Assembly: GCF_003334305.1 (NCBI RefSeq)
Contig: NZ_QOWS01000009.1
Source: Escherichia coli
GTDB taxonomy: Bacteria > Pseudomonadota > Gammaproteobacteria > Enterobacterales > Enterobacteriaceae
Length of the DNA stretch: 64,000 nucleotides
Strand: one strand, 5' to 3'
How positions within the stretch are numbered: position 1 is the stretch's first letter; every line of letters starts with the position of its first letter. The notes under the pieces were generated by a model. That model saw only the letters and a list, made by a program, of their open reading frames with translations. It made no database searches and was not told where the DNA came from. Below are positions 1-64,000 of the stretch, piece by piece. The position numbers and the translations under genes are program-made.

Positions 1-22626: not shown

Positions 22627-22770
22627 GCTTAATGGTCCATTATGAATATAAGAGTAATCATTTACTGGAATGATGGACAGACTAAAGCGGCTAAAAGTTC
22701 GATTCAGACAAGCTTATTACAACTTTTTTACATTTTATTGTGAAATTGGGTCGCGTTTCATACGATTCGG

Positions 22771-23730
22771 TTATGCCATCGACGCGTAAAGGTTTTTAAT
22801 GGTTTCCCGTAACCAGACGATCTTCGGATTATGGCTGTTCCATTTATGCCACAGCAGGGTAAAAGGAACTTCCAGCTTTTTTTGCTGGCTTTCGTCAAAC
22901 GGGAGAGGAAGAGCAACCAACGGCAGTTGATGGAGTTGATTGTAGTACTGACAGTAGCGCGGCGCGGTCGCCAGTAGCAGATTGTCGGGTTGCGCTGCCA
23001 TAAACAGTGACTGCTCAAATTCCGGCAGGCTCATAGCAATCGTGCGTTCGCGCCCCAGCTCCTGTAACACATTGTCCAGCGCCCAGGTGTCGCTCTGTTC
23101 CCAGCAAATGCTGATATGCGGATAACGTAAAAAGGTGTCCAGATTCCACGTTTCATGCAGTGCCGGATGATCTTTGCGTAACCAGACGCAGGGTACATCA
23201 CTAAACAGCACTTCATAATCAATGGCTAACGGTAGCGAGCTTAACAGCTCCCGCGAGCGAGGATGGCTTTCGCGACCGGAAAAACCAATATCCACTTCAC
23301 CACGAGTAATGGCATCTAAGGAATCGTAATCCCAGTTACGTAGTTTGATGGTCGCCTGCGGGTAACGTTGGTAGATCCGTTTCGACAGCGCATTAAGCAT
23401 GATCATCATCAGCGGCGATTCCGCCGCCAACTCAAACTTCAGGCCGCGCGGTGTCTGGTGGTGCGGTTTATCCAGCAGCAGATTGCTCATTTGCATCCAT
23501 TCCGCCAGATTTTGCTCCATGCTGACCATTAGCGGTGTGGGCGACAGCCCCAGCGGTGAGTTCACAAAGAGCGGGTCGTCAAACCACGCTCTTAACTTTG
23601 CCAGCGACTTACTCACCGCTGAAGGGGTCACGTTCATCCGCTTCGCCGCTTTGGTCACGCTGCGCTCCTGCATCAGCAGTTGCAGACAGAGCAGCAGATT
23701 GAGATCAAGCGTGGTGATGGATTTCTTCAT
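22771..23730 (-). CDS. yidZ: LysR-family transcriptional regulator
   Basis: Start set at [40 protein letters not shown] (LysR HTH); 319 aa; divergent-overlap arrangement with mdtL. Confidence 0.85.
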
Positions 23731-24880
23731 GAGCGGCAACGGGGCGTCCAGGCGCGACGAACATAATCAGTAACAGGCTCACTATGCTACAGGCAATCAG
23801 AATCCCGATCAGCATATTCCATGCGCCGATACCAACCACCGCTGCCAGCCAAATCCACAGTGACGAACCGCAAACCTGCGCAATACCTAAGGTCGAGCTG
23901 GCTACGCCCGCGCGTAATGAAAATGGTCCTAACGCCTGACTCATCGCTACGCCAAAACCTACCGAGAAACCGGCGCAAATCAGCGTGATACCAAACAGAG
24001 AAACCGCATGGGAAGGTGAAACGGCAAGGGTGATCCCCGCCGCAAGGAATAACACCTGCGAGGTGATCATCAACGTACGTGGCTTAAAAATTCCCAGCGC
24101 AAATGGCGTGGAGAATGAAACGGTCATGCTGACGCCAGCGGTCAACGCCATAATGGTGGCGTATTCTCCGCGCTCAAAACCCATGATTTCCATCAGCAAT
24201 ACCGGCGATGTATTGACGAAAGTGAGGATCACCGAAACGCTGAGGGTGGTGATAACAACACGGCTGAGGAAAAACCGATTAAGCAGCGACTCGCTATTTT
24301 CTCGTGGTTTGTCCGAAGCAGCGGGGGACGCTGGGCGCGTTTCTTTTAAAATAAACAAAGATAACATCAGTACCGCGATGCCCATCATTGCCATCGTCCA
24401 GAACAGACTCTGCCAAGGGAATTTAAGCATAATCAGGTGTCCGAGCACCGGCGCTAACACCGGAATGATGCAGGTAATACCGTTGAGTAACGACAGCACT
24501 TTAGCCCGACGTCGATCATCCAGCGTGTCGCGCAAAATGGCGAACGCCACCACGTAACAACAGCCTGCGCCCAACCCCTGTAGAAAGCGCCCTGCAAGAA
24601 ATAACGTGCTGGTTTCAGCCAGTGAACAGAACACCGAAGCGATAATAAATAGCGCCGCGCCGGGGATGGCGACAGGCTTTCTCCCTGAACGATCGGCCAC
24701 TTTACCGGCAAATAACATCGCAGCTGCCATGCCCGCCAGATAAACGGAGAACGCAATATGCAACTGCGCTTCGCTGGCATTGAGATCGGCGGCGATGCGC
24801 GGTAAACCAACGAGGTACATATCAATCCCGGCGGGATAAAGTAAAACCAGGGCAAAACTACAAATTAAAAAGCGGGACAT
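23705..24880 (-). CDS. mdtL: MFS multidrug efflux transporter
   Basis: 391-aa 12-TM-like protein with MFS motif [11 protein letters not shown]. Confidence 0.85.
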
Positions 24881-25011
24881 GGGCTAAAGCGTCCTGATAG
24901 TAAGGTGACGCAAAGCATACGTGGTGAAGGAGAATCAGGCGAGTTGCCATTTGGACATAAGTGATTTCCTGAGAGGCAAGAAGCCAGCGAATGGCTGGCT
25001 TCTTGAAGGAT

Positions 25012-26259
25012 TTAGCCAAATTTAGGTAACACGTTAAAGACGTTGCCGAACCAGCACAAAATCACGGTTATACCAAAGAGAATGACAATCGCCGGAATAA
25101 GATTGCCGCCCCAGACCGTGAACATCTGATTGGGAAACTTCTTGCGAGCTTTGATTGCAAGCACTGCGGGAATAATGACCGCCCAGATGGTGGCGCACAG
25201 CCCGGCACCGCCGATCCCGTAAATAAAGCCGTTCGGGAAGATCAGATACAACAACGCAGGTGGCAGGAAGGTTAACAGCACGGTTTTGAAACGCCCGCCG
25301 TGGGAGTTATCAATCTTAAACAGGTCCGCCAGATAATCGAACAACCCCAGCGTGACACCAAAGAACGAACTGGCAACAGCTAAGTTAGAGAACACCAGCA
25401 GGCAAAACTCGATAATGCCGTGCTGTTTGGTGCCGAGGAACGATTTCACCAGCGAATCAACGTTGCCGCCTGAGGAGATTATCGCCTTAAAGCTTTCGCG
25501 CGGAATATTCCCCATCGTGCAATAGAGCCAGAAGAGATAAATCACCAGCGCCAGCAGCGAACCAAATACCACGCTTTTGATTAACTTATCTTTGCGTTTT
25601 CCATAGCAAATAATCAGGCTGGGAATATTGCCGTGGAAACCAAATGACGCCAGACACACCGGCAAAGCCATAAAGATATACGGGAAGTAAGACGTTCCCG
25701 CAGTGGTGCTGGTGGCATCGCGCAGGATGGAGTAATCGACCTGGAAGAAGAAAGAACCAAACACGATCACAAAGGAGATAATCTTCAGCCCGAGGAACAA
25801 TGAGGTAATGCGACTGGCGGCTAACGAACTTATCCACAATACGCTGGCAACGAAAATGGCTGTGCAGATCCCGACAATACGTGGATTAGCGTGATAGCCC
25901 AAATTCATTGATATCGTTTCACTAATGATCGCACCATTAGCAGAGATATAGGCATAAGTGAGGATATAGAGAACGAAGGCAACGGTAATACCGCTGATAA
26001 TGTTCCAGGTGTTACCGATTAAATCTTTGGTGATGGTGTTAAAACTGGAGCCGACAGGATAATTTAAATTTGCTTCTAATAACAATAACCCGGAATGAAG
26101 CATTGAAAACCAGGCAATGATAAGGATAAAGGCACCCCAGAAAAACCAGGCACCGGCAAGATCAACAGGTAAAGCAAACATACCTCCACCAATTACTGTA
26201 CCTGCTATAACCATAACACCCCAAAATGCAGAGTGCTTTTTTTCAGCTTGATCAGTCAT
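25012..26259 (-). CDS. tnaB: Low-affinity tryptophan permease
   Basis: 415-aa aromatic amino acid permease-like membrane protein directly downstream of tnaA. Confidence 0.9.
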   Translation of the reverse strand: MTDQAEKKHSAFWGVMVIAGTVIGGGMFALPVDLAGAWFFWGAFILIIAWFSMLHSGLLLLEANLNYPVGSSFNTITKDLIGNTWNIISGITVAFVLYILTYAYISANGAIISETISMNLGYHANPRIVGICTAIFVASVLWISSLAASRITSLFLGLKIISFVIVFGSFFFQVDYSILRDATSTTAGTSYFPYIFMALPVCLASFGFHGNIPSLIICYGKRKDKLIKSVVFGSLLALVIYLFWLYCTMGNIPRESFKAIISSGGNVDSLVKSFLGTKQHGIIEFCLLVFSNLAVASSFFGVTLGLFDYLADLFKIDNSHGGRFKTVLLTFLPPALLYLIFPNGFIYGIGGAGLCATIWAVIIPAVLAIKARKKFPNQMFTVWGGNLIPAIVILFGITVILCWFGNVFNVLPKFG

Positions 26260-26349
26260 GATGCCACCTTTAGAGGAAGGCTATTTTTGTTATTGAGGAT
26301 GTAGGGTAAGAGAGTGGCTAACATCCTTATAGCCACTCTGTAGTATTAA

Positions 26350-27765
26350 TTAAACTTCTTTCAGTTTTGCGGTGAAGTGACGCAATACTTTTGGTTCGTA
26401 GGTAAAGGTTAATCCTTTAATATTCGCCGCGTTCTCTTTCACATGTTTAAAGGCTTCAATAATGAAGTCCATATGTGTTTGAGTATATGTTGCGCGCGGA
26501 ATGGTTAAACGCAGCAGTTCAGCCGGGCATGGCAGTTGTTTACCGGTTTTCGGATCGCGGCCTAACAGGAAAGAGCCAATTTCTACCGCACGGATACCGG
26601 CGACTTTATACAGCTCGCACGCCAGCGCCTGTGCCGGGAACTGGTCTGCCGGGATATGCGGCAGCAGTTTACCGGCATCAACGAATGCCGCGTGACCGCC
26701 CGCCTGCTGGCAGACAACGCCAATCTCTTCCAGACCATCGACCAGATACTGTACCTGCGCGATACGATAAGCCAGCCAGTCGAGATTCATGCCGTCATAC
26801 AGACCTACCGCCAGACGCTCCATCGCGCCGCCTTCCAGGCCGCCATATGTCGGGAACCCTTCCTGCACCACGCAAAGGGTTCTGCACTCGGTGTACACAT
26901 CAAAGAAGCTGTCGTCTTTCATGCACAGCAAGCCGCCCATCGGTACCATCGCATCTTTCTTGGCGGACATCGCCAGCATATCGGCATATTTGTAGGTTTC
27001 GCGGGTGATCTGCTCGATGGTCCAGTCTTTGTATTCTGCTTCACGCTGCTTGATGAAATAGGCGTTTTCAGCAAAGCGTGCGGAGTCCATTACCACCGGA
27101 ATATCGTATTTCTTCGCGATGCTGTACATCGCTTTTAAGTTTGCCAGTGAAACCGGCTGACCACCTGCAGAGTTACTGGTGATGGTTGCAACGATATACG
27201 GCACGTTATTCGGGCCAACTTCTTCAATACCGCGTTCTAATCCCTCAAGGTCAAAGTTACCTTTAAAGTCGTAACGCACGCCAGTATCGAAGGCTTCTTT
27301 GATATAGACGTTACGCACGGTACAGCCGTTAATCTGGCTATGGCCCTGCGTGGTATCAAAGAAATAGTTAGAGAATGCCACCATTTTGCTGCGATCCAGG
27401 CCTTTTTCCTGCTCGCGTTTTTTAATCAGTACCGGAATATAAATTTGCTCTGCGCCACGGCCCTGGTGAGTCGGAATGGTGTATTGATAACCAAAGATAT
27501 TTTTCACTGACTCGGCTAACGCATAGTAGCTGCGGCTGCCGCTGTAGGCTTCGTCGCCGCGCATCATCGCGGCCTGCATACTCTGCGTCACCGCCCCGGT
27601 GCCGCTGTCGGTCAGTAAATCGATAAACACATCTTCGCTATCCAGCAGGAATGGGTTCATACCGGATTTAATAATTGCCTCTTCACGATAAGCGCGAGTG
27701 GTACGTTTTACTGGCTCAATAACACGAATGCGGAACGGCTCAGGGAGATGTTTAAAGTTTTCCAT
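26350..27765 (-). CDS. tnaA: Tryptophanase
   Basis: Start set at [31 protein letters not shown] (remembered TnaA N-terminus); 471 aa; PLP-lysine region [12 protein letters not shown]. Confidence 0.97.
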
Positions 27766-27985
27766 TACATAATCCTTCATTTATTTTAATTACAGTGATC
27801 CCTGTGAATATTACATCTGCAATATCCATTAATTCGCCATGTATATATACAAGCACCATCATTTACTAAAATAAGTAAATAAACGAGAGATGGCCTTTGC
27901 AAAAGGCAAAATTAAGATATAGCAAACTAATCGTTCACATTGAATCTAATCGGTTTGGCTCTGGTGATGGCTACAGAAGGGTAAA
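27766..27985 (-). promoter_or_regulatory. tnaC-tnaA spacer (site of Rho-dependent attenuation)
   Basis: About 220-nt untranslated spacer between the leader peptide stop and tnaA; role follows from the known tna mechanism, no specific motif verified. Confidence 0.55.
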
Positions 27986-28060
27986 TTAAGGGCGGTGATC
28001 GACAATCTTATTATCGATATTGAACCATTTTGAGGTCACACATATATGTAAGATATTCAT
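27986..28060 (-). CDS. tnaC: tna operon leader peptide
   Basis: Reverse-strand translation gives MNILHICVTSKWFNIDNKIVDHRP plus stop (24 codons), matching the TnaC peptide including Trp12 and the terminal Pro. Confidence 0.93.
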   Translation of the reverse strand: MNILHICVTSKWFNIDNKIVDHRP

Positions 28061-28302
28061 AATGCACTTATCCTCGAAAGACACGAGGCTACAGTATAAT
28101 ACTCAAGAATTTTGTCTATTCTAAAATTGTTTAAATGTGAATCGAATCACAATCGTTCGGGGAGCAATATTAAATGCTTTTTTTTAAGATTATAAATTAC
28201 GTAAGAATTTTAATGTTTAAAAAAAGGGTTGAGGAATAACAGGAGTGCTAACAATGAAGCGAAGCCGCATCTGACAGTCAGAATACGGCTTCGTAAGCGC
28301 GG

Positions 28303-29667
28303 TTACTTACCAATACAGAAGCTGGAGAAAATCCGCCCCAGCAGGTCGTCTGAAGTAAATTCCCCGGTGATTTCGCTTAAGTTCTGCTGTGCCAGACGCA
28401 ACTCTTCCGCCAGCAGTTCACCTGCCCAGGCACCTAACAGTTGCGCTTTACCTTGCTGCAAATGCTCTGCCGCCTGTTCCAGCGCCTGTAGGTGGCGACG
28501 GCGCGCCAGGAAGCCGCCTTCCATGTTGGTGTCAAAGCCCATGCTCTGTTTGAGATGGTTACGCAGCACATCCACACCTTCACCAGTCCTTGCCGAGAGA
28601 CGAATTAACGCGTGACCGTTCACTTCACTCATTCCCAGCGTTTCGCCGGTGATATCGGCTTTATTGCGCACCACGGTGATCGGCAGTTTCGCTGGCAGAC
28701 GGGCGATAAATTCCGGCCAGATCTCTGCCGGATCAACGGCGTCTGTCGTGGTGCCATCGACCATAAACAGCACGCGGTCGGCCTGTTCAATTTCCTGCCA
28801 CGCGCGCTCGATACCAATACGTTCCACTTCGTCACTGGCTTCACGTAGCCCAGCGGTATCGATGATATGCAGCGGCATTCCGTCAATGTGGATATGCTCA
28901 CGCAGCACGTCACGTGTGGTTCCGGCGATATCAGTTACGATTGCTGCTTCACGGCCCGCCAGCGCGTTTAACAGGCTCGATTTACCGGCGTTAGGACGTC
29001 CGGCAATCACCACCTTCATCCCTTCGCGCAACAAACTACCCTGACGTGCTTCAGCACGCACTGCATCGAGATCGGCAATCACGTCATTAAGCTGGGCTTC
29101 AATTTTGCCGTCGGAGAGGAAATCGATCTCTTCATCAGGGAAATCAATTGCCGCTTCGACGTAAATGCGCAAGTGGGTGAGGGCTTCCACCAGATGGTTG
29201 ACCCGTGCGGAGAATGCGCCTTGCAGCGAGTTAAGTGCCGAACGGGCCGCCTGTTCCGAACTGGCGTCGATAAGATCGGCAATCGCCTCGGCCTGGGCTA
29301 AGTCGAGTTTATCGTTAAGAAACGCGCGTTCGGAAAACTCACCAGGGCGAGCAATCCGCAGGCCGGGAATGGTCAGAATGCGTTTTAACAGCAGGTCGAG
29401 GATCACCGGACCGCCATGACCTTGCAGTTCCAGCACATCTTCGCCGGTGAACGAGTTCGGGCCAGGGAACCATAGCGCAATCCCCTGATCGAGCACGCTG
29501 CCGTCGGCGTCTTTAAACGGAAGATAATCGGCGTAGCGCGGCTTAGGTAGTTTACCCAGCACGGTTTCGGCAACTTCACGGGCTTTGAAGCCGGAGATGC
29601 GCAGGATGCCAACGCCGCCACGTCCCGGAGGCGTGGCCTGGGCTACGATAGTGTCATTATCGCTCAT
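28303..29667 (-). CDS. mnmE: tRNA modification GTPase
   Basis: 454 aa; N-terminus [27 protein letters not shown]-domain [13 protein letters not shown]-terminal CIGK. Confidence 0.95.
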
Positions 29668-29772
29668 GATGTTCCTGTTGCTTTGTGTGGCGGATGCGCG
29701 GTGCTTATCCGCCCTACGAAAAGAAAAAAGGCGGTCAACTGACCGCCCTTATTTTAGCGAAAACTCACCGAA

Positions 29773-31419
29773 TCAGGATTTTTTCTTCTCGCGGCTATGC
29801 AGGCCACGTTTTTCCAGACCACGGTAAATCAGCTGCTGCTGAATAATGGTTACCAGGTTGCTGACGATATAGTACAGCACCAGACCTGACGGGAACCACA
29901 GGAAGAACACGGTGAAGATGACCGGCATAAAGGTCATGATCTTCTGCTGCATCGGGTCGGTCACTGTGGTCGGCGACATCTTCTGAATGAAGAACATCGT
30001 TACGCCCATCAGGATCGGCAGGATGTAGTACGGGTCCTGTGCCGACAGGTCGTGGATCCACAGTGCAAACGGTGCCTGACGCAGTTCAACGGAACCCATC
30101 AGCATGTAGTACAACGCCAGGAAGATTGGCATCTGGATCAGCAGCGGGAAGCAGCCGCCCAGCGGGTTAACCTTCTCAGCTTTGTACAGCGCCATCATTT
30201 CCTGGCTGATACGCTGTTTGTCATCGCCCAGACGCTCACGCATTGCCTGAATCTTCGGCTGCAGCATACGCATCTTCGCCATGGAGGTGTACTGCGCTTT
30301 GGTCAGCGGGTACATGATGCCACGAACGATAAAGGTGATGATGATAATGGAGAAGCCCCAGTTACCCACAAAGCTATGGATCCATTTCAGCAGTTTGAAC
30401 AGCGGCTGAGAGATGAACCACAACCAACCGTAATCAACGGTCAGATCCAGGTGCGGAGCAACAACTGCCATTTTGTCCTGGATTTCCGGGCCAACCCACA
30501 GGGTGCTGTTCATCGCGCCAGTCTGACCAGGCTGAACCAGTACCGGCTGAGATTTATAGCCGATAGCGGCGATGCCGTTACCCAGATTAGCGGTATAGAA
30601 GTTGTTGGTACCGTCGTTATGCGGGATCCACGCCGTCGCGAAATACTGTTGCAGCATTGCCACCCAACCACCTTTCGAAGAGATGTTCAGGTTTTCGTTA
30701 TCGGCAATGGTATCGAACTTGTATTTCTCGTACTTCTCGTCAGGCGTGGAGTACGCCGCGCCGCGGAAGGTGTGCAGTGCGAAGTTGCTGCTTCCGGTAT
30801 CGAGATGCGGTGGCAGAGTGATGGATTGCTTCAACTGACCAAAGGTGGAGATTTCCAGCGGTTTCTCGCCAGCGTTCTGCACGTTGTAGTTGACGTTGAC
30901 AGCGTAATCACCACGTTTCAGGACAAACGTTTTGGTAAACGTGTTGCCTGCCGCGTCGGTATACGTCATCGGCACCTGCAGTTCGTTTTGACCTTCAGCC
31001 AGCACATAAGCGTCTTTTTCAACGTTATACAGCGGACGCGGGCCGTTAGCCGGGTTATCCGGGCCATCACGACCGGTCAGACCGCTCTGTGCCTGATAAA
31101 TAAACTGCGGTGAAGTTTCCAGCAGCTGGAACGGCTGGGTAGAGTTCAGCTCTTTCGGGTAAGCAGGCAGCAGAGCTTGCTCAACATCACCACCACGGGT
31201 GTTGATGGTCAGATCAAGCACGTCGGTCTTAACCGAGATCAGTTTCCCCTGGCCACTGGCCGGTACGCCCTGGTCGGCGGCGCTACCCGCTGCGGTGGTC
31301 GTTGTCTGCGTGGTCTGTTGGGCCTGAGGTTGCGGGTTTTTATCCTGCTCCCAGGCTTGCCAGATCATGAAAGACACGAACAGCAAAGCGATGACTAAAA
31401 GATTGCGTTGCGAATCCAT
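29773..31419 (-). CDS. yidC: Membrane protein insertase
   Basis: 548 aa; N-terminus [27 protein letters not shown] matches remembered YidC. Confidence 0.95.
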
Positions 31420-31421
31420 CG

Positions 31422-31679
31422 TTAGTGTTCTCTGGTATCAAATGGTCCGGGCGGGACGGGATCGTCACCACCAGGGTGTAAAGGGTGGCATTTTAATACG
31501 CGTTTCACCGTCAACCAACTGCCTTTTATCACTCCAAACCTGCGCAATGCCTCAATTCCGTAGCTTGAACAGGTTGGAGTGAAACGACAATGCGGCCCGA
31601 GTAGCGGACTAATCAGGCGTTGATAGACCCGAATGAGGGCTATCAGGACCCGCGAGCCAGGCGACAGTGGCGGCGCCAT
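31422..31679 (-). CDS. yidD: Membrane protein insertion efficiency factor
   Basis: 85 aa; [34 protein letters not shown] motif; overlaps the rnpA 3' end. Confidence 0.9.
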
Positions 31680-32002
31680 AATTTTTCCAACGCTTCCGAG
31701 AGAGCACGGTTATCGAGGTCGGCAACCCCTTTTTTCGCCACCACCACGAAATCCATAGCCGGGAGTTCATGTTGGCGCAGACGGAAGCTTTCACGCGTCA
31801 GACGTTTAATCCGATTGCGTTCATGGGCGCGTCGAACGTTTTTCTTGGCGACTGTAAGACCGATACGGGGATGCCCCAGCGAATTCAGGCGGCCGAGAAT
31901 GGTAATTTGCGGCGTGCCAGCCCGTTGTGGCTGCTGGAAGACGAATGTGAATTGACTGGGAGTTAACAAGCGTAACTCCCTGGGAAATGCGAGCTTAACC
32001 AC
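31643..32002 (-). CDS. rnpA: RNase P protein component
   Basis: 119 aa, strongly basic; [22 protein letters not shown]-terminus. Confidence 0.95.
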
Positions 32003-32018
32003 TCAGGGGTTAGCTTTA

Positions 32019-32171
<153 letters not shown>

Positions 32172-32547
32172 CTAAACTTGAATAAATTCAATGGCTTTAT
32201 TGGATATCCGCCGAAAAATGAAACGATGGACACCGAAGCCATGGGTGATTAAAGAGGCCGGATTGTAATAATTGTACACTCCGGAGTCAATTCTCTTTCC
32301 TTATTTACCGCGCTTTTCCGCACCTTTTCGCAGGGAAAATGTACGACCTCACACCAGTGAAAACCAGCATGGCGCGCCGGGTGGAGGATTATACGGGCTG
32401 ATGGGTAAAGCGCAAGGATCGTCCTGGATCTTTATTAGATCGATTAAGCCAATTTTTGTCTATGGTCATTAAATTTTCCAATATGCGGCGTAAATCGTGC
32501 CCGCCTCGCGGCAGGATCGTTTACACTTAGCGAGGTCTGGAAAGTCC

Positions 32548-32556
32548 TGTGGATAA
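32548..32556 (-). promoter_or_regulatory. DnaA box in the dnaA promoter region
   Basis: tgtggataa is the reverse complement of the TTATCCACA consensus, about 210 bp upstream of dnaA; several GATC sites lie nearby (about 32590-32650). Confidence 0.7.
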
Positions 32557-32765
32557 ATCGGGAAAATCTGTGAGAAACAGAAGATCTCTTGCGCAGTTTA
32601 GGCTATGATCCGCGGTCCCGATCGTTTTGCAGGATCTTGATCGGGCATATAACCGCAGACAGCGGTTCGTGCGTCACCCTCAAGCAGGGTCTTTTCGACG
32701 TACGTCAACAATCATGAATGTTTCAGCCTTAGTCATTATCGACTTTTGTTCGAGTGGAGTCCGCC

Positions 32766-34169
32766 GTGTCACTTTCGCTTTGGCAGCAGTGTCTTGCCCG
32801 ATTGCAGGATGAGTTACCAGCCACAGAATTCAGTATGTGGATACGCCCATTGCAGGCGGAACTGAGCGATAACACGCTGGCCCTGTACGCGCCAAACCGT
32901 TTTGTCCTCGATTGGGTACGGGACAAGTACCTTAATAATATCAATGGACTGCTAACCAGTTTCTGCGGAGCGGATGCCCCACAGCTGCGTTTTGAAGTCG
33001 GCACCAAACCGGTGACGCAAACGCCACAAGCGGCAGTGACGAGCAACGTCGCGGCCCCTGCACAGGTGGCGCAAACGCAGCCGCAACGTGCTGCGCCTTC
33101 TACGCGCTCAGGTTGGGATAACGTCCCGGCCCCGGCAGAACCGACCTATCGTTCTAACGTAAACGTCAAACACACGTTTGATAACTTCGTCGAAGGTAAA
33201 TCTAACCAACTGGCGCGCGCGGCGGCTCGCCAGGTGGCAGATAACCCTGGCGGTGCCTATAACCCGTTGTTCCTTTATGGCGGCACGGGTCTGGGTAAAA
33301 CTCACCTGCTGCATGCGGTGGGTAACGGCATTATGGCGCGCAAGCCGAATGCCAAAGTGGTTTATATGCACTCCGAGCGCTTTGTTCAGGACATGGTTAA
33401 AGCCCTGCAAAACAACGCGATCGAAGAGTTTAAACGCTACTACCGTTCCGTAGATGCACTGCTGATCGACGATATTCAGTTTTTTGCTAATAAAGAACGA
33501 TCTCAGGAAGAGTTTTTCCACACCTTCAACGCCCTGCTGGAAGGTAATCAACAGATCATTCTCACCTCGGATCGCTATCCGAAAGAGATCAACGGCGTTG
33601 AGGATCGTTTGAAATCCCGCTTCGGTTGGGGACTGACTGTGGCGATCGAACCGCCAGAGCTGGAAACCCGCGTGGCGATCCTGATGAAAAAGGCCGACGA
33701 AAACGACATTCGTTTGCCGGGCGAAGTGGCGTTCTTTATCGCCAAGCGTCTACGATCTAACGTACGTGAGCTGGAAGGGGCGCTGAACCGCGTCATTGCC
33801 AATGCCAACTTTACCGGACGGGCGATCACCATCGACTTCGTGCGTGAGGCGCTGCGCGACTTGCTGGCATTGCAGGAAAAACTGGTCACCATCGACAATA
33901 TTCAGAAGACGGTGGCGGAGTACTACAAGATCAAAGTCGCGGATCTCCTTTCCAAGCGTCGATCCCGCTCGGTGGCGCGTCCGCGCCAGATGGCGATGGC
34001 GCTGGCGAAAGAGCTGACTAACCACAGTCTGCCGGAGATTGGCGATGCGTTTGGTGGTCGTGACCACACGACGGTGCTTCATGCCTGCCGTAAGATCGAG
34101 CAGTTGCGTGAAGAGAGCCACGATATCAAAGAAGATTTTTCAAATTTAATCAGAACATTGTCATCGTAA
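32766..34169 (+). CDS. dnaA: Chromosomal replication initiator protein
   Basis: GTG start giving [33 protein letters not shown]; 467 aa; AAA+ Walker [11 protein letters not shown]. Confidence 0.97.
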
Positions 34170-34173
34170 ACCT

Positions 34174-35273
34174 ATGAAATTTACCGTAGAACGTGAGCAT
34201 TTATTAAAACCGCTACAACAGGTGAGCGGTCCGTTAGGTGGTCGTCCTACGCTACCGATTCTCGGTAATCTGCTGTTACAGGTTGCTGACGGTACGTTGT
34301 CGCTGACCGGTACTGATCTCGAGATGGAAATGGTGGCACGTGTTGCGCTGGTTCAGCCACACGAGCCAGGAGCGACGACCGTTCCGGCGCGCAAATTCTT
34401 TGATATCTGCCGTGGTCTGCCTGAAGGCGCGGAAATTGCCGTGCAGCTGGAAGGTGAACGGATGCTGGTACGCTCCGGGCGTAGCCGTTTTTCGCTGTCT
34501 ACCCTGCCAGCGGCGGATTTCCCGAACCTCGATGACTGGCAGAGTGAAGTCGAATTTACCCTGCCGCAGGCAACGATGAAGCGTCTGATTGAAGCGACCC
34601 AGTTTTCTATGGCGCATCAGGACGTTCGCTATTACTTAAACGGTATGCTGTTTGAAACCGAAGGTGAAGAACTGCGCACCGTGGCAACCGACGGCCACCG
34701 TCTGGCGGTCTGTTCAATGCCAATTGGTCAATCTTTGCCAAGCCATTCGGTGATCGTACCGCGTAAAGGCGTGATTGAACTGATGCGTATGCTCGACGGC
34801 GGCGACAATCCGCTGCGTGTGCAGATTGGCAGCAATAACATTCGTGCCCACGTTGGCGACTTTATCTTCACCTCGAAACTGGTGGATGGTCGCTTCCCGG
34901 ATTATCGCCGCGTTCTGCCGAAGAACCCGGACAAACATCTGGAAGCAGGCTGCGATCTGCTCAAGCAGGCGTTTGCTCGCGCGGCGATTCTCTCTAACGA
35001 GAAATTCCGCGGTGTGCGCCTGTATGTCAGCGAAAACCAGCTGAAAATTACTGCCAACAACCCGGAACAGGAAGAAGCGGAAGAGATCCTCGACGTTACC
35101 TATAGCGGTGCGGAGATGGAAATCGGCTTCAACGTCAGCTATGTGCTGGATGTTCTGAACGCGCTGAAATGCGAAAACGTCCGCATGATGCTGACCGATT
35201 CGGTTTCCAGTGTGCAGATTGAAGATGCCGCATCACAGTCGGCTGCCTATGTTGTCATGCCAATGAGACTGTA

Positions 35274-35274
<1 letters not shown>
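34174..35274 (+). CDS. dnaN: DNA polymerase III beta sliding clamp
   Basis: 366 aa; [37 protein letters not shown]. Confidence 0.97.
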
Positions 35275-38790
<3,516 letters not shown>

Positions 38791-38811
38791 TGGCGCTAAC
38801 CATGCGAGCGT

Positions 38812-38910
38812 GCCTGATGCGCTACGCTTATCAGGCCTACGAAAATCTTGCAATGTATTGAATTTTCATGATTTTGTAGGCCGGATAAGGCGTTCACGCC
38901 GCATCCGGCA
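38812..38910. repeat. BIME (two inverted REP elements) downstream of gyrB
   Basis: gcctgatgcgctacgcttatcaggcctac and gtaggccggataaggcgttcacgccgcatccggca in opposite orientations. Confidence 0.8.
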
Positions 38911-38922
38911 AGAAGCTATAAG

Positions 38923-38952
38923 AAAAGGGCGGAGATCATCTCCGCCCTTTTT
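38923..38952 (+). terminator. Intrinsic terminator after gyrB
   Basis: Hairpin aaagggcggagatcatctccgccctt followed by tttatttc. Confidence 0.6.
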
Positions 38953-39029
38953 ATTTCTGCAATCCGCAATTATCATCCCGCAAATCTATACTTTTTGGGT
39001 CAACACGTAACGCTTTACAGGTGATTATC

Positions 39030-39428
39030 ATGGGGCTTTTTGATGAAGTTGTCGGTGCCTTTCTGAAAGGCGATGCGGGGAAATATCAGGCTATTTTAAG
39101 TTGGGTTGAGGAGCAGGGCGGCATTCAGGTGCTGCTGGAAAAACTGCAAAGTGGCGGCTTAGGGGCCATTCTCTCAACCTGGCTGAGTAATCAACAGGGC
39201 AATCAATCGGTTAGTGGCGAGCAACTGGAATCGGCGCTCGGCACAAATGCGGTGTCCGATCTCGGGCAAAAACTTGGCGTGGATACCAGTACAGCTTCCA
39301 GTTTACTGGCAGAGCAATTGCCGAAGATTATTGATGCGCTCTCACCGCAAGGTGAAGTGTCACCACAAGCCAATAACGATCTGCTTTCCGCAGGTATGGA
39401 ACTGCTGAAAGGGAAACTCTTCCGCTAA
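39030..39428 (+). CDS. yidB: DUF937-like uncharacterised protein
   Basis: About 132-aa acidic ORF in the conserved position after gyrB; start approximate. Confidence 0.7.
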   Translation: MGLFDEVVGAFLKGDAGKYQAILSWVEEQGGIQVLLEKLQSGGLGAILSTWLSNQQGNQSVSGEQLESALGTNAVSDLGQKLGVDTSTASSLLAEQLPKIIDALSPQGEVSPQANNDLLSAGMELLKGKLFR

Positions 39429-39542
39429 GCAAATGGGGAGCATGCAACCCGCGTTGCATCCCCCTTTTCCCTCGGGTGTTGTACTGATTTTTGAGCGGAA
39501 TCGCGTTAGCATGGGTCAGGAACTAATCTACCTGGGGAACTC

Positions 39543-40355
39543 ATGGCTATCAAACTCATTGCTATCGATATGGATGGCACCCTTCTGCTGCCCGATCACA
39601 CCATTTCACCCGCCGTTAAAAATGCGATTGCCGCAGCTCGCGCCCGTGGCGTGAATGTCGTGCTAACGACGGGTCGCCCGTATGCAGGTGTGCACAACTA
39701 CCTGAAAGAGCTGCATATGGAACAGCCGGGCGACTACTGCATTACTTATAACGGCGCGCTGGTACAGAAGGCCGCTGATGGTAGCACCGTGGCGCAAACT
39801 GCTCTCAGCTATGACGACTATCGTTTCCTGGAAAAACTCTCTCGCGAAGTCGGTTCTCATTTCCACGCCCTGGACCGCACCACGCTGTACACCGCCAACC
39901 GTGATATCAGCTACTACACGGTGCATGAATCCTTCGTTGCCACCATTCCGCTGGTGTTCTGCGAAGCGGAGAAAATGGACCCCAATACCCAGTTCCTGAA
40001 AGTGATGATGATTGATGAACCCGCCATCCTCGACCAGGCTATCGCGCGTATTCCGCAGGAAGTGAAAGAGAAATATACCGTGCTGAAAAGTGCGCCGTAC
40101 TTCCTCGAAATCCTCGATAAACGCGTTAACAAAGGTACGGGGGTGAAATCACTGGCCGACGTGTTAGGTATTAAACCGGAAGAAATCATGGCGATTGGCG
40201 ATCAGGAAAACGATATCGCAATGATTGAATATGCAGGCGTCGGTGTGGCGATGGATAACGCTATTCCTTCGGTGAAAGAAGTGGCGAACTTTGTCACCAA
40301 ATCCAACCTTGAAGATGGCGTGGCGTTTGCTATTGAGAAGTATGTGCTGAATTAA
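39543..40355 (+). CDS. yidA: Sugar phosphatase (HAD, Cof-type)
   Basis: 270 aa; HAD motif I IAIDMDGTLL and motif IV GDQENDIAMIEYAG. Confidence 0.88.
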   Translation: MAIKLIAIDMDGTLLLPDHTISPAVKNAIAAARARGVNVVLTTGRPYAGVHNYLKELHMEQPGDYCITYNGALVQKAADGSTVAQTALSYDDYRFLEKLSREVGSHFHALDRTTLYTANRDISYYTVHESFVATIPLVFCEAEKMDPNTQFLKVMMIDEPAILDQAIARIPQEVKEKYTVLKSAPYFLEILDKRVNKGTGVKSLADVLGIKPEEIMAIGDQENDIAMIEYAGVGVAMDNAIPSVKEVANFVTKSNLEDGVAFAIEKYVLN

Positions 40356-40400
40356 TCAGTGGACGGGCAAACAGCATAAACGCGTTTGCCCGCTTACTGA

Positions 40401-41057
40401 TTATTGGTTTACTGCATATACAACCAGAAATTGCAGCGGTGCAGTAATGATGTCCAGCGTAACAGTCACTGGCAGTAATGCTGCGGAAACACCATCCGGA
40501 ATGCCTCTGGGTGAATAGTATTCATAAAATCGCACTTTAAACGGATGATAGAACGCCATCACCTTTGAGTAATCCATGTTTTTATTTTTCTCATGGATTG
40601 TGCCTTTTAGGTTTTCCAGTGACCTGGTACAGTGTTGAACACCACAGGCAAAACCATAATGCGTTGCCAGTGCCTTTTCTTCTTCGTTATTCCAGTAGTA
40701 GTAAAGCGATATTGTGCCGGTAAATTTCTTTTTCCCCGCATTTAAAACAAATCTTGCGTCATCGGCAACCTGAATATTGTGCCGGTTAAGTGCTGGATCA
40801 TTGAGCATCTTAACGATGTCATCGGCACCATCAGTGATAAGGTAATCCAGCGATTCCCCTACAAAAACATAGCCTTTTGTTCCATTACTATCTTTTGCCT
40901 GCGATAGCCCAGTGATGGTGTCTGACTGCGATTGATACTTTCCTGAACTACCCTTTGCGGTATGGGAAACCAGAGCATACGAGATACAGCCTGAAAGCAT
41001 CAGCGCCAGTGGGAATAAACCGGCAGCCTTAAAAAATCCCTTAAAATTCAACTTCAT
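40401..41057 (-). CDS. yidX: Putative lipoprotein
   Basis: Start set at [26 protein letters not shown] (lipobox LSGC); about 218 aa. Confidence 0.8.
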
Positions 41058-41334
41058 GATTAATCCTTTAAACGAGTAGCTAAGCCGTTGAAAGCATACT
41101 CTTCTTTCCCTCCTGTTTAGCGCCTGATATCCCTTTTCAGATTTCTGCCCGACGCATGTCATTTTTTTATGCATTGTTCTTTTTGTGATCTAAATTGTAG
41201 TACAATAATATAAGTTTGTACTACATTACGCACACGGCAAACGCGAACGTCATCACGCTGGTACTACAAAGTTGCCGCGTTATGCATCGATCGGGGTAAA
41301 GTAGAGAAGAACATACAGAGCACAAGGACTCTCC

Positions 41335-42024
41335 ATGACTCTCAATAAAACCGATCGCATTGTCATTACGCTGGGTAAACAGATCGTTCACGGCAAATAC
41401 GTACCTGGCTCGCCACTTCCGGCTGAGGCGGAGCTCTGTGAAGAGTTTGCAACCTCGCGCAACATCATCCGTGAGGTGTTCCGTTCGCTGATGGCGAAGC
41501 GGCTGATTGAAATGAAACGTTATCGCGGGGCGTTTGTGGCACCGCGTAACCAGTGGAATTACCTCGACACTGACGTACTGCAATGGGTGCTGGAAAACGA
41601 CTACGACCCACGGCTTATCAGTGCCATGAGCGAAGTGCGAAATCTGGTGGAACCGGCGATTGCCCGTTGGGCAGCAGAGCGCGCGACTTCCAGCGATCTG
41701 GCGCAGATTGAATCGGCGCTGAACGAGATGATTGCCAACAATCAGGACCGCGAAGCGTTTAACGAAGCGGATATTCGCTACCACGAGGCGGTGCTGCAGT
41801 CGGTACATAACCCGGTGTTACAGCAACTTAGCATTGCGATCAGTTCGTTGCAGCGGGCGGTTTTTGAACGAACCTGGATGGGCGATGAGGCCAACATGCC
41901 GCAAACGCTCCAGGAACATAAGGCGCTGTTCGATGCAATACGGCATCAGGACGGCGATGCGGCAGAGCAGGCGGCGCTTACCATGATCGCCAGCTCGACA
42001 CGAAGGTTAAAGGAAATCACATGA
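41335..42024 (+). CDS. dgoR: GntR/FadR-family repressor of the dgo operon
   Basis: 229 aa with N-terminal wHTH; first gene of the dgoRKADT cluster. Confidence 0.88.
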   Translation: MTLNKTDRIVITLGKQIVHGKYVPGSPLPAEAELCEEFATSRNIIREVFRSLMAKRLIEMKRYRGAFVAPRNQWNYLDTDVLQWVLENDYDPRLISAMSEVRNLVEPAIARWAAERATSSDLAQIESALNEMIANNQDREAFNEADIRYHEAVLQSVHNPVLQQLSIAISSLQRAVFERTWMGDEANMPQTLQEHKALFDAIRHQDGDAAEQAALTMIASSTRRLKEIT

Positions 42025-42899
42025 CAGCTCGCTACATCGCAATTGACTGGGGATCGACCAATCTGCGCGCCTGGCTTTATCAGGGCGACCACTGCCTGGA
42101 GAGCAGGCAATCAGAAGCAGGCGTCACGCGCCTGAACGGAAAATCTCCGGCTGCGGTGTTAGCAGAAGTCACGACCGACTGGCGTGAAGAAAATACGCCA
42201 GTGGTGATGGCAGGAATGGTCGGCAGCAATGTCGGCTGGAAAGTTGCTCCGTATTTATCTGTTCCTGCCCGTTTTTCGTCTATTGGCGAACAATTAACGT
42301 CTGTTGGCGACAATATCTGGATTATTCCCGGATTATGCGTCTCTCATGACGATAACCACAATGTGATGCGCGGCGAAGAAACACAATTGATCGGCGCGCG
42401 AGCTCTGGCTCCTTCCTCTCTTTATGTTATGCCCGGTACGCATTGCAAATGGGTGCAGGCCGATAGCCAGCAAATCAACGATTTTCGCACCGTGATGACC
42501 GGTGAATTACATCATTTACTGTTAAATCACTCATTGATTGGCGCAGGTTTGCCGCCGCAGGAAAACTCTGCCGATGCCTTCGCGGCTGGCCTTGAGCGCG
42601 GCCTTAATGCGCCCGCCATATTGCCGCAGCTTTTTGAAGTTCGCGCCTCGCATGTGCTGGGAACACTTCCCCGCGAACAGGTCAGCGAATTTCTCTCTGG
42701 TTTGTTGATTGGCGCAGAGGTTGCCAGTATGCGCGACTATGTGACCCATCAACACGCCATCACCCTTGTCGCCGGAACATCGCTGACCGCGCGCTACCAG
42801 CAAGCCTTTCAGGCGATGGGTTGCGACGTGACGGCGGTGGCGGGCGACACGGCATTTCAGGCTGGTATAAGGAGCATCGCTCATGCAGTGGCAAACTAA
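42021..42899 (+). CDS. dgoK: 2-dehydro-3-deoxygalactonokinase
   Basis: 292 aa; N-terminus YIAIDWGSTNLRAW (sugar kinase fold). Confidence 0.9.
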   Translation: MTARYIAIDWGSTNLRAWLYQGDHCLESRQSEAGVTRLNGKSPAAVLAEVTTDWREENTPVVMAGMVGSNVGWKVAPYLSVPARFSSIGEQLTSVGDNIWIIPGLCVSHDDNHNVMRGEETQLIGARALAPSSLYVMPGTHCKWVQADSQQINDFRTVMTGELHHLLLNHSLIGAGLPPQENSADAFAAGLERGLNAPAILPQLFEVRASHVLGTLPREQVSEFLSGLLIGAEVASMRDYVTHQHAITLVAGTSLTARYQQAFQAMGCDVTAVAGDTAFQAGIRSIAHAVAN

Positions 42900-43500
42900 A
42901 CTTCCGCTGATCGCCATTTTGCGCGGCATTAAGCCCGACGAGGCGCTGGCGCATGTTGGCGCGGTGATTGACGCCGGGTTCGACGCGGTTGAAATCCCGC
43001 TGAATTCCCCACAATGGGAGCAAAGCATTCCCGCCATCGTTGATGCGTATGGCGACAAGGCGTTGATTGGCGCAGGTACGGTACTGAAACCTGAACAGGT
43101 CGATGCGCTCGCCAGGATGGGCTGTCAGCTCATCGTTACGCCCAATATCCATAGTGAAGTGATCCGCCGTGCGGTGGGCTACGGCATGACCGTCTGCCCC
43201 GGCTGCGCGACGGCGACCGAAGCCTTTACCGCGCTCGAAGCGGGCGCGCAGGCGCTGAAAATATTTCCGTCATCGGCTTTTGGTCCGCAATACATCAAAG
43301 CGTTAAAAGCGGTATTGCCATCGGACATCGCAGTCTTTGCCGTTGGCGGCGTGACGCCAGAAAACCTGGCGCAGTGGATAGACGCAGGTTGTGCTGGGGC
43401 GGGCTTAGGCAGCGATCTCTATCGCGCCGGGCAGTCCGTAGAACGCACCGCGCAGCAGGCAGCAGCATTTGTTAAGGCGTATCGAGAGGCAGTGCAATGA
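42883..43500 (+). CDS. dgoA: 2-dehydro-3-deoxy-6-phosphogalactonate aldolase
   Basis: 205-aa KDPG-aldolase-like protein; overlaps dgoK and dgoD. Confidence 0.9.
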
Positions 43501-44645
43501 AAATCACCAAAATTACCACGTATCGTTTACCTCCCCGCTGGATGTTCCTGAAAATTGAAACCGATGAAGGCGTGGTCGGTTGGGGCGAGCCCGTGATTGA
43601 AGGCCGCGCCCGTACGGTGGAAGCGGCAGTTCACGAGCTGGGTGACTATTTGATTGGTCAGGATCCTTCGCGCATCAATGACTTATGGCAAGTGATGTAT
43701 CGCGCCGGATTTTATCGTGGCGGTCCAATCCTGATGAGCGCCATTGCCGGGATCGACCAGGCGTTATGGGATATCAAAGGCAAAGTGCTGAATGCGCCGG
43801 TCTGGCAACTGATGGGCGGCCTGGTTCGCGACAAAATTAAAGCCTACAGTTGGGTCGGCGGCGATCGTCCGGCGGATGTTATCGACGGCATTAAAACCCT
43901 GCGCGAAATCGGCTTCGATACCTTCAAACTGAACGGTTGTGAAGAACTGGGGCTAATTGATAACTCCCGCGCGGTAGATGCGGCAGTCAACACCGTGGCA
44001 CAAATTCGTGAAGCTTTTGGCAATCAGATTGAGTTTGGTCTTGATTTCCACGGTCGCGTCAGCGCGCCAATGGCGAAAGTGCTGATTAAAGAACTGGAGC
44101 CGTATCGCCCGCTGTTTATTGAAGAGCCGGTGCTGGCGGAACAAGCCGAATACTACCCGAAACTGGCGGCACAAACGCATATTCCACTGGCAGCGGGTGA
44201 GCGCATGTTCTCACGTTTCGATTTTAAACGCGTGCTGGAGGCAGGCGGTATTTCGATTCTGCAACCGGATCTCTCCCATGCAGGCGGTATTACCGAATGC
44301 TACAAAATTGCTGGAATGGCAGAAGCCTATGATGTGACCCTTGCGCCGCACTGTCCGCTCGGACCGATTGCACTGGCGGCTTGCCTGCATATCGACTTTG
44401 TTTCCTATAACGCGGTACTTCAGGAACAAAGTATGGGCATTCATTACAACAAAGGCGCGGAGTTACTCGACTTTGTGAAAAACAAAGAAGACTTCAGTAT
44501 GGTTGGCGGCTTCTTTAAACCGTTAACGAAACCGGGCTTAGGTGTGGAAATCGACGAAGCTAAAGTTATTGAGTTCAGTAAAAATGCCCCGGACTGGCGT
44601 AATCCGCTCTGGCGTCATGAAGATAACAGCGTAGCAGAGTGGTAA
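43497..44645 (+). CDS. dgoD: D-galactonate dehydratase (enolase superfamily)
   Basis: 382 aa; [32 protein letters not shown]. Confidence 0.93.
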
Positions 44646-44764
44646 TTCCTGCCACGTAAACCCCTCATCGGGCACTAAAACAGCAATACAAAAATATAAC
44701 CCTCTGTAAATTACAGGGCATGGTGAGCGGCTTCGCTATGCCCAAAATCTGGAGAAAGCTCGCT

Positions 44765-46057
44765 ATGGATATTCCCGTTAATGCAGCAAAGCCGGGGCGT
44801 CGGCGTTATCTGACGCTGGTGATGATCTTTATTACGGTGGTCATTTGTTATGTTGACCGCGCTAACCTGGCCGTGGCTTCCGCCCATATTCAGGAAGAGT
44901 TCGGCATTACGAAAGCGGAAATGGGCTATGTATTTTCGGCCTTCGCCTGGCTTTATACGCTATGCCAGATCCCCGGCGGTTGGTTTTTAGATCGCGTAGG
45001 TTCTCGCGTGACTTATTTTATTGCGATATTTGGTTGGTCAGTGGCGACTTTATTCCAGGGCTTTGCCACGGGATTAATGTCATTAATTGGTCTGCGTGCG
45101 ATAACCGGTATTTTCGAAGCGCCCGCTTTCCCGACCAATAACCGGATGGTGACCAGCTGGTTCCCGGAACATGAACGCGCTTCCGCCGTTGGTTTTTATA
45201 CGTCTGGTCAGTTTGTCGGTCTGGCGTTTTTGACTCCGCTGCTGATCTGGATTCAGGAGATGTTGAGCTGGCACTGGGTGTTCATTGTCACTGGTGGTAT
45301 CGGCATTATCTGGTCGCTGATTTGGTTTAAGGTTTATCAGCCGCCGCGCCTGACCAAAGGTATCAGCAAAGCTGAACTGGATTACATTCGTGATGGCGGC
45401 GGTCTGGTGGATGGTGATGCGCCGGTGAAGAAAGAGGCGCGTCAGCCGTTAACAGCCAAAGACTGGAAACTGGTGTTCCATCGTAAACTGATCGGCGTTT
45501 ATCTTGGGCAATTTGCGGTGGCTTCTACACTGTGGTTTTTCTTAACCTGGTTCCCGAACTATTTAACCCAGGAAAAAGGAATCACGGCGCTGAAAGCAGG
45601 CTTTATGACCACGGTGCCATTCCTCGCGGCGTTTGTCGGCGTCCTGCTCTCTGGCTGGGTCGCGGATCTGCTGGTACGTAAGGGCTTTTCACTGGGCTTT
45701 GCGCGTAAAACGCCGATTATCTGCGGCTTGCTGATCTCCACCTGCATTATGGGCGCTAACTACACCAACGATCCGATGATGATTATGTGCCTGATGGCGC
45801 TGGCATTCTTCGGCAACGGTTTTGCTTCGATTACCTGGTCGCTGGTCTCTTCTCTGGCACCGATGCGCCTGATTGGTTTAACCGGCGGCGTGTTTAACTT
45901 CGCCGGTGGTCTGGGCGGCATCACCGTTCCGCTGGTGGTGGGGTACCTGGCGCAGGGTTACGGTTTCGCACCTGCACTGGTTTATATCTCCGCCGTCGCG
46001 TTGATTGGCGCGCTCTCTTATATCCTGCTGGTGGGCGATGTGAAGCGCGTTGGCTAA
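44765..46057 (+). CDS. dgoT: D-galactonate MFS transporter
   Basis: 430 aa from [22 protein letters not shown]; the supplied ORF begins 15 codons earlier. Confidence 0.88.
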
Positions 46058-47118
46058 TCCTTCAACTGTGGAATATGTGCCACACCACTGCGCATAATCC
46101 ACTTTCTTAAAGCCGGTGCGGTCAGGCATCGGCTTTTTACTATCTTGCCGAAGAGTTTTAAACGCAGTTTGCGGGTGGCGCGCCAGTAAGCGGCGTTGCT
46201 CTTCTCCGGCTGTTTCAGGAACACCGCACGCAGAATCTCTGCGCTATCCAGCGCATAGCTAATCCCCTCCAGCGAGCTGGCGCTGATAAATCCCGCCGCT
46301 TCGCCAATCAGAAAGGCGTTGTCCTTACCGCAGACAAAATCCTGCCAGCGTGAGGGAAACAGCACCGTGCATTTTTCGCTTTTCACCGCTTTGCCAAACT
46401 GGAACTGAAAGGCGCTCATTTTCTCTTTCAGCGTCGTGAAACGCGTCTGACCGTCTTTCATTGGATAAGCACCGCCAAAGATAAAATAACCGTCTTTGCT
46501 GATACTCCATGAGTAACAGTCAGTTATCGCATTATCAAAGATGCAGGAGTAGAACAGCACCGGATGTTTCTCTGCGAACCACTGCTGGATAGCGACATAT
46601 TTACGAATTTGATGATCCGGGTAGAGATGTCGCCGCACCATCGAGTTTGCGCCATCGGCACCGACCAGATAGCGGGCAGTAATATGTTGCTCCCAGCCGT
46701 CTGCACGAAAAATGACATGCCATTTATCATCCTCACGCCAGATTTTTCGACACAGGCTGTCGTGATAAACCTCAACGCTGGCGGGGATCAGCGATTTCAT
46801 CCACAAGTCGAAAGCATGGCGATTAATATTGATATAGCTTCGCTGGTAGTTACGCGTGAGCGATGCGGCGACGTCGACAGTTTTGACGCTGAAAATCTGC
46901 GGGTTGGCGATTACATCGACAGGAAGCGTCAGTCCATCGCGAATAAAAGATCGCTGCGCGTCCGGTGCCAGCAGACCGCCACAAGGTTTGCTGAAACCTT
47001 CAGTACCATGCTGGTGCTTTTTATCCAGCGCGATCACCTGCATTTTGCCAGCTAACTTTCGTGCCAACGCCGACCCTGCCGGGCCGAGGCCAATAATCGC
47101 CACGTCGAAATGTTCCAT
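46054..47118 (-). CDS. cbrA: FAD-dependent oxidoreductase CbrA
   Basis: Start set at [24 protein letters not shown] (FAD-binding GxGxxG); 354 aa; its stop overlaps the dgoT stop. Confidence 0.85.
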
Positions 47119-47185
47119 CTTTTCACTCACATTCATCACGATGGCAAAAGACTATTGTCTGAAAGTGAAGTCCTTGTGAAGTATG

Positions 47186-48433
47186 ATGGCGGGAACCGTT
47201 TTGTATCAGGACCCCGCCATGAAACAGATAACCTTTGCTCCCCGTAATCACCTGCTCACCAATACCAATACCTGGACGCCCGACAGCCAGTGGCTGGTAT
47301 TTGACGTGCGTCCTTCTGGCGCGTCGTTTACCGGCGAGAGCATTGAGCGTGTGAATATCCATACCGGCGAGGTCGAGGTTATCTATCGCGCGTCACAGGG
47401 CGCACACGTCGGCGTGGTGACCGTTCATCCGAAGTCAGCGAAATATGTTTTCATCCATGGCCCGGAAAATCCTGATGAAACATGGCATTACGACTTCCAT
47501 CATCGGCGCGGAGTCATTGTTGAAGGCGGCAAGATGAGTAACCTTGATGCGATGGATATTACCGCGCCGTATACGCCTGGAGCGCTGCGCGGCGGCAGCC
47601 ATGTGCATGTCTTTAGCCCGAACGGTGAAAGGGTGAGCTTTACCTATAACGACCATGTAATGCATGAACTCGATCCGGCGCTGGATTTGCGAAACGTCGG
47701 GGTTGCTGCGCCGTTTGGCCCGGTCAACGTACAAAAGCAGCATCCGCGTGAATACAGCGGTAGCCACTGGTGCGTGCTGGTGAGCAAAACCACGCCCACG
47801 CCGCAGCCTGGCAGCGATGAAATCAATCGTGCTTATGAAGAAGGATGGGTAGGAAATCACGCGCTGGCATTTATTGGCGACACACTTTCGCCAAAGGGCG
47901 AGAAAGTGCCGGAGCTGTTTATCGTTGAGTTACCGCAAGATGAAGCTGGCTGGAAAGCGGCAGGTGATGCGCCGTTAAGTGGAACGGAAACCACCCTGCC
48001 CGCGCCACCGCGCGGCGTCGTGCAGCGACGTTTAACCTTTACCCACCATCGGGCTTATCCGGGGTTAGTCAACGTCCCGCGCCACTGGGTGCGCTGTAAT
48101 CCGCAGGGTACGCAAATCGCGTTTTTAATGCGTGATGATAACGGCATTGTGCAACTGTGGCTTATCTCGCCACAGGGCGGCGAGCCGCGCCAGTTAACCC
48201 ATAACAAAACGGATATTCAGTCTGCATTTAACTGGCATCCGTCAGGAGAATGGTTGGGCTTTGTGCTGGATAATCGAATTGCTTGTGCCCATGCGCAAAG
48301 TGGCGAGGTTGAGTATTTAACCGAAAACCACGCCAATCCGCCTTCTGCGGATGCCGTGGTCTTCTCACCGGATGGTCAATGGCTGGCGTGGATGGAAGGT
48401 GGCCAGCTGTGGATCACCGAAACTGATCGCTAA
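47186..48433 (+). CDS. yidR: DUF3748-family beta-propeller-like protein
   Basis: About 415-aa ORF in the conserved position; start approximate. Confidence 0.78.
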   Translation: MAGTVLYQDPAMKQITFAPRNHLLTNTNTWTPDSQWLVFDVRPSGASFTGESIERVNIHTGEVEVIYRASQGAHVGVVTVHPKSAKYVFIHGPENPDETWHYDFHHRRGVIVEGGKMSNLDAMDITAPYTPGALRGGSHVHVFSPNGERVSFTYNDHVMHELDPALDLRNVGVAAPFGPVNVQKQHPREYSGSHWCVLVSKTTPTPQPGSDEINRAYEEGWVGNHALAFIGDTLSPKGEKVPELFIVELPQDEAGWKAAGDAPLSGTETTLPAPPRGVVQRRLTFTHHRAYPGLVNVPRHWVRCNPQGTQIAFLMRDDNGIVQLWLISPQGGEPRQLTHNKTDIQSAFNWHPSGEWLGFVLDNRIACAHAQSGEVEYLTENHANPPSADAVVFSPDGQWLAWMEGGQLWITETDR

Positions 48434-48434
48434 A

Positions 48435-48767
48435 TCAGTTATCAGGCATTCTGGCCGGTGGAATAACCGCATTGGTGGCTTGCGCGTTGGCTTCGCTTTT
48501 TTCAACGCGCGAGCGCACCGAGCTGTCTTTGCGGAACACATCCCACGGCAGTAAAAGCGTGTCCATCACAGCGGTAAACGGCATATCGAGAATCGCCAGC
48601 GACTTAGTGCCCCAGTTGGTTTCATCGTCGCCAATCATGGTGGCGCTGGCGCGGGTGCCGGGATACGTTCCTTCTTTCCCCCCGGTATGGGACATCACGC
48701 TGGAGCATCCTCCGAGTAATGTCATTCCGCTGCATATCATGAACGCTAACAACACATTTCTTATCAT
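48435..48767 (-). CDS. yidQ: Small lipoprotein
   Basis: Start set at MIRNVLLAFMICSGMTLLGGCSS (lipobox); about 110 aa. Confidence 0.75.
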   Translation of the reverse strand: MIRNVLLAFMICSGMTLLGGCSSVMSHTGGKEGTYPGTRASATMIGDDETNWGTKSLAILDMPFTAVMDTLLLPWDVFRKDSSVRSRVEKSEANAQATNAVIPPARMPDN

Positions 48768-48941
48768 AATAAATTCATCTGTTGATCGTGGGTGTTGGCC
48801 TGATGAGTTATAGCGATCCCTTGCTGAAAATAACATCATCATTACGTCGCTCTGTGGCGGCTATCGCACTTTAACGTTTCGTGCTGCCCCCTCAGTCTAT
48901 GCAATAGACCATAAACTGCAAAAAAAAGTCCGCTGATAAGG

Positions 48942-48970
48942 CTTGAAAAGTTCATTTCCAGACCCATTTT
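48942..48970 (+). promoter_or_regulatory. sigma32 heat-shock promoter of ibpAB
   Basis: cttgaaa -35, spacer, then cccatttt -10 (sigma32 consensus TTGAAA ... CCCCATnT), about 100 bp upstream of ibpA. Confidence 0.7.
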
Positions 48971-49071
48971 TACATCGTAGCCGATGAGGACGCGCCTGAT
49001 GGGTGTTCTGGCTACCTGACCTGTCCATTGTGGAAGGTCTTACATTCTCGCTGATTTCAGGAGCTATGATT

Positions 49072-49485
49072 ATGCGTAACTTTGATTTATCCCCGCTTTA
49101 CCGTTCTGCTATTGGATTTGACCGTTTGTTTAACCACTTAGAAAACAACCAGAGCCAGAGTAATGGCGGCTACCCTCCGTATAACGTTGAACTGGTAGAC
49201 GAAAACCATTACCGCATTGCTATCGCTGTGGCTGGTTTTGCTGAGAGCGAACTGGAAATTACCGCCCAGGATAATCTGCTGGTGGTGAAAGGTGCTCACG
49301 CCGACGAACAAAAAGAGCGCACCTATCTGTACCAGGGCATCGCTGAACGCAACTTTGAACGCAAATTCCAGTTAGCTGAGAACATTCATGTTCGTGGCGC
49401 TAACCTGGTAAATGGTTTGCTGTATATCGATCTCGAACGCGTGATTCCGGAAGCGAAAAAACCGCGCCGTATCGAAATCAACTAA
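49072..49485 (+). CDS. ibpA: Small heat shock protein IbpA
   Basis: 137 aa from [56 protein letters not shown]. Confidence 0.97.
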
Positions 49486-49596
49486 TTCCCTAAGGCCGCC
49501 TGGCGCGGCCTGACATCTCCATGCTCGCCGTCAGGGAGCATATGCGAATCTTCGGATTTGCAGGTACTTACTCGCTTCTTAGAAGGAGAAATGACT

Positions 49597-50025
49597 ATGC
49601 GTAACTTCGATTTATCCCCACTGATGCGTCAATGGATCGGTTTTGACAAACTGGCCAACGCACTGCAAAACGCCGGTGAAAGTCAGAGCTTCCCGCCGTA
49701 CAACATTGAGAAAAGCGACGATAACCACTACCGCATTACCCTTGCGCTGGCAGGTTTCCGTCAGGAAGATTTAGAGATTCAACTGGAAGGTACGCGCCTG
49801 AGCGTAAAAGGCACGCCGGAGCAGCCAAAAGAAGAGAAAAAATGGCTGCATCAAGGGCTTATGAATCAGCCATTTAGCCTGAGCTTTACGCTGGCTGAAA
49901 ATATGGAAGTCTCTGGCGCAACCTTCGTAAACGGTTTACTGCATATTGATTTAATTCGTAATGAGCCTGAACCCATCGCAGCGAAGCGTATCGCTATCAG
50001 CGAACGCCCCGCGTTAAATAGCTAA
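49597..50025 (+). CDS. ibpB: Small heat shock protein IbpB
   Basis: 142 aa from [24 protein letters not shown]. Confidence 0.97.
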
Positions 50026-50040
50026 CTAGCTATTCTCTTT

Positions 50041-50069
50041 GCCCCGCCATTCTGGTGGGGCTTTTTTTA
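50041..50069 (+). terminator. Intrinsic terminator after ibpB
   Basis: gccccgccattctggtggggc hairpin followed by tttttttat. Confidence 0.75.
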
Positions 50070-50220
50070 TCTTTCTTCTTCAACAATGCGTTAAATTTCG
50101 CCTGTTTAAGATATTTCGGCACGTTCTTTCCCGTGATAATGTGCGCTATAAGGCAAATCTGCTTCACCGATTCAGCCATAATCCGTAGCAATTAAAATGT
50201 TATCTCAAGAGAAATGGACG

Positions 50221-51882
50221 ATGAGTGATATAGCATTAACGGTCAGTATTCTGGCTTTGGTGGCAGTCGTCGGTTTGTTTATCGGCAACGTCAAATTTCG
50301 CGGCATAGGATTAGGTATTGGCGGCGTGCTGTTTGGTGGGATCATCGTCGGCCATTTTGTTTCTCAGGCGGGGATGACATTAAGTAGCGATATGCTGCAT
50401 GTTATTCAGGAATTTGGCCTGATCCTGTTCGTTTATACTATCGGGATTCAGGTAGGGCCGGGCTTCTTTGCCTCATTGCGCGTCTCCGGATTACGCCTCA
50501 ACCTGTTTGCTGTTCTGATCGTCATCATCGGTGGTCTGGTTACCGCCATCCTGCATAAACTGTTTGATATTCCACTGCCGGTAGTGCTGGGGATTTTCTC
50601 CGGTGCGGTTACCAATACGCCAGCGCTGGGGGCAGGGCAGCAGATTTTGCGCGACCTGGGTACACCAATGGAAATGGTCGATCAGATGGGGATGAGTTAC
50701 GCGATGGCGTATCCATTCGGCATTTGCGGGATTTTGTTCACCATGTGGATGTTGCGGGTTATTTTCCGCGTCAATGTCGAGACAGAAGCTCAGCAGCACG
50801 AGTCTTCACGCACCAATGGCGGCGCGCTGATCAAGACTATCAATATTCGCGTTGAGAACCCTAACCTGCATGATTTAGCCATTAAAGATGTACCGATTCT
50901 CAACGGCGACAAAATTATCTGCTCGCGTCTGAAACGCGAAGAAACCCTAAAAGTTCCTTCGCCAGATACCATTATCCAACTGGGCGATTTGCTGCATCTG
51001 GTGGGGCAGCCAGCGGATTTACATAATGCGCAACTGGTGATTGGTCAGGAGGTCGATACTTCGCTGTCCACGAAAGGCACTGATTTGCGCGTCGAGCGTG
51101 TGGTGGTCACCAATGAAAACGTGCTCGGAAAACGTATTCGCGACCTGCACTTTAAAGAACGCTATGACGTTGTTATCTCGCGCCTGAACCGTGCCGGGGT
51201 CGAACTGGTCGCCAGTGGCGATATCAGCCTGCAGTTCGGCGATATCCTCAATCTGGTGGGGCGTCCGTCCGCAATTGATGCCGTTGCCAATGTGCTGGGG
51301 AATGCGCAGCAAAAACTGCAACAGGTTCAGATGCTGCCAGTGTTTATTGGCATCGGGCTTGGCGTATTGTTAGGTTCTATTCCCGTCTTTGTGCCTGGGT
51401 TCCCGGCCGCGTTGAAACTGGGGCTGGCGGGCGGTCCGCTGATTATGGCGTTGATCCTCGGGCGTATCGGCAGTATCGGCAAGCTGTACTGGTTTATGCC
51501 GCCAAGTGCCAACCTCGCGCTGCGGGAGCTGGGGATCGTGCTGTTCCTCTCGGTCGTTGGTCTGAAATCTGGTGGGGATTTTGTGAATACCCTGGTCAAT
51601 GGCGAAGGGCTAAGCTGGATTGGTTATGGTGCCCTGATCACCGCCGTTCCGCTGATTACTGTTGGCATTCTGGCGCGGATGTTAGCCAAAATGAATTACC
51701 TGACCATGTGCGGGATGCTGGCAGGTTCCATGACCGATCCTCCGGCGCTGGCGTTTGCTAATAATCTTCATCCAACCAGTGGTGCGGCGGCGCTCTCTTA
51801 CGCCACTGTCTATCCGTTAGTGATGTTTCTGCGCATTATCACCCCCCAATTACTGGCGGTGCTCTTCTGGAGTATCGGTTAA
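50221..51882 (+). CDS. yidE: Putative transporter (AAE family with central TrkA-C-like domains)
   Basis: 553 aa from [25 protein letters not shown]; two membrane halves flanking a soluble region. Confidence 0.85.
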
Positions 51883-52595
51883 CTCTTTTCCGGGTGGAGT
51901 CGCCGTAAATGGTACTCCACCTGGTATTCGCTGGCATTTCTGAACATCACTGAATAATTCAAAAACTCCCCGCTCTCGCTATATGACAACGAGGTGATCC
52001 GCAGCAGTGGCGTGTGTTCCGCTACCTTCATTTGCCGCGCCAGCAGTCTATCGGCGAGCACCGGCGTCAGGCTTTCATAATTACCGCCAATCAAAATCCC
52101 GCACTCTTGTCCAATATATTCAAACTTCGACCCTTCCAGATGTTGCAGCGAAAGATTACGGAACAGTTTAACCGGCATATAGCTGTCTTCCAGCATCAGC
52201 GGTTTCCCTTCCACAAAACGAACGCGACGGGAGAAGTAGATCTGCTCGTTGATTTGAATCCGTAACTGGCTGGCAATGGCCGGAGGCGCAGGCATGATTT
52301 CAAAAATCAGCACCTGGCTGGTGACCGTTTTTCCCTGCCGTTTTAACACCTCCACCAGTCCGGTCAGGCTGGCGGTTTGATGCAGCACATCTTTGCGCAC
52401 CAGGTAAGTGCCGCTGCCGTGGCGGCGGACCACCAGCCCCCACGCTACCAGCAGGTCAATCGCTTTACGGATGGTCATCCGGGATACTGCAAATTCTTCC
52501 GCCAACTTTTTTTCACCGGGAAGAAGGCTGTTTAGCGTGAAATCCGCGGAATTAAGTCGAATTCTTAACCGCTCCGCAATGCTTTTGTAGATCAT
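51879..52595 (-). CDS. yidP: GntR-family transcriptional regulator
   Basis: Start set at [49 protein letters not shown] (wHTH); 238 aa; the supplied ORF extends further upstream. Confidence 0.8.
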
Positions 52596-52890
52596 CTCTA
52601 GATCTCTTTTTTGCCTGCAAGCCCGGGTAATGCGCCCACAAGTTCTGCTTAATCGATTGAAAAAACATCTTTTTTTTAAAGATGTGTTCGATGCTGTGTA
52701 CCAGTGCTCACAGATGTCTACTTTTTCGCGAAAACGTAGATCTCTACCGCCCAACGAAAAGCATGAAAGCGATCACGAATCCCATTGGGTCGTCATGTTC
52801 TGCCGATCGCATCTTCCTATCCTCGCTCCAGGCCTGCCGCATAACCAATCAGGCTTCCTACTTACAGAATTGAGAAAAGAGGATGTGGAA

Positions 52891-56211
<3,321 letters not shown>

Positions 56212-56377
56212 TTTAATATCCCTCCGGCGAATTATGCTCACAACCTGAACTTAACAGAAAACAATCCGTTCAGGGATACGACGTTTGTATTTTAAGAATC
56301 TGACTGCCTGACCCGACGCATTTTACCTCTCCCTATATTCATGCGTCCGGGACATAAACATAAATAAGGGCTATGAG

Positions 56378-58093
56378 ATGAATTCGTTACAAATCTTGAG
56401 TTTTGTCGGTTTTACGCTGCTGGTGGCGGTGATCACCTGGTGGAAGGTCCGCAAAACAGATACCGGATCGCAACAAGGCTATTTTCTTGCCGGACGTTCA
56501 CTAAAAGCGCCGGTTATTGCCGCTTCGTTAATGCTAACCAACCTTTCCACGGAACAACTGGTCGGCCTTTCCGGGCAGGCCTACAAAAGCGGCATGTCGG
56601 TGATGGGCTGGGAAGTGACTTCAGCGGTGACGCTGATCTTCCTCGCGCTAATCTTTTTACCGCGCTATCTGAAGCGCGGCATTGCCACCATCCCCGATTT
56701 TCTGGAGGAACGTTATGATAAAACGACGCGTATTATCATCGACTTCTGCTTCCTCATTGCCACCGGCGTCTGCTTTCTGCCGATTGTTCTCTACTCCGGC
56801 GCGTTGGCGCTCAACAGCCTGTTTCACGTCGGGGAATCGCTACAGATTTCTCACGGTGCGGCTATCTGGCTACTGGTAATTTTGCTTGGTCTGGCGGGAA
56901 TTTTGTATGCGGTGATCGGCGGACTGCGCGCAATGGCAGTGGCGGACTCCATCAACGGTATTGGGCTGGTTATCGGCGGGTTGATGGTGCCGGTATTTGG
57001 CCTGATCGCGATGGGCAAGGGCAGCTTTATGCAGGGCATTGAGCAACTCACCACCGTTCACGCCGAGAAATTAAACTCAATCGGTGGCCCGACCGATCCC
57101 TTGCCGATTGGCGCGGCATTTACCGGTTTGATTCTGGTGAACACCTTTTACTGGTGTACAAATCAGGGCATCGTGCAACGCACGCTGGCGTCAAAAAGCC
57201 TGGCGGAAGGGCAAAAGGGGGCGCTGTTAACGGCGGTGCTGAAAATGCTCGACCCGCTGGTACTGGTGCTGCCAGGGTTGATTGCGTTTCATCTGTATCA
57301 GGATTTACCGAAAGCCGACATGGCCTACCCGACGCTGGTCAATAACGTTCTGCCAGTGCCAATGGTGGGTTTCTTCGGCGCGGTGTTATTTGGTGCGGTG
57401 ATCAGTACCTTCAACGGCTTTCTGAATAGCGCCAGTACGTTATTCAGTATGGGTATTTACCGTCGCATCATTAACCAGAATGCCGAGCCGCAGCAACTGG
57501 TCACCGTCGGGCGCAAATTTGGTTTCTTTATCGCTATCGTTTCGGTGCTGGTCGCGCCGTGGATCGCCAACGCGCCGCAGGGGCTGTATAGCTGGATGAA
57601 ACAGCTCAACGGCATTTACAACGTGCCGCTGGTTACCATCATCATTATGGGCTTTTTCTTCCCGCGCATCCCGGCGCTGGCGGCAAAAGTGGCGATGGGG
57701 ATTGGCATAATCAGCTACATCACCATCAACTATCTGGTGAAGTTCGACTTCCATTTCCTCTATGTGCTGGCCTGTACGTTCTGCATCAACGTGGTCGTGA
57801 TGCTGGTGATCGGTTTTATCAAACCGCGCGCCACGCCGTTCACCTTCAAAGATGCGTTTGCGGTGGACATGAAACCGTGGAGAAACGTCAAGATCGCGTC
57901 AATTGGCATCCTGTTCGCGATGATTGGCGTCTATGCCGGGCTGGCTGAATTCGGCGGCTACGGTACGCGCTGGTTAGCGATGATCAGTTATTTCATTGCC
58001 GCCGTAGTGATTGTCTACCTGATTTTTGACAGCTGGCGGCATCGTCACGACCCAGCCGTAACCTTTACTCCCGACGCGAAGGATAGCCTATGA
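56378..58093 (+). CDS. yidK: Sodium:solute symporter (SSS family)
   Basis: 571-aa polytopic membrane protein; cotranscribed with the sulfatase gene yidJ. Confidence 0.85.
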   Translation: MNSLQILSFVGFTLLVAVITWWKVRKTDTGSQQGYFLAGRSLKAPVIAASLMLTNLSTEQLVGLSGQAYKSGMSVMGWEVTSAVTLIFLALIFLPRYLKRGIATIPDFLEERYDKTTRIIIDFCFLIATGVCFLPIVLYSGALALNSLFHVGESLQISHGAAIWLLVILLGLAGILYAVIGGLRAMAVADSINGIGLVIGGLMVPVFGLIAMGKGSFMQGIEQLTTVHAEKLNSIGGPTDPLPIGAAFTGLILVNTFYWCTNQGIVQRTLASKSLAEGQKGALLTAVLKMLDPLVLVLPGLIAFHLYQDLPKADMAYPTLVNNVLPVPMVGFFGAVLFGAVISTFNGFLNSASTLFSMGIYRRIINQNAEPQQLVTVGRKFGFFIAIVSVLVAPWIANAPQGLYSWMKQLNGIYNVPLVTIIIMGFFFPRIPALAAKVAMGIGIISYITINYLVKFDFHFLYVLACTFCINVVVMLVIGFIKPRATPFTFKDAFAVDMKPWRNVKIASIGILFAMIGVYAGLAEFGGYGTRWLAMISYFIAAVVIVYLIFDSWRHRHDPAVTFTPDAKDSL

Positions 58094-59583
58094 AACGCCC
58101 CAATTTTCTGTTCATCATGACCGATACCCAGGCCACCAATATGGTCGGTTGCTATAGCGGTAAACCGCTGAATACGCAAAATATTGATAGTCTGGCGGCG
58201 GAAGGTATTCGCTTTAATTCCGCCTACACCTGTTCACCGGTTTGTACGCCTGCACGCGCCGGACTATTTACCGGTATCTACGCTAACCAGTCCGGCCCGT
58301 GGACCAACAACGTCGCGCCAGGCAAAAACATCTCCACTATGGGGCGCTACTTTAAGGATGCCGGCTATCACACCTGTTACATCGGCAAATGGCATCTCGA
58401 CGGTCATGACTATTTCGGCACTGGCGAGTGTCCGCCGGAGTGGGACGCTGATTACTGGTTCGATGGGGCGAACTACCTTAGCGAACTGACGGAAAAAGAG
58501 ATCAGCCTGTGGCGCAATGGCCTAAACAGTGTTGAGGATTTACAGGCGAACCATATCGACGAAACCTTCACCTGGGCGCACCGCATCAGCAATCGGGCGG
58601 TAGATTTTCTGCAACAGCCCGCGCGCGCCGAGGAACCCTTCCTGATGGTGGTTTCGTATGATGAGCCGCATCACCCGTTCACCTGTCCGGTGGAGTATTT
58701 AGAGAAATACGCTGATTTTTACTACGATCTGGGCGAGAAAGCTCAGGATGACCTGGCGAACAAACCGGAACATCACCGCTTATGGGCGCAGGCGATGCCA
58801 TCGCCAGTCGGTGATGACGGGCTTTATCACCATCCGCTCTATTTTGCCTGTAATGACTTTGTTGATGACCAAATCGGACGGGTCATCAATGCCTTAACGC
58901 CAGAGCAACGTGAAAATACGTGGGTCATTTATACTTCCGATCACGGCGAAATGATGGGCGCACATAAGCTGATCAGTAAAGGAGCGGCGATGTATGACGA
59001 CATCACCCGTATTCCGCTGATCATCCGTTCGCCGCAAGGGGAGCGGCGACAGGTCGATACGCCAGTCAGTCATATCGATTTACTGCCGACAATGATGGCG
59101 CTGGCAGATATTGAAAAACCAGAGATTCTGCCGGGGGAAAATATCCTTGCCGTGAAAGAGCCACGCGGTGTAATGGTGGAATTTAACCGCTACGAGATTG
59201 AGCATGACAGCTTTGGCGGTTTTATTCCGGTGCGTTGCTGGGTGACGGATGACTTTAAACTGGTACTCAACCTCTTCACCAGTGATGAACTTTACGATCG
59301 CCGTAATGACCCAAATGAAATGCATAACCTGATCGATGATATCCGTTTTGCAGACGTTCGCAGCAAAATGCATGACGCCTTATTGGATTACATGGACAAA
59401 ATTCGCGATCCGTTCCGCAGTTACCAATGGAGCCTGCGTCCGTGGCGTAAAGATGCACTGCCGCGCTGGATGGGGGCATTTCGTCCACGCCCACAAGATG
59501 GCTATTCGCCGGTGGTACGTGACTATGACACCGGCCTACCGACGCAAGGAGTGAAAGTGGAAGAGAAAAAACAGAAGTTCTGA
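58090..59583 (+). CDS. yidJ: Cys-type sulfatase
   Basis: 497 aa; sulfatase signature with formylglycine motif C-T-P-A-R (SAYTCSPVCTPARAGLFTG). Confidence 0.9.
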   Translation: MKRPNFLFIMTDTQATNMVGCYSGKPLNTQNIDSLAAEGIRFNSAYTCSPVCTPARAGLFTGIYANQSGPWTNNVAPGKNISTMGRYFKDAGYHTCYIGKWHLDGHDYFGTGECPPEWDADYWFDGANYLSELTEKEISLWRNGLNSVEDLQANHIDETFTWAHRISNRAVDFLQQPARAEEPFLMVVSYDEPHHPFTCPVEYLEKYADFYYDLGEKAQDDLANKPEHHRLWAQAMPSPVGDDGLYHHPLYFACNDFVDDQIGRVINALTPEQRENTWVIYTSDHGEMMGAHKLISKGAAMYDDITRIPLIIRSPQGERRQVDTPVSHIDLLPTMMALADIEKPEILPGENILAVKEPRGVMVEFNRYEIEHDSFGGFIPVRCWVTDDFKLVLNLFTSDELYDRRNDPNEMHNLIDDIRFADVRSKMHDALLDYMDKIRDPFRSYQWSLRPWRKDALPRWMGAFRPRPQDGYSPVVRDYDTGLPTQGVKVEEKKQKF

Positions 59584-59629
59584 CGATAATGCCCGCTGAT
59601 GAACACCCGGCGGGCATTATTCAGGCTGC

Positions 59630-60079
59630 TTAAACCAGTGAACCGCCGGTCAGGAAGGAAAAAATCAGGAATATCAGCAAAATGCTGCACACGATGCCGA
59701 TACCAAAAAGCAAGGTATGGAAAGCCAGCGTCCCGCCGCCAAAAACCAGCGCGCCGCGAATGCCCCAGCGATTTTCCTTACGCATACCGCCAATAAATGC
59801 GCAAAGTAGCGCAGCAATGGCCAGTGCGATACCGCTTTGATCGAGGATTTTATCGACATCTACGTCCTCTTTTTTCTCCACGGTGGTAATTTTTTCGCCT
59901 TTTATTCCGGCGAGAAGACCTCTTTTAATTTCAGCCGTTTTGTCCGCCACGATGCTTTCAAACGTTGGCGGTGGTGCGGAAAAAGGGCCGAATGAAAAGT
60001 GGATAATCCCCATCATTAAAGCGATGGCACCGAACAGCATGCCCAATGAACTGATTTTATTTTGAGCTATGATACCCAT
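59630..60079 (-). CDS. yidI: Inner membrane protein
   Basis: 149-aa hydrophobic ORF in the conserved position. Confidence 0.8.
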   Translation of the reverse strand: MGIIAQNKISSLGMLFGAIALMMGIIHFSFGPFSAPPPTFESIVADKTAEIKRGLLAGIKGEKITTVEKKEDVDVDKILDQSGIALAIAALLCAFIGGMRKENRWGIRGALVFGGGTLAFHTLLFGIGIVCSILLIFLIFSFLTGGSLV

Positions 60080-60188
60080 CTGACCTCCTTGTAGCGGATG
60101 GCGAAAGCATATCAGGAAACGGGCGGACGAAATTCTTAAAAAAAAACCGCTAAAGGTAGAGCGTTAGTGAAATTGCAAAGGAGCAACA

Positions 60189-60536
60189 ATGAAAATTTCC
60201 CGCCTTGGAGAAGCGCCCGATTACCGCTTCTCGCTGGCTAATGAGCGTACTTTTCTGGCGTGGATCCGTACCGCACTAGGATTTCTGGCGGCGGGGGTTG
60301 GGCTTGATCAACTTGCGCCAGATTTCGCCACGCCCGTCATTCGTGAACTGCTGGCGTTGTTGTTGTGTCTGTTTTCCGGCGGGTTAGCGATGTATGGCTA
60401 CCTGCGCTGGTTACGCAATGAAAAAGCGATGCGTCTGAAAGAGGACCTGCCCTACACCAACAGCTTATTAATCATTAGCTTAATATTGATGGTCGTGGCG
60501 GTGATCGTTATGGGACTGGTGTTGTATGCCGGATAG
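60189..60536 (+). CDS. yidH: DUF202-family inner membrane protein
   Basis: 115 aa, three predicted TM segments. Confidence 0.8.
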   Translation: MKISRLGEAPDYRFSLANERTFLAWIRTALGFLAAGVGLDQLAPDFATPVIRELLALLLCLFSGGLAMYGYLRWLRNEKAMRLKEDLPYTNSLLIISLILMVVAVIVMGLVLYAG

Positions 60537-60888
60537 CCGCAAAGCCAGACGCATTGCCGACCCAGGACTGCAGCCGGAGCGCACATCACTGGCGTGGTTT
60601 CGTACCATGCTGGGCTACGGCGCGTTGATGGCGTTGGCTATCAAACACAACTGGCACCAGGCGGGCATGTTATTCTGGATTTCGATTGGCATTCTCGCCA
60701 TCGTGGCGCTGATCCTCTGGCACTACACCCGTAATCGCAATTTAATGGATGTCACGAATAGCGATTTTTCCCAATTTCACGTAGTCCGTGACAAATTTTT
60801 GATCTCCCTCGCGGTGTTATCTCTCGCAATACTGTTTGCTGTAACGCATATACATCAACTTATCGTATTTATTGAGAGAGTCGCATGA
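60526..60888 (+). CDS. yidG: Inner membrane protein
   Basis: 120 aa; overlaps yidH and yidF ends (translational coupling). Confidence 0.8.
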   Translation: MPDSRKARRIADPGLQPERTSLAWFRTMLGYGALMALAIKHNWHQAGMLFWISIGILAIVALILWHYTRNRNLMDVTNSDFSQFHVVRDKFLISLAVLSLAILFAVTHIHQLIVFIERVA

Positions 60889-61382
60889 CAGGAAGTCAGG
60901 TCATTGATGCTGAAGAGGACAGGCATAAACTGGTTGTAGAGTACAAGGATGCTCTGCAACCTGCCGATTTTTATCACAATTTCAAACAGTGGGGCATCCG
61001 CTCCGTACAGCTCATTCCCTATCTTGAATTTGATGACCGGGGCGATCTGACGGCCGCTTCGGTGACAGCAGAGCTGTGGGGGAAATTTTTAATTGCCCTG
61101 TTCGAGTGTTGGGTGCGGGCAGATATCAGTCGTATCTCGATTGAGCTTTTTGACGCCACCTTACAAAAATGGTGTGGCAGCGAAAACCCGCAACCGCGCC
61201 GTGACTGCCAGGCGTGCGACTGGCATCGCCTGTGCCCGCACGCTCGCCAGGAGACGCCAGACAGCGTGCTTTGTGCGGGCTATCAGGCGTTTTATTCTTA
61301 CTCCGCACCGCATATGCGGGTGATGCGTGATCTGATAAAGCAGCATCGTTCTCCCATGGAGCTGATGACGATGCTGCGGTGA
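60885..61382 (+). CDS. yidF: Cys-rich protein resembling the C-terminal half of an anaerobic sulfatase-maturating enzyme
   Basis: 165 aa; Cys cluster WCGSENPQPRRDCQACDWHRLCP; no CxxxCxxC radical-SAM motif in the ORF. Confidence 0.78.
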   Translation: MTGSQVIDAEEDRHKLVVEYKDALQPADFYHNFKQWGIRSVQLIPYLEFDDRGDLTAASVTAELWGKFLIALFECWVRADISRISIELFDATLQKWCGSENPQPRRDCQACDWHRLCPHARQETPDSVLCAGYQAFYSYSAPHMRVMRDLIKQHRSPMELMTMLR

Positions 61383-61389
61383 CGTGCGC

Positions 61390-62574
61390 TTAAACGGGCT
61401 GCCCCTGATGCGACATCCGCGTCGCCAGCGGCAGCCAGCACAGCACGATCAACAATCCCATTAAGGTCATCAACAACCCCAGGCTGCCCTGACCGGTTTG
61501 CGGCAACATCGCAGAGAGCGACGCCAGCACGCCGGAACCAATGTTTTGCAGACCGCCGACCAGCGCGCCAGCCGTGCCCGCCAGGAAGGGGAACGGCTCC
61601 ATCGCGCCGCTGGTCGCCAGCGGAAACAGCATCCCGGCACCGAAAAAGAACAGCGCGGCGGGAACGAGCAGCGTCCAGACATTCATCACGCCAAACCAGT
61701 CGGGGATCCACATCAGCAAGCCAGCCAGCAGGCAGCAGATAACCGACTGCCACATTAACGTGGAGAAGCGTTTATTGGGACGTCCGGCAAACCATGCGCC
61801 AAAAAACGCTGCCGGAATCGGCAGAATAAACAAAATACTGACCGTCATACTGCTCAGCCCTAACACCGCGCCCATCAGCACGCCGGAGCAGGCTTCAAAG
61901 GCGGCAATCCCGGCCAGACCGCCAATCAGCATCAGCAAATAACAGTTAAAACCGCTGTTACCGAAAAGCGTTTTATAACTGGTAAGCAGGCGCGTGCGCG
62001 GTGCATCGACCGGACGCGTTTCCGGCATCCAGCGGGCCATACTGAAGGTCACACCAGCACAAAGAACCAACAAAAAGAGATAACAGGCGCGCCAGTTCCA
62101 CATCGTATCCAGCAGACCGCCGATTAGCGGTGCGAGCAACGGACTGACGAGAATCCCCATGTTTAACAGGCTGTTAGCATGGCGCAACTGTGTCCGTTCA
62201 TATAAATCTCGCGGCAAAGTACGCGCCATTACGCCGCCAACGCCGGTGCCCATCCCCTGCATCGCGCTGGCGGCAATCAACACCGTCAAACTGGAGGTCG
62301 TGACCGCGACCAGCGTTGCCAGCATAAAAATGGACATTCCGACGAGGATCACCGGTCGGCGGCCCACGCGGTCGGAAATCGGGCCATAAAACAGCTGTGA
62401 GACACCGTAAGTCAGCAGATAAGCGCCCATTACGCTCTGCACCGCCCCTTCACGGACGTTGAGATCGCGCGCCATATCGGCAATAGCTGGAATATAAATG
62501 GTTTGCGCCATCTGACCGACGGCCACGAGTAATACCAACATCAATAACAAATTGACGTTTCTTTGCCTTTTCAT
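61390..62574 (-). CDS. emrD: MFS multidrug efflux transporter
   Basis: 394 aa from MKRQRNVNLLLMLVLLVAVGQMAQTIYIPAIADMARDLNV. Confidence 0.93.
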   Translation of the reverse strand: MKRQRNVNLLLMLVLLVAVGQMAQTIYIPAIADMARDLNVREGAVQSVMGAYLLTYGVSQLFYGPISDRVGRRPVILVGMSIFMLATLVAVTTSSLTVLIAASAMQGMGTGVGGVMARTLPRDLYERTQLRHANSLLNMGILVSPLLAPLIGGLLDTMWNWRACYLFLLVLCAGVTFSMARWMPETRPVDAPRTRLLTSYKTLFGNSGFNCYLLMLIGGLAGIAAFEACSGVLMGAVLGLSSMTVSILFILPIPAAFFGAWFAGRPNKRFSTLMWQSVICCLLAGLLMWIPDWFGVMNVWTLLVPAALFFFGAGMLFPLATSGAMEPFPFLAGTAGALVGGLQNIGSGVLASLSAMLPQTGQGSLGLLMTLMGLLIVLCWLPLATRMSHQGQPV

Positions 62575-62762
62575 TATCACGGATGCTTTTATAAAAATAA
62601 TTAGAATAAGTCACTACGCATTCCCATAAATGCGGGAGAGGAATCTATCACATTGATGAATGTTAGCCAGATATACGCCAGGAATGGGGAATTGTTTAGC
62701 GGCAGAATATGTAAACAAAAGCGGCAATAAATGTTGCCGGGAGGGATTACGTGCGAACTGTA

Positions 62763-62860
62763 ACCCTCTCCCCAAAGGGGCGAGGGGGAAACCACCGTTC
62801 CCTTTCAGAAAATGAGCTAAACATTGCACGGGACGGTCCCCTCGCCCCTTTGGGGAGAGG
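62763..62860. repeat. Perfect 24-bp inverted repeat (ccctctccccaaaggggcgagggg) with 50-bp spacer
   Basis: Arm 62763-62786 is exactly the reverse complement of 62837-62860; each arm is itself near-palindromic; the right arm continues into a G-tract run ggggagagggctagggtgagggg. Confidence 0.85.
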
Positions 62861-62944
62861 GCTAGGGTGAGGGGCACAGGCAGCGCAGGTGCAAACATTC
62901 TGCTGGTAGAAGAAGCCCCCAACTCCAACCCGCACGCTAAATAT

Positions 62945-62975
62945 AAAAGGGGAGCGGTTACCCGCTCCCCTTTGG
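62945..62975 (-). terminator. Probable terminator downstream of tisB
   Basis: aaaggggagcggttacccgctccccttt hairpin immediately 3' of tisB on the minus strand, followed by ttttat on that strand. Confidence 0.6.
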
Positions 62976-62992
62976 TGCGACTTGAATCTGAA

Positions 62993-63082
62993 TTACTTCA
63001 GGTATTTCAGAACAGCATCAAGCAGTTGCAGTGCTGCAACAATGAGTTTGAGGATAAGAATGGCGATATCCACCAGGCTCAT
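62993..63082 (-). CDS. tisB: Type I toxin TisB (small hydrophobic membrane peptide)
   Basis: Reverse-strand 29-codon ORF MSLVDIAILILKLIVAALQLLDAVLKYLK, which matches the remembered TisB peptide apart from residue 2. Confidence 0.9.
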   Translation of the reverse strand: MSLVDIAILILKLIVAALQLLDAVLKYLK

Positions 63083-63316
63083 ACGCGTCTCCTGTGGTTC
63101 AGGAGCACTGCCAGCTGACGTACCTTTCCGCTGCCTGTTGCCAGCTGTTGTGCACGCGGTATCTTAAGGAGAAACGTTGTGCTTGTTGACATAACACAGT
63201 GTGCTCACGCGGGGTTAAGGCGCTGACGGCACCACCCGTTTCAGCCAGGACTTAGTGCGCCGGGTAACGATGCGGCCCCCGCATAACACATTGCGTACAG
63301 TGATATTATAGAAGTT

Positions 63317-63336
63317 TACTGTATAAATAAACAGTA
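63317..63336. promoter_or_regulatory. LexA box (SOS operator)
   Basis: tactgtataaataaacagta fits the CTGT-N8-ACAG LexA consensus; placed to control the leftward tisAB transcript and the longer rightward istR-2 transcript. Confidence 0.85.
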
Positions 63337-63442
63337 ATATTTGGACAAAACGCAAACTGTGATCGATACTCAACTATGCCCTAAATACGTCAAAATTCGT
63401 GCCGAAATTGCGCGTTCTGCGCGGAACACGTATACTTTCAGT

Positions 63443-63518
63443 GTTGACATAATACAGTGTGCTTTGCGGTTACCAGCCGCAGGCGGCTGATGAAACCTCG
63501 CTCCGGCGGGGTTTTTTG
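63443..63518 (+). ncRNA. istR: Antitoxin sRNA IstR-1 (boundaries approximate)
   Basis: gttgacataatacagtgtgctttgcggttaccagccgcaggcggctgatgaaacctcgctccggcggggttttttgtt matches the remembered IstR-1 sequence; a TATACT -10-like hexamer lies at 63431-63436; ends in a hairpin plus U-run. Confidence 0.75.
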
Positions 63519-63646
63519 TTACCTGCAATTCAGTACAAAACGTGATCAGCCCCTCAATTTTCCCTTGCTGAAAAATTTTCCATTGTCTCCCCTGTAAAGC
63601 TGTGCTTGTATAAATATTGTTAAACACAAAACCAACAAGGTCCCCA

Positions 63647-63745
63647 ATGACTACTTCCATGTTCAACGCAAAACTACTACCAACTGCGCTATCCGCCGCA
63701 GTGGTCGTCGTGCGTGTGGTGGTGGTCGTCGGCAATGCGCCGTAG
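63647..63745 (+). CDS. ivbL: ilvB operon leader peptide
   Basis: 32-codon ORF MTTSMFNAKLLPTALSAAVVVVRVVVVVGNAP, rich in Val and Leu, followed by an attenuator hairpin. Confidence 0.9.
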   Translation: MTTSMFNAKLLPTALSAAVVVVRVVVVVGNAP

Positions 63746-63768
63746 GGACTGGAACAACACACGATTCC

Positions 63769-64000: not shown

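Follow-up and report, generated by a model that had tools for sequence, protein, structure and literature searches.

A sigma-32 promoter and ROSE-like RNA thermometer leader at the ibpAB locus of an Escherichia coli lineage with a one-base leader deletion

Introduction

The hallmark of ROSE-like RNA thermometers is a U(U/C)GCU motif that pairs with the Shine-Dalgarno (SD) sequence, and the leader of Escherichia coli ibpA is one of the two best-studied elements of this kind (PMC3669281). In reporter constructs with a temperature-neutral promoter, expression under the ibpA leader increases about 4-fold between 25 °C and 42 °C (PMC3669281). It forms three stem-loops, of which SL3 masks the SD, and expression is abolished when SL3 is strengthened (bioRxiv 10.1101/2020.04.20.050740; PMC10474464; PMC10410725). 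IbpA also represses its own translation via the leader, and aggregates titrate IbpA away (bioRxiv 10.1101/2020.04.20.050740; PMC10474464; PMC10410725). At the level of transcription, ibpA is heat-induced and behaves as a member of the RpoH regulon (PMC9032294), and RpoH binds ibpAB in Salmonella (PMC11548764). The gene is a textbook case of layered heat-shock control, in which sigma-32 transcription, RNA melting and IbpA autorepression act together.

Here we describe the ibpA promoter and leader carried by a 64,000-nt stretch of E. coli DNA (the window): the promoter motifs with their uniqueness and conservation, the Rfam match, the predicted fold of the leader, and the covariation of hairpins I and II. 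The ibpA promoter and ROSE leader are already known and annotated in RefSeq and Rfam. What is new is confined to the loss of one base, specific to this lineage, from the thermosensing hairpin.

Results

The locus around the promoter is the E. coli yidR-yidQ (minus strand) and ibpA-ibpB-yidE (plus strand) region, which was found in 5,420 of 5,426 complete E. coli genomes with a 1-kb query centred on the ibpA promoter and leader. The genes and promoter elements are as follows.

48435-48767, minus strand: yidQ (RefSeq annotation of an identical strain)
48942-48948, plus strand: sigma-32-type -35 element CTTGAAA, matching the consensus at 7 of 7 positions (sequence; conserved in enterobacterial orthologues)
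48963-48970, plus strand: sigma-32-type -10 element CCCATTTT (sequence, motif search and orthologues)
48972-48978, plus strand: putative transcription start zone, likeliest at A48974 (placed from the position of the -10 element)
49072-49485, plus strand: ibpA coding sequence, a small heat-shock protein of 137 aa (RefSeq)
49597-50025, plus strand: ibpB coding sequence, 142 aa (RefSeq)

The sigma-32 consensus combines a -35 CTTGAAA with a -10 CCCCATNT at a spacing of 13-15 nt. The plus strand of the window reads CTTGAAA-agttcatttccaga-CCCATTTT at 48942-48970, with a spacer of 14 nt. When the -10 element is taken in the frame ACCCATTT (48962-48969), it agrees with CCCCATNT at 7 of 8 positions and lies 13 nt after CTTGAAA (14 nt to CCCATTT). 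The pattern CTTGAAA-N12-16-CCCATNT has a single match on both strands of the 64 kb, against 0.01 expected from dinucleotide shuffles, and the promoter pattern was present in one of 100 such shuffles. The original prediction of a sigma-32-type -35/-10 pair is thus confirmed by a sole match in 64 kb where 0.01 were expected, with the same distance to ibpA in orthologues. Its estimate of about 100 nt to the ibpA start also agrees with the measured 101 nt: the ibpA ATG (49072) lies 101 nt past the last base of the -10 element, 49071 being the final base of the leader.

To follow the promoter beyond E. coli, ibpA-type orthologues were gathered with a pattern of the coding start alone (11 protein letters), and upstream sequence played no part in the search. 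A loose -35/-10 regular expression matched 55 of 64 enterobacterial ibpA upstream regions, and in most of the matching orthologues the end of the -10 element lies 100-119 nt from the ATG. Among the nine leaders that the expression missed, those inspected retain CTTGAAA and have a degenerate -10 element. A phylogenetic footprint, the position of the motif being kept across orthologues, thus stands behind the promoter reading. A generic sigma-70 scan of 48400-50400 returned no promoter-like sites, so by that criterion there is no competing housekeeping promoter. The sequence also contains an A8 tract (48920-48927, plus strand) about 15 nt 5′ of the -35 element, an UP-element-like position, and comparable A/T runs are visible by eye ahead of CTTGAAA in a number of orthologues.

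According to a secondary source (PMC3981793), the drawing of the K-12 thermometer in Waldminghaus 2009 spans 102 nt. If that figure ends with the AUG, the +1 position would be A48974.

Folding of 48976-49090 gave three hairpins in both the minimum free energy (MFE) and centroid structures, and the leader has an MFE of -36 kcal/mol (z-score -2.23 against shuffles). The elements of the leader are as follows.

48977-49015, plus strand: hairpin I, a stable 5′ hairpin with the apex GCC-UGAU-GGG (predicted dG -21.0 kcal/mol at 30 °C)
49018-49039, plus strand: hairpin II, GACCUGUCC-AUUGU-GGAAGGUC with a bulged G (predicted dG about -10.5 kcal/mol, calculated as -10.45, at 30 °C)
49043-49068, plus strand: hairpin III, predicted to be thermolabile and to occlude the SD (predicted dG -6.45 kcal/mol at 30 °C and -4.05 kcal/mol at 42 °C)
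49048-49052, plus strand: anti-SD UCGCU, an instance of U(U/C)GCU, with G49050 bulged (fold)
49059-49063, plus strand: Shine-Dalgarno sequence AGGAG, 8 nt before the ATG (sequence and fold)
49007-49078, plus strand: match to Rfam ROSE_2 (RF01832) over the full model, positions 1-73 of 73 (92.5 bits, E = 6.8e-21)

In hairpin III, C49047-U49048-C49049 and C49051-U49052 pair with G49063-A49062-G49061 and G49060-A49059, respectively. Both the predicted fold and the Rfam consensus structure line leave G49050 unpaired, a prediction in each case, and the structure line of ROSE_2 spans hairpin III. Since the fold pairs AGGAG with UCGCU, the family-defining U(U/C)GCU motif covers the SD. An SD-occluding hairpin had been expected in this leader, and folding returned one, with UCGCU and its bulged G set against AGGAG, rather than a leader free of such a hairpin.

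The ROSE_2 score of 92.5 bits stands against a gathering score of 65, and the match was obtained again when the search was repeated on the whole window. The match occupies the 5′ UTR of ibpA, an alpha-crystallin-type small heat-shock gene, and reaches as far as its start codon; RefSeq places a ROSE sequence_feature at the same position just 5′ of ibpA (strain H15). ROSE-like elements have two to four hairpins, the 3′-proximal one containing the SD; the leader has three. Judged by the sequence-level features that define it, all of which are present, the leader is a member of the known ROSE-like family. The further claim of the original prediction, a long 5′ UTR with a ROSE-like thermometer, is supported by the ROSE_2 score, the RefSeq feature and the SD-occluding fold.

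We then compared the predicted structures at 30 °C and 42 °C. Hairpin III is the weakest of the three at 30 °C (-6.45 kcal/mol, compared with -10.45 and -21.0 kcal/mol), which makes the SD hairpin the weak element, as published for K-12. At 42 °C the isolated hairpins I, II and III have predicted dG values of -16.6, -7.9 and -4.05 kcal/mol, respectively. In the full ensemble of a 115-nt context, the SD is paired with a probability of 0.92 at 30 °C and 0.89 at 42 °C. Full exposure of the SD (five bases) costs 6.5, 4.9 and 4.4 kcal/mol at 30 °C and 4.9, 3.7 and 3.4 kcal/mol at 42 °C, respectively, in three of four 3′ contexts, and the cost is nearly unchanged in the fourth. Calculated from these costs, the probability of an open SD is about 1.5 to 10 times higher at 42 °C than at 30 °C, depending on context. 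The expected occlusion at low temperature was therefore recovered and weakens on warming, but a sharp switch did not appear, the SD remaining about 0.9 paired at 42 °C. The nearest-neighbour model shows occlusion with gradual weakening rather than a switch, a property of the model and no proof of function. The shallow predicted melting agrees with the gradual, leaky thermometer described in the literature.

Conservation of the leader was assessed in a MAFFT alignment of 60 non-identical enterobacterial leaders. RNAalifold recovered the apical stem of hairpin I, with compensatory changes at five pairs, and hairpin III. It missed hairpin II because of loop-length indels in the alignment; hairpin II was recovered, with compensatory changes, when the fold of the window was projected onto the alignment. 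Under this projection 83.9% of cells are paired, compared with 75.9% in shuffles and at most 51% with slid partners, and the covariation score is 0.292, compared with 0.161 in shuffles and no more than 0.093 with slid partners; because the projected structure was taken from a sequence within the alignment, it has a built-in advantage over the slid controls. Across the 60 orthologues, the apical helix of hairpin I has compensatory changes at 6 of 9 pairs and 92% of its cells paired, and hairpin II has them at 4 of 9 pairs with 90.9% of cells paired. In the same 60 sequences, the six pairs at the SD/anti-SD core either do not change at all or change just to G-U, with no compensatory changes, so covariation is silent on the key helix of hairpin III. 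Hairpin III is supported instead by the constancy of this core, by the Rfam model and by published probing. Conservation is poor at its three basal pairs among the 60 orthologues. Beyond this set, the U(U/C)GCU motif occurs in 117 of 118 ibpA-type upstream regions of other genomes.

Particular bases of the upstream hairpins are also conserved. The GCC-loop-GGG apex of hairpin I (48998-49009) is invariant in all 60 enterobacterial leaders, and the arms of hairpin II, CUGUCC and GGAAGG (49020-49037), are at least 90% conserved, the GGAAGG arm being SD-like. The three-part signature of apex and both arms occurs in 69 of 118 ibpA-type leaders, among them leaders from Rhodobacterales and Aeromonas; no shuffle contained it. 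This sequence conservation exceeds the needs of pairing, and the bases may be recognition elements for IbpA autorepression.

Such bases are of interest for a different weighting of the leader's functions, in which it is mainly an IbpA operator, with autorepression relieved by aggregates, and RNA thermosensing is a leaky, secondary layer. We regard this as possible though rather doubtful. Purified IbpA represses in a 5′ UTR-dependent manner, and mutations in SL1-SL3 abolish repression (bioRxiv 10.1101/2020.04.20.050740; PMC10474464). The thermometer has been called leaky at 37 °C (bioRxiv 10.1101/2020.04.20.050740), melting in silico is shallow, and the GCC/GGG apex and CUGUCC...GGAAGG arms are conserved far beyond pairing, as for a sequence-specific partner. 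However, an IbpA operator is compatible with a thermometer and does not exclude one. The 4-fold induction conferred by the E. coli leader was obtained under temperature-neutral promoters (PMC3669281), and the U(U/C)GCU/SD hairpin is common to ROSE elements whose melting has been probed directly (PMC3669281). We retain the reading of the leader as a ROSE-like thermometer that is also a target of IbpA.

The window departs from the K-12 leader at a single site.

49066-49068, plus strand: site of a 1-nt (T) deletion, K-12 CUAUUGAUUAUG, window CUAUGAUUAUG (MG1655 alignment)

Between a point well upstream of the -35 element and the ATG, a single missing T is all that separates the window from MG1655 (K-12 GGAGCUAUUGAUUAUG, window GGAGCUAUGAUUAUG). 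Comparison with the K-12 ibpA UTR, suggested alongside the original prediction, thus returned an otherwise identical sequence, but the T deleted from the SD-ATG spacer means that this is not strictly the K-12 UTR. An exact 61-mer centred on the deletion is present in 9 of 5,418 complete E. coli genomes, all others having at least one difference, and the same nine are the only genomes with 100% identity over the 1-kb query. The clade with the deletion includes strains A7, H15, A28, 41 and DETEC-E601. Across 24 kb, A7 matches the window completely and four other strains essentially so, and the next best genome is 99.4% identical. On these comparisons the deletion is real, and looks like a single event in one small clade. 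Sequencing error was rejected as its cause, as nine independent complete assemblies share the exact allele and five of them agree essentially throughout with the window across the 24 kb.

The deletion shortens the SD-ATG spacer from 9 to 8 nt and converts an in-frame TTG two codons before the start into ATG (49066). An AUG 2 nt past an SD is too close for normal initiation. The new AUG lies only 2 nt after the SD and is for that reason unlikely to be used; we rejected it as the start, and in strains with the allele RefSeq has ibpA begin at MRNFDL. The deletion also adds three basal CAU/AUG pairs to hairpin III, giving predicted energies of -6.45 kcal/mol at 30 °C (-5.58 kcal/mol for K-12) and -4.05 kcal/mol at 42 °C (-3.83 kcal/mol for K-12). 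At 30 °C the SD of the deletion allele is predicted to be fully open 2-10 times less often in all contexts tested.

The 9-nt spacer CUAUUGAUU is otherwise conserved in Escherichia, Citrobacter and Pseudocitrobacter. Among 64 enterobacterial leaders, the SD-ATG spacer is 9 nt in 28, 8 nt in 21 and 7 nt in 11, and an ATG also falls within the spacer in five other species. The predicted costs of SD opening for the two alleles fall inside the natural range, at ranks 16 and 8 of 64. A functional effect of the deletion is possible and, on this modelling, probably small, a rating that follows from the frequency of 8-nt spacers, the presence of ATG in other spacers and opening costs within the natural range.

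A larger consequence would be a natural retuning of the thermometer and autoregulatory leader, by which the deletion has measurably altered the element, through tighter SD closure and repression in the cold, with changed basal IbpA, or through an altered start at the new AUG, and so produced a functionally distinct natural allele. This seems unlikely to us. The allele is rare (9 of 5,418) where the 9-nt spacer is otherwise conserved across three genera, the predicted hairpin III is more stable (-6.45 against -5.58 kcal/mol) with the SD open 2-10 times less at 30 °C, and strengthened SL3 silences reporters (bioRxiv 10.1101/2020.04.20.050740). However, the nine genomes apparently form one clade, which points to a single mutation event without a sign of selection. 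The 8-nt spacer is the second commonest (21 of 64), and the five other species share the feature of a spacer ATG. Both alleles lie inside the natural range of SD opening with an energy difference below 1 kcal/mol, and the new AUG sits 2 nt from the SD. A possible, probably small effect of the deletion is the reading we carry forward.

Downstream of ibpA, two further elements belong to the operon.

49571-49588, plus strand: predicted SD-occluding hairpin of the ibpB leader with a bulged G, CUC(G)CUUC-UUA-GAAGGAG (fold)
50041-50071, plus strand: intrinsic terminator of the ibpAB operon, a 9-bp GC-rich stem followed by a T7 run

The hairpin of the ibpB leader, in the ibpA-ibpB intergenic region, is a second one with the same architecture as the SD hairpin of ibpA. 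It had no match to an Rfam family at E<=1 in a scan of 48000-51000. ibpB has been described as having its own thermometer (PMC10410725; bioRxiv 10.1101/2020.04.20.050740), and the predicted hairpin fits that description. Immediately after the ibpA stop codon lies a GC-rich stem-loop, GGCCGCC UGGCG CGGCC (49493-49511), without a T run; it may act in processing or stability, or as a terminator of part of the transcription between ibpA and ibpB. For the reported sigma-54 promoter of ibpB, a consensus scan (TGGCAC-N5-TTGCA, at most 3 mismatches) gave 185 matches where 214 were expected. Within ibpA, towards its 3′ end, lies TGGTAAATGGTTTGCT (49406-49421), with sigma-54-like GG-N10-GC spacing, about 190 nt upstream of ibpB. 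As the matches of the scan do not exceed expectation, this sequence is no more than a candidate for that promoter, indistinguishable from chance. Elsewhere in the window, Rfam matches above the gathering score are istR (63388-63517, plus strand, 149 bits), AsdA, an antisense RNA of the dnaA mRNA (33276-33356, minus strand, 102 bits), and the ES036/CssrF sRNA (38833-38875, minus strand, 44.8 bits).

Discussion

The region is very probably the regulatory region of ibpAB, uniting a sigma-32 promoter, a ROSE-like thermometer leader and a target of IbpA autorepression. In the mechanism that we propose, RNA polymerase with sigma-32 (RpoH) would recognise CTTGAAA and CCCATTTT and transcribe from about 48974. 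The resulting leader of about 98 nt would fold into three hairpins, with I and II serving as stable scaffolds. In the weak hairpin III, UCGCU with its bulged G would pair with the SD AGGAG and hinder 30S binding in the cold, and heat would progressively destabilise this hairpin so that ibpA is translated, in the manner of a ROSE-like thermometer. The same leader would be the target of IbpA autorepression until aggregates titrate IbpA. For sigma-32 dependence, temperature-dependent translation and IbpA binding we rely on published work with the K-12 allele, one base different, and we infer that the one-base-deleted allele behaves like K-12. A preprint on heat-adapted E. coli with IbpA mutations was set aside, as it does not concern the ibpA leader.

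It is scarcely credible that the promoter hexamers arose as a coincidence and that the leader folds only to stabilise the mRNA: stable 5′ hairpins can protect transcripts (PMC3669281) but nothing specific favours this reading, whereas 0.01 promoter matches are expected, the motif stands at the same place in different genera, the Rfam score greatly exceeds its threshold, and the SD is occluded by the family-defining motif.

As a natural variant, the deletion allele could be used to test how finely the thermometer is set by the basal part of hairpin III and by the SD spacing.

Several described thermometers resemble this leader to different degrees. The FourU thermometer of Salmonella agsA likewise controls a small heat-shock gene via a melting SD hairpin. 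A FourU assignment was rejected, since the anti-SD is UCGCU and not four U, and no fourU-type Rfam match lies in the window. Rhizobial ROSE elements (RF00435; Bradyrhizobium hspA ROSE1) share the location in the 5′ UTR of a small heat-shock gene, the several hairpins, and a 3′ hairpin in which U(U/C)GCU with a bulged G lies on the SD. Unlike ibpA here, they usually have four hairpins and are not driven by sigma-32 and CTTGAAA in the same way. RF00435 gave no match in 48000-51000 at E<=1, where ROSE_2 and, weakly, ROSE_3 are the only ROSE families found.

The short Pseudomonas ibpA thermometers (ROSE_3, RF02523) belong to the same gene family and, like the leader here, place a stable hairpin before one in which U(U/C)GCU pairs with the SD. 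They differ in having two hairpins only, and ROSE_3 scores 20.5 bits here against a gathering score of 43. Many non-enterobacterial ibpA-type loci are of this short type, AUAUUGCU...GAGGAUAU. The closest system is the ibpA leader of K-12 (ROSE_2, RF01832; Waldminghaus et al. 2009), whose promoter elements (-35 and -10), hairpins I and II, anti-SD, SD and start codon all recur here without a single base changed. The window differs from it in a spacer of 8 rather than 9 nt, in the change of TTG to ATG, and in three extra predicted basal pairs in hairpin III.

Follow-up and report, generated by a model that had tools for sequence, protein, structure and literature searches.

Anaerobic sulfatase-maturating enzymes (anSME) such as AtsB, ChuR and anSMEcpe (TIGR03942; PDB 4K36-4K39) are the closest described systems for the protein considered here, Escherichia coli YidF. 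YidF is homologous to them, its predicted fold matches that of anSMEcpe, its gene holds the position of the cognate maturase for a CxPxR sulfatase, and the CX2CX5C...C motif and the C-terminal helices are kept. Unlike these enzymes, it has neither the CxxxCxxC cluster site with about 150 barrel residues nor the N-terminal part of SPASM with the auxiliary-cluster-I ligands. The putative anSMEs AslB and YdeM of E. coli, encoded beside aslA and ydeN, belong to the same family but are full length and carry CxxxCxxC (411 and 385 aa, respectively, in K-12), and are candidates for the maturation of the sulfatase YidJ in trans; the preliminary description of this DNA was right in pointing to such homologues. 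The reduced SPASM region, with a single predicted auxiliary cluster, is also comparable to that of the twitch-domain enzyme BtrN, which has an abridged SPASM and one auxiliary cluster. Twitch enzymes retain both the radical-SAM core and the cluster close to the active site, whereas YidF lacks both and is left with only a distal site of the auxiliary-cluster-II type. As in pseudoenzymes in general, the catalytic apparatus was lost and the remaining fold is under purifying selection; here, however, catalysis was lost through large in-frame deletions and not by substitution of catalytic residues, and the non-catalytic role is putative. In the YidF lineage, motif-dead intermediates of about 310 aa exist.

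The full-length YidF proteins of Citrobacter freundii (P0135), Atlantibacter subterranea (P0119) and Leclercia (P0156) have an orthologous locus, with the same neighbours and start overlap as in E. coli. Full-length YidF of Enterobacteriaceae shares with the E. coli protein the N-terminal MTGCQ, the C-terminal SAPHMRVMRDLIKQHRSPMELMAMLR and 45-50% identity over shared columns; it has 364-381 aa, three cluster motifs and a dN/dS of about 0.1, whereas E. coli YidF has 165 aa and one motif.

The window, a stretch of 64,000 nt of E. coli DNA, contains the features collected in Table 1. The open reading frames from yidJ to yidF lie where they had been placed before, and the gene names match the RefSeq annotation of E. 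coli genomes. In yidJ-positive loci yidK is found upstream of yidJ, and yidH precedes yidF at each yidF locus with enough flanking sequence. The overlaps of yidG comprise 11 nt with yidH and 4 nt with yidF; the latter (d = -3) was found in most loci, full-length and short alike. A GAGAG Shine-Dalgarno-like run is located 7-11 nt 5' of the ATGA overlap at the yidF start. No NCBIfam match was obtained for yidI, which is limited to Escherichia and a few Citrobacter and S. enterica arizonae/diarizonae loci; this gene is a lineage-restricted insertion, outside the ancestral module.

Table 1. Features of the yidK-yidF region (coordinates of the 64,000-nt window).
Feature	Position	Strand	Remarks
yidK	56378..58093	+	solute:sodium symporter; first gene of the module; 3' end overlaps the yidJ start; NCBIfam NF007790, E = 1e-257
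yidJ	58090..59583	+	497 aa; type I sulfatase; Pfam Sulfatase (E = 1.8e-72) and SGSH_C
CTPAR formylglycine signature	58243..58257	+	YidJ residues 52-56; translation checked
yidI	59630..60079	-	small membrane-protein gene between yidJ and yidH
yidH	60189..60536	+	DUF202 membrane protein; Pfam PF02656 in orthologues
yidG	60526..60888	+	second DUF202 membrane protein
yidF	60885..61382	+	165 aa; doubly deleted anSME derivative
ATGA, overlap of yidF start and yidG stop	60885..60888	+	translational coupling; read from sequence
YidF N-terminal stub MTGSQVID	60885..60908	+	equivalent to MTGCQVMA of full-length forms; multiple alignment
YidF barrel remnant, residues 17-99	60933..61181	+	profile, structure-sequence and AslB alignments
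YidF internal-deletion junction, Ser99/Glu100	61179..61184	+	multiple alignment
YidF CX2CX5C...C (Cys108, Cys111, Cys117, Cys130)	61206..61274	+	phmmer alignment to anSMEcpe
YidF C-terminal helices, ...LCAGYQAFYSYSAPHMRVMRDLIKQHRSPMELMTMLR	61263..61379	+	most conserved part of YidF

Judged by its alignments, YidF is a true anSME homologue, despite the lack of any match to Pfam Radical_SAM or SPASM. NCBIfam TIGR03942 matched it in two stretches (E = 6.8e-21), scoring 74.7 bits where the family cut-off is 349. On the solved structure, residues 28-95 and 103-152 of YidF correspond to residues 176-246 and 312-370 of anSMEcpe, and on AslB residues 16-99 and 87-161 correspond to 171-271 and 317-402; the barrel remnant (17-99) aligns with residues about 158-243 of full-length YidF-type anSME. 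As had been proposed, therefore, it is the C-terminal part of the maturase that YidF represents, and the absence of CxxxCxxC was confirmed by reading of the frame and its motifs. Two in-frame losses account for the difference in size. The first removed the whole radical-SAM core, including CxxxCxxC (~150 residues, roughly 7-155 in full-length numbering), directly after the N-terminal stub, the junction being placed no more finely than residues 8-16. The second removed ~60 SPASM residues with the three N-terminal ligands of auxiliary cluster I. This internal deletion, which had escaped the preliminary description, is common to all 31 aligned short forms, with near-identical boundaries. What is left comprises the yidG-coupled start, the last beta/alpha barrel units, the CX2CX5C...C motif of auxiliary cluster II and the C-terminal helices. 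Such a protein, as read from its sequence, cannot itself act as a radical-SAM maturase: going by the established anSME mechanism, it would be unable to cleave S-adenosylmethionine or to abstract the C-beta hydrogen, and therefore would make no formylglycine.

The six cysteines of YidF (75, 97, 108, 111, 117 and 130) all lie in its second half, which had correctly been described as Cys-rich. By phmmer, Cys108, Cys111, Cys117 and Cys130 align to Cys317, Cys320, Cys326 and Cys348 of anSMEcpe, which we take to be the ligands of auxiliary cluster II, an assignment based on the alignment to one solved structure and on the ligands reported for it. C108, C111 and C130 are invariant in 31/31 short and 9/9 full forms. 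With the exception of K. pneumoniae ATCC 13883, whose Cys is shifted, every form has C117 or the next Cys. The AlphaFold2 model of YidF (pLDDT 79.5, pTM 0.77) reached 85-95 in the barrel remnant and about 90 in the C-terminal helices, with low confidence in the Cys region. In a Foldseek comparison of the model with the PDB, only anSMEcpe passed E <= 0.001, through eight of the chains in 4k36-4k39 (probability 1.0, TMq 0.61); the sub-fold is confidently predicted to be anSME-like.

We consider it likely that YidF is a catalytically dead anSME derivative which has been selectively kept for a residual role, YidJ being matured otherwise; our best reading is that of a pseudoenzyme. Short yidF is under purifying selection and is no neutral pseudogene: pairwise dN/dS (NG86) was 0.11-0.32 for the short forms and about 0.16 for E. 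coli YidF, and the pooled value was 0.20 over seven independent pairs, all of which post-date the deletions (binomial p = 8e-56), bearing in mind that pairwise NG86 is a crude estimator, that dS exceeds 1 in some pairs and that recombination at the locus could distort the estimates. Constraint is relaxed about twofold with respect to full-length forms (0.08-0.14), a point against a residual role. Within the short forms the barrel remnant gave 0.20 and the C-terminal helices 0.10, against 0.14 for these helices in full forms; over the last 34 residues constraint is on a par with that in active enzymes. Values for the neighbours were 0.005-0.05 (yidH) and 0.05-0.09 (yidG). The preliminary description had left YidF as either a remnant or a protein with a different role. 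It is a remnant by descent, but the choice between the two does not stand, since purifying selection is also present.

The most serious competitor, although an improbable one, is that YidF is a functionless pseudogene fragment awaiting erasure, with YidJ matured in trans and nothing more to explain. The missing Pfam matches agree with it, and the locus displays a full decay series: intact genes, motif-dead forms of about 310-360 aa (P0359, P0362, L031, L038), short forms of 165-249 aa, frameshifted copies (L033, L036, L070, L073), and yidH-yidG without any yidF in Enterobacter kobei and Raoultella. This series, from intact to lesioned, short and absent, resembles ordinary gene decay and was counted against a residual role. 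Furthermore, loci without an intact maturase tend to have lost yidJ as well (Fisher p = 0.005, odds ratio about 5, without phylogenetic correction). Against erasure stand the dN/dS values, the constrained C-terminus, the conserved four-Cys set and the confident predicted fold. In addition, 33/35 short-form loci have an unbroken frame that starts at the ATG coupled to yidG and runs through to the conserved C-terminus, in spite of many independent deletions (about 10 or more N-terminal junction architectures, all in frame), in a tblastn-based search also able to detect frameshifted copies; the two disrupted ones belong to E. albertii (L070) and Leclercia (L073), both type or reference strains. 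In E. coli, yidF is a core gene, yidHGF being found in 5421/5426 complete genomes.

Another aspect to consider is how YidJ acquires its formylglycine. The C-x-P-x-R motif ascribed to YidJ is indeed there, as CTPAR, and is no chance match because its extended form, SPVCTPARAGLFTG, is identical in 26/28 YidJ orthologues, next to full-length and short YidF alike. The sulfatase domain begins at the N-terminus, with no extension for a signal peptide, which suggests that YidJ is probably cytoplasmic. The gene is present in 5131/5426 complete E. coli genomes with a dN/dS of 0.03-0.05, and YidJ is strongly constrained in Escherichia, Superficieibacter and S. arizonae despite a dead cognate maturase. 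With CTPAR unchanged and YidF dead, YidJ is therefore either matured in trans, which is a reasonable reading, or works poorly unmodified. AslB or YdeM could act on it anaerobically, or it could be matured by the aslB/ydeM-independent aerobic Cys-type system of E. coli. Reportedly, aerobic Cys-type maturation in E. coli requires neither AslB nor YdeM.

That short YidF still contributes to sulfatase maturation by means other than radical-SAM chemistry, as a partner that binds substrate or relays electrons for AslB/YdeM or as a component of that oxygen-dependent Cys-type system, appears to us slightly less probable than erasure. The gene sits in a sulfatase module and descends from the cognate maturase, YidJ remains selected where that enzyme is dead, and the auxiliary-cluster-II cysteines are kept; in anSME this cluster is said to relay an electron from the active site. 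In EcoGene, YidF was reportedly at one time listed as a predicted "Cys-type oxidative YidJ-maturating enzyme". The parts of anSME around the substrate and SAM are nevertheless missing, and short YidF is similarly constrained in 25 loci showing no yidJ. About 290 complete E. coli genomes also keep yidHGF without yidJ. The Cys-modifying machinery of E. coli "has been elusive" (PMC6189696, citing Benjdia et al. 2007), another point in favour of this reading; our literature search found no experiment tying yidF to maturation.

It is quite unlikely that the constraint concerns some other DNA-encoded feature, such as an sRNA target site, the stability of the mRNA or translational coupling that acts on yidG expression, and not the function of YidF. 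In favour of this, the ATGA overlap with yidG has been maintained, and the sole expression hint for YidF is a RIL-seq chimera of yidF mRNA with GcvB (PMC9299463). Constraint of this kind would lower dS or act locally, whereas dN << dS was seen over all 165 codons and the dS of yidF is no lower than that of its neighbours; the invariant cysteines and the conserved predicted fold would also be left unexplained.

Comparison with genomes carrying a full-length maturase settled the position of yidH and yidG. Search patterns taken from the C-terminal helix segment of YidF recovered 65 loci. An intact anSME of 364-407 aa follows the same yidH-yidG pair in 31 loci of other Enterobacteriaceae, among them Atlantibacter, Citrobacter freundii, Leclercia and one Salmonella-labelled genome, and also in Erwinia and Psychromonas. 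In all full-length loci the DUF202 pair separates the maturase from the sulfatase position, and Erwinia, Psychromonas and one metagenome contig show the order sulfatase - DUF202 - DUF202 - anSME. The maturase ATG overlaps the yidG stop in most of them, as in E. coli, and the full-length proteins have their ends in common (MTGCQ start and SAPHMRVMRDL...HRSPMELM C-terminus), the first 5-8 codons (MTGCQ...) being retained by the short forms. A tblastn search of positions 59500-61500, which takes in the yidI-yidH-yidG interval, yielded no radical-SAM remnant in any frame; a full-length orthologue used as query matched only with residues 158-255 and 309-369, and both matches fall in the yidF frame. 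The earlier suggestion that yidH and yidG sit in place of the radical-SAM half, by insertion or replacement, is supported only by the E. coli gene order of two small genes before a C-terminal maturase fragment, and is refuted by the full-length loci with the same pair and by the empty remnant search.

The ancestral module was yidL (AraC regulator) - yidK - yidJ - yidH - yidG - full-length yidF (anSME of ~370 aa), and yidH-yidG is a conserved part of it. An in-frame deletion within yidF, directly behind codons 1-8, removed the radical-SAM half. In Escherichia, and in roughly half of the Enterobacteriaceae species sampled, the gene is short and doubly deleted. After losing the core and the auxiliary-cluster-I segment of SPASM, YidF would have survived as a small protein, probably with a single [4Fe-4S] cluster of the auxiliary-cluster-II type. 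Its residual role may be independent of formylglycine formation, may be tied to YidG/YidH and may be dispensable in some lineages; a role with YidG/YidH is not obligatory, because Enterobacter kobei and Raoultella have this pair and no yidF. Since before the Escherichia species diverged, yidF has been kept open, translationally coupled and amino-acid-constrained, it is also retained where yidJ is missing, and the leftover protein probably has another job.

The alignments of YidF agree in assigning this 165-aa protein to the C-terminal half of an anaerobic sulfatase-maturating enzyme (anSME), as the preliminary description had proposed. The NCBIfam profile TIGR03942 (anaerobic sulfatase maturase) matched two stretches of YidF (E = 6.8e-21), of which the first places residues 17-101 on profile positions 160-245 of 363. 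With phmmer against PDB, YidF residues 28-95 and 103-152 aligned with residues 176-246 and 312-370 of anSMEcpe, an anSME of solved structure (PDB 4K36-4K39), and with BLASTP residues 16-99 and 87-161 aligned with 171-271 and 317-402 of the E. coli paralogue AslB. Since the Pfam scan of YidF gave no meaningful match, neither to PF04055 (Radical_SAM) nor to PF13186 (SPASM), the homology is shown by the NCBIfam profile, phmmer and the alignments instead. The sequence also bore out that YidF is short, has its cysteines in the second half and does not contain the CxxxCxxC motif; a gap of ~60 residues inside YidF relative to the maturases had been overlooked. In addition, residues ~7-155 of the full-length orthologues are gone from YidF.

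YidF contains six cysteines (positions 75, 97, 108, 111, 117 and 130). In the anSMEcpe alignment Cys108, Cys111, Cys117 and Cys130 fall on Cys317, Cys320, Cys326 and Cys348, reportedly the four auxiliary-cluster-II ligands (Goldman et al. 2013, PNAS). Judged from its sequence, YidF has the putative auxiliary-cluster-II ligand set CX2CX5C...C, kept across the short (doubly deleted) and the full-length forms. The auxiliary-cluster-I ligands (Cys255, Cys261, Cys276, Cys330) are in the segment lost from YidF or substituted: three of these cysteines fall in the deleted segment, and the equivalent of the fourth, Cys330, is missing in E. coli. Thus, YidF differs from an anSME in having neither the radical-SAM motif or domain nor a complete SPASM, and its TIGR03942 score of 74.7 bits is far under the 349-bit cut-off, so that the curated threshold leaves it outside the family although it is a homologue. 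It resembles an anSME in its common descent and in the genomic position of a maturase beside a CxPxR sulfatase (31 loci and beyond). For these reasons YidF should be filed neither as an anSME nor as a "radical SAM protein", but as a homologue and derivative of the former. The RefSeq/PGAP label of YidF is "radical SAM protein" though both Pfam domains, Radical_SAM and SPASM, are absent.

Coordinates of the yidK-emrD region of the window and of loci from other genomes used for comparison
Feature	Sequence	Coordinates	Strand	Remark
Gene region under study	window	56378-62580
yidK	window	starts 56378	+	ORF
yidJ	window	58090-59583	+	ORF; sulfatase
CTPAR signature	window	58243-58257		YidJ residues 52-56
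yidI	window	59630-60079	-	ORF between yidJ and yidH
yidH	window	60189-60536	+	ORF; DUF202
yidG	window	60526-60888	+	ORF; DUF202
yidF	window	60885-61382	+	ORF; anSME derivative
emrD	window	within 56378-62580	-	ORF following yidF
Palindromic repeats	window	62761-62980		intergenic, past emrD
istR sRNA	window	63388-63517	+	Rfam RF01400, 149 bits
Long yidF form	L031	7001-8083		radical-SAM Cys lost; 14 auxiliary-cluster-I-region residues lost
Long yidF form	L038	7001-8053		23 auxiliary-cluster-I-region residues lost
Long yidF form	L029	7001-8110		4 auxiliary-cluster-I-region residues lost
Long yidF form, P0359	L085	5001-5936		311 aa, motif-dead; after yidH-yidG in a yidJ-less locus
Long yidF form, P0362				310 aa, same motif-dead class as P0359
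yidH-yidG, Enterobacter kobei	L078/L079	4001-4708		no yidF of any form
yidH-yidG, Raoultella	L080-L082	4001-4748		no yidF of any form
Sulfatase-maturase module, Psychromonas ossibalaenae	L075	3699-12858

RefSeq E. coli genomes use identical gene names for this stretch, and the yidH-yidF segment showed 100% identity with strain H15 and 99.3% with BW25113. A palindromic repeat of 20-27 nt (CCCTCGCCCCTTTGGGGAGAGGG) occurs three times in the intergenic DNA past emrD, two of the copies forming a 27-nt inverted pair with 96% complementarity; it probably belongs to an E. coli intergenic repeat family. The istR sRNA was found as expected beside tisB.

The product of the neighbouring yidJ gene matched Pfam PF00884 (Sulfatase) over residues 4-341 (E = 1.8e-72) and also SGSH_C. 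The CTPAR motif previously read in it was recovered, fitting the formylglycine signature (C/S)-x-(P/A)-x-R at the start of the domain, and the extended signature SPVCTPARAGLFTG was unchanged in 26 of 28 orthologues. With both domain and signature, YidJ would be classed by sequence as a type I sulfatase. Its scores did not reach the NCBIfam cut-offs of the named equivalogs PRK13759 (arylsulfatase; 218.8 vs 481) and TIGR03417 (choline sulfatase; 201.9 vs 433). The protein is probably cytoplasmic, since the sulfatase domain begins at its very start, leaving no room for an N-terminal signal peptide. Among 5426 complete E. coli genomes, yidJ was found in 5131 and yidHGF in 5421; in ~290 of them yidJ is missing and yidH-yidG-yidF kept, a few holding just the last ~160 nt of yidJ.

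A search for YidF homologues recovered proteins of 162-178 aa with 41-52% identity in Escherichia, Citrobacter, Leclercia, Superficieibacter, Silvania and Klebsiella, nearly all starting with MTG[CS]Q and all ending in ...SAPHMRVMRDLIKQHRSPMELMAMLR. In an Atlantibacter contig the order is araC - yidK - yidJ - yidH - yidG followed by a 374-aa anSME that begins MTGCHVMAKPASSRCNLRCRYC and whose ATG overlaps the yidG stop, its sole break being an 'nn' assembly ambiguity. When this full-length protein was used as query, orthologues of 364-381 aa with the same termini were widespread in Enterobacteriaceae. Context look-ups placed a full-length anSME directly 3' of yidH-yidG in Citrobacter freundii, Leclercia and a Salmonella-labelled genome; the C. 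freundii site is ibpAB - yidE - ... - emrD, where other Citrobacter carry the short form. We then scanned one genome per species with conserved C-terminal peptides and obtained 65 loci: yidH and yidG were immediately upstream of yidF in all of those long enough to show neighbours, and the yidF ATG overlapped the yidG stop in most cases. In total, 31 loci with a full-length maturase at this position were available for comparison. The order sulfatase - DUF202 - DUF202 - anSME was also present in Erwinia typographi, Psychromonas ossibalaenae and a metagenome contig (L075-L077). In P. ossibalaenae the module adjoins genes for GH88 (unsaturated glucuronyl hydrolase), LamB and an SSS transporter, and the GH88 and LamB neighbours suggest sulfated unsaturated glycosaminoglycan-type sugars (disaccharides) as substrate.

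As yidH and yidG lie upstream in the full-length loci and in the modules of other lineages, both are ancestral members of the module. Their Pfam family, PF02656 (DUF202), was taken from precomputed matches on orthologous genes and on YidH homologues. The insertion model, in which the two small membrane-protein genes take the place of the radical-SAM half, is wrong, because the pair precedes full-length anSMEs too. Nor did a permissive six-frame tblastn of 59500-61500, including the other frames of the yidH-yidG interval, find any radical-SAM remnant; the hits were noise only (best E 0.05, in yidF on the wrong strand). With full-length orthologues as queries, only their residues 158-255 and 309-369 were matched in the six frames of 59500-61500, both in the yidF frame. 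The preliminary observation was therefore real and its interpretation half right, correct for the C-terminal maturase part and mistaken for the placement of yidH and yidG. In Enterobacter kobei and Raoultella a PALP-family gene on the minus strand starts 8-48 nt past the yidG stop, and the absence of yidF in these genomes indicates that the DUF202 pair has a function needing neither sulfatase nor maturase. The same genomes rule out YidF as an obligate partner of YidG/YidH. YidH was a D-alanine exporter candidate in a published screen, with no transport effect seen.

The yidI gene, on the opposite strand between yidJ and yidH, was observed only in Escherichia, a few Citrobacter and S. enterica arizonae/diarizonae; in loci lacking it the yidJ-yidH gap is ~40-100 nt. 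Because of this insertion, the E. coli sulfatase gene and yidHGF are probably no longer a single transcript. The promoter and terminator scan of 59500-61600 gave nothing above shuffled expectation.

In the alignment of 31 short and 9 full YidF forms, the internal deletion was common to all short forms with near-identical boundaries, from just after W[CR]Gxxxx to ~9 residues before CxxC, which would suggest a single origin. The N-terminal loss varies by lineage: ~10 or more architectures were seen, the proteins measuring 165-249 aa, and degenerate N-terminal pieces are kept in Pluralibacter (L043), MGYG-HGUT-00110 (L041), L003 and C. amalonaticus ku-bf3 (L039). In an NJ tree of 157 shared columns, full-length Leclercia sequences clustered with the short forms of Leclercia and Silvania at a bootstrap of 95, and the short forms of Escherichia, Citrobacter and Salmonella fell elsewhere; sequences of the Leclercia/Silvania cluster also have a 5-residue gap and a C-terminal extension in common. 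Between short and full alleles of one genus (L061 vs L025 in Leclercia, L004 vs L006 in Citrobacter), the flanks were 85-95% and the retained yidF 70-79% identical, which suggests, at the level of sequence comparison, an old allelic dimorphism with recombining flanks. These three lines of evidence disagree, and the short form could go back to a single old event followed by recombination or to more than one event. Between the window and other Escherichia species (L064-L066, L071), dS was 0.76-0.83 for yidF and 0.43-0.52 for the flanking yidH, yidG and emrD, and the yidF segment may have had a different history from its flanks.

Near-full-length copies with ORFs still open (L031, L038, L029, P0359, P0362) show small independent in-frame deletions within the auxiliary-cluster-I region and/or a destroyed CxxxCxxC, and all are yidJ-less. 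With intact, lesioned, short and absent forms seen, the locus shows a full decay series. A profile search of 1.84 billion representatives returned anSME-like proteins of 240-338 aa (P0416, P0450, P0486, P0401) whose source organisms are apparently unrelated and partly high-GC; none has the auxiliary-cluster-I segment and two of the four are also without CxxxCxxC, so the same reduction may recur outside Enterobacteriaceae.

To evaluate the selection on the remnant, Nei-Gojobori dN/dS was calculated within groups of one deletion architecture, so that all differences post-date the deletions. The medians for short yidF were 0.16 in Escherichia and 0.18 in Citrobacter, with 0.11-0.32 in four single pairs; values were 0.08-0.14 for full-length yidF, 0.005-0.05 for yidH, 0.05-0.09 for yidG, 0.04-0.07 for emrD and 0.03-0.05 for yidJ. 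By region (E. coli YidF numbering), short forms gave 0.27 for residues 1-16, 0.20 for 17-101, 0.27 for 102-131 and 0.10 for 132-165. Furthermore, the short-form ORF is open from the start to the conserved C-terminus in 33 of 35 loci, in a search able to recover frameshifted copies as well; the exceptions are E. albertii NBRC 107761 (L070) and Leclercia NCTC13032 (L073). Cys108, Cys111 and Cys130 are invariant across the 40 aligned sequences, and a fourth cysteine occupies the CX2CX5C position or the next one in every short form, shifted only in K. pneumoniae ATCC 13883. AlphaFold2 with a short-form-only alignment gave pLDDT 79.5 and pTM 0.77, with low confidence just at residues 100-125, and anSMEcpe chains were the sole PDB matches in Foldseek at E <= 0.001 (probability 1.0, TMq 0.61). 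Constraint acting on the RNA instead of the protein could be argued from the presence of yidF mRNA among the RIL-seq chimeras with the sRNA GcvB (PMC9299463), but the cysteines and the predicted fold point to a retained protein. A neutral relic would accommodate the two frameshifted copies of short yidF and its higher dN/dS compared with the full-length gene, but the pooled dN/dS was 0.20 over seven independent pairs (p = 8e-56 for a deficit of non-synonymous changes relative to neutrality). The remnant is thus not neutral and is held by purifying selection, independently of yidJ.

Among non-redundant loci, yidJ was present in 19 and absent in 12 with an intact full-length yidF, and present in 8 and absent in 25 with the short form (odds ratio ~5, Fisher p = 0.005, ignoring phylogeny and with one "absent" locus ending at a contig edge). 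Lesioned or frameshifted full-type copies were all in yidJ-less loci (4/4). Maturase integrity therefore tracks the sulfatase, as a cognate pair would. The exceptions, with a dead maturase beside constrained yidK-yidJ and SPVCTPARAGLFTG unchanged, are Escherichia, S. enterica arizonae, Superficieibacter and one uncultured enterobacterium. YidF is a descendant of YidJ's cognate maturase in which neither the radical-SAM cluster site nor auxiliary cluster I survives.

In older annotation YidF was tentatively proposed to mature YidJ. On the established anSME mechanism, YidF would be unable to generate the 5'-deoxyadenosyl radical or to oxidise the substrate, and with such a catalytically incapable protein YidJ would be matured in trans or stay largely unmodified. 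The E. coli K-12 genome encodes AslB and YdeM, two paralogues of full length that contain CxxxCxxC; the Cys-modifying machinery of E. coli "has been elusive" (PMC6189696, there citing Benjdia et al. 2007). We propose, with modest confidence in each part, that YidF survives as a small protein, perhaps still able to bind a single [4Fe-4S] cluster, that it would be made through translational coupling with YidG, and that its role may be useful yet dispensable. Reuse of the relic as a small auxiliary-cluster-II-derived Fe-S protein with a function unrelated to sulfatases is a tentative extension, which we hold somewhat short of an even chance; it would explain why YidF is retained beside yidH-yidG in yidJ-less genomes. 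A residual maturation role, in which short YidF acts without radical-SAM chemistry as a single-cluster electron relay or substrate handler in an aslB/ydeM-independent Cys-type formylglycine system of E. coli, would suit the genomes where it accompanies a constrained yidJ; given its retention where yidJ is absent, we regard it as very improbable, and less likely than such reuse.

The short length of E. coli YidF is already known, being evident in any database. The literature search found no paper on yidF function, and one apparent match was a typo for YdiF. Relative to the literature searched, the full-length orthologue at the same locus of related species, the integral position of YidH and YidG in the module, the decay series at one locus and the selection on the relic appear to be new. 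We regard the locus as a case, of moderate interest, in which a maturase has become a pseudoenzyme, and not as a new kind of system. Related species show one chromosomal locus as intact maturase, motif-dead long form, short form and empty site, which constitutes a natural experiment, and the clear purifying selection on the short form makes it a tractable case of a radical-SAM enzyme becoming a pseudoenzyme, possibly a one-cluster Fe-S protein. The DUF202 pair YidH/YidG, previously context-free, proves to be an integral component, and a very conserved one, of a sulfatase-maturase module that reaches beyond Enterobacteriaceae. Finally, YidJ, which appears to have stayed functional for as long as the genus has existed although its cognate maturase is lost, would lend itself as a natural reporter substrate for the system that makes formylglycine in the Cys-type sulfatases of E. 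coli.

Follow-up and report, generated by a model that had tools for sequence, protein, structure and literature searches.

An inverted pair of BoxC-type repeats in the tisB-emrD intergenic spacer of Escherichia coli

Results

The tisB-emrD spacer and its inverted repeat

In the window, that is, the whole 64-kb stretch of E. coli DNA that was analyzed, emrD and the tisB-istR type I toxin-antitoxin module are separated by a 418-bp spacer, which holds the small-protein gene ysdE, two hairpins of terminator type, and a long inverted repeat. The genes and hairpins of this region are as follows.

61390-62574, minus strand: emrD, with its start at 62574
62656-62730, plus strand: ysdE, small-protein gene, identical in K-12; it stops 31 nt upstream of the repeat's left arm
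62722-62739, minus strand: terminator-like hairpin plus T-run, on the emrD side of the repeat; conserved and found in all alleles
62946-62973, minus strand: intrinsic terminator of tisB, a 12-bp stem and then a T-run; 72 nt from the end of the repeat unit
62993-63082, minus strand: tisB
63061-63075: further hairpin flagged by the terminator scan
63388-63517, plus strand: istR, the sole true Rfam match in 62000-64000

A preceding reading of the same DNA from its letters alone (the sequence-only reading) had located the repeat beside the tisB terminator and emrD, in agreement with the terminator at 62946-62973 and the emrD start at 62574. The G-rich strand of the repeat is antisense to both tisB and emrD, whose RNAs carry the C-rich strand, and the G-rich sequence would occur only in a transcript continuing from ysdE on the plus strand. 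The repeat is composed of the following parts, named after the repeat family to which they are assigned below.

62748-62924, unstranded: allele-specific segment of 177 bp, standing where K-12, O157, and O145 have a 38-bp REP
62761-62787, minus strand: left arm, a truncated BoxC copy; the minus strand reads CCCCTCGCCCCTTTGGGGAGAGGGTTA, that is, C-block, loop 1, first G-block, and TTA loop, with the third (G-rich) block missing
62788-62837, unstranded: inter-arm spacer of 50 nt, which folds as the imperfect top of the long hairpin; two-armed BoxC copies at rhaA-rhaD and cpxA-yiiM in other strains have a homologous spacer of 52 nt
62839-62874, plus strand: right arm, a complete BoxC/PIT/TMECO "type A mm" unit, CCCTCGCCCC-TTT-GGGGAGAGGG-CTA-GGGTGAGGGG
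62852-62874, plus strand: G-quadruplex-type run GGGG AGA GGG CTA GGG TGA GGGG, whose first two G-tracts are also in the hairpin stem
62875-62895, plus strand: 3' flank conserved in the BoxC family, CACAGGCAGCGCAGGTGCAAAC; family consensus AACAGGCC..GCA..GTGCAAAC

The 24-mer CCCTCTCCCCAAAGGGGCGAGGGG occurs once in the 64-kb window, at 62764-62787, and its exact reverse complement is found at 62838-62861, with 50 nt between the arms. The sequence-only reading had described this perfect repeat, its spacer, and the adjoining G-run; all of these are present, with every coordinate having been placed 1 nt too low. A repeat search lengthened the arms to 27 nt, with 96% of the positions complementary (62761-62787 and 62838-62864). 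Read off the sequence, each arm alone forms a hairpin with 9 of 10 bp paired, CCCTCTCCCC/AAA/GGGGCGAGGG, which bears out the description of the arms as near-palindromic and able to fold as one long hairpin or two short ones. The G-run GGGGAGAGGGCTAGGGTGAGGGG at 62852-62874 has the canonical G-quadruplex (G4) form G3+N1-7 x4 on the plus strand, as had been proposed, and with both strands checked for four G3+ tracts with loops of 1 to 7 nt, it is the sole such motif in the window. When a degenerate 23-nt arm pattern was searched with up to 3 mismatches, only the two arms were recovered in the window and nothing in 100 shuffles. The inverted repeat is far beyond chance. Compared with shuffled controls, the folding z-scores were -7.0 for DNA, -6.9 for RNA of the plus strand, and -6.8 for RNA of the minus strand.

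Three other assignments were considered and rejected. In 62000-64000, the element matched only eukaryotic miRNA-precursor models of Rfam, whose thresholds of 65-92 bits were missed by far at 26-28 bits; the matches reflect nothing more specific than a long hairpin. The RU-1, RU-2, and RU-3 repeat units of Delihas do not account for it either, RU-3 being REP/BIME-like and a different element (PMC2759123). Several small open reading frames of 39-104 aa run over the element and encode repeat-derived peptides such as LSPKGRG; they are un-annotated in the RefSeq records examined and are an expected by-product of a G/C-rich palindrome.

Assignment to the BoxC family

The family was recognized by a literature search with the motif's own sequence. 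Holder et al. (2015, NAR 43:10126, PMC4666352) described 23 "TMECO" motifs in MG1655 and equated them with the BoxC repeats of the 1990s and with the PIT elements of Hoyne/Maher 2000. BoxC also appears among the known repeat families of E. coli, as a 56-bp element of about 32 copies (Cozzuto et al. 2008), and the same motif was found independently as the G-quadruplex groups HPG1 and HPG2, for which a G4-hairpin-duplex switch was proposed (Kaplan et al. 2016, NAR 44:9083, PMC5100583).

Window positions 62839-62874 differ by one loop base from the published type "A mm," CCCTCGCCCCTTTGGGGAGAGGGTTAGGGTGAGGGG (PMC4666352). The same right-arm unit agrees with K-12 members 7, 11, and 15 (Table 1 of Holder et al.) at 35/36 positions, the difference being a T>C change in loop 2, which reads CTA in the window and TTA or CCG in published BoxC. 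The three-block triplex motif of the family, consisting of CCCTC[G/T]CCC, a loop of 3-5 nt, GGGAGAGGG, a loop of 3 nt, and GGGTGAGGG, is present, as is the 21-nt HPG1 motif, defined as at most one mismatch to GGGAGAGGGTTAGGGTGAGGG: the window reads GGGAGAGGGCTAGGGTGAGGG, with a single mismatch in loop 2. In an alignment with four paralogues, the flanks are kept in the window copy as well, with GGAC.GTCC upstream and AACAGGCC..GCA..GTGCAAAC downstream; the core common to all fetched paralogues is GGAC.GTCCCCTCGCCCC...GGGGAGAGGGTTAGGGTGAGGGGAACAGGCC..GCAAAC. Judged by these sequence features, the tisB-emrD element is an inverted pair of BoxC, a known G/C-rich repeat that occurs in multiple intergenic copies in E. 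coli and related bacteria. The earlier suggestion of a family that is "possibly boxC-like" was thus on target, since the element matches published BoxC/PIT/TMECO, which is multicopy in nearly all E. coli. So was the statement that it is not a REP: we found no similarity, though K-12 has a REP at exactly this site.

Copy number and distribution

With 62740-62900 as the query in blastn against 5426 complete E. coli genomes, related sequence was present in 5395 of them. A genome had 12 such places in the median and 24 at most; of the 60936 places in total, almost all were chromosomal and only 28 plasmid-borne. Query coverage of at least 80%, which corresponds to the allele of this locus, was reached in 1501/5426 genomes, and in about 1440 genomes the allele with perfect arms hardly varies. 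Such near-invariance could reflect constraint, but recent common descent explains it equally well.

Paralogues sharing the common core and both flanks lie in unrelated spacers of other strains, namely, rhaA-rhaD, cpxA-yiiM, cca-bacA, and adk-hemH. All BoxC copies that we examined, in other strains and in K-12, were located between genes, and the family is multicopy and dispersed; the 64-kb window holds no second BoxC locus besides tisB-emrD.

Outside E. coli, the motif is present in Enterobacter asburiae (2024 primer table). A 2024 review counts a degenerate copy near yjbD among the tested G4s. The permissive two-armed pattern GGGCGAGGGN{40,70}CCCTCGCCCC, run over genome contigs, returned at least 120 matches; among the matches listed were chance ones in high-GC actinomycetes and planctomycetes, along with motifs resembling BoxC in a Rhizobium and a Cellvibrio MAG.

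Geometry of BoxC pairs

Inverted pairs are a trait of the family: K-12 has 5, each composed of a type A and a type B unit, and pairs are often partly deleted, with a hairpin still being possible (the "palindrome effect") (PMC4666352). Fetching the loci of the five K-12 pairs confirmed them. BoxC pairs came in two arrangements. At hrpB-mrcB, fepB, ygfF-gcvP, and alx, the G-blocks point toward each other across a spacer of 18-28 nt; at lldD-trmL, in the window, and at rhaA-rhaD and cpxA-yiiM, they point away from each other, and the spacer measures 50-59 nt. The spacer of the window pair has homologues in the rhaA-rhaD and cpxA-yiiM copies, both of which have two arms.

The window pair deviates from this family in two respects. 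Instead of type A (TTA loop) plus type B (CCG loop), both of its arms have a type-A-like core, the left unit lacking the third block; A plus B pairing is a trait of pairs and is not needed for membership in the family. Moreover, the arms of the other BoxC pairs are complementary at 76-88%, whereas those of the window match at 24/24 positions.

Alternative states of the site

In an alignment, the 177 bp at 62748-62924 stand in for the 38-bp REP-like element GGTAGGGCGGATAAGATGCGTCAGCATCGCATCCGACA of K-12, O157, and O145. The window segment is unrelated to this 38-mer, and a REP consensus, which is an imperfect palindrome of the type GCCGGATG.(9-14).CATCCGGC, was not present in it. We surveyed the alleles with the whole 418-bp spacer as the query and with representative loci; the frequency of the BoxC allele is a direct count, and the percentages are shares of evenly spaced rows.

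BoxC pair: about 1500/5426 genomes (direct count)
REP of K-12 type, 279-bp spacer: roughly 43% (evenly spaced rows)
REP of O157/O145 type, 279-bp spacer: roughly 8% (evenly spaced rows)
tisB-istR module absent, ysdE followed by ivbL (e.g., A3, Eco889): roughly 18% (evenly spaced rows)

In about 70% of the genomes, the BoxC allele is thus exchanged for a REP or lost. In tisB-less strains, the similarity ends at ~62742, 6 nt from the repeat site. Alignment with the REP alleles revealed no target-site duplication at 62748 or 62924, and no truly empty allele was found among the loci compared. The emrD-proximal 173 bp, including ysdE and the hairpin at 62722-62739, are unchanged in all alleles, and the emrD control region therefore appears to be independent of the repeat.

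A four-base difference clustered in the left arm

The O103/O121 allele of the same locus is rare (34 genomes at ≥99% identity). It differs from the window at 62773, 62774, 62777, and 62780, all in the left arm, and is otherwise nearly identical over 281 nt. Its left arm, CCCTCTCCCTGAAAGGACGAGGGG, has a B-like core, is complementary to the right arm at 20/24 positions, and is one base off the family-typical CCCTCTCCCTGAAAGGGCGAGGG found at rhaA-rhaD and cpxA-yiiM. In a simulation, the probability that 4 of 6 differences fall inside 8 nt of a 281-nt stretch was about 6e-4, and all four changes shift complementarity in the same way. This clustering suggests one templated correction event.

Because type A plus type B is the usual arrangement in the family, the perfect 24-nt complementarity is probably a derived peculiarity of the window allele. 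The event was probably either a quasipalindrome "correction" by an intramolecular template switch or an arm-to-arm conversion, in which the right arm would have been copied onto an imperfect, family-typical left arm. Alternatively, it is possible that the O103/O121 arm was converted from a paralogue; the flanking differences that are informative for arm polarity fall in the allele-specific segment, which has no outgroup.

Predicted folding

The following folding energies are predictions.

Full 115 nt, one long hairpin: DNA -39.9 kcal/mol, RNA -70.5 kcal/mol
Two halves separately, short hairpins summed: DNA -17.2 kcal/mol, RNA -39.3 kcal/mol
Isolated 36-mer, hairpin: DNA -8.5 kcal/mol, RNA -19.0 kcal/mol
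Isolated 36-mer, G-quadruplex: DNA -12.6 kcal/mol, RNA not favored

Even with G4 folding allowed, the minimum-energy structure of the full length is without a G4, because the first two G-tracts lie inside the stem. In the full context, the long hairpin is thus predicted to far outcompete the G4, which comes out ahead only for the isolated 36-mer with DNA parameters. The latter prediction fits the circular dichroism (CD) data of Kaplan et al., in which the HPG2 oligonucleotide was a G4 with K+ but a hairpin with Mg2+/Li+, and paired into a duplex with its complementary strand regardless of the ion (PMC5100583). GC skew is positive on the plus strand of the window, which would place the G-rich unit on the lagging-strand template; there, it could fold whenever the strand is transiently single.

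Discussion

Our analysis assigns the inverted repeat between tisB and emrD to BoxC and places it in an allele-specific segment that alternates with a REP. We consider it quite likely that this inverted BoxC pair has no dedicated role for tisB, ysdE, or emrD and is near-neutral, structure-prone DNA, the arms of which were perfected by one templated event. The complete unit on the plus strand (62839-62874) and the truncated unit on the minus strand (62761-62787), set apart by a family-typical 50-nt spacer, form part of the 177-bp allele that replaces the REP. The main consequence would be local instability: single-stranded DNA, for example, on the lagging-strand template, could fold into a very stable hairpin, an isolated BoxC unit might also adopt a G-quadruplex or an intrastrand triplex, and such folding may promote polymerase stalling, slippage, and template switching. 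Local instability of this kind agrees with the site having three alternative states and with a templated change within one arm, and structure-induced instability may be the cause of the polymorphism. Among 56 strains, loci that contain the triplex motif were significantly more rearranged than controls (PMC4666352); the lack of a triplex footprint in vivo in the same study tells against structure-induced instability.

Several observations speak to the absence of a locus-specific function. The sequence-only reading had considered a structured regulatory element or terminator, and this finds no support: neither strand has a U-tract after the hairpin, the family had no activity in earlier tests, and the allele is swapped or lost in most genomes. 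On the element, the terminator scan flagged no intrinsic terminator and the promoter scan no promoter. As summarized in PMC4666352, earlier work of the Maher laboratory found PIT elements to be without promoter or terminator activity and without an effect on RNA polymerase, and found DNA polymerase to be blocked only in vitro. The same study reports that in vivo DMS probing gave no triplex footprint, with duplex being formed whenever the complementary strand was present, and that the neighboring genes are of every class, without functional bias and without association of the motif with transposons, phages, or plasmids. A regulatory function has been argued for from conservation and gene-ontology enrichment (PMC5100583); in the open literature from 2015 onwards, we found no new functional work on the BoxC family. 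As far as sequence analysis shows, the element is a recognized multicopy repeat, which is the outcome that the sequence-only reading itself had named as telling against a locus-specific role, and we conclude that the pair at tisB-emrD probably lacks one.

Among the rival explanations, a locus-specific RNA structure fares best, although we regard it as unlikely. Here, the repeat would act as a barrier to transcripts, a stabilizer of 3' ends, or an RNase III site, insulating emrD from SOS-induced tisB transcription or setting the 3' end of ysdE. The RNA hairpin, with 24 perfect pairs and about 8 further ones, is predicted to be highly stable whichever strand is transcribed (-75.7 and -73.9 kcal/mol; z-scores of about -6.8), and it is suitably placed, following the tisB terminator at a distance of 72 nt and the ysdE stop codon at 31 nt. 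In addition, K-12 has a REP at the same position, and REPs as a class stabilize upstream mRNA. However, nothing about the stem was flagged as terminator-like, terminator-like hairpins at 62946-62973 and 62722-62739 already flank the element, and the PIT/BoxC tests summarized in PMC4666352 gave no terminator, promoter, or RNA polymerase effect; the allele is also missing in about 70% of genomes, and its paralogues lie in unrelated contexts. A related view would make the perfect-armed pair more than a passive repeat: structure at the REP/BoxC site (~62742-62924) might make it a hotspot of recombination and template switching, at which the tisB-istR border was remodeled time and again, with a REP in some lineages, the BoxC pair in others, and in still others an absent module with its breakpoint 6 nt away; the perfect 24-bp stem might in addition have gained a locus-specific role, e.g., by separating SOS-induced tisB transcription from emrD/ysdE as a structural or RNase III barrier. 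This combination appears doubtful to us.

Somewhat less credible still is the arrival of a miniature inverted-repeat (MITE-like) element, in which a two-armed BoxC of about 130 bp with terminal inverted repeats would have transposed into the spacer by means of a transposase acting in trans. The long inverted arms, the unit size of about 110-135 bp, and the multicopy and strictly intergenic distribution would suit such an element, as would the strain-dependent presence at tisB-emrD, rhaA-rhaD, and cpxA-yiiM and the similar motifs in distant Proteobacteria. Against this, the site has no target-site duplication, a REP is replaced and about 65 bp of non-family sequence are added rather than a clean insertion being made, and the left arm is without its outer block. 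Furthermore, pairs occur in two opposite geometries with different spacers, single units are common, and a transposon, phage, or plasmid association is lacking (PMC4666352), and only 28/60936 places are plasmid-borne.

Least probable by our estimate, and indeed hardly to be expected, is the G-quadruplex-hairpin-duplex switch of Kaplan et al. for HPG1/HPG2, in which an ion- or supercoiling-dependent G4 on the plus strand would regulate transcription of the neighbors: the motif is the only canonical one in 64 kb and one mismatch from HPG1, the HPG2 oligonucleotide switches between G4 in K+ and hairpin in Mg2+/Li+ (PMC5100583), and the isolated 36-mer is predicted to prefer the G4 as DNA, but the long hairpin (-39.9 kcal/mol as DNA) ties up the first two G-tracts so that the minimum is without a G4, duplex forms with the complementary strand regardless of the ion (PMC5100583), the G-rich strand is antisense to tisB and emrD, and the motif is a family feature beside genes of every class with no functional correlation (PMC4666352). 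Each rival lacks its defining signature: the RNA structure a U-tract or a measured activity, the switch a G4 able to compete in its context, and the MITE-like element a target-site duplication together with a clean insertion.

Several known systems resemble the window element in part. With published BoxC/PIT/TMECO, the window element shares the three blocks, the conserved flanks, the intergenic and multicopy distribution, the inverted pair with one member partly deleted, and a locus rearranged between strains; unlike these, it is not among the 23 K-12 sites, since K-12 has a REP here, and it pairs two type-A cores perfectly over 24 nt, whereas published pairs combine A and B at 76-88%. As in HPG1/HPG2, a C-rich tract ending 3 nt upstream of the G-run can pair with the first two G-tracts, but the second arm of the window gives a far more stable long-range hairpin that competes with the G4. 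Like ERIC/IRU (RU-1) and YPAL (RU-2) (Delihas 2007, PMC2759123), which measure about 100-170 bp, the element is of similar size, has long-hairpin potential, and is multicopy and intergenic; the sequences are unrelated, however, and that of the window has no target duplication or defined termini.

REP/BIME elements resemble the window BoxC in being short palindromic intergenic repeats that mark variable intergenic spots, and a REP stands at this very position in K-12, O157, and O145, but BoxC has no sequence similarity to the REP. REPs have a RAYT-type transposase partner and mRNA-stabilizing as well as DNA gyrase-, Pol I-, and IHF-related roles; to our knowledge, no such partner or roles have been demonstrated for BoxC. 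Quasipalindromes are hotspots of template switching, as described by the Ripley model and followed with reporters of the Lovett laboratory in E. coli. Simultaneous base changes clustered in one arm of an imperfect inverted repeat, all perfecting complementarity, are common to these hotspots and the window, with the difference that here the event is deduced from natural alleles (window versus O103/O121) and its direction is not polarized.

The family, its hairpin, triplex, and G4 potential, the inverted pairing, and the variability between strains have all been published, so that the finding is real but ordinary. As BoxC has been known since the 1990s and its biophysics was addressed in 2000, 2015, and 2016, the element carries little weight as a discovery. 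The perfect and imperfect alleles and the REP/BoxC/module-loss polymorphism beside a toxin-antitoxin locus are minor points. For annotation, scans for G-quadruplexes, long hairpins, or "regulatory" palindromes in enterobacteria will meet BoxC, which should be masked first. As a case study, the locus offers three alternative states of one intergenic site beside a type I toxin-antitoxin module, and its two natural alleles, one with arms complementary at 24/24 positions and the other at 20/24, could be taken as a model of how templates are switched at quasipalindromes in wild genomes.

Two repeat families at one intergenic site

In the window lineage, positions 62748-62924 form a 177-bp segment that carries the BoxC pair, the inverted repeat of BoxC (PIT/TMECO/HPG1) units between tisB and emrD. 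At exactly the same position, E. coli K-12, O157, and O145 have a 38-bp REP element, which indicates that two unrelated repeat families alternate there. In strain S6aCHROMc, an A-to-G substitution in the right arm at the equivalent of window position 62856 (GGGGGGAGGG) abolishes a single base pair, leaving the arms of this one strain matched at 23/24 positions where they are otherwise fully complementary. Strict maintenance of the perfect stem is thus not observed.

The entire tisB-istR type I toxin-antitoxin module (~830 bp, window ~62742 to ~63575) was found to be missing in E. coli A3 and Eco889, where ~190 bp of unrelated sequence lies between ysdE and ivbL in its place. The left breakpoint of this loss is 6 nt from the REP/BoxC site. 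In our whole-spacer comparison across complete E. coli genomes, the module was absent from roughly 18% of genomes, a share estimated from evenly spaced rows of the match list.

Features of the ysdE and tisAB-istR regions

The following features were annotated on either side of the BoxC pair.

62656-62730, + strand: ysdE, a small-protein gene of 25 codons, stop codon counted; the gene is intact and does not differ from its K-12 counterpart
62722-62739: conserved hairpin with a 6-bp stem, enclosing the ysdE stop codon, with a T-run after the stem on the strand opposite to ysdE
63318-63337: consensus LexA box (CTGT-N8-ACAG), TACTGTATAAATAAACAGTA, between tisB and istR

Because its stem is followed by a T-run on the strand opposite to ysdE, the hairpin at 62722-62739 is a terminator-like site; the control region of emrD lies directly downstream of it. 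The LexA box is as expected for the SOS-controlled tisAB promoter. A direct repeat at 63183-63203 and 63443-63463 (+ strand; GTTGACATAACACAGTGTGCT and GTTGACATAATACAGTGTGCT) has one copy in the tisAB leader region, transcribed from the - strand, and the other inside istR, transcribed from the + strand, in agreement with the known IstR-1/tisAB antisense pairing region.

Palindromic repeats and BoxC-like motifs in other bacteria

Many copies of palindromic repeats with outer arms GGGGCGAGGG/CCCTCGCCCC were observed in each of two MAGs, Planctomyces SYJG01 and Clostridia CANQXR01. In SYJG01 they take the form of tandem GGGGCGAGG-type runs opposite their complement, and in CANQXR01 that of long hairpins, ~75 nt in length and perfectly paired. 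Neither set is BoxC; both seem to represent repeat families of their own.

Inverted pairs of true BoxC-like motifs with the three-block arrangement (C-block and two G-blocks separated by loops; e.g., CCCTCTCCCTAACCCTCTCCCCAAAGGGGCGAGGGG) were detected in an uncultured bacterium (L015), a Cellvibrio MAG (L062), and Rhizobium sp. BK602 (L070). The occurrence of such pairs in distant Proteobacteria agrees with the wide distribution of the motif reported by Holder et al. (PMC4666352).
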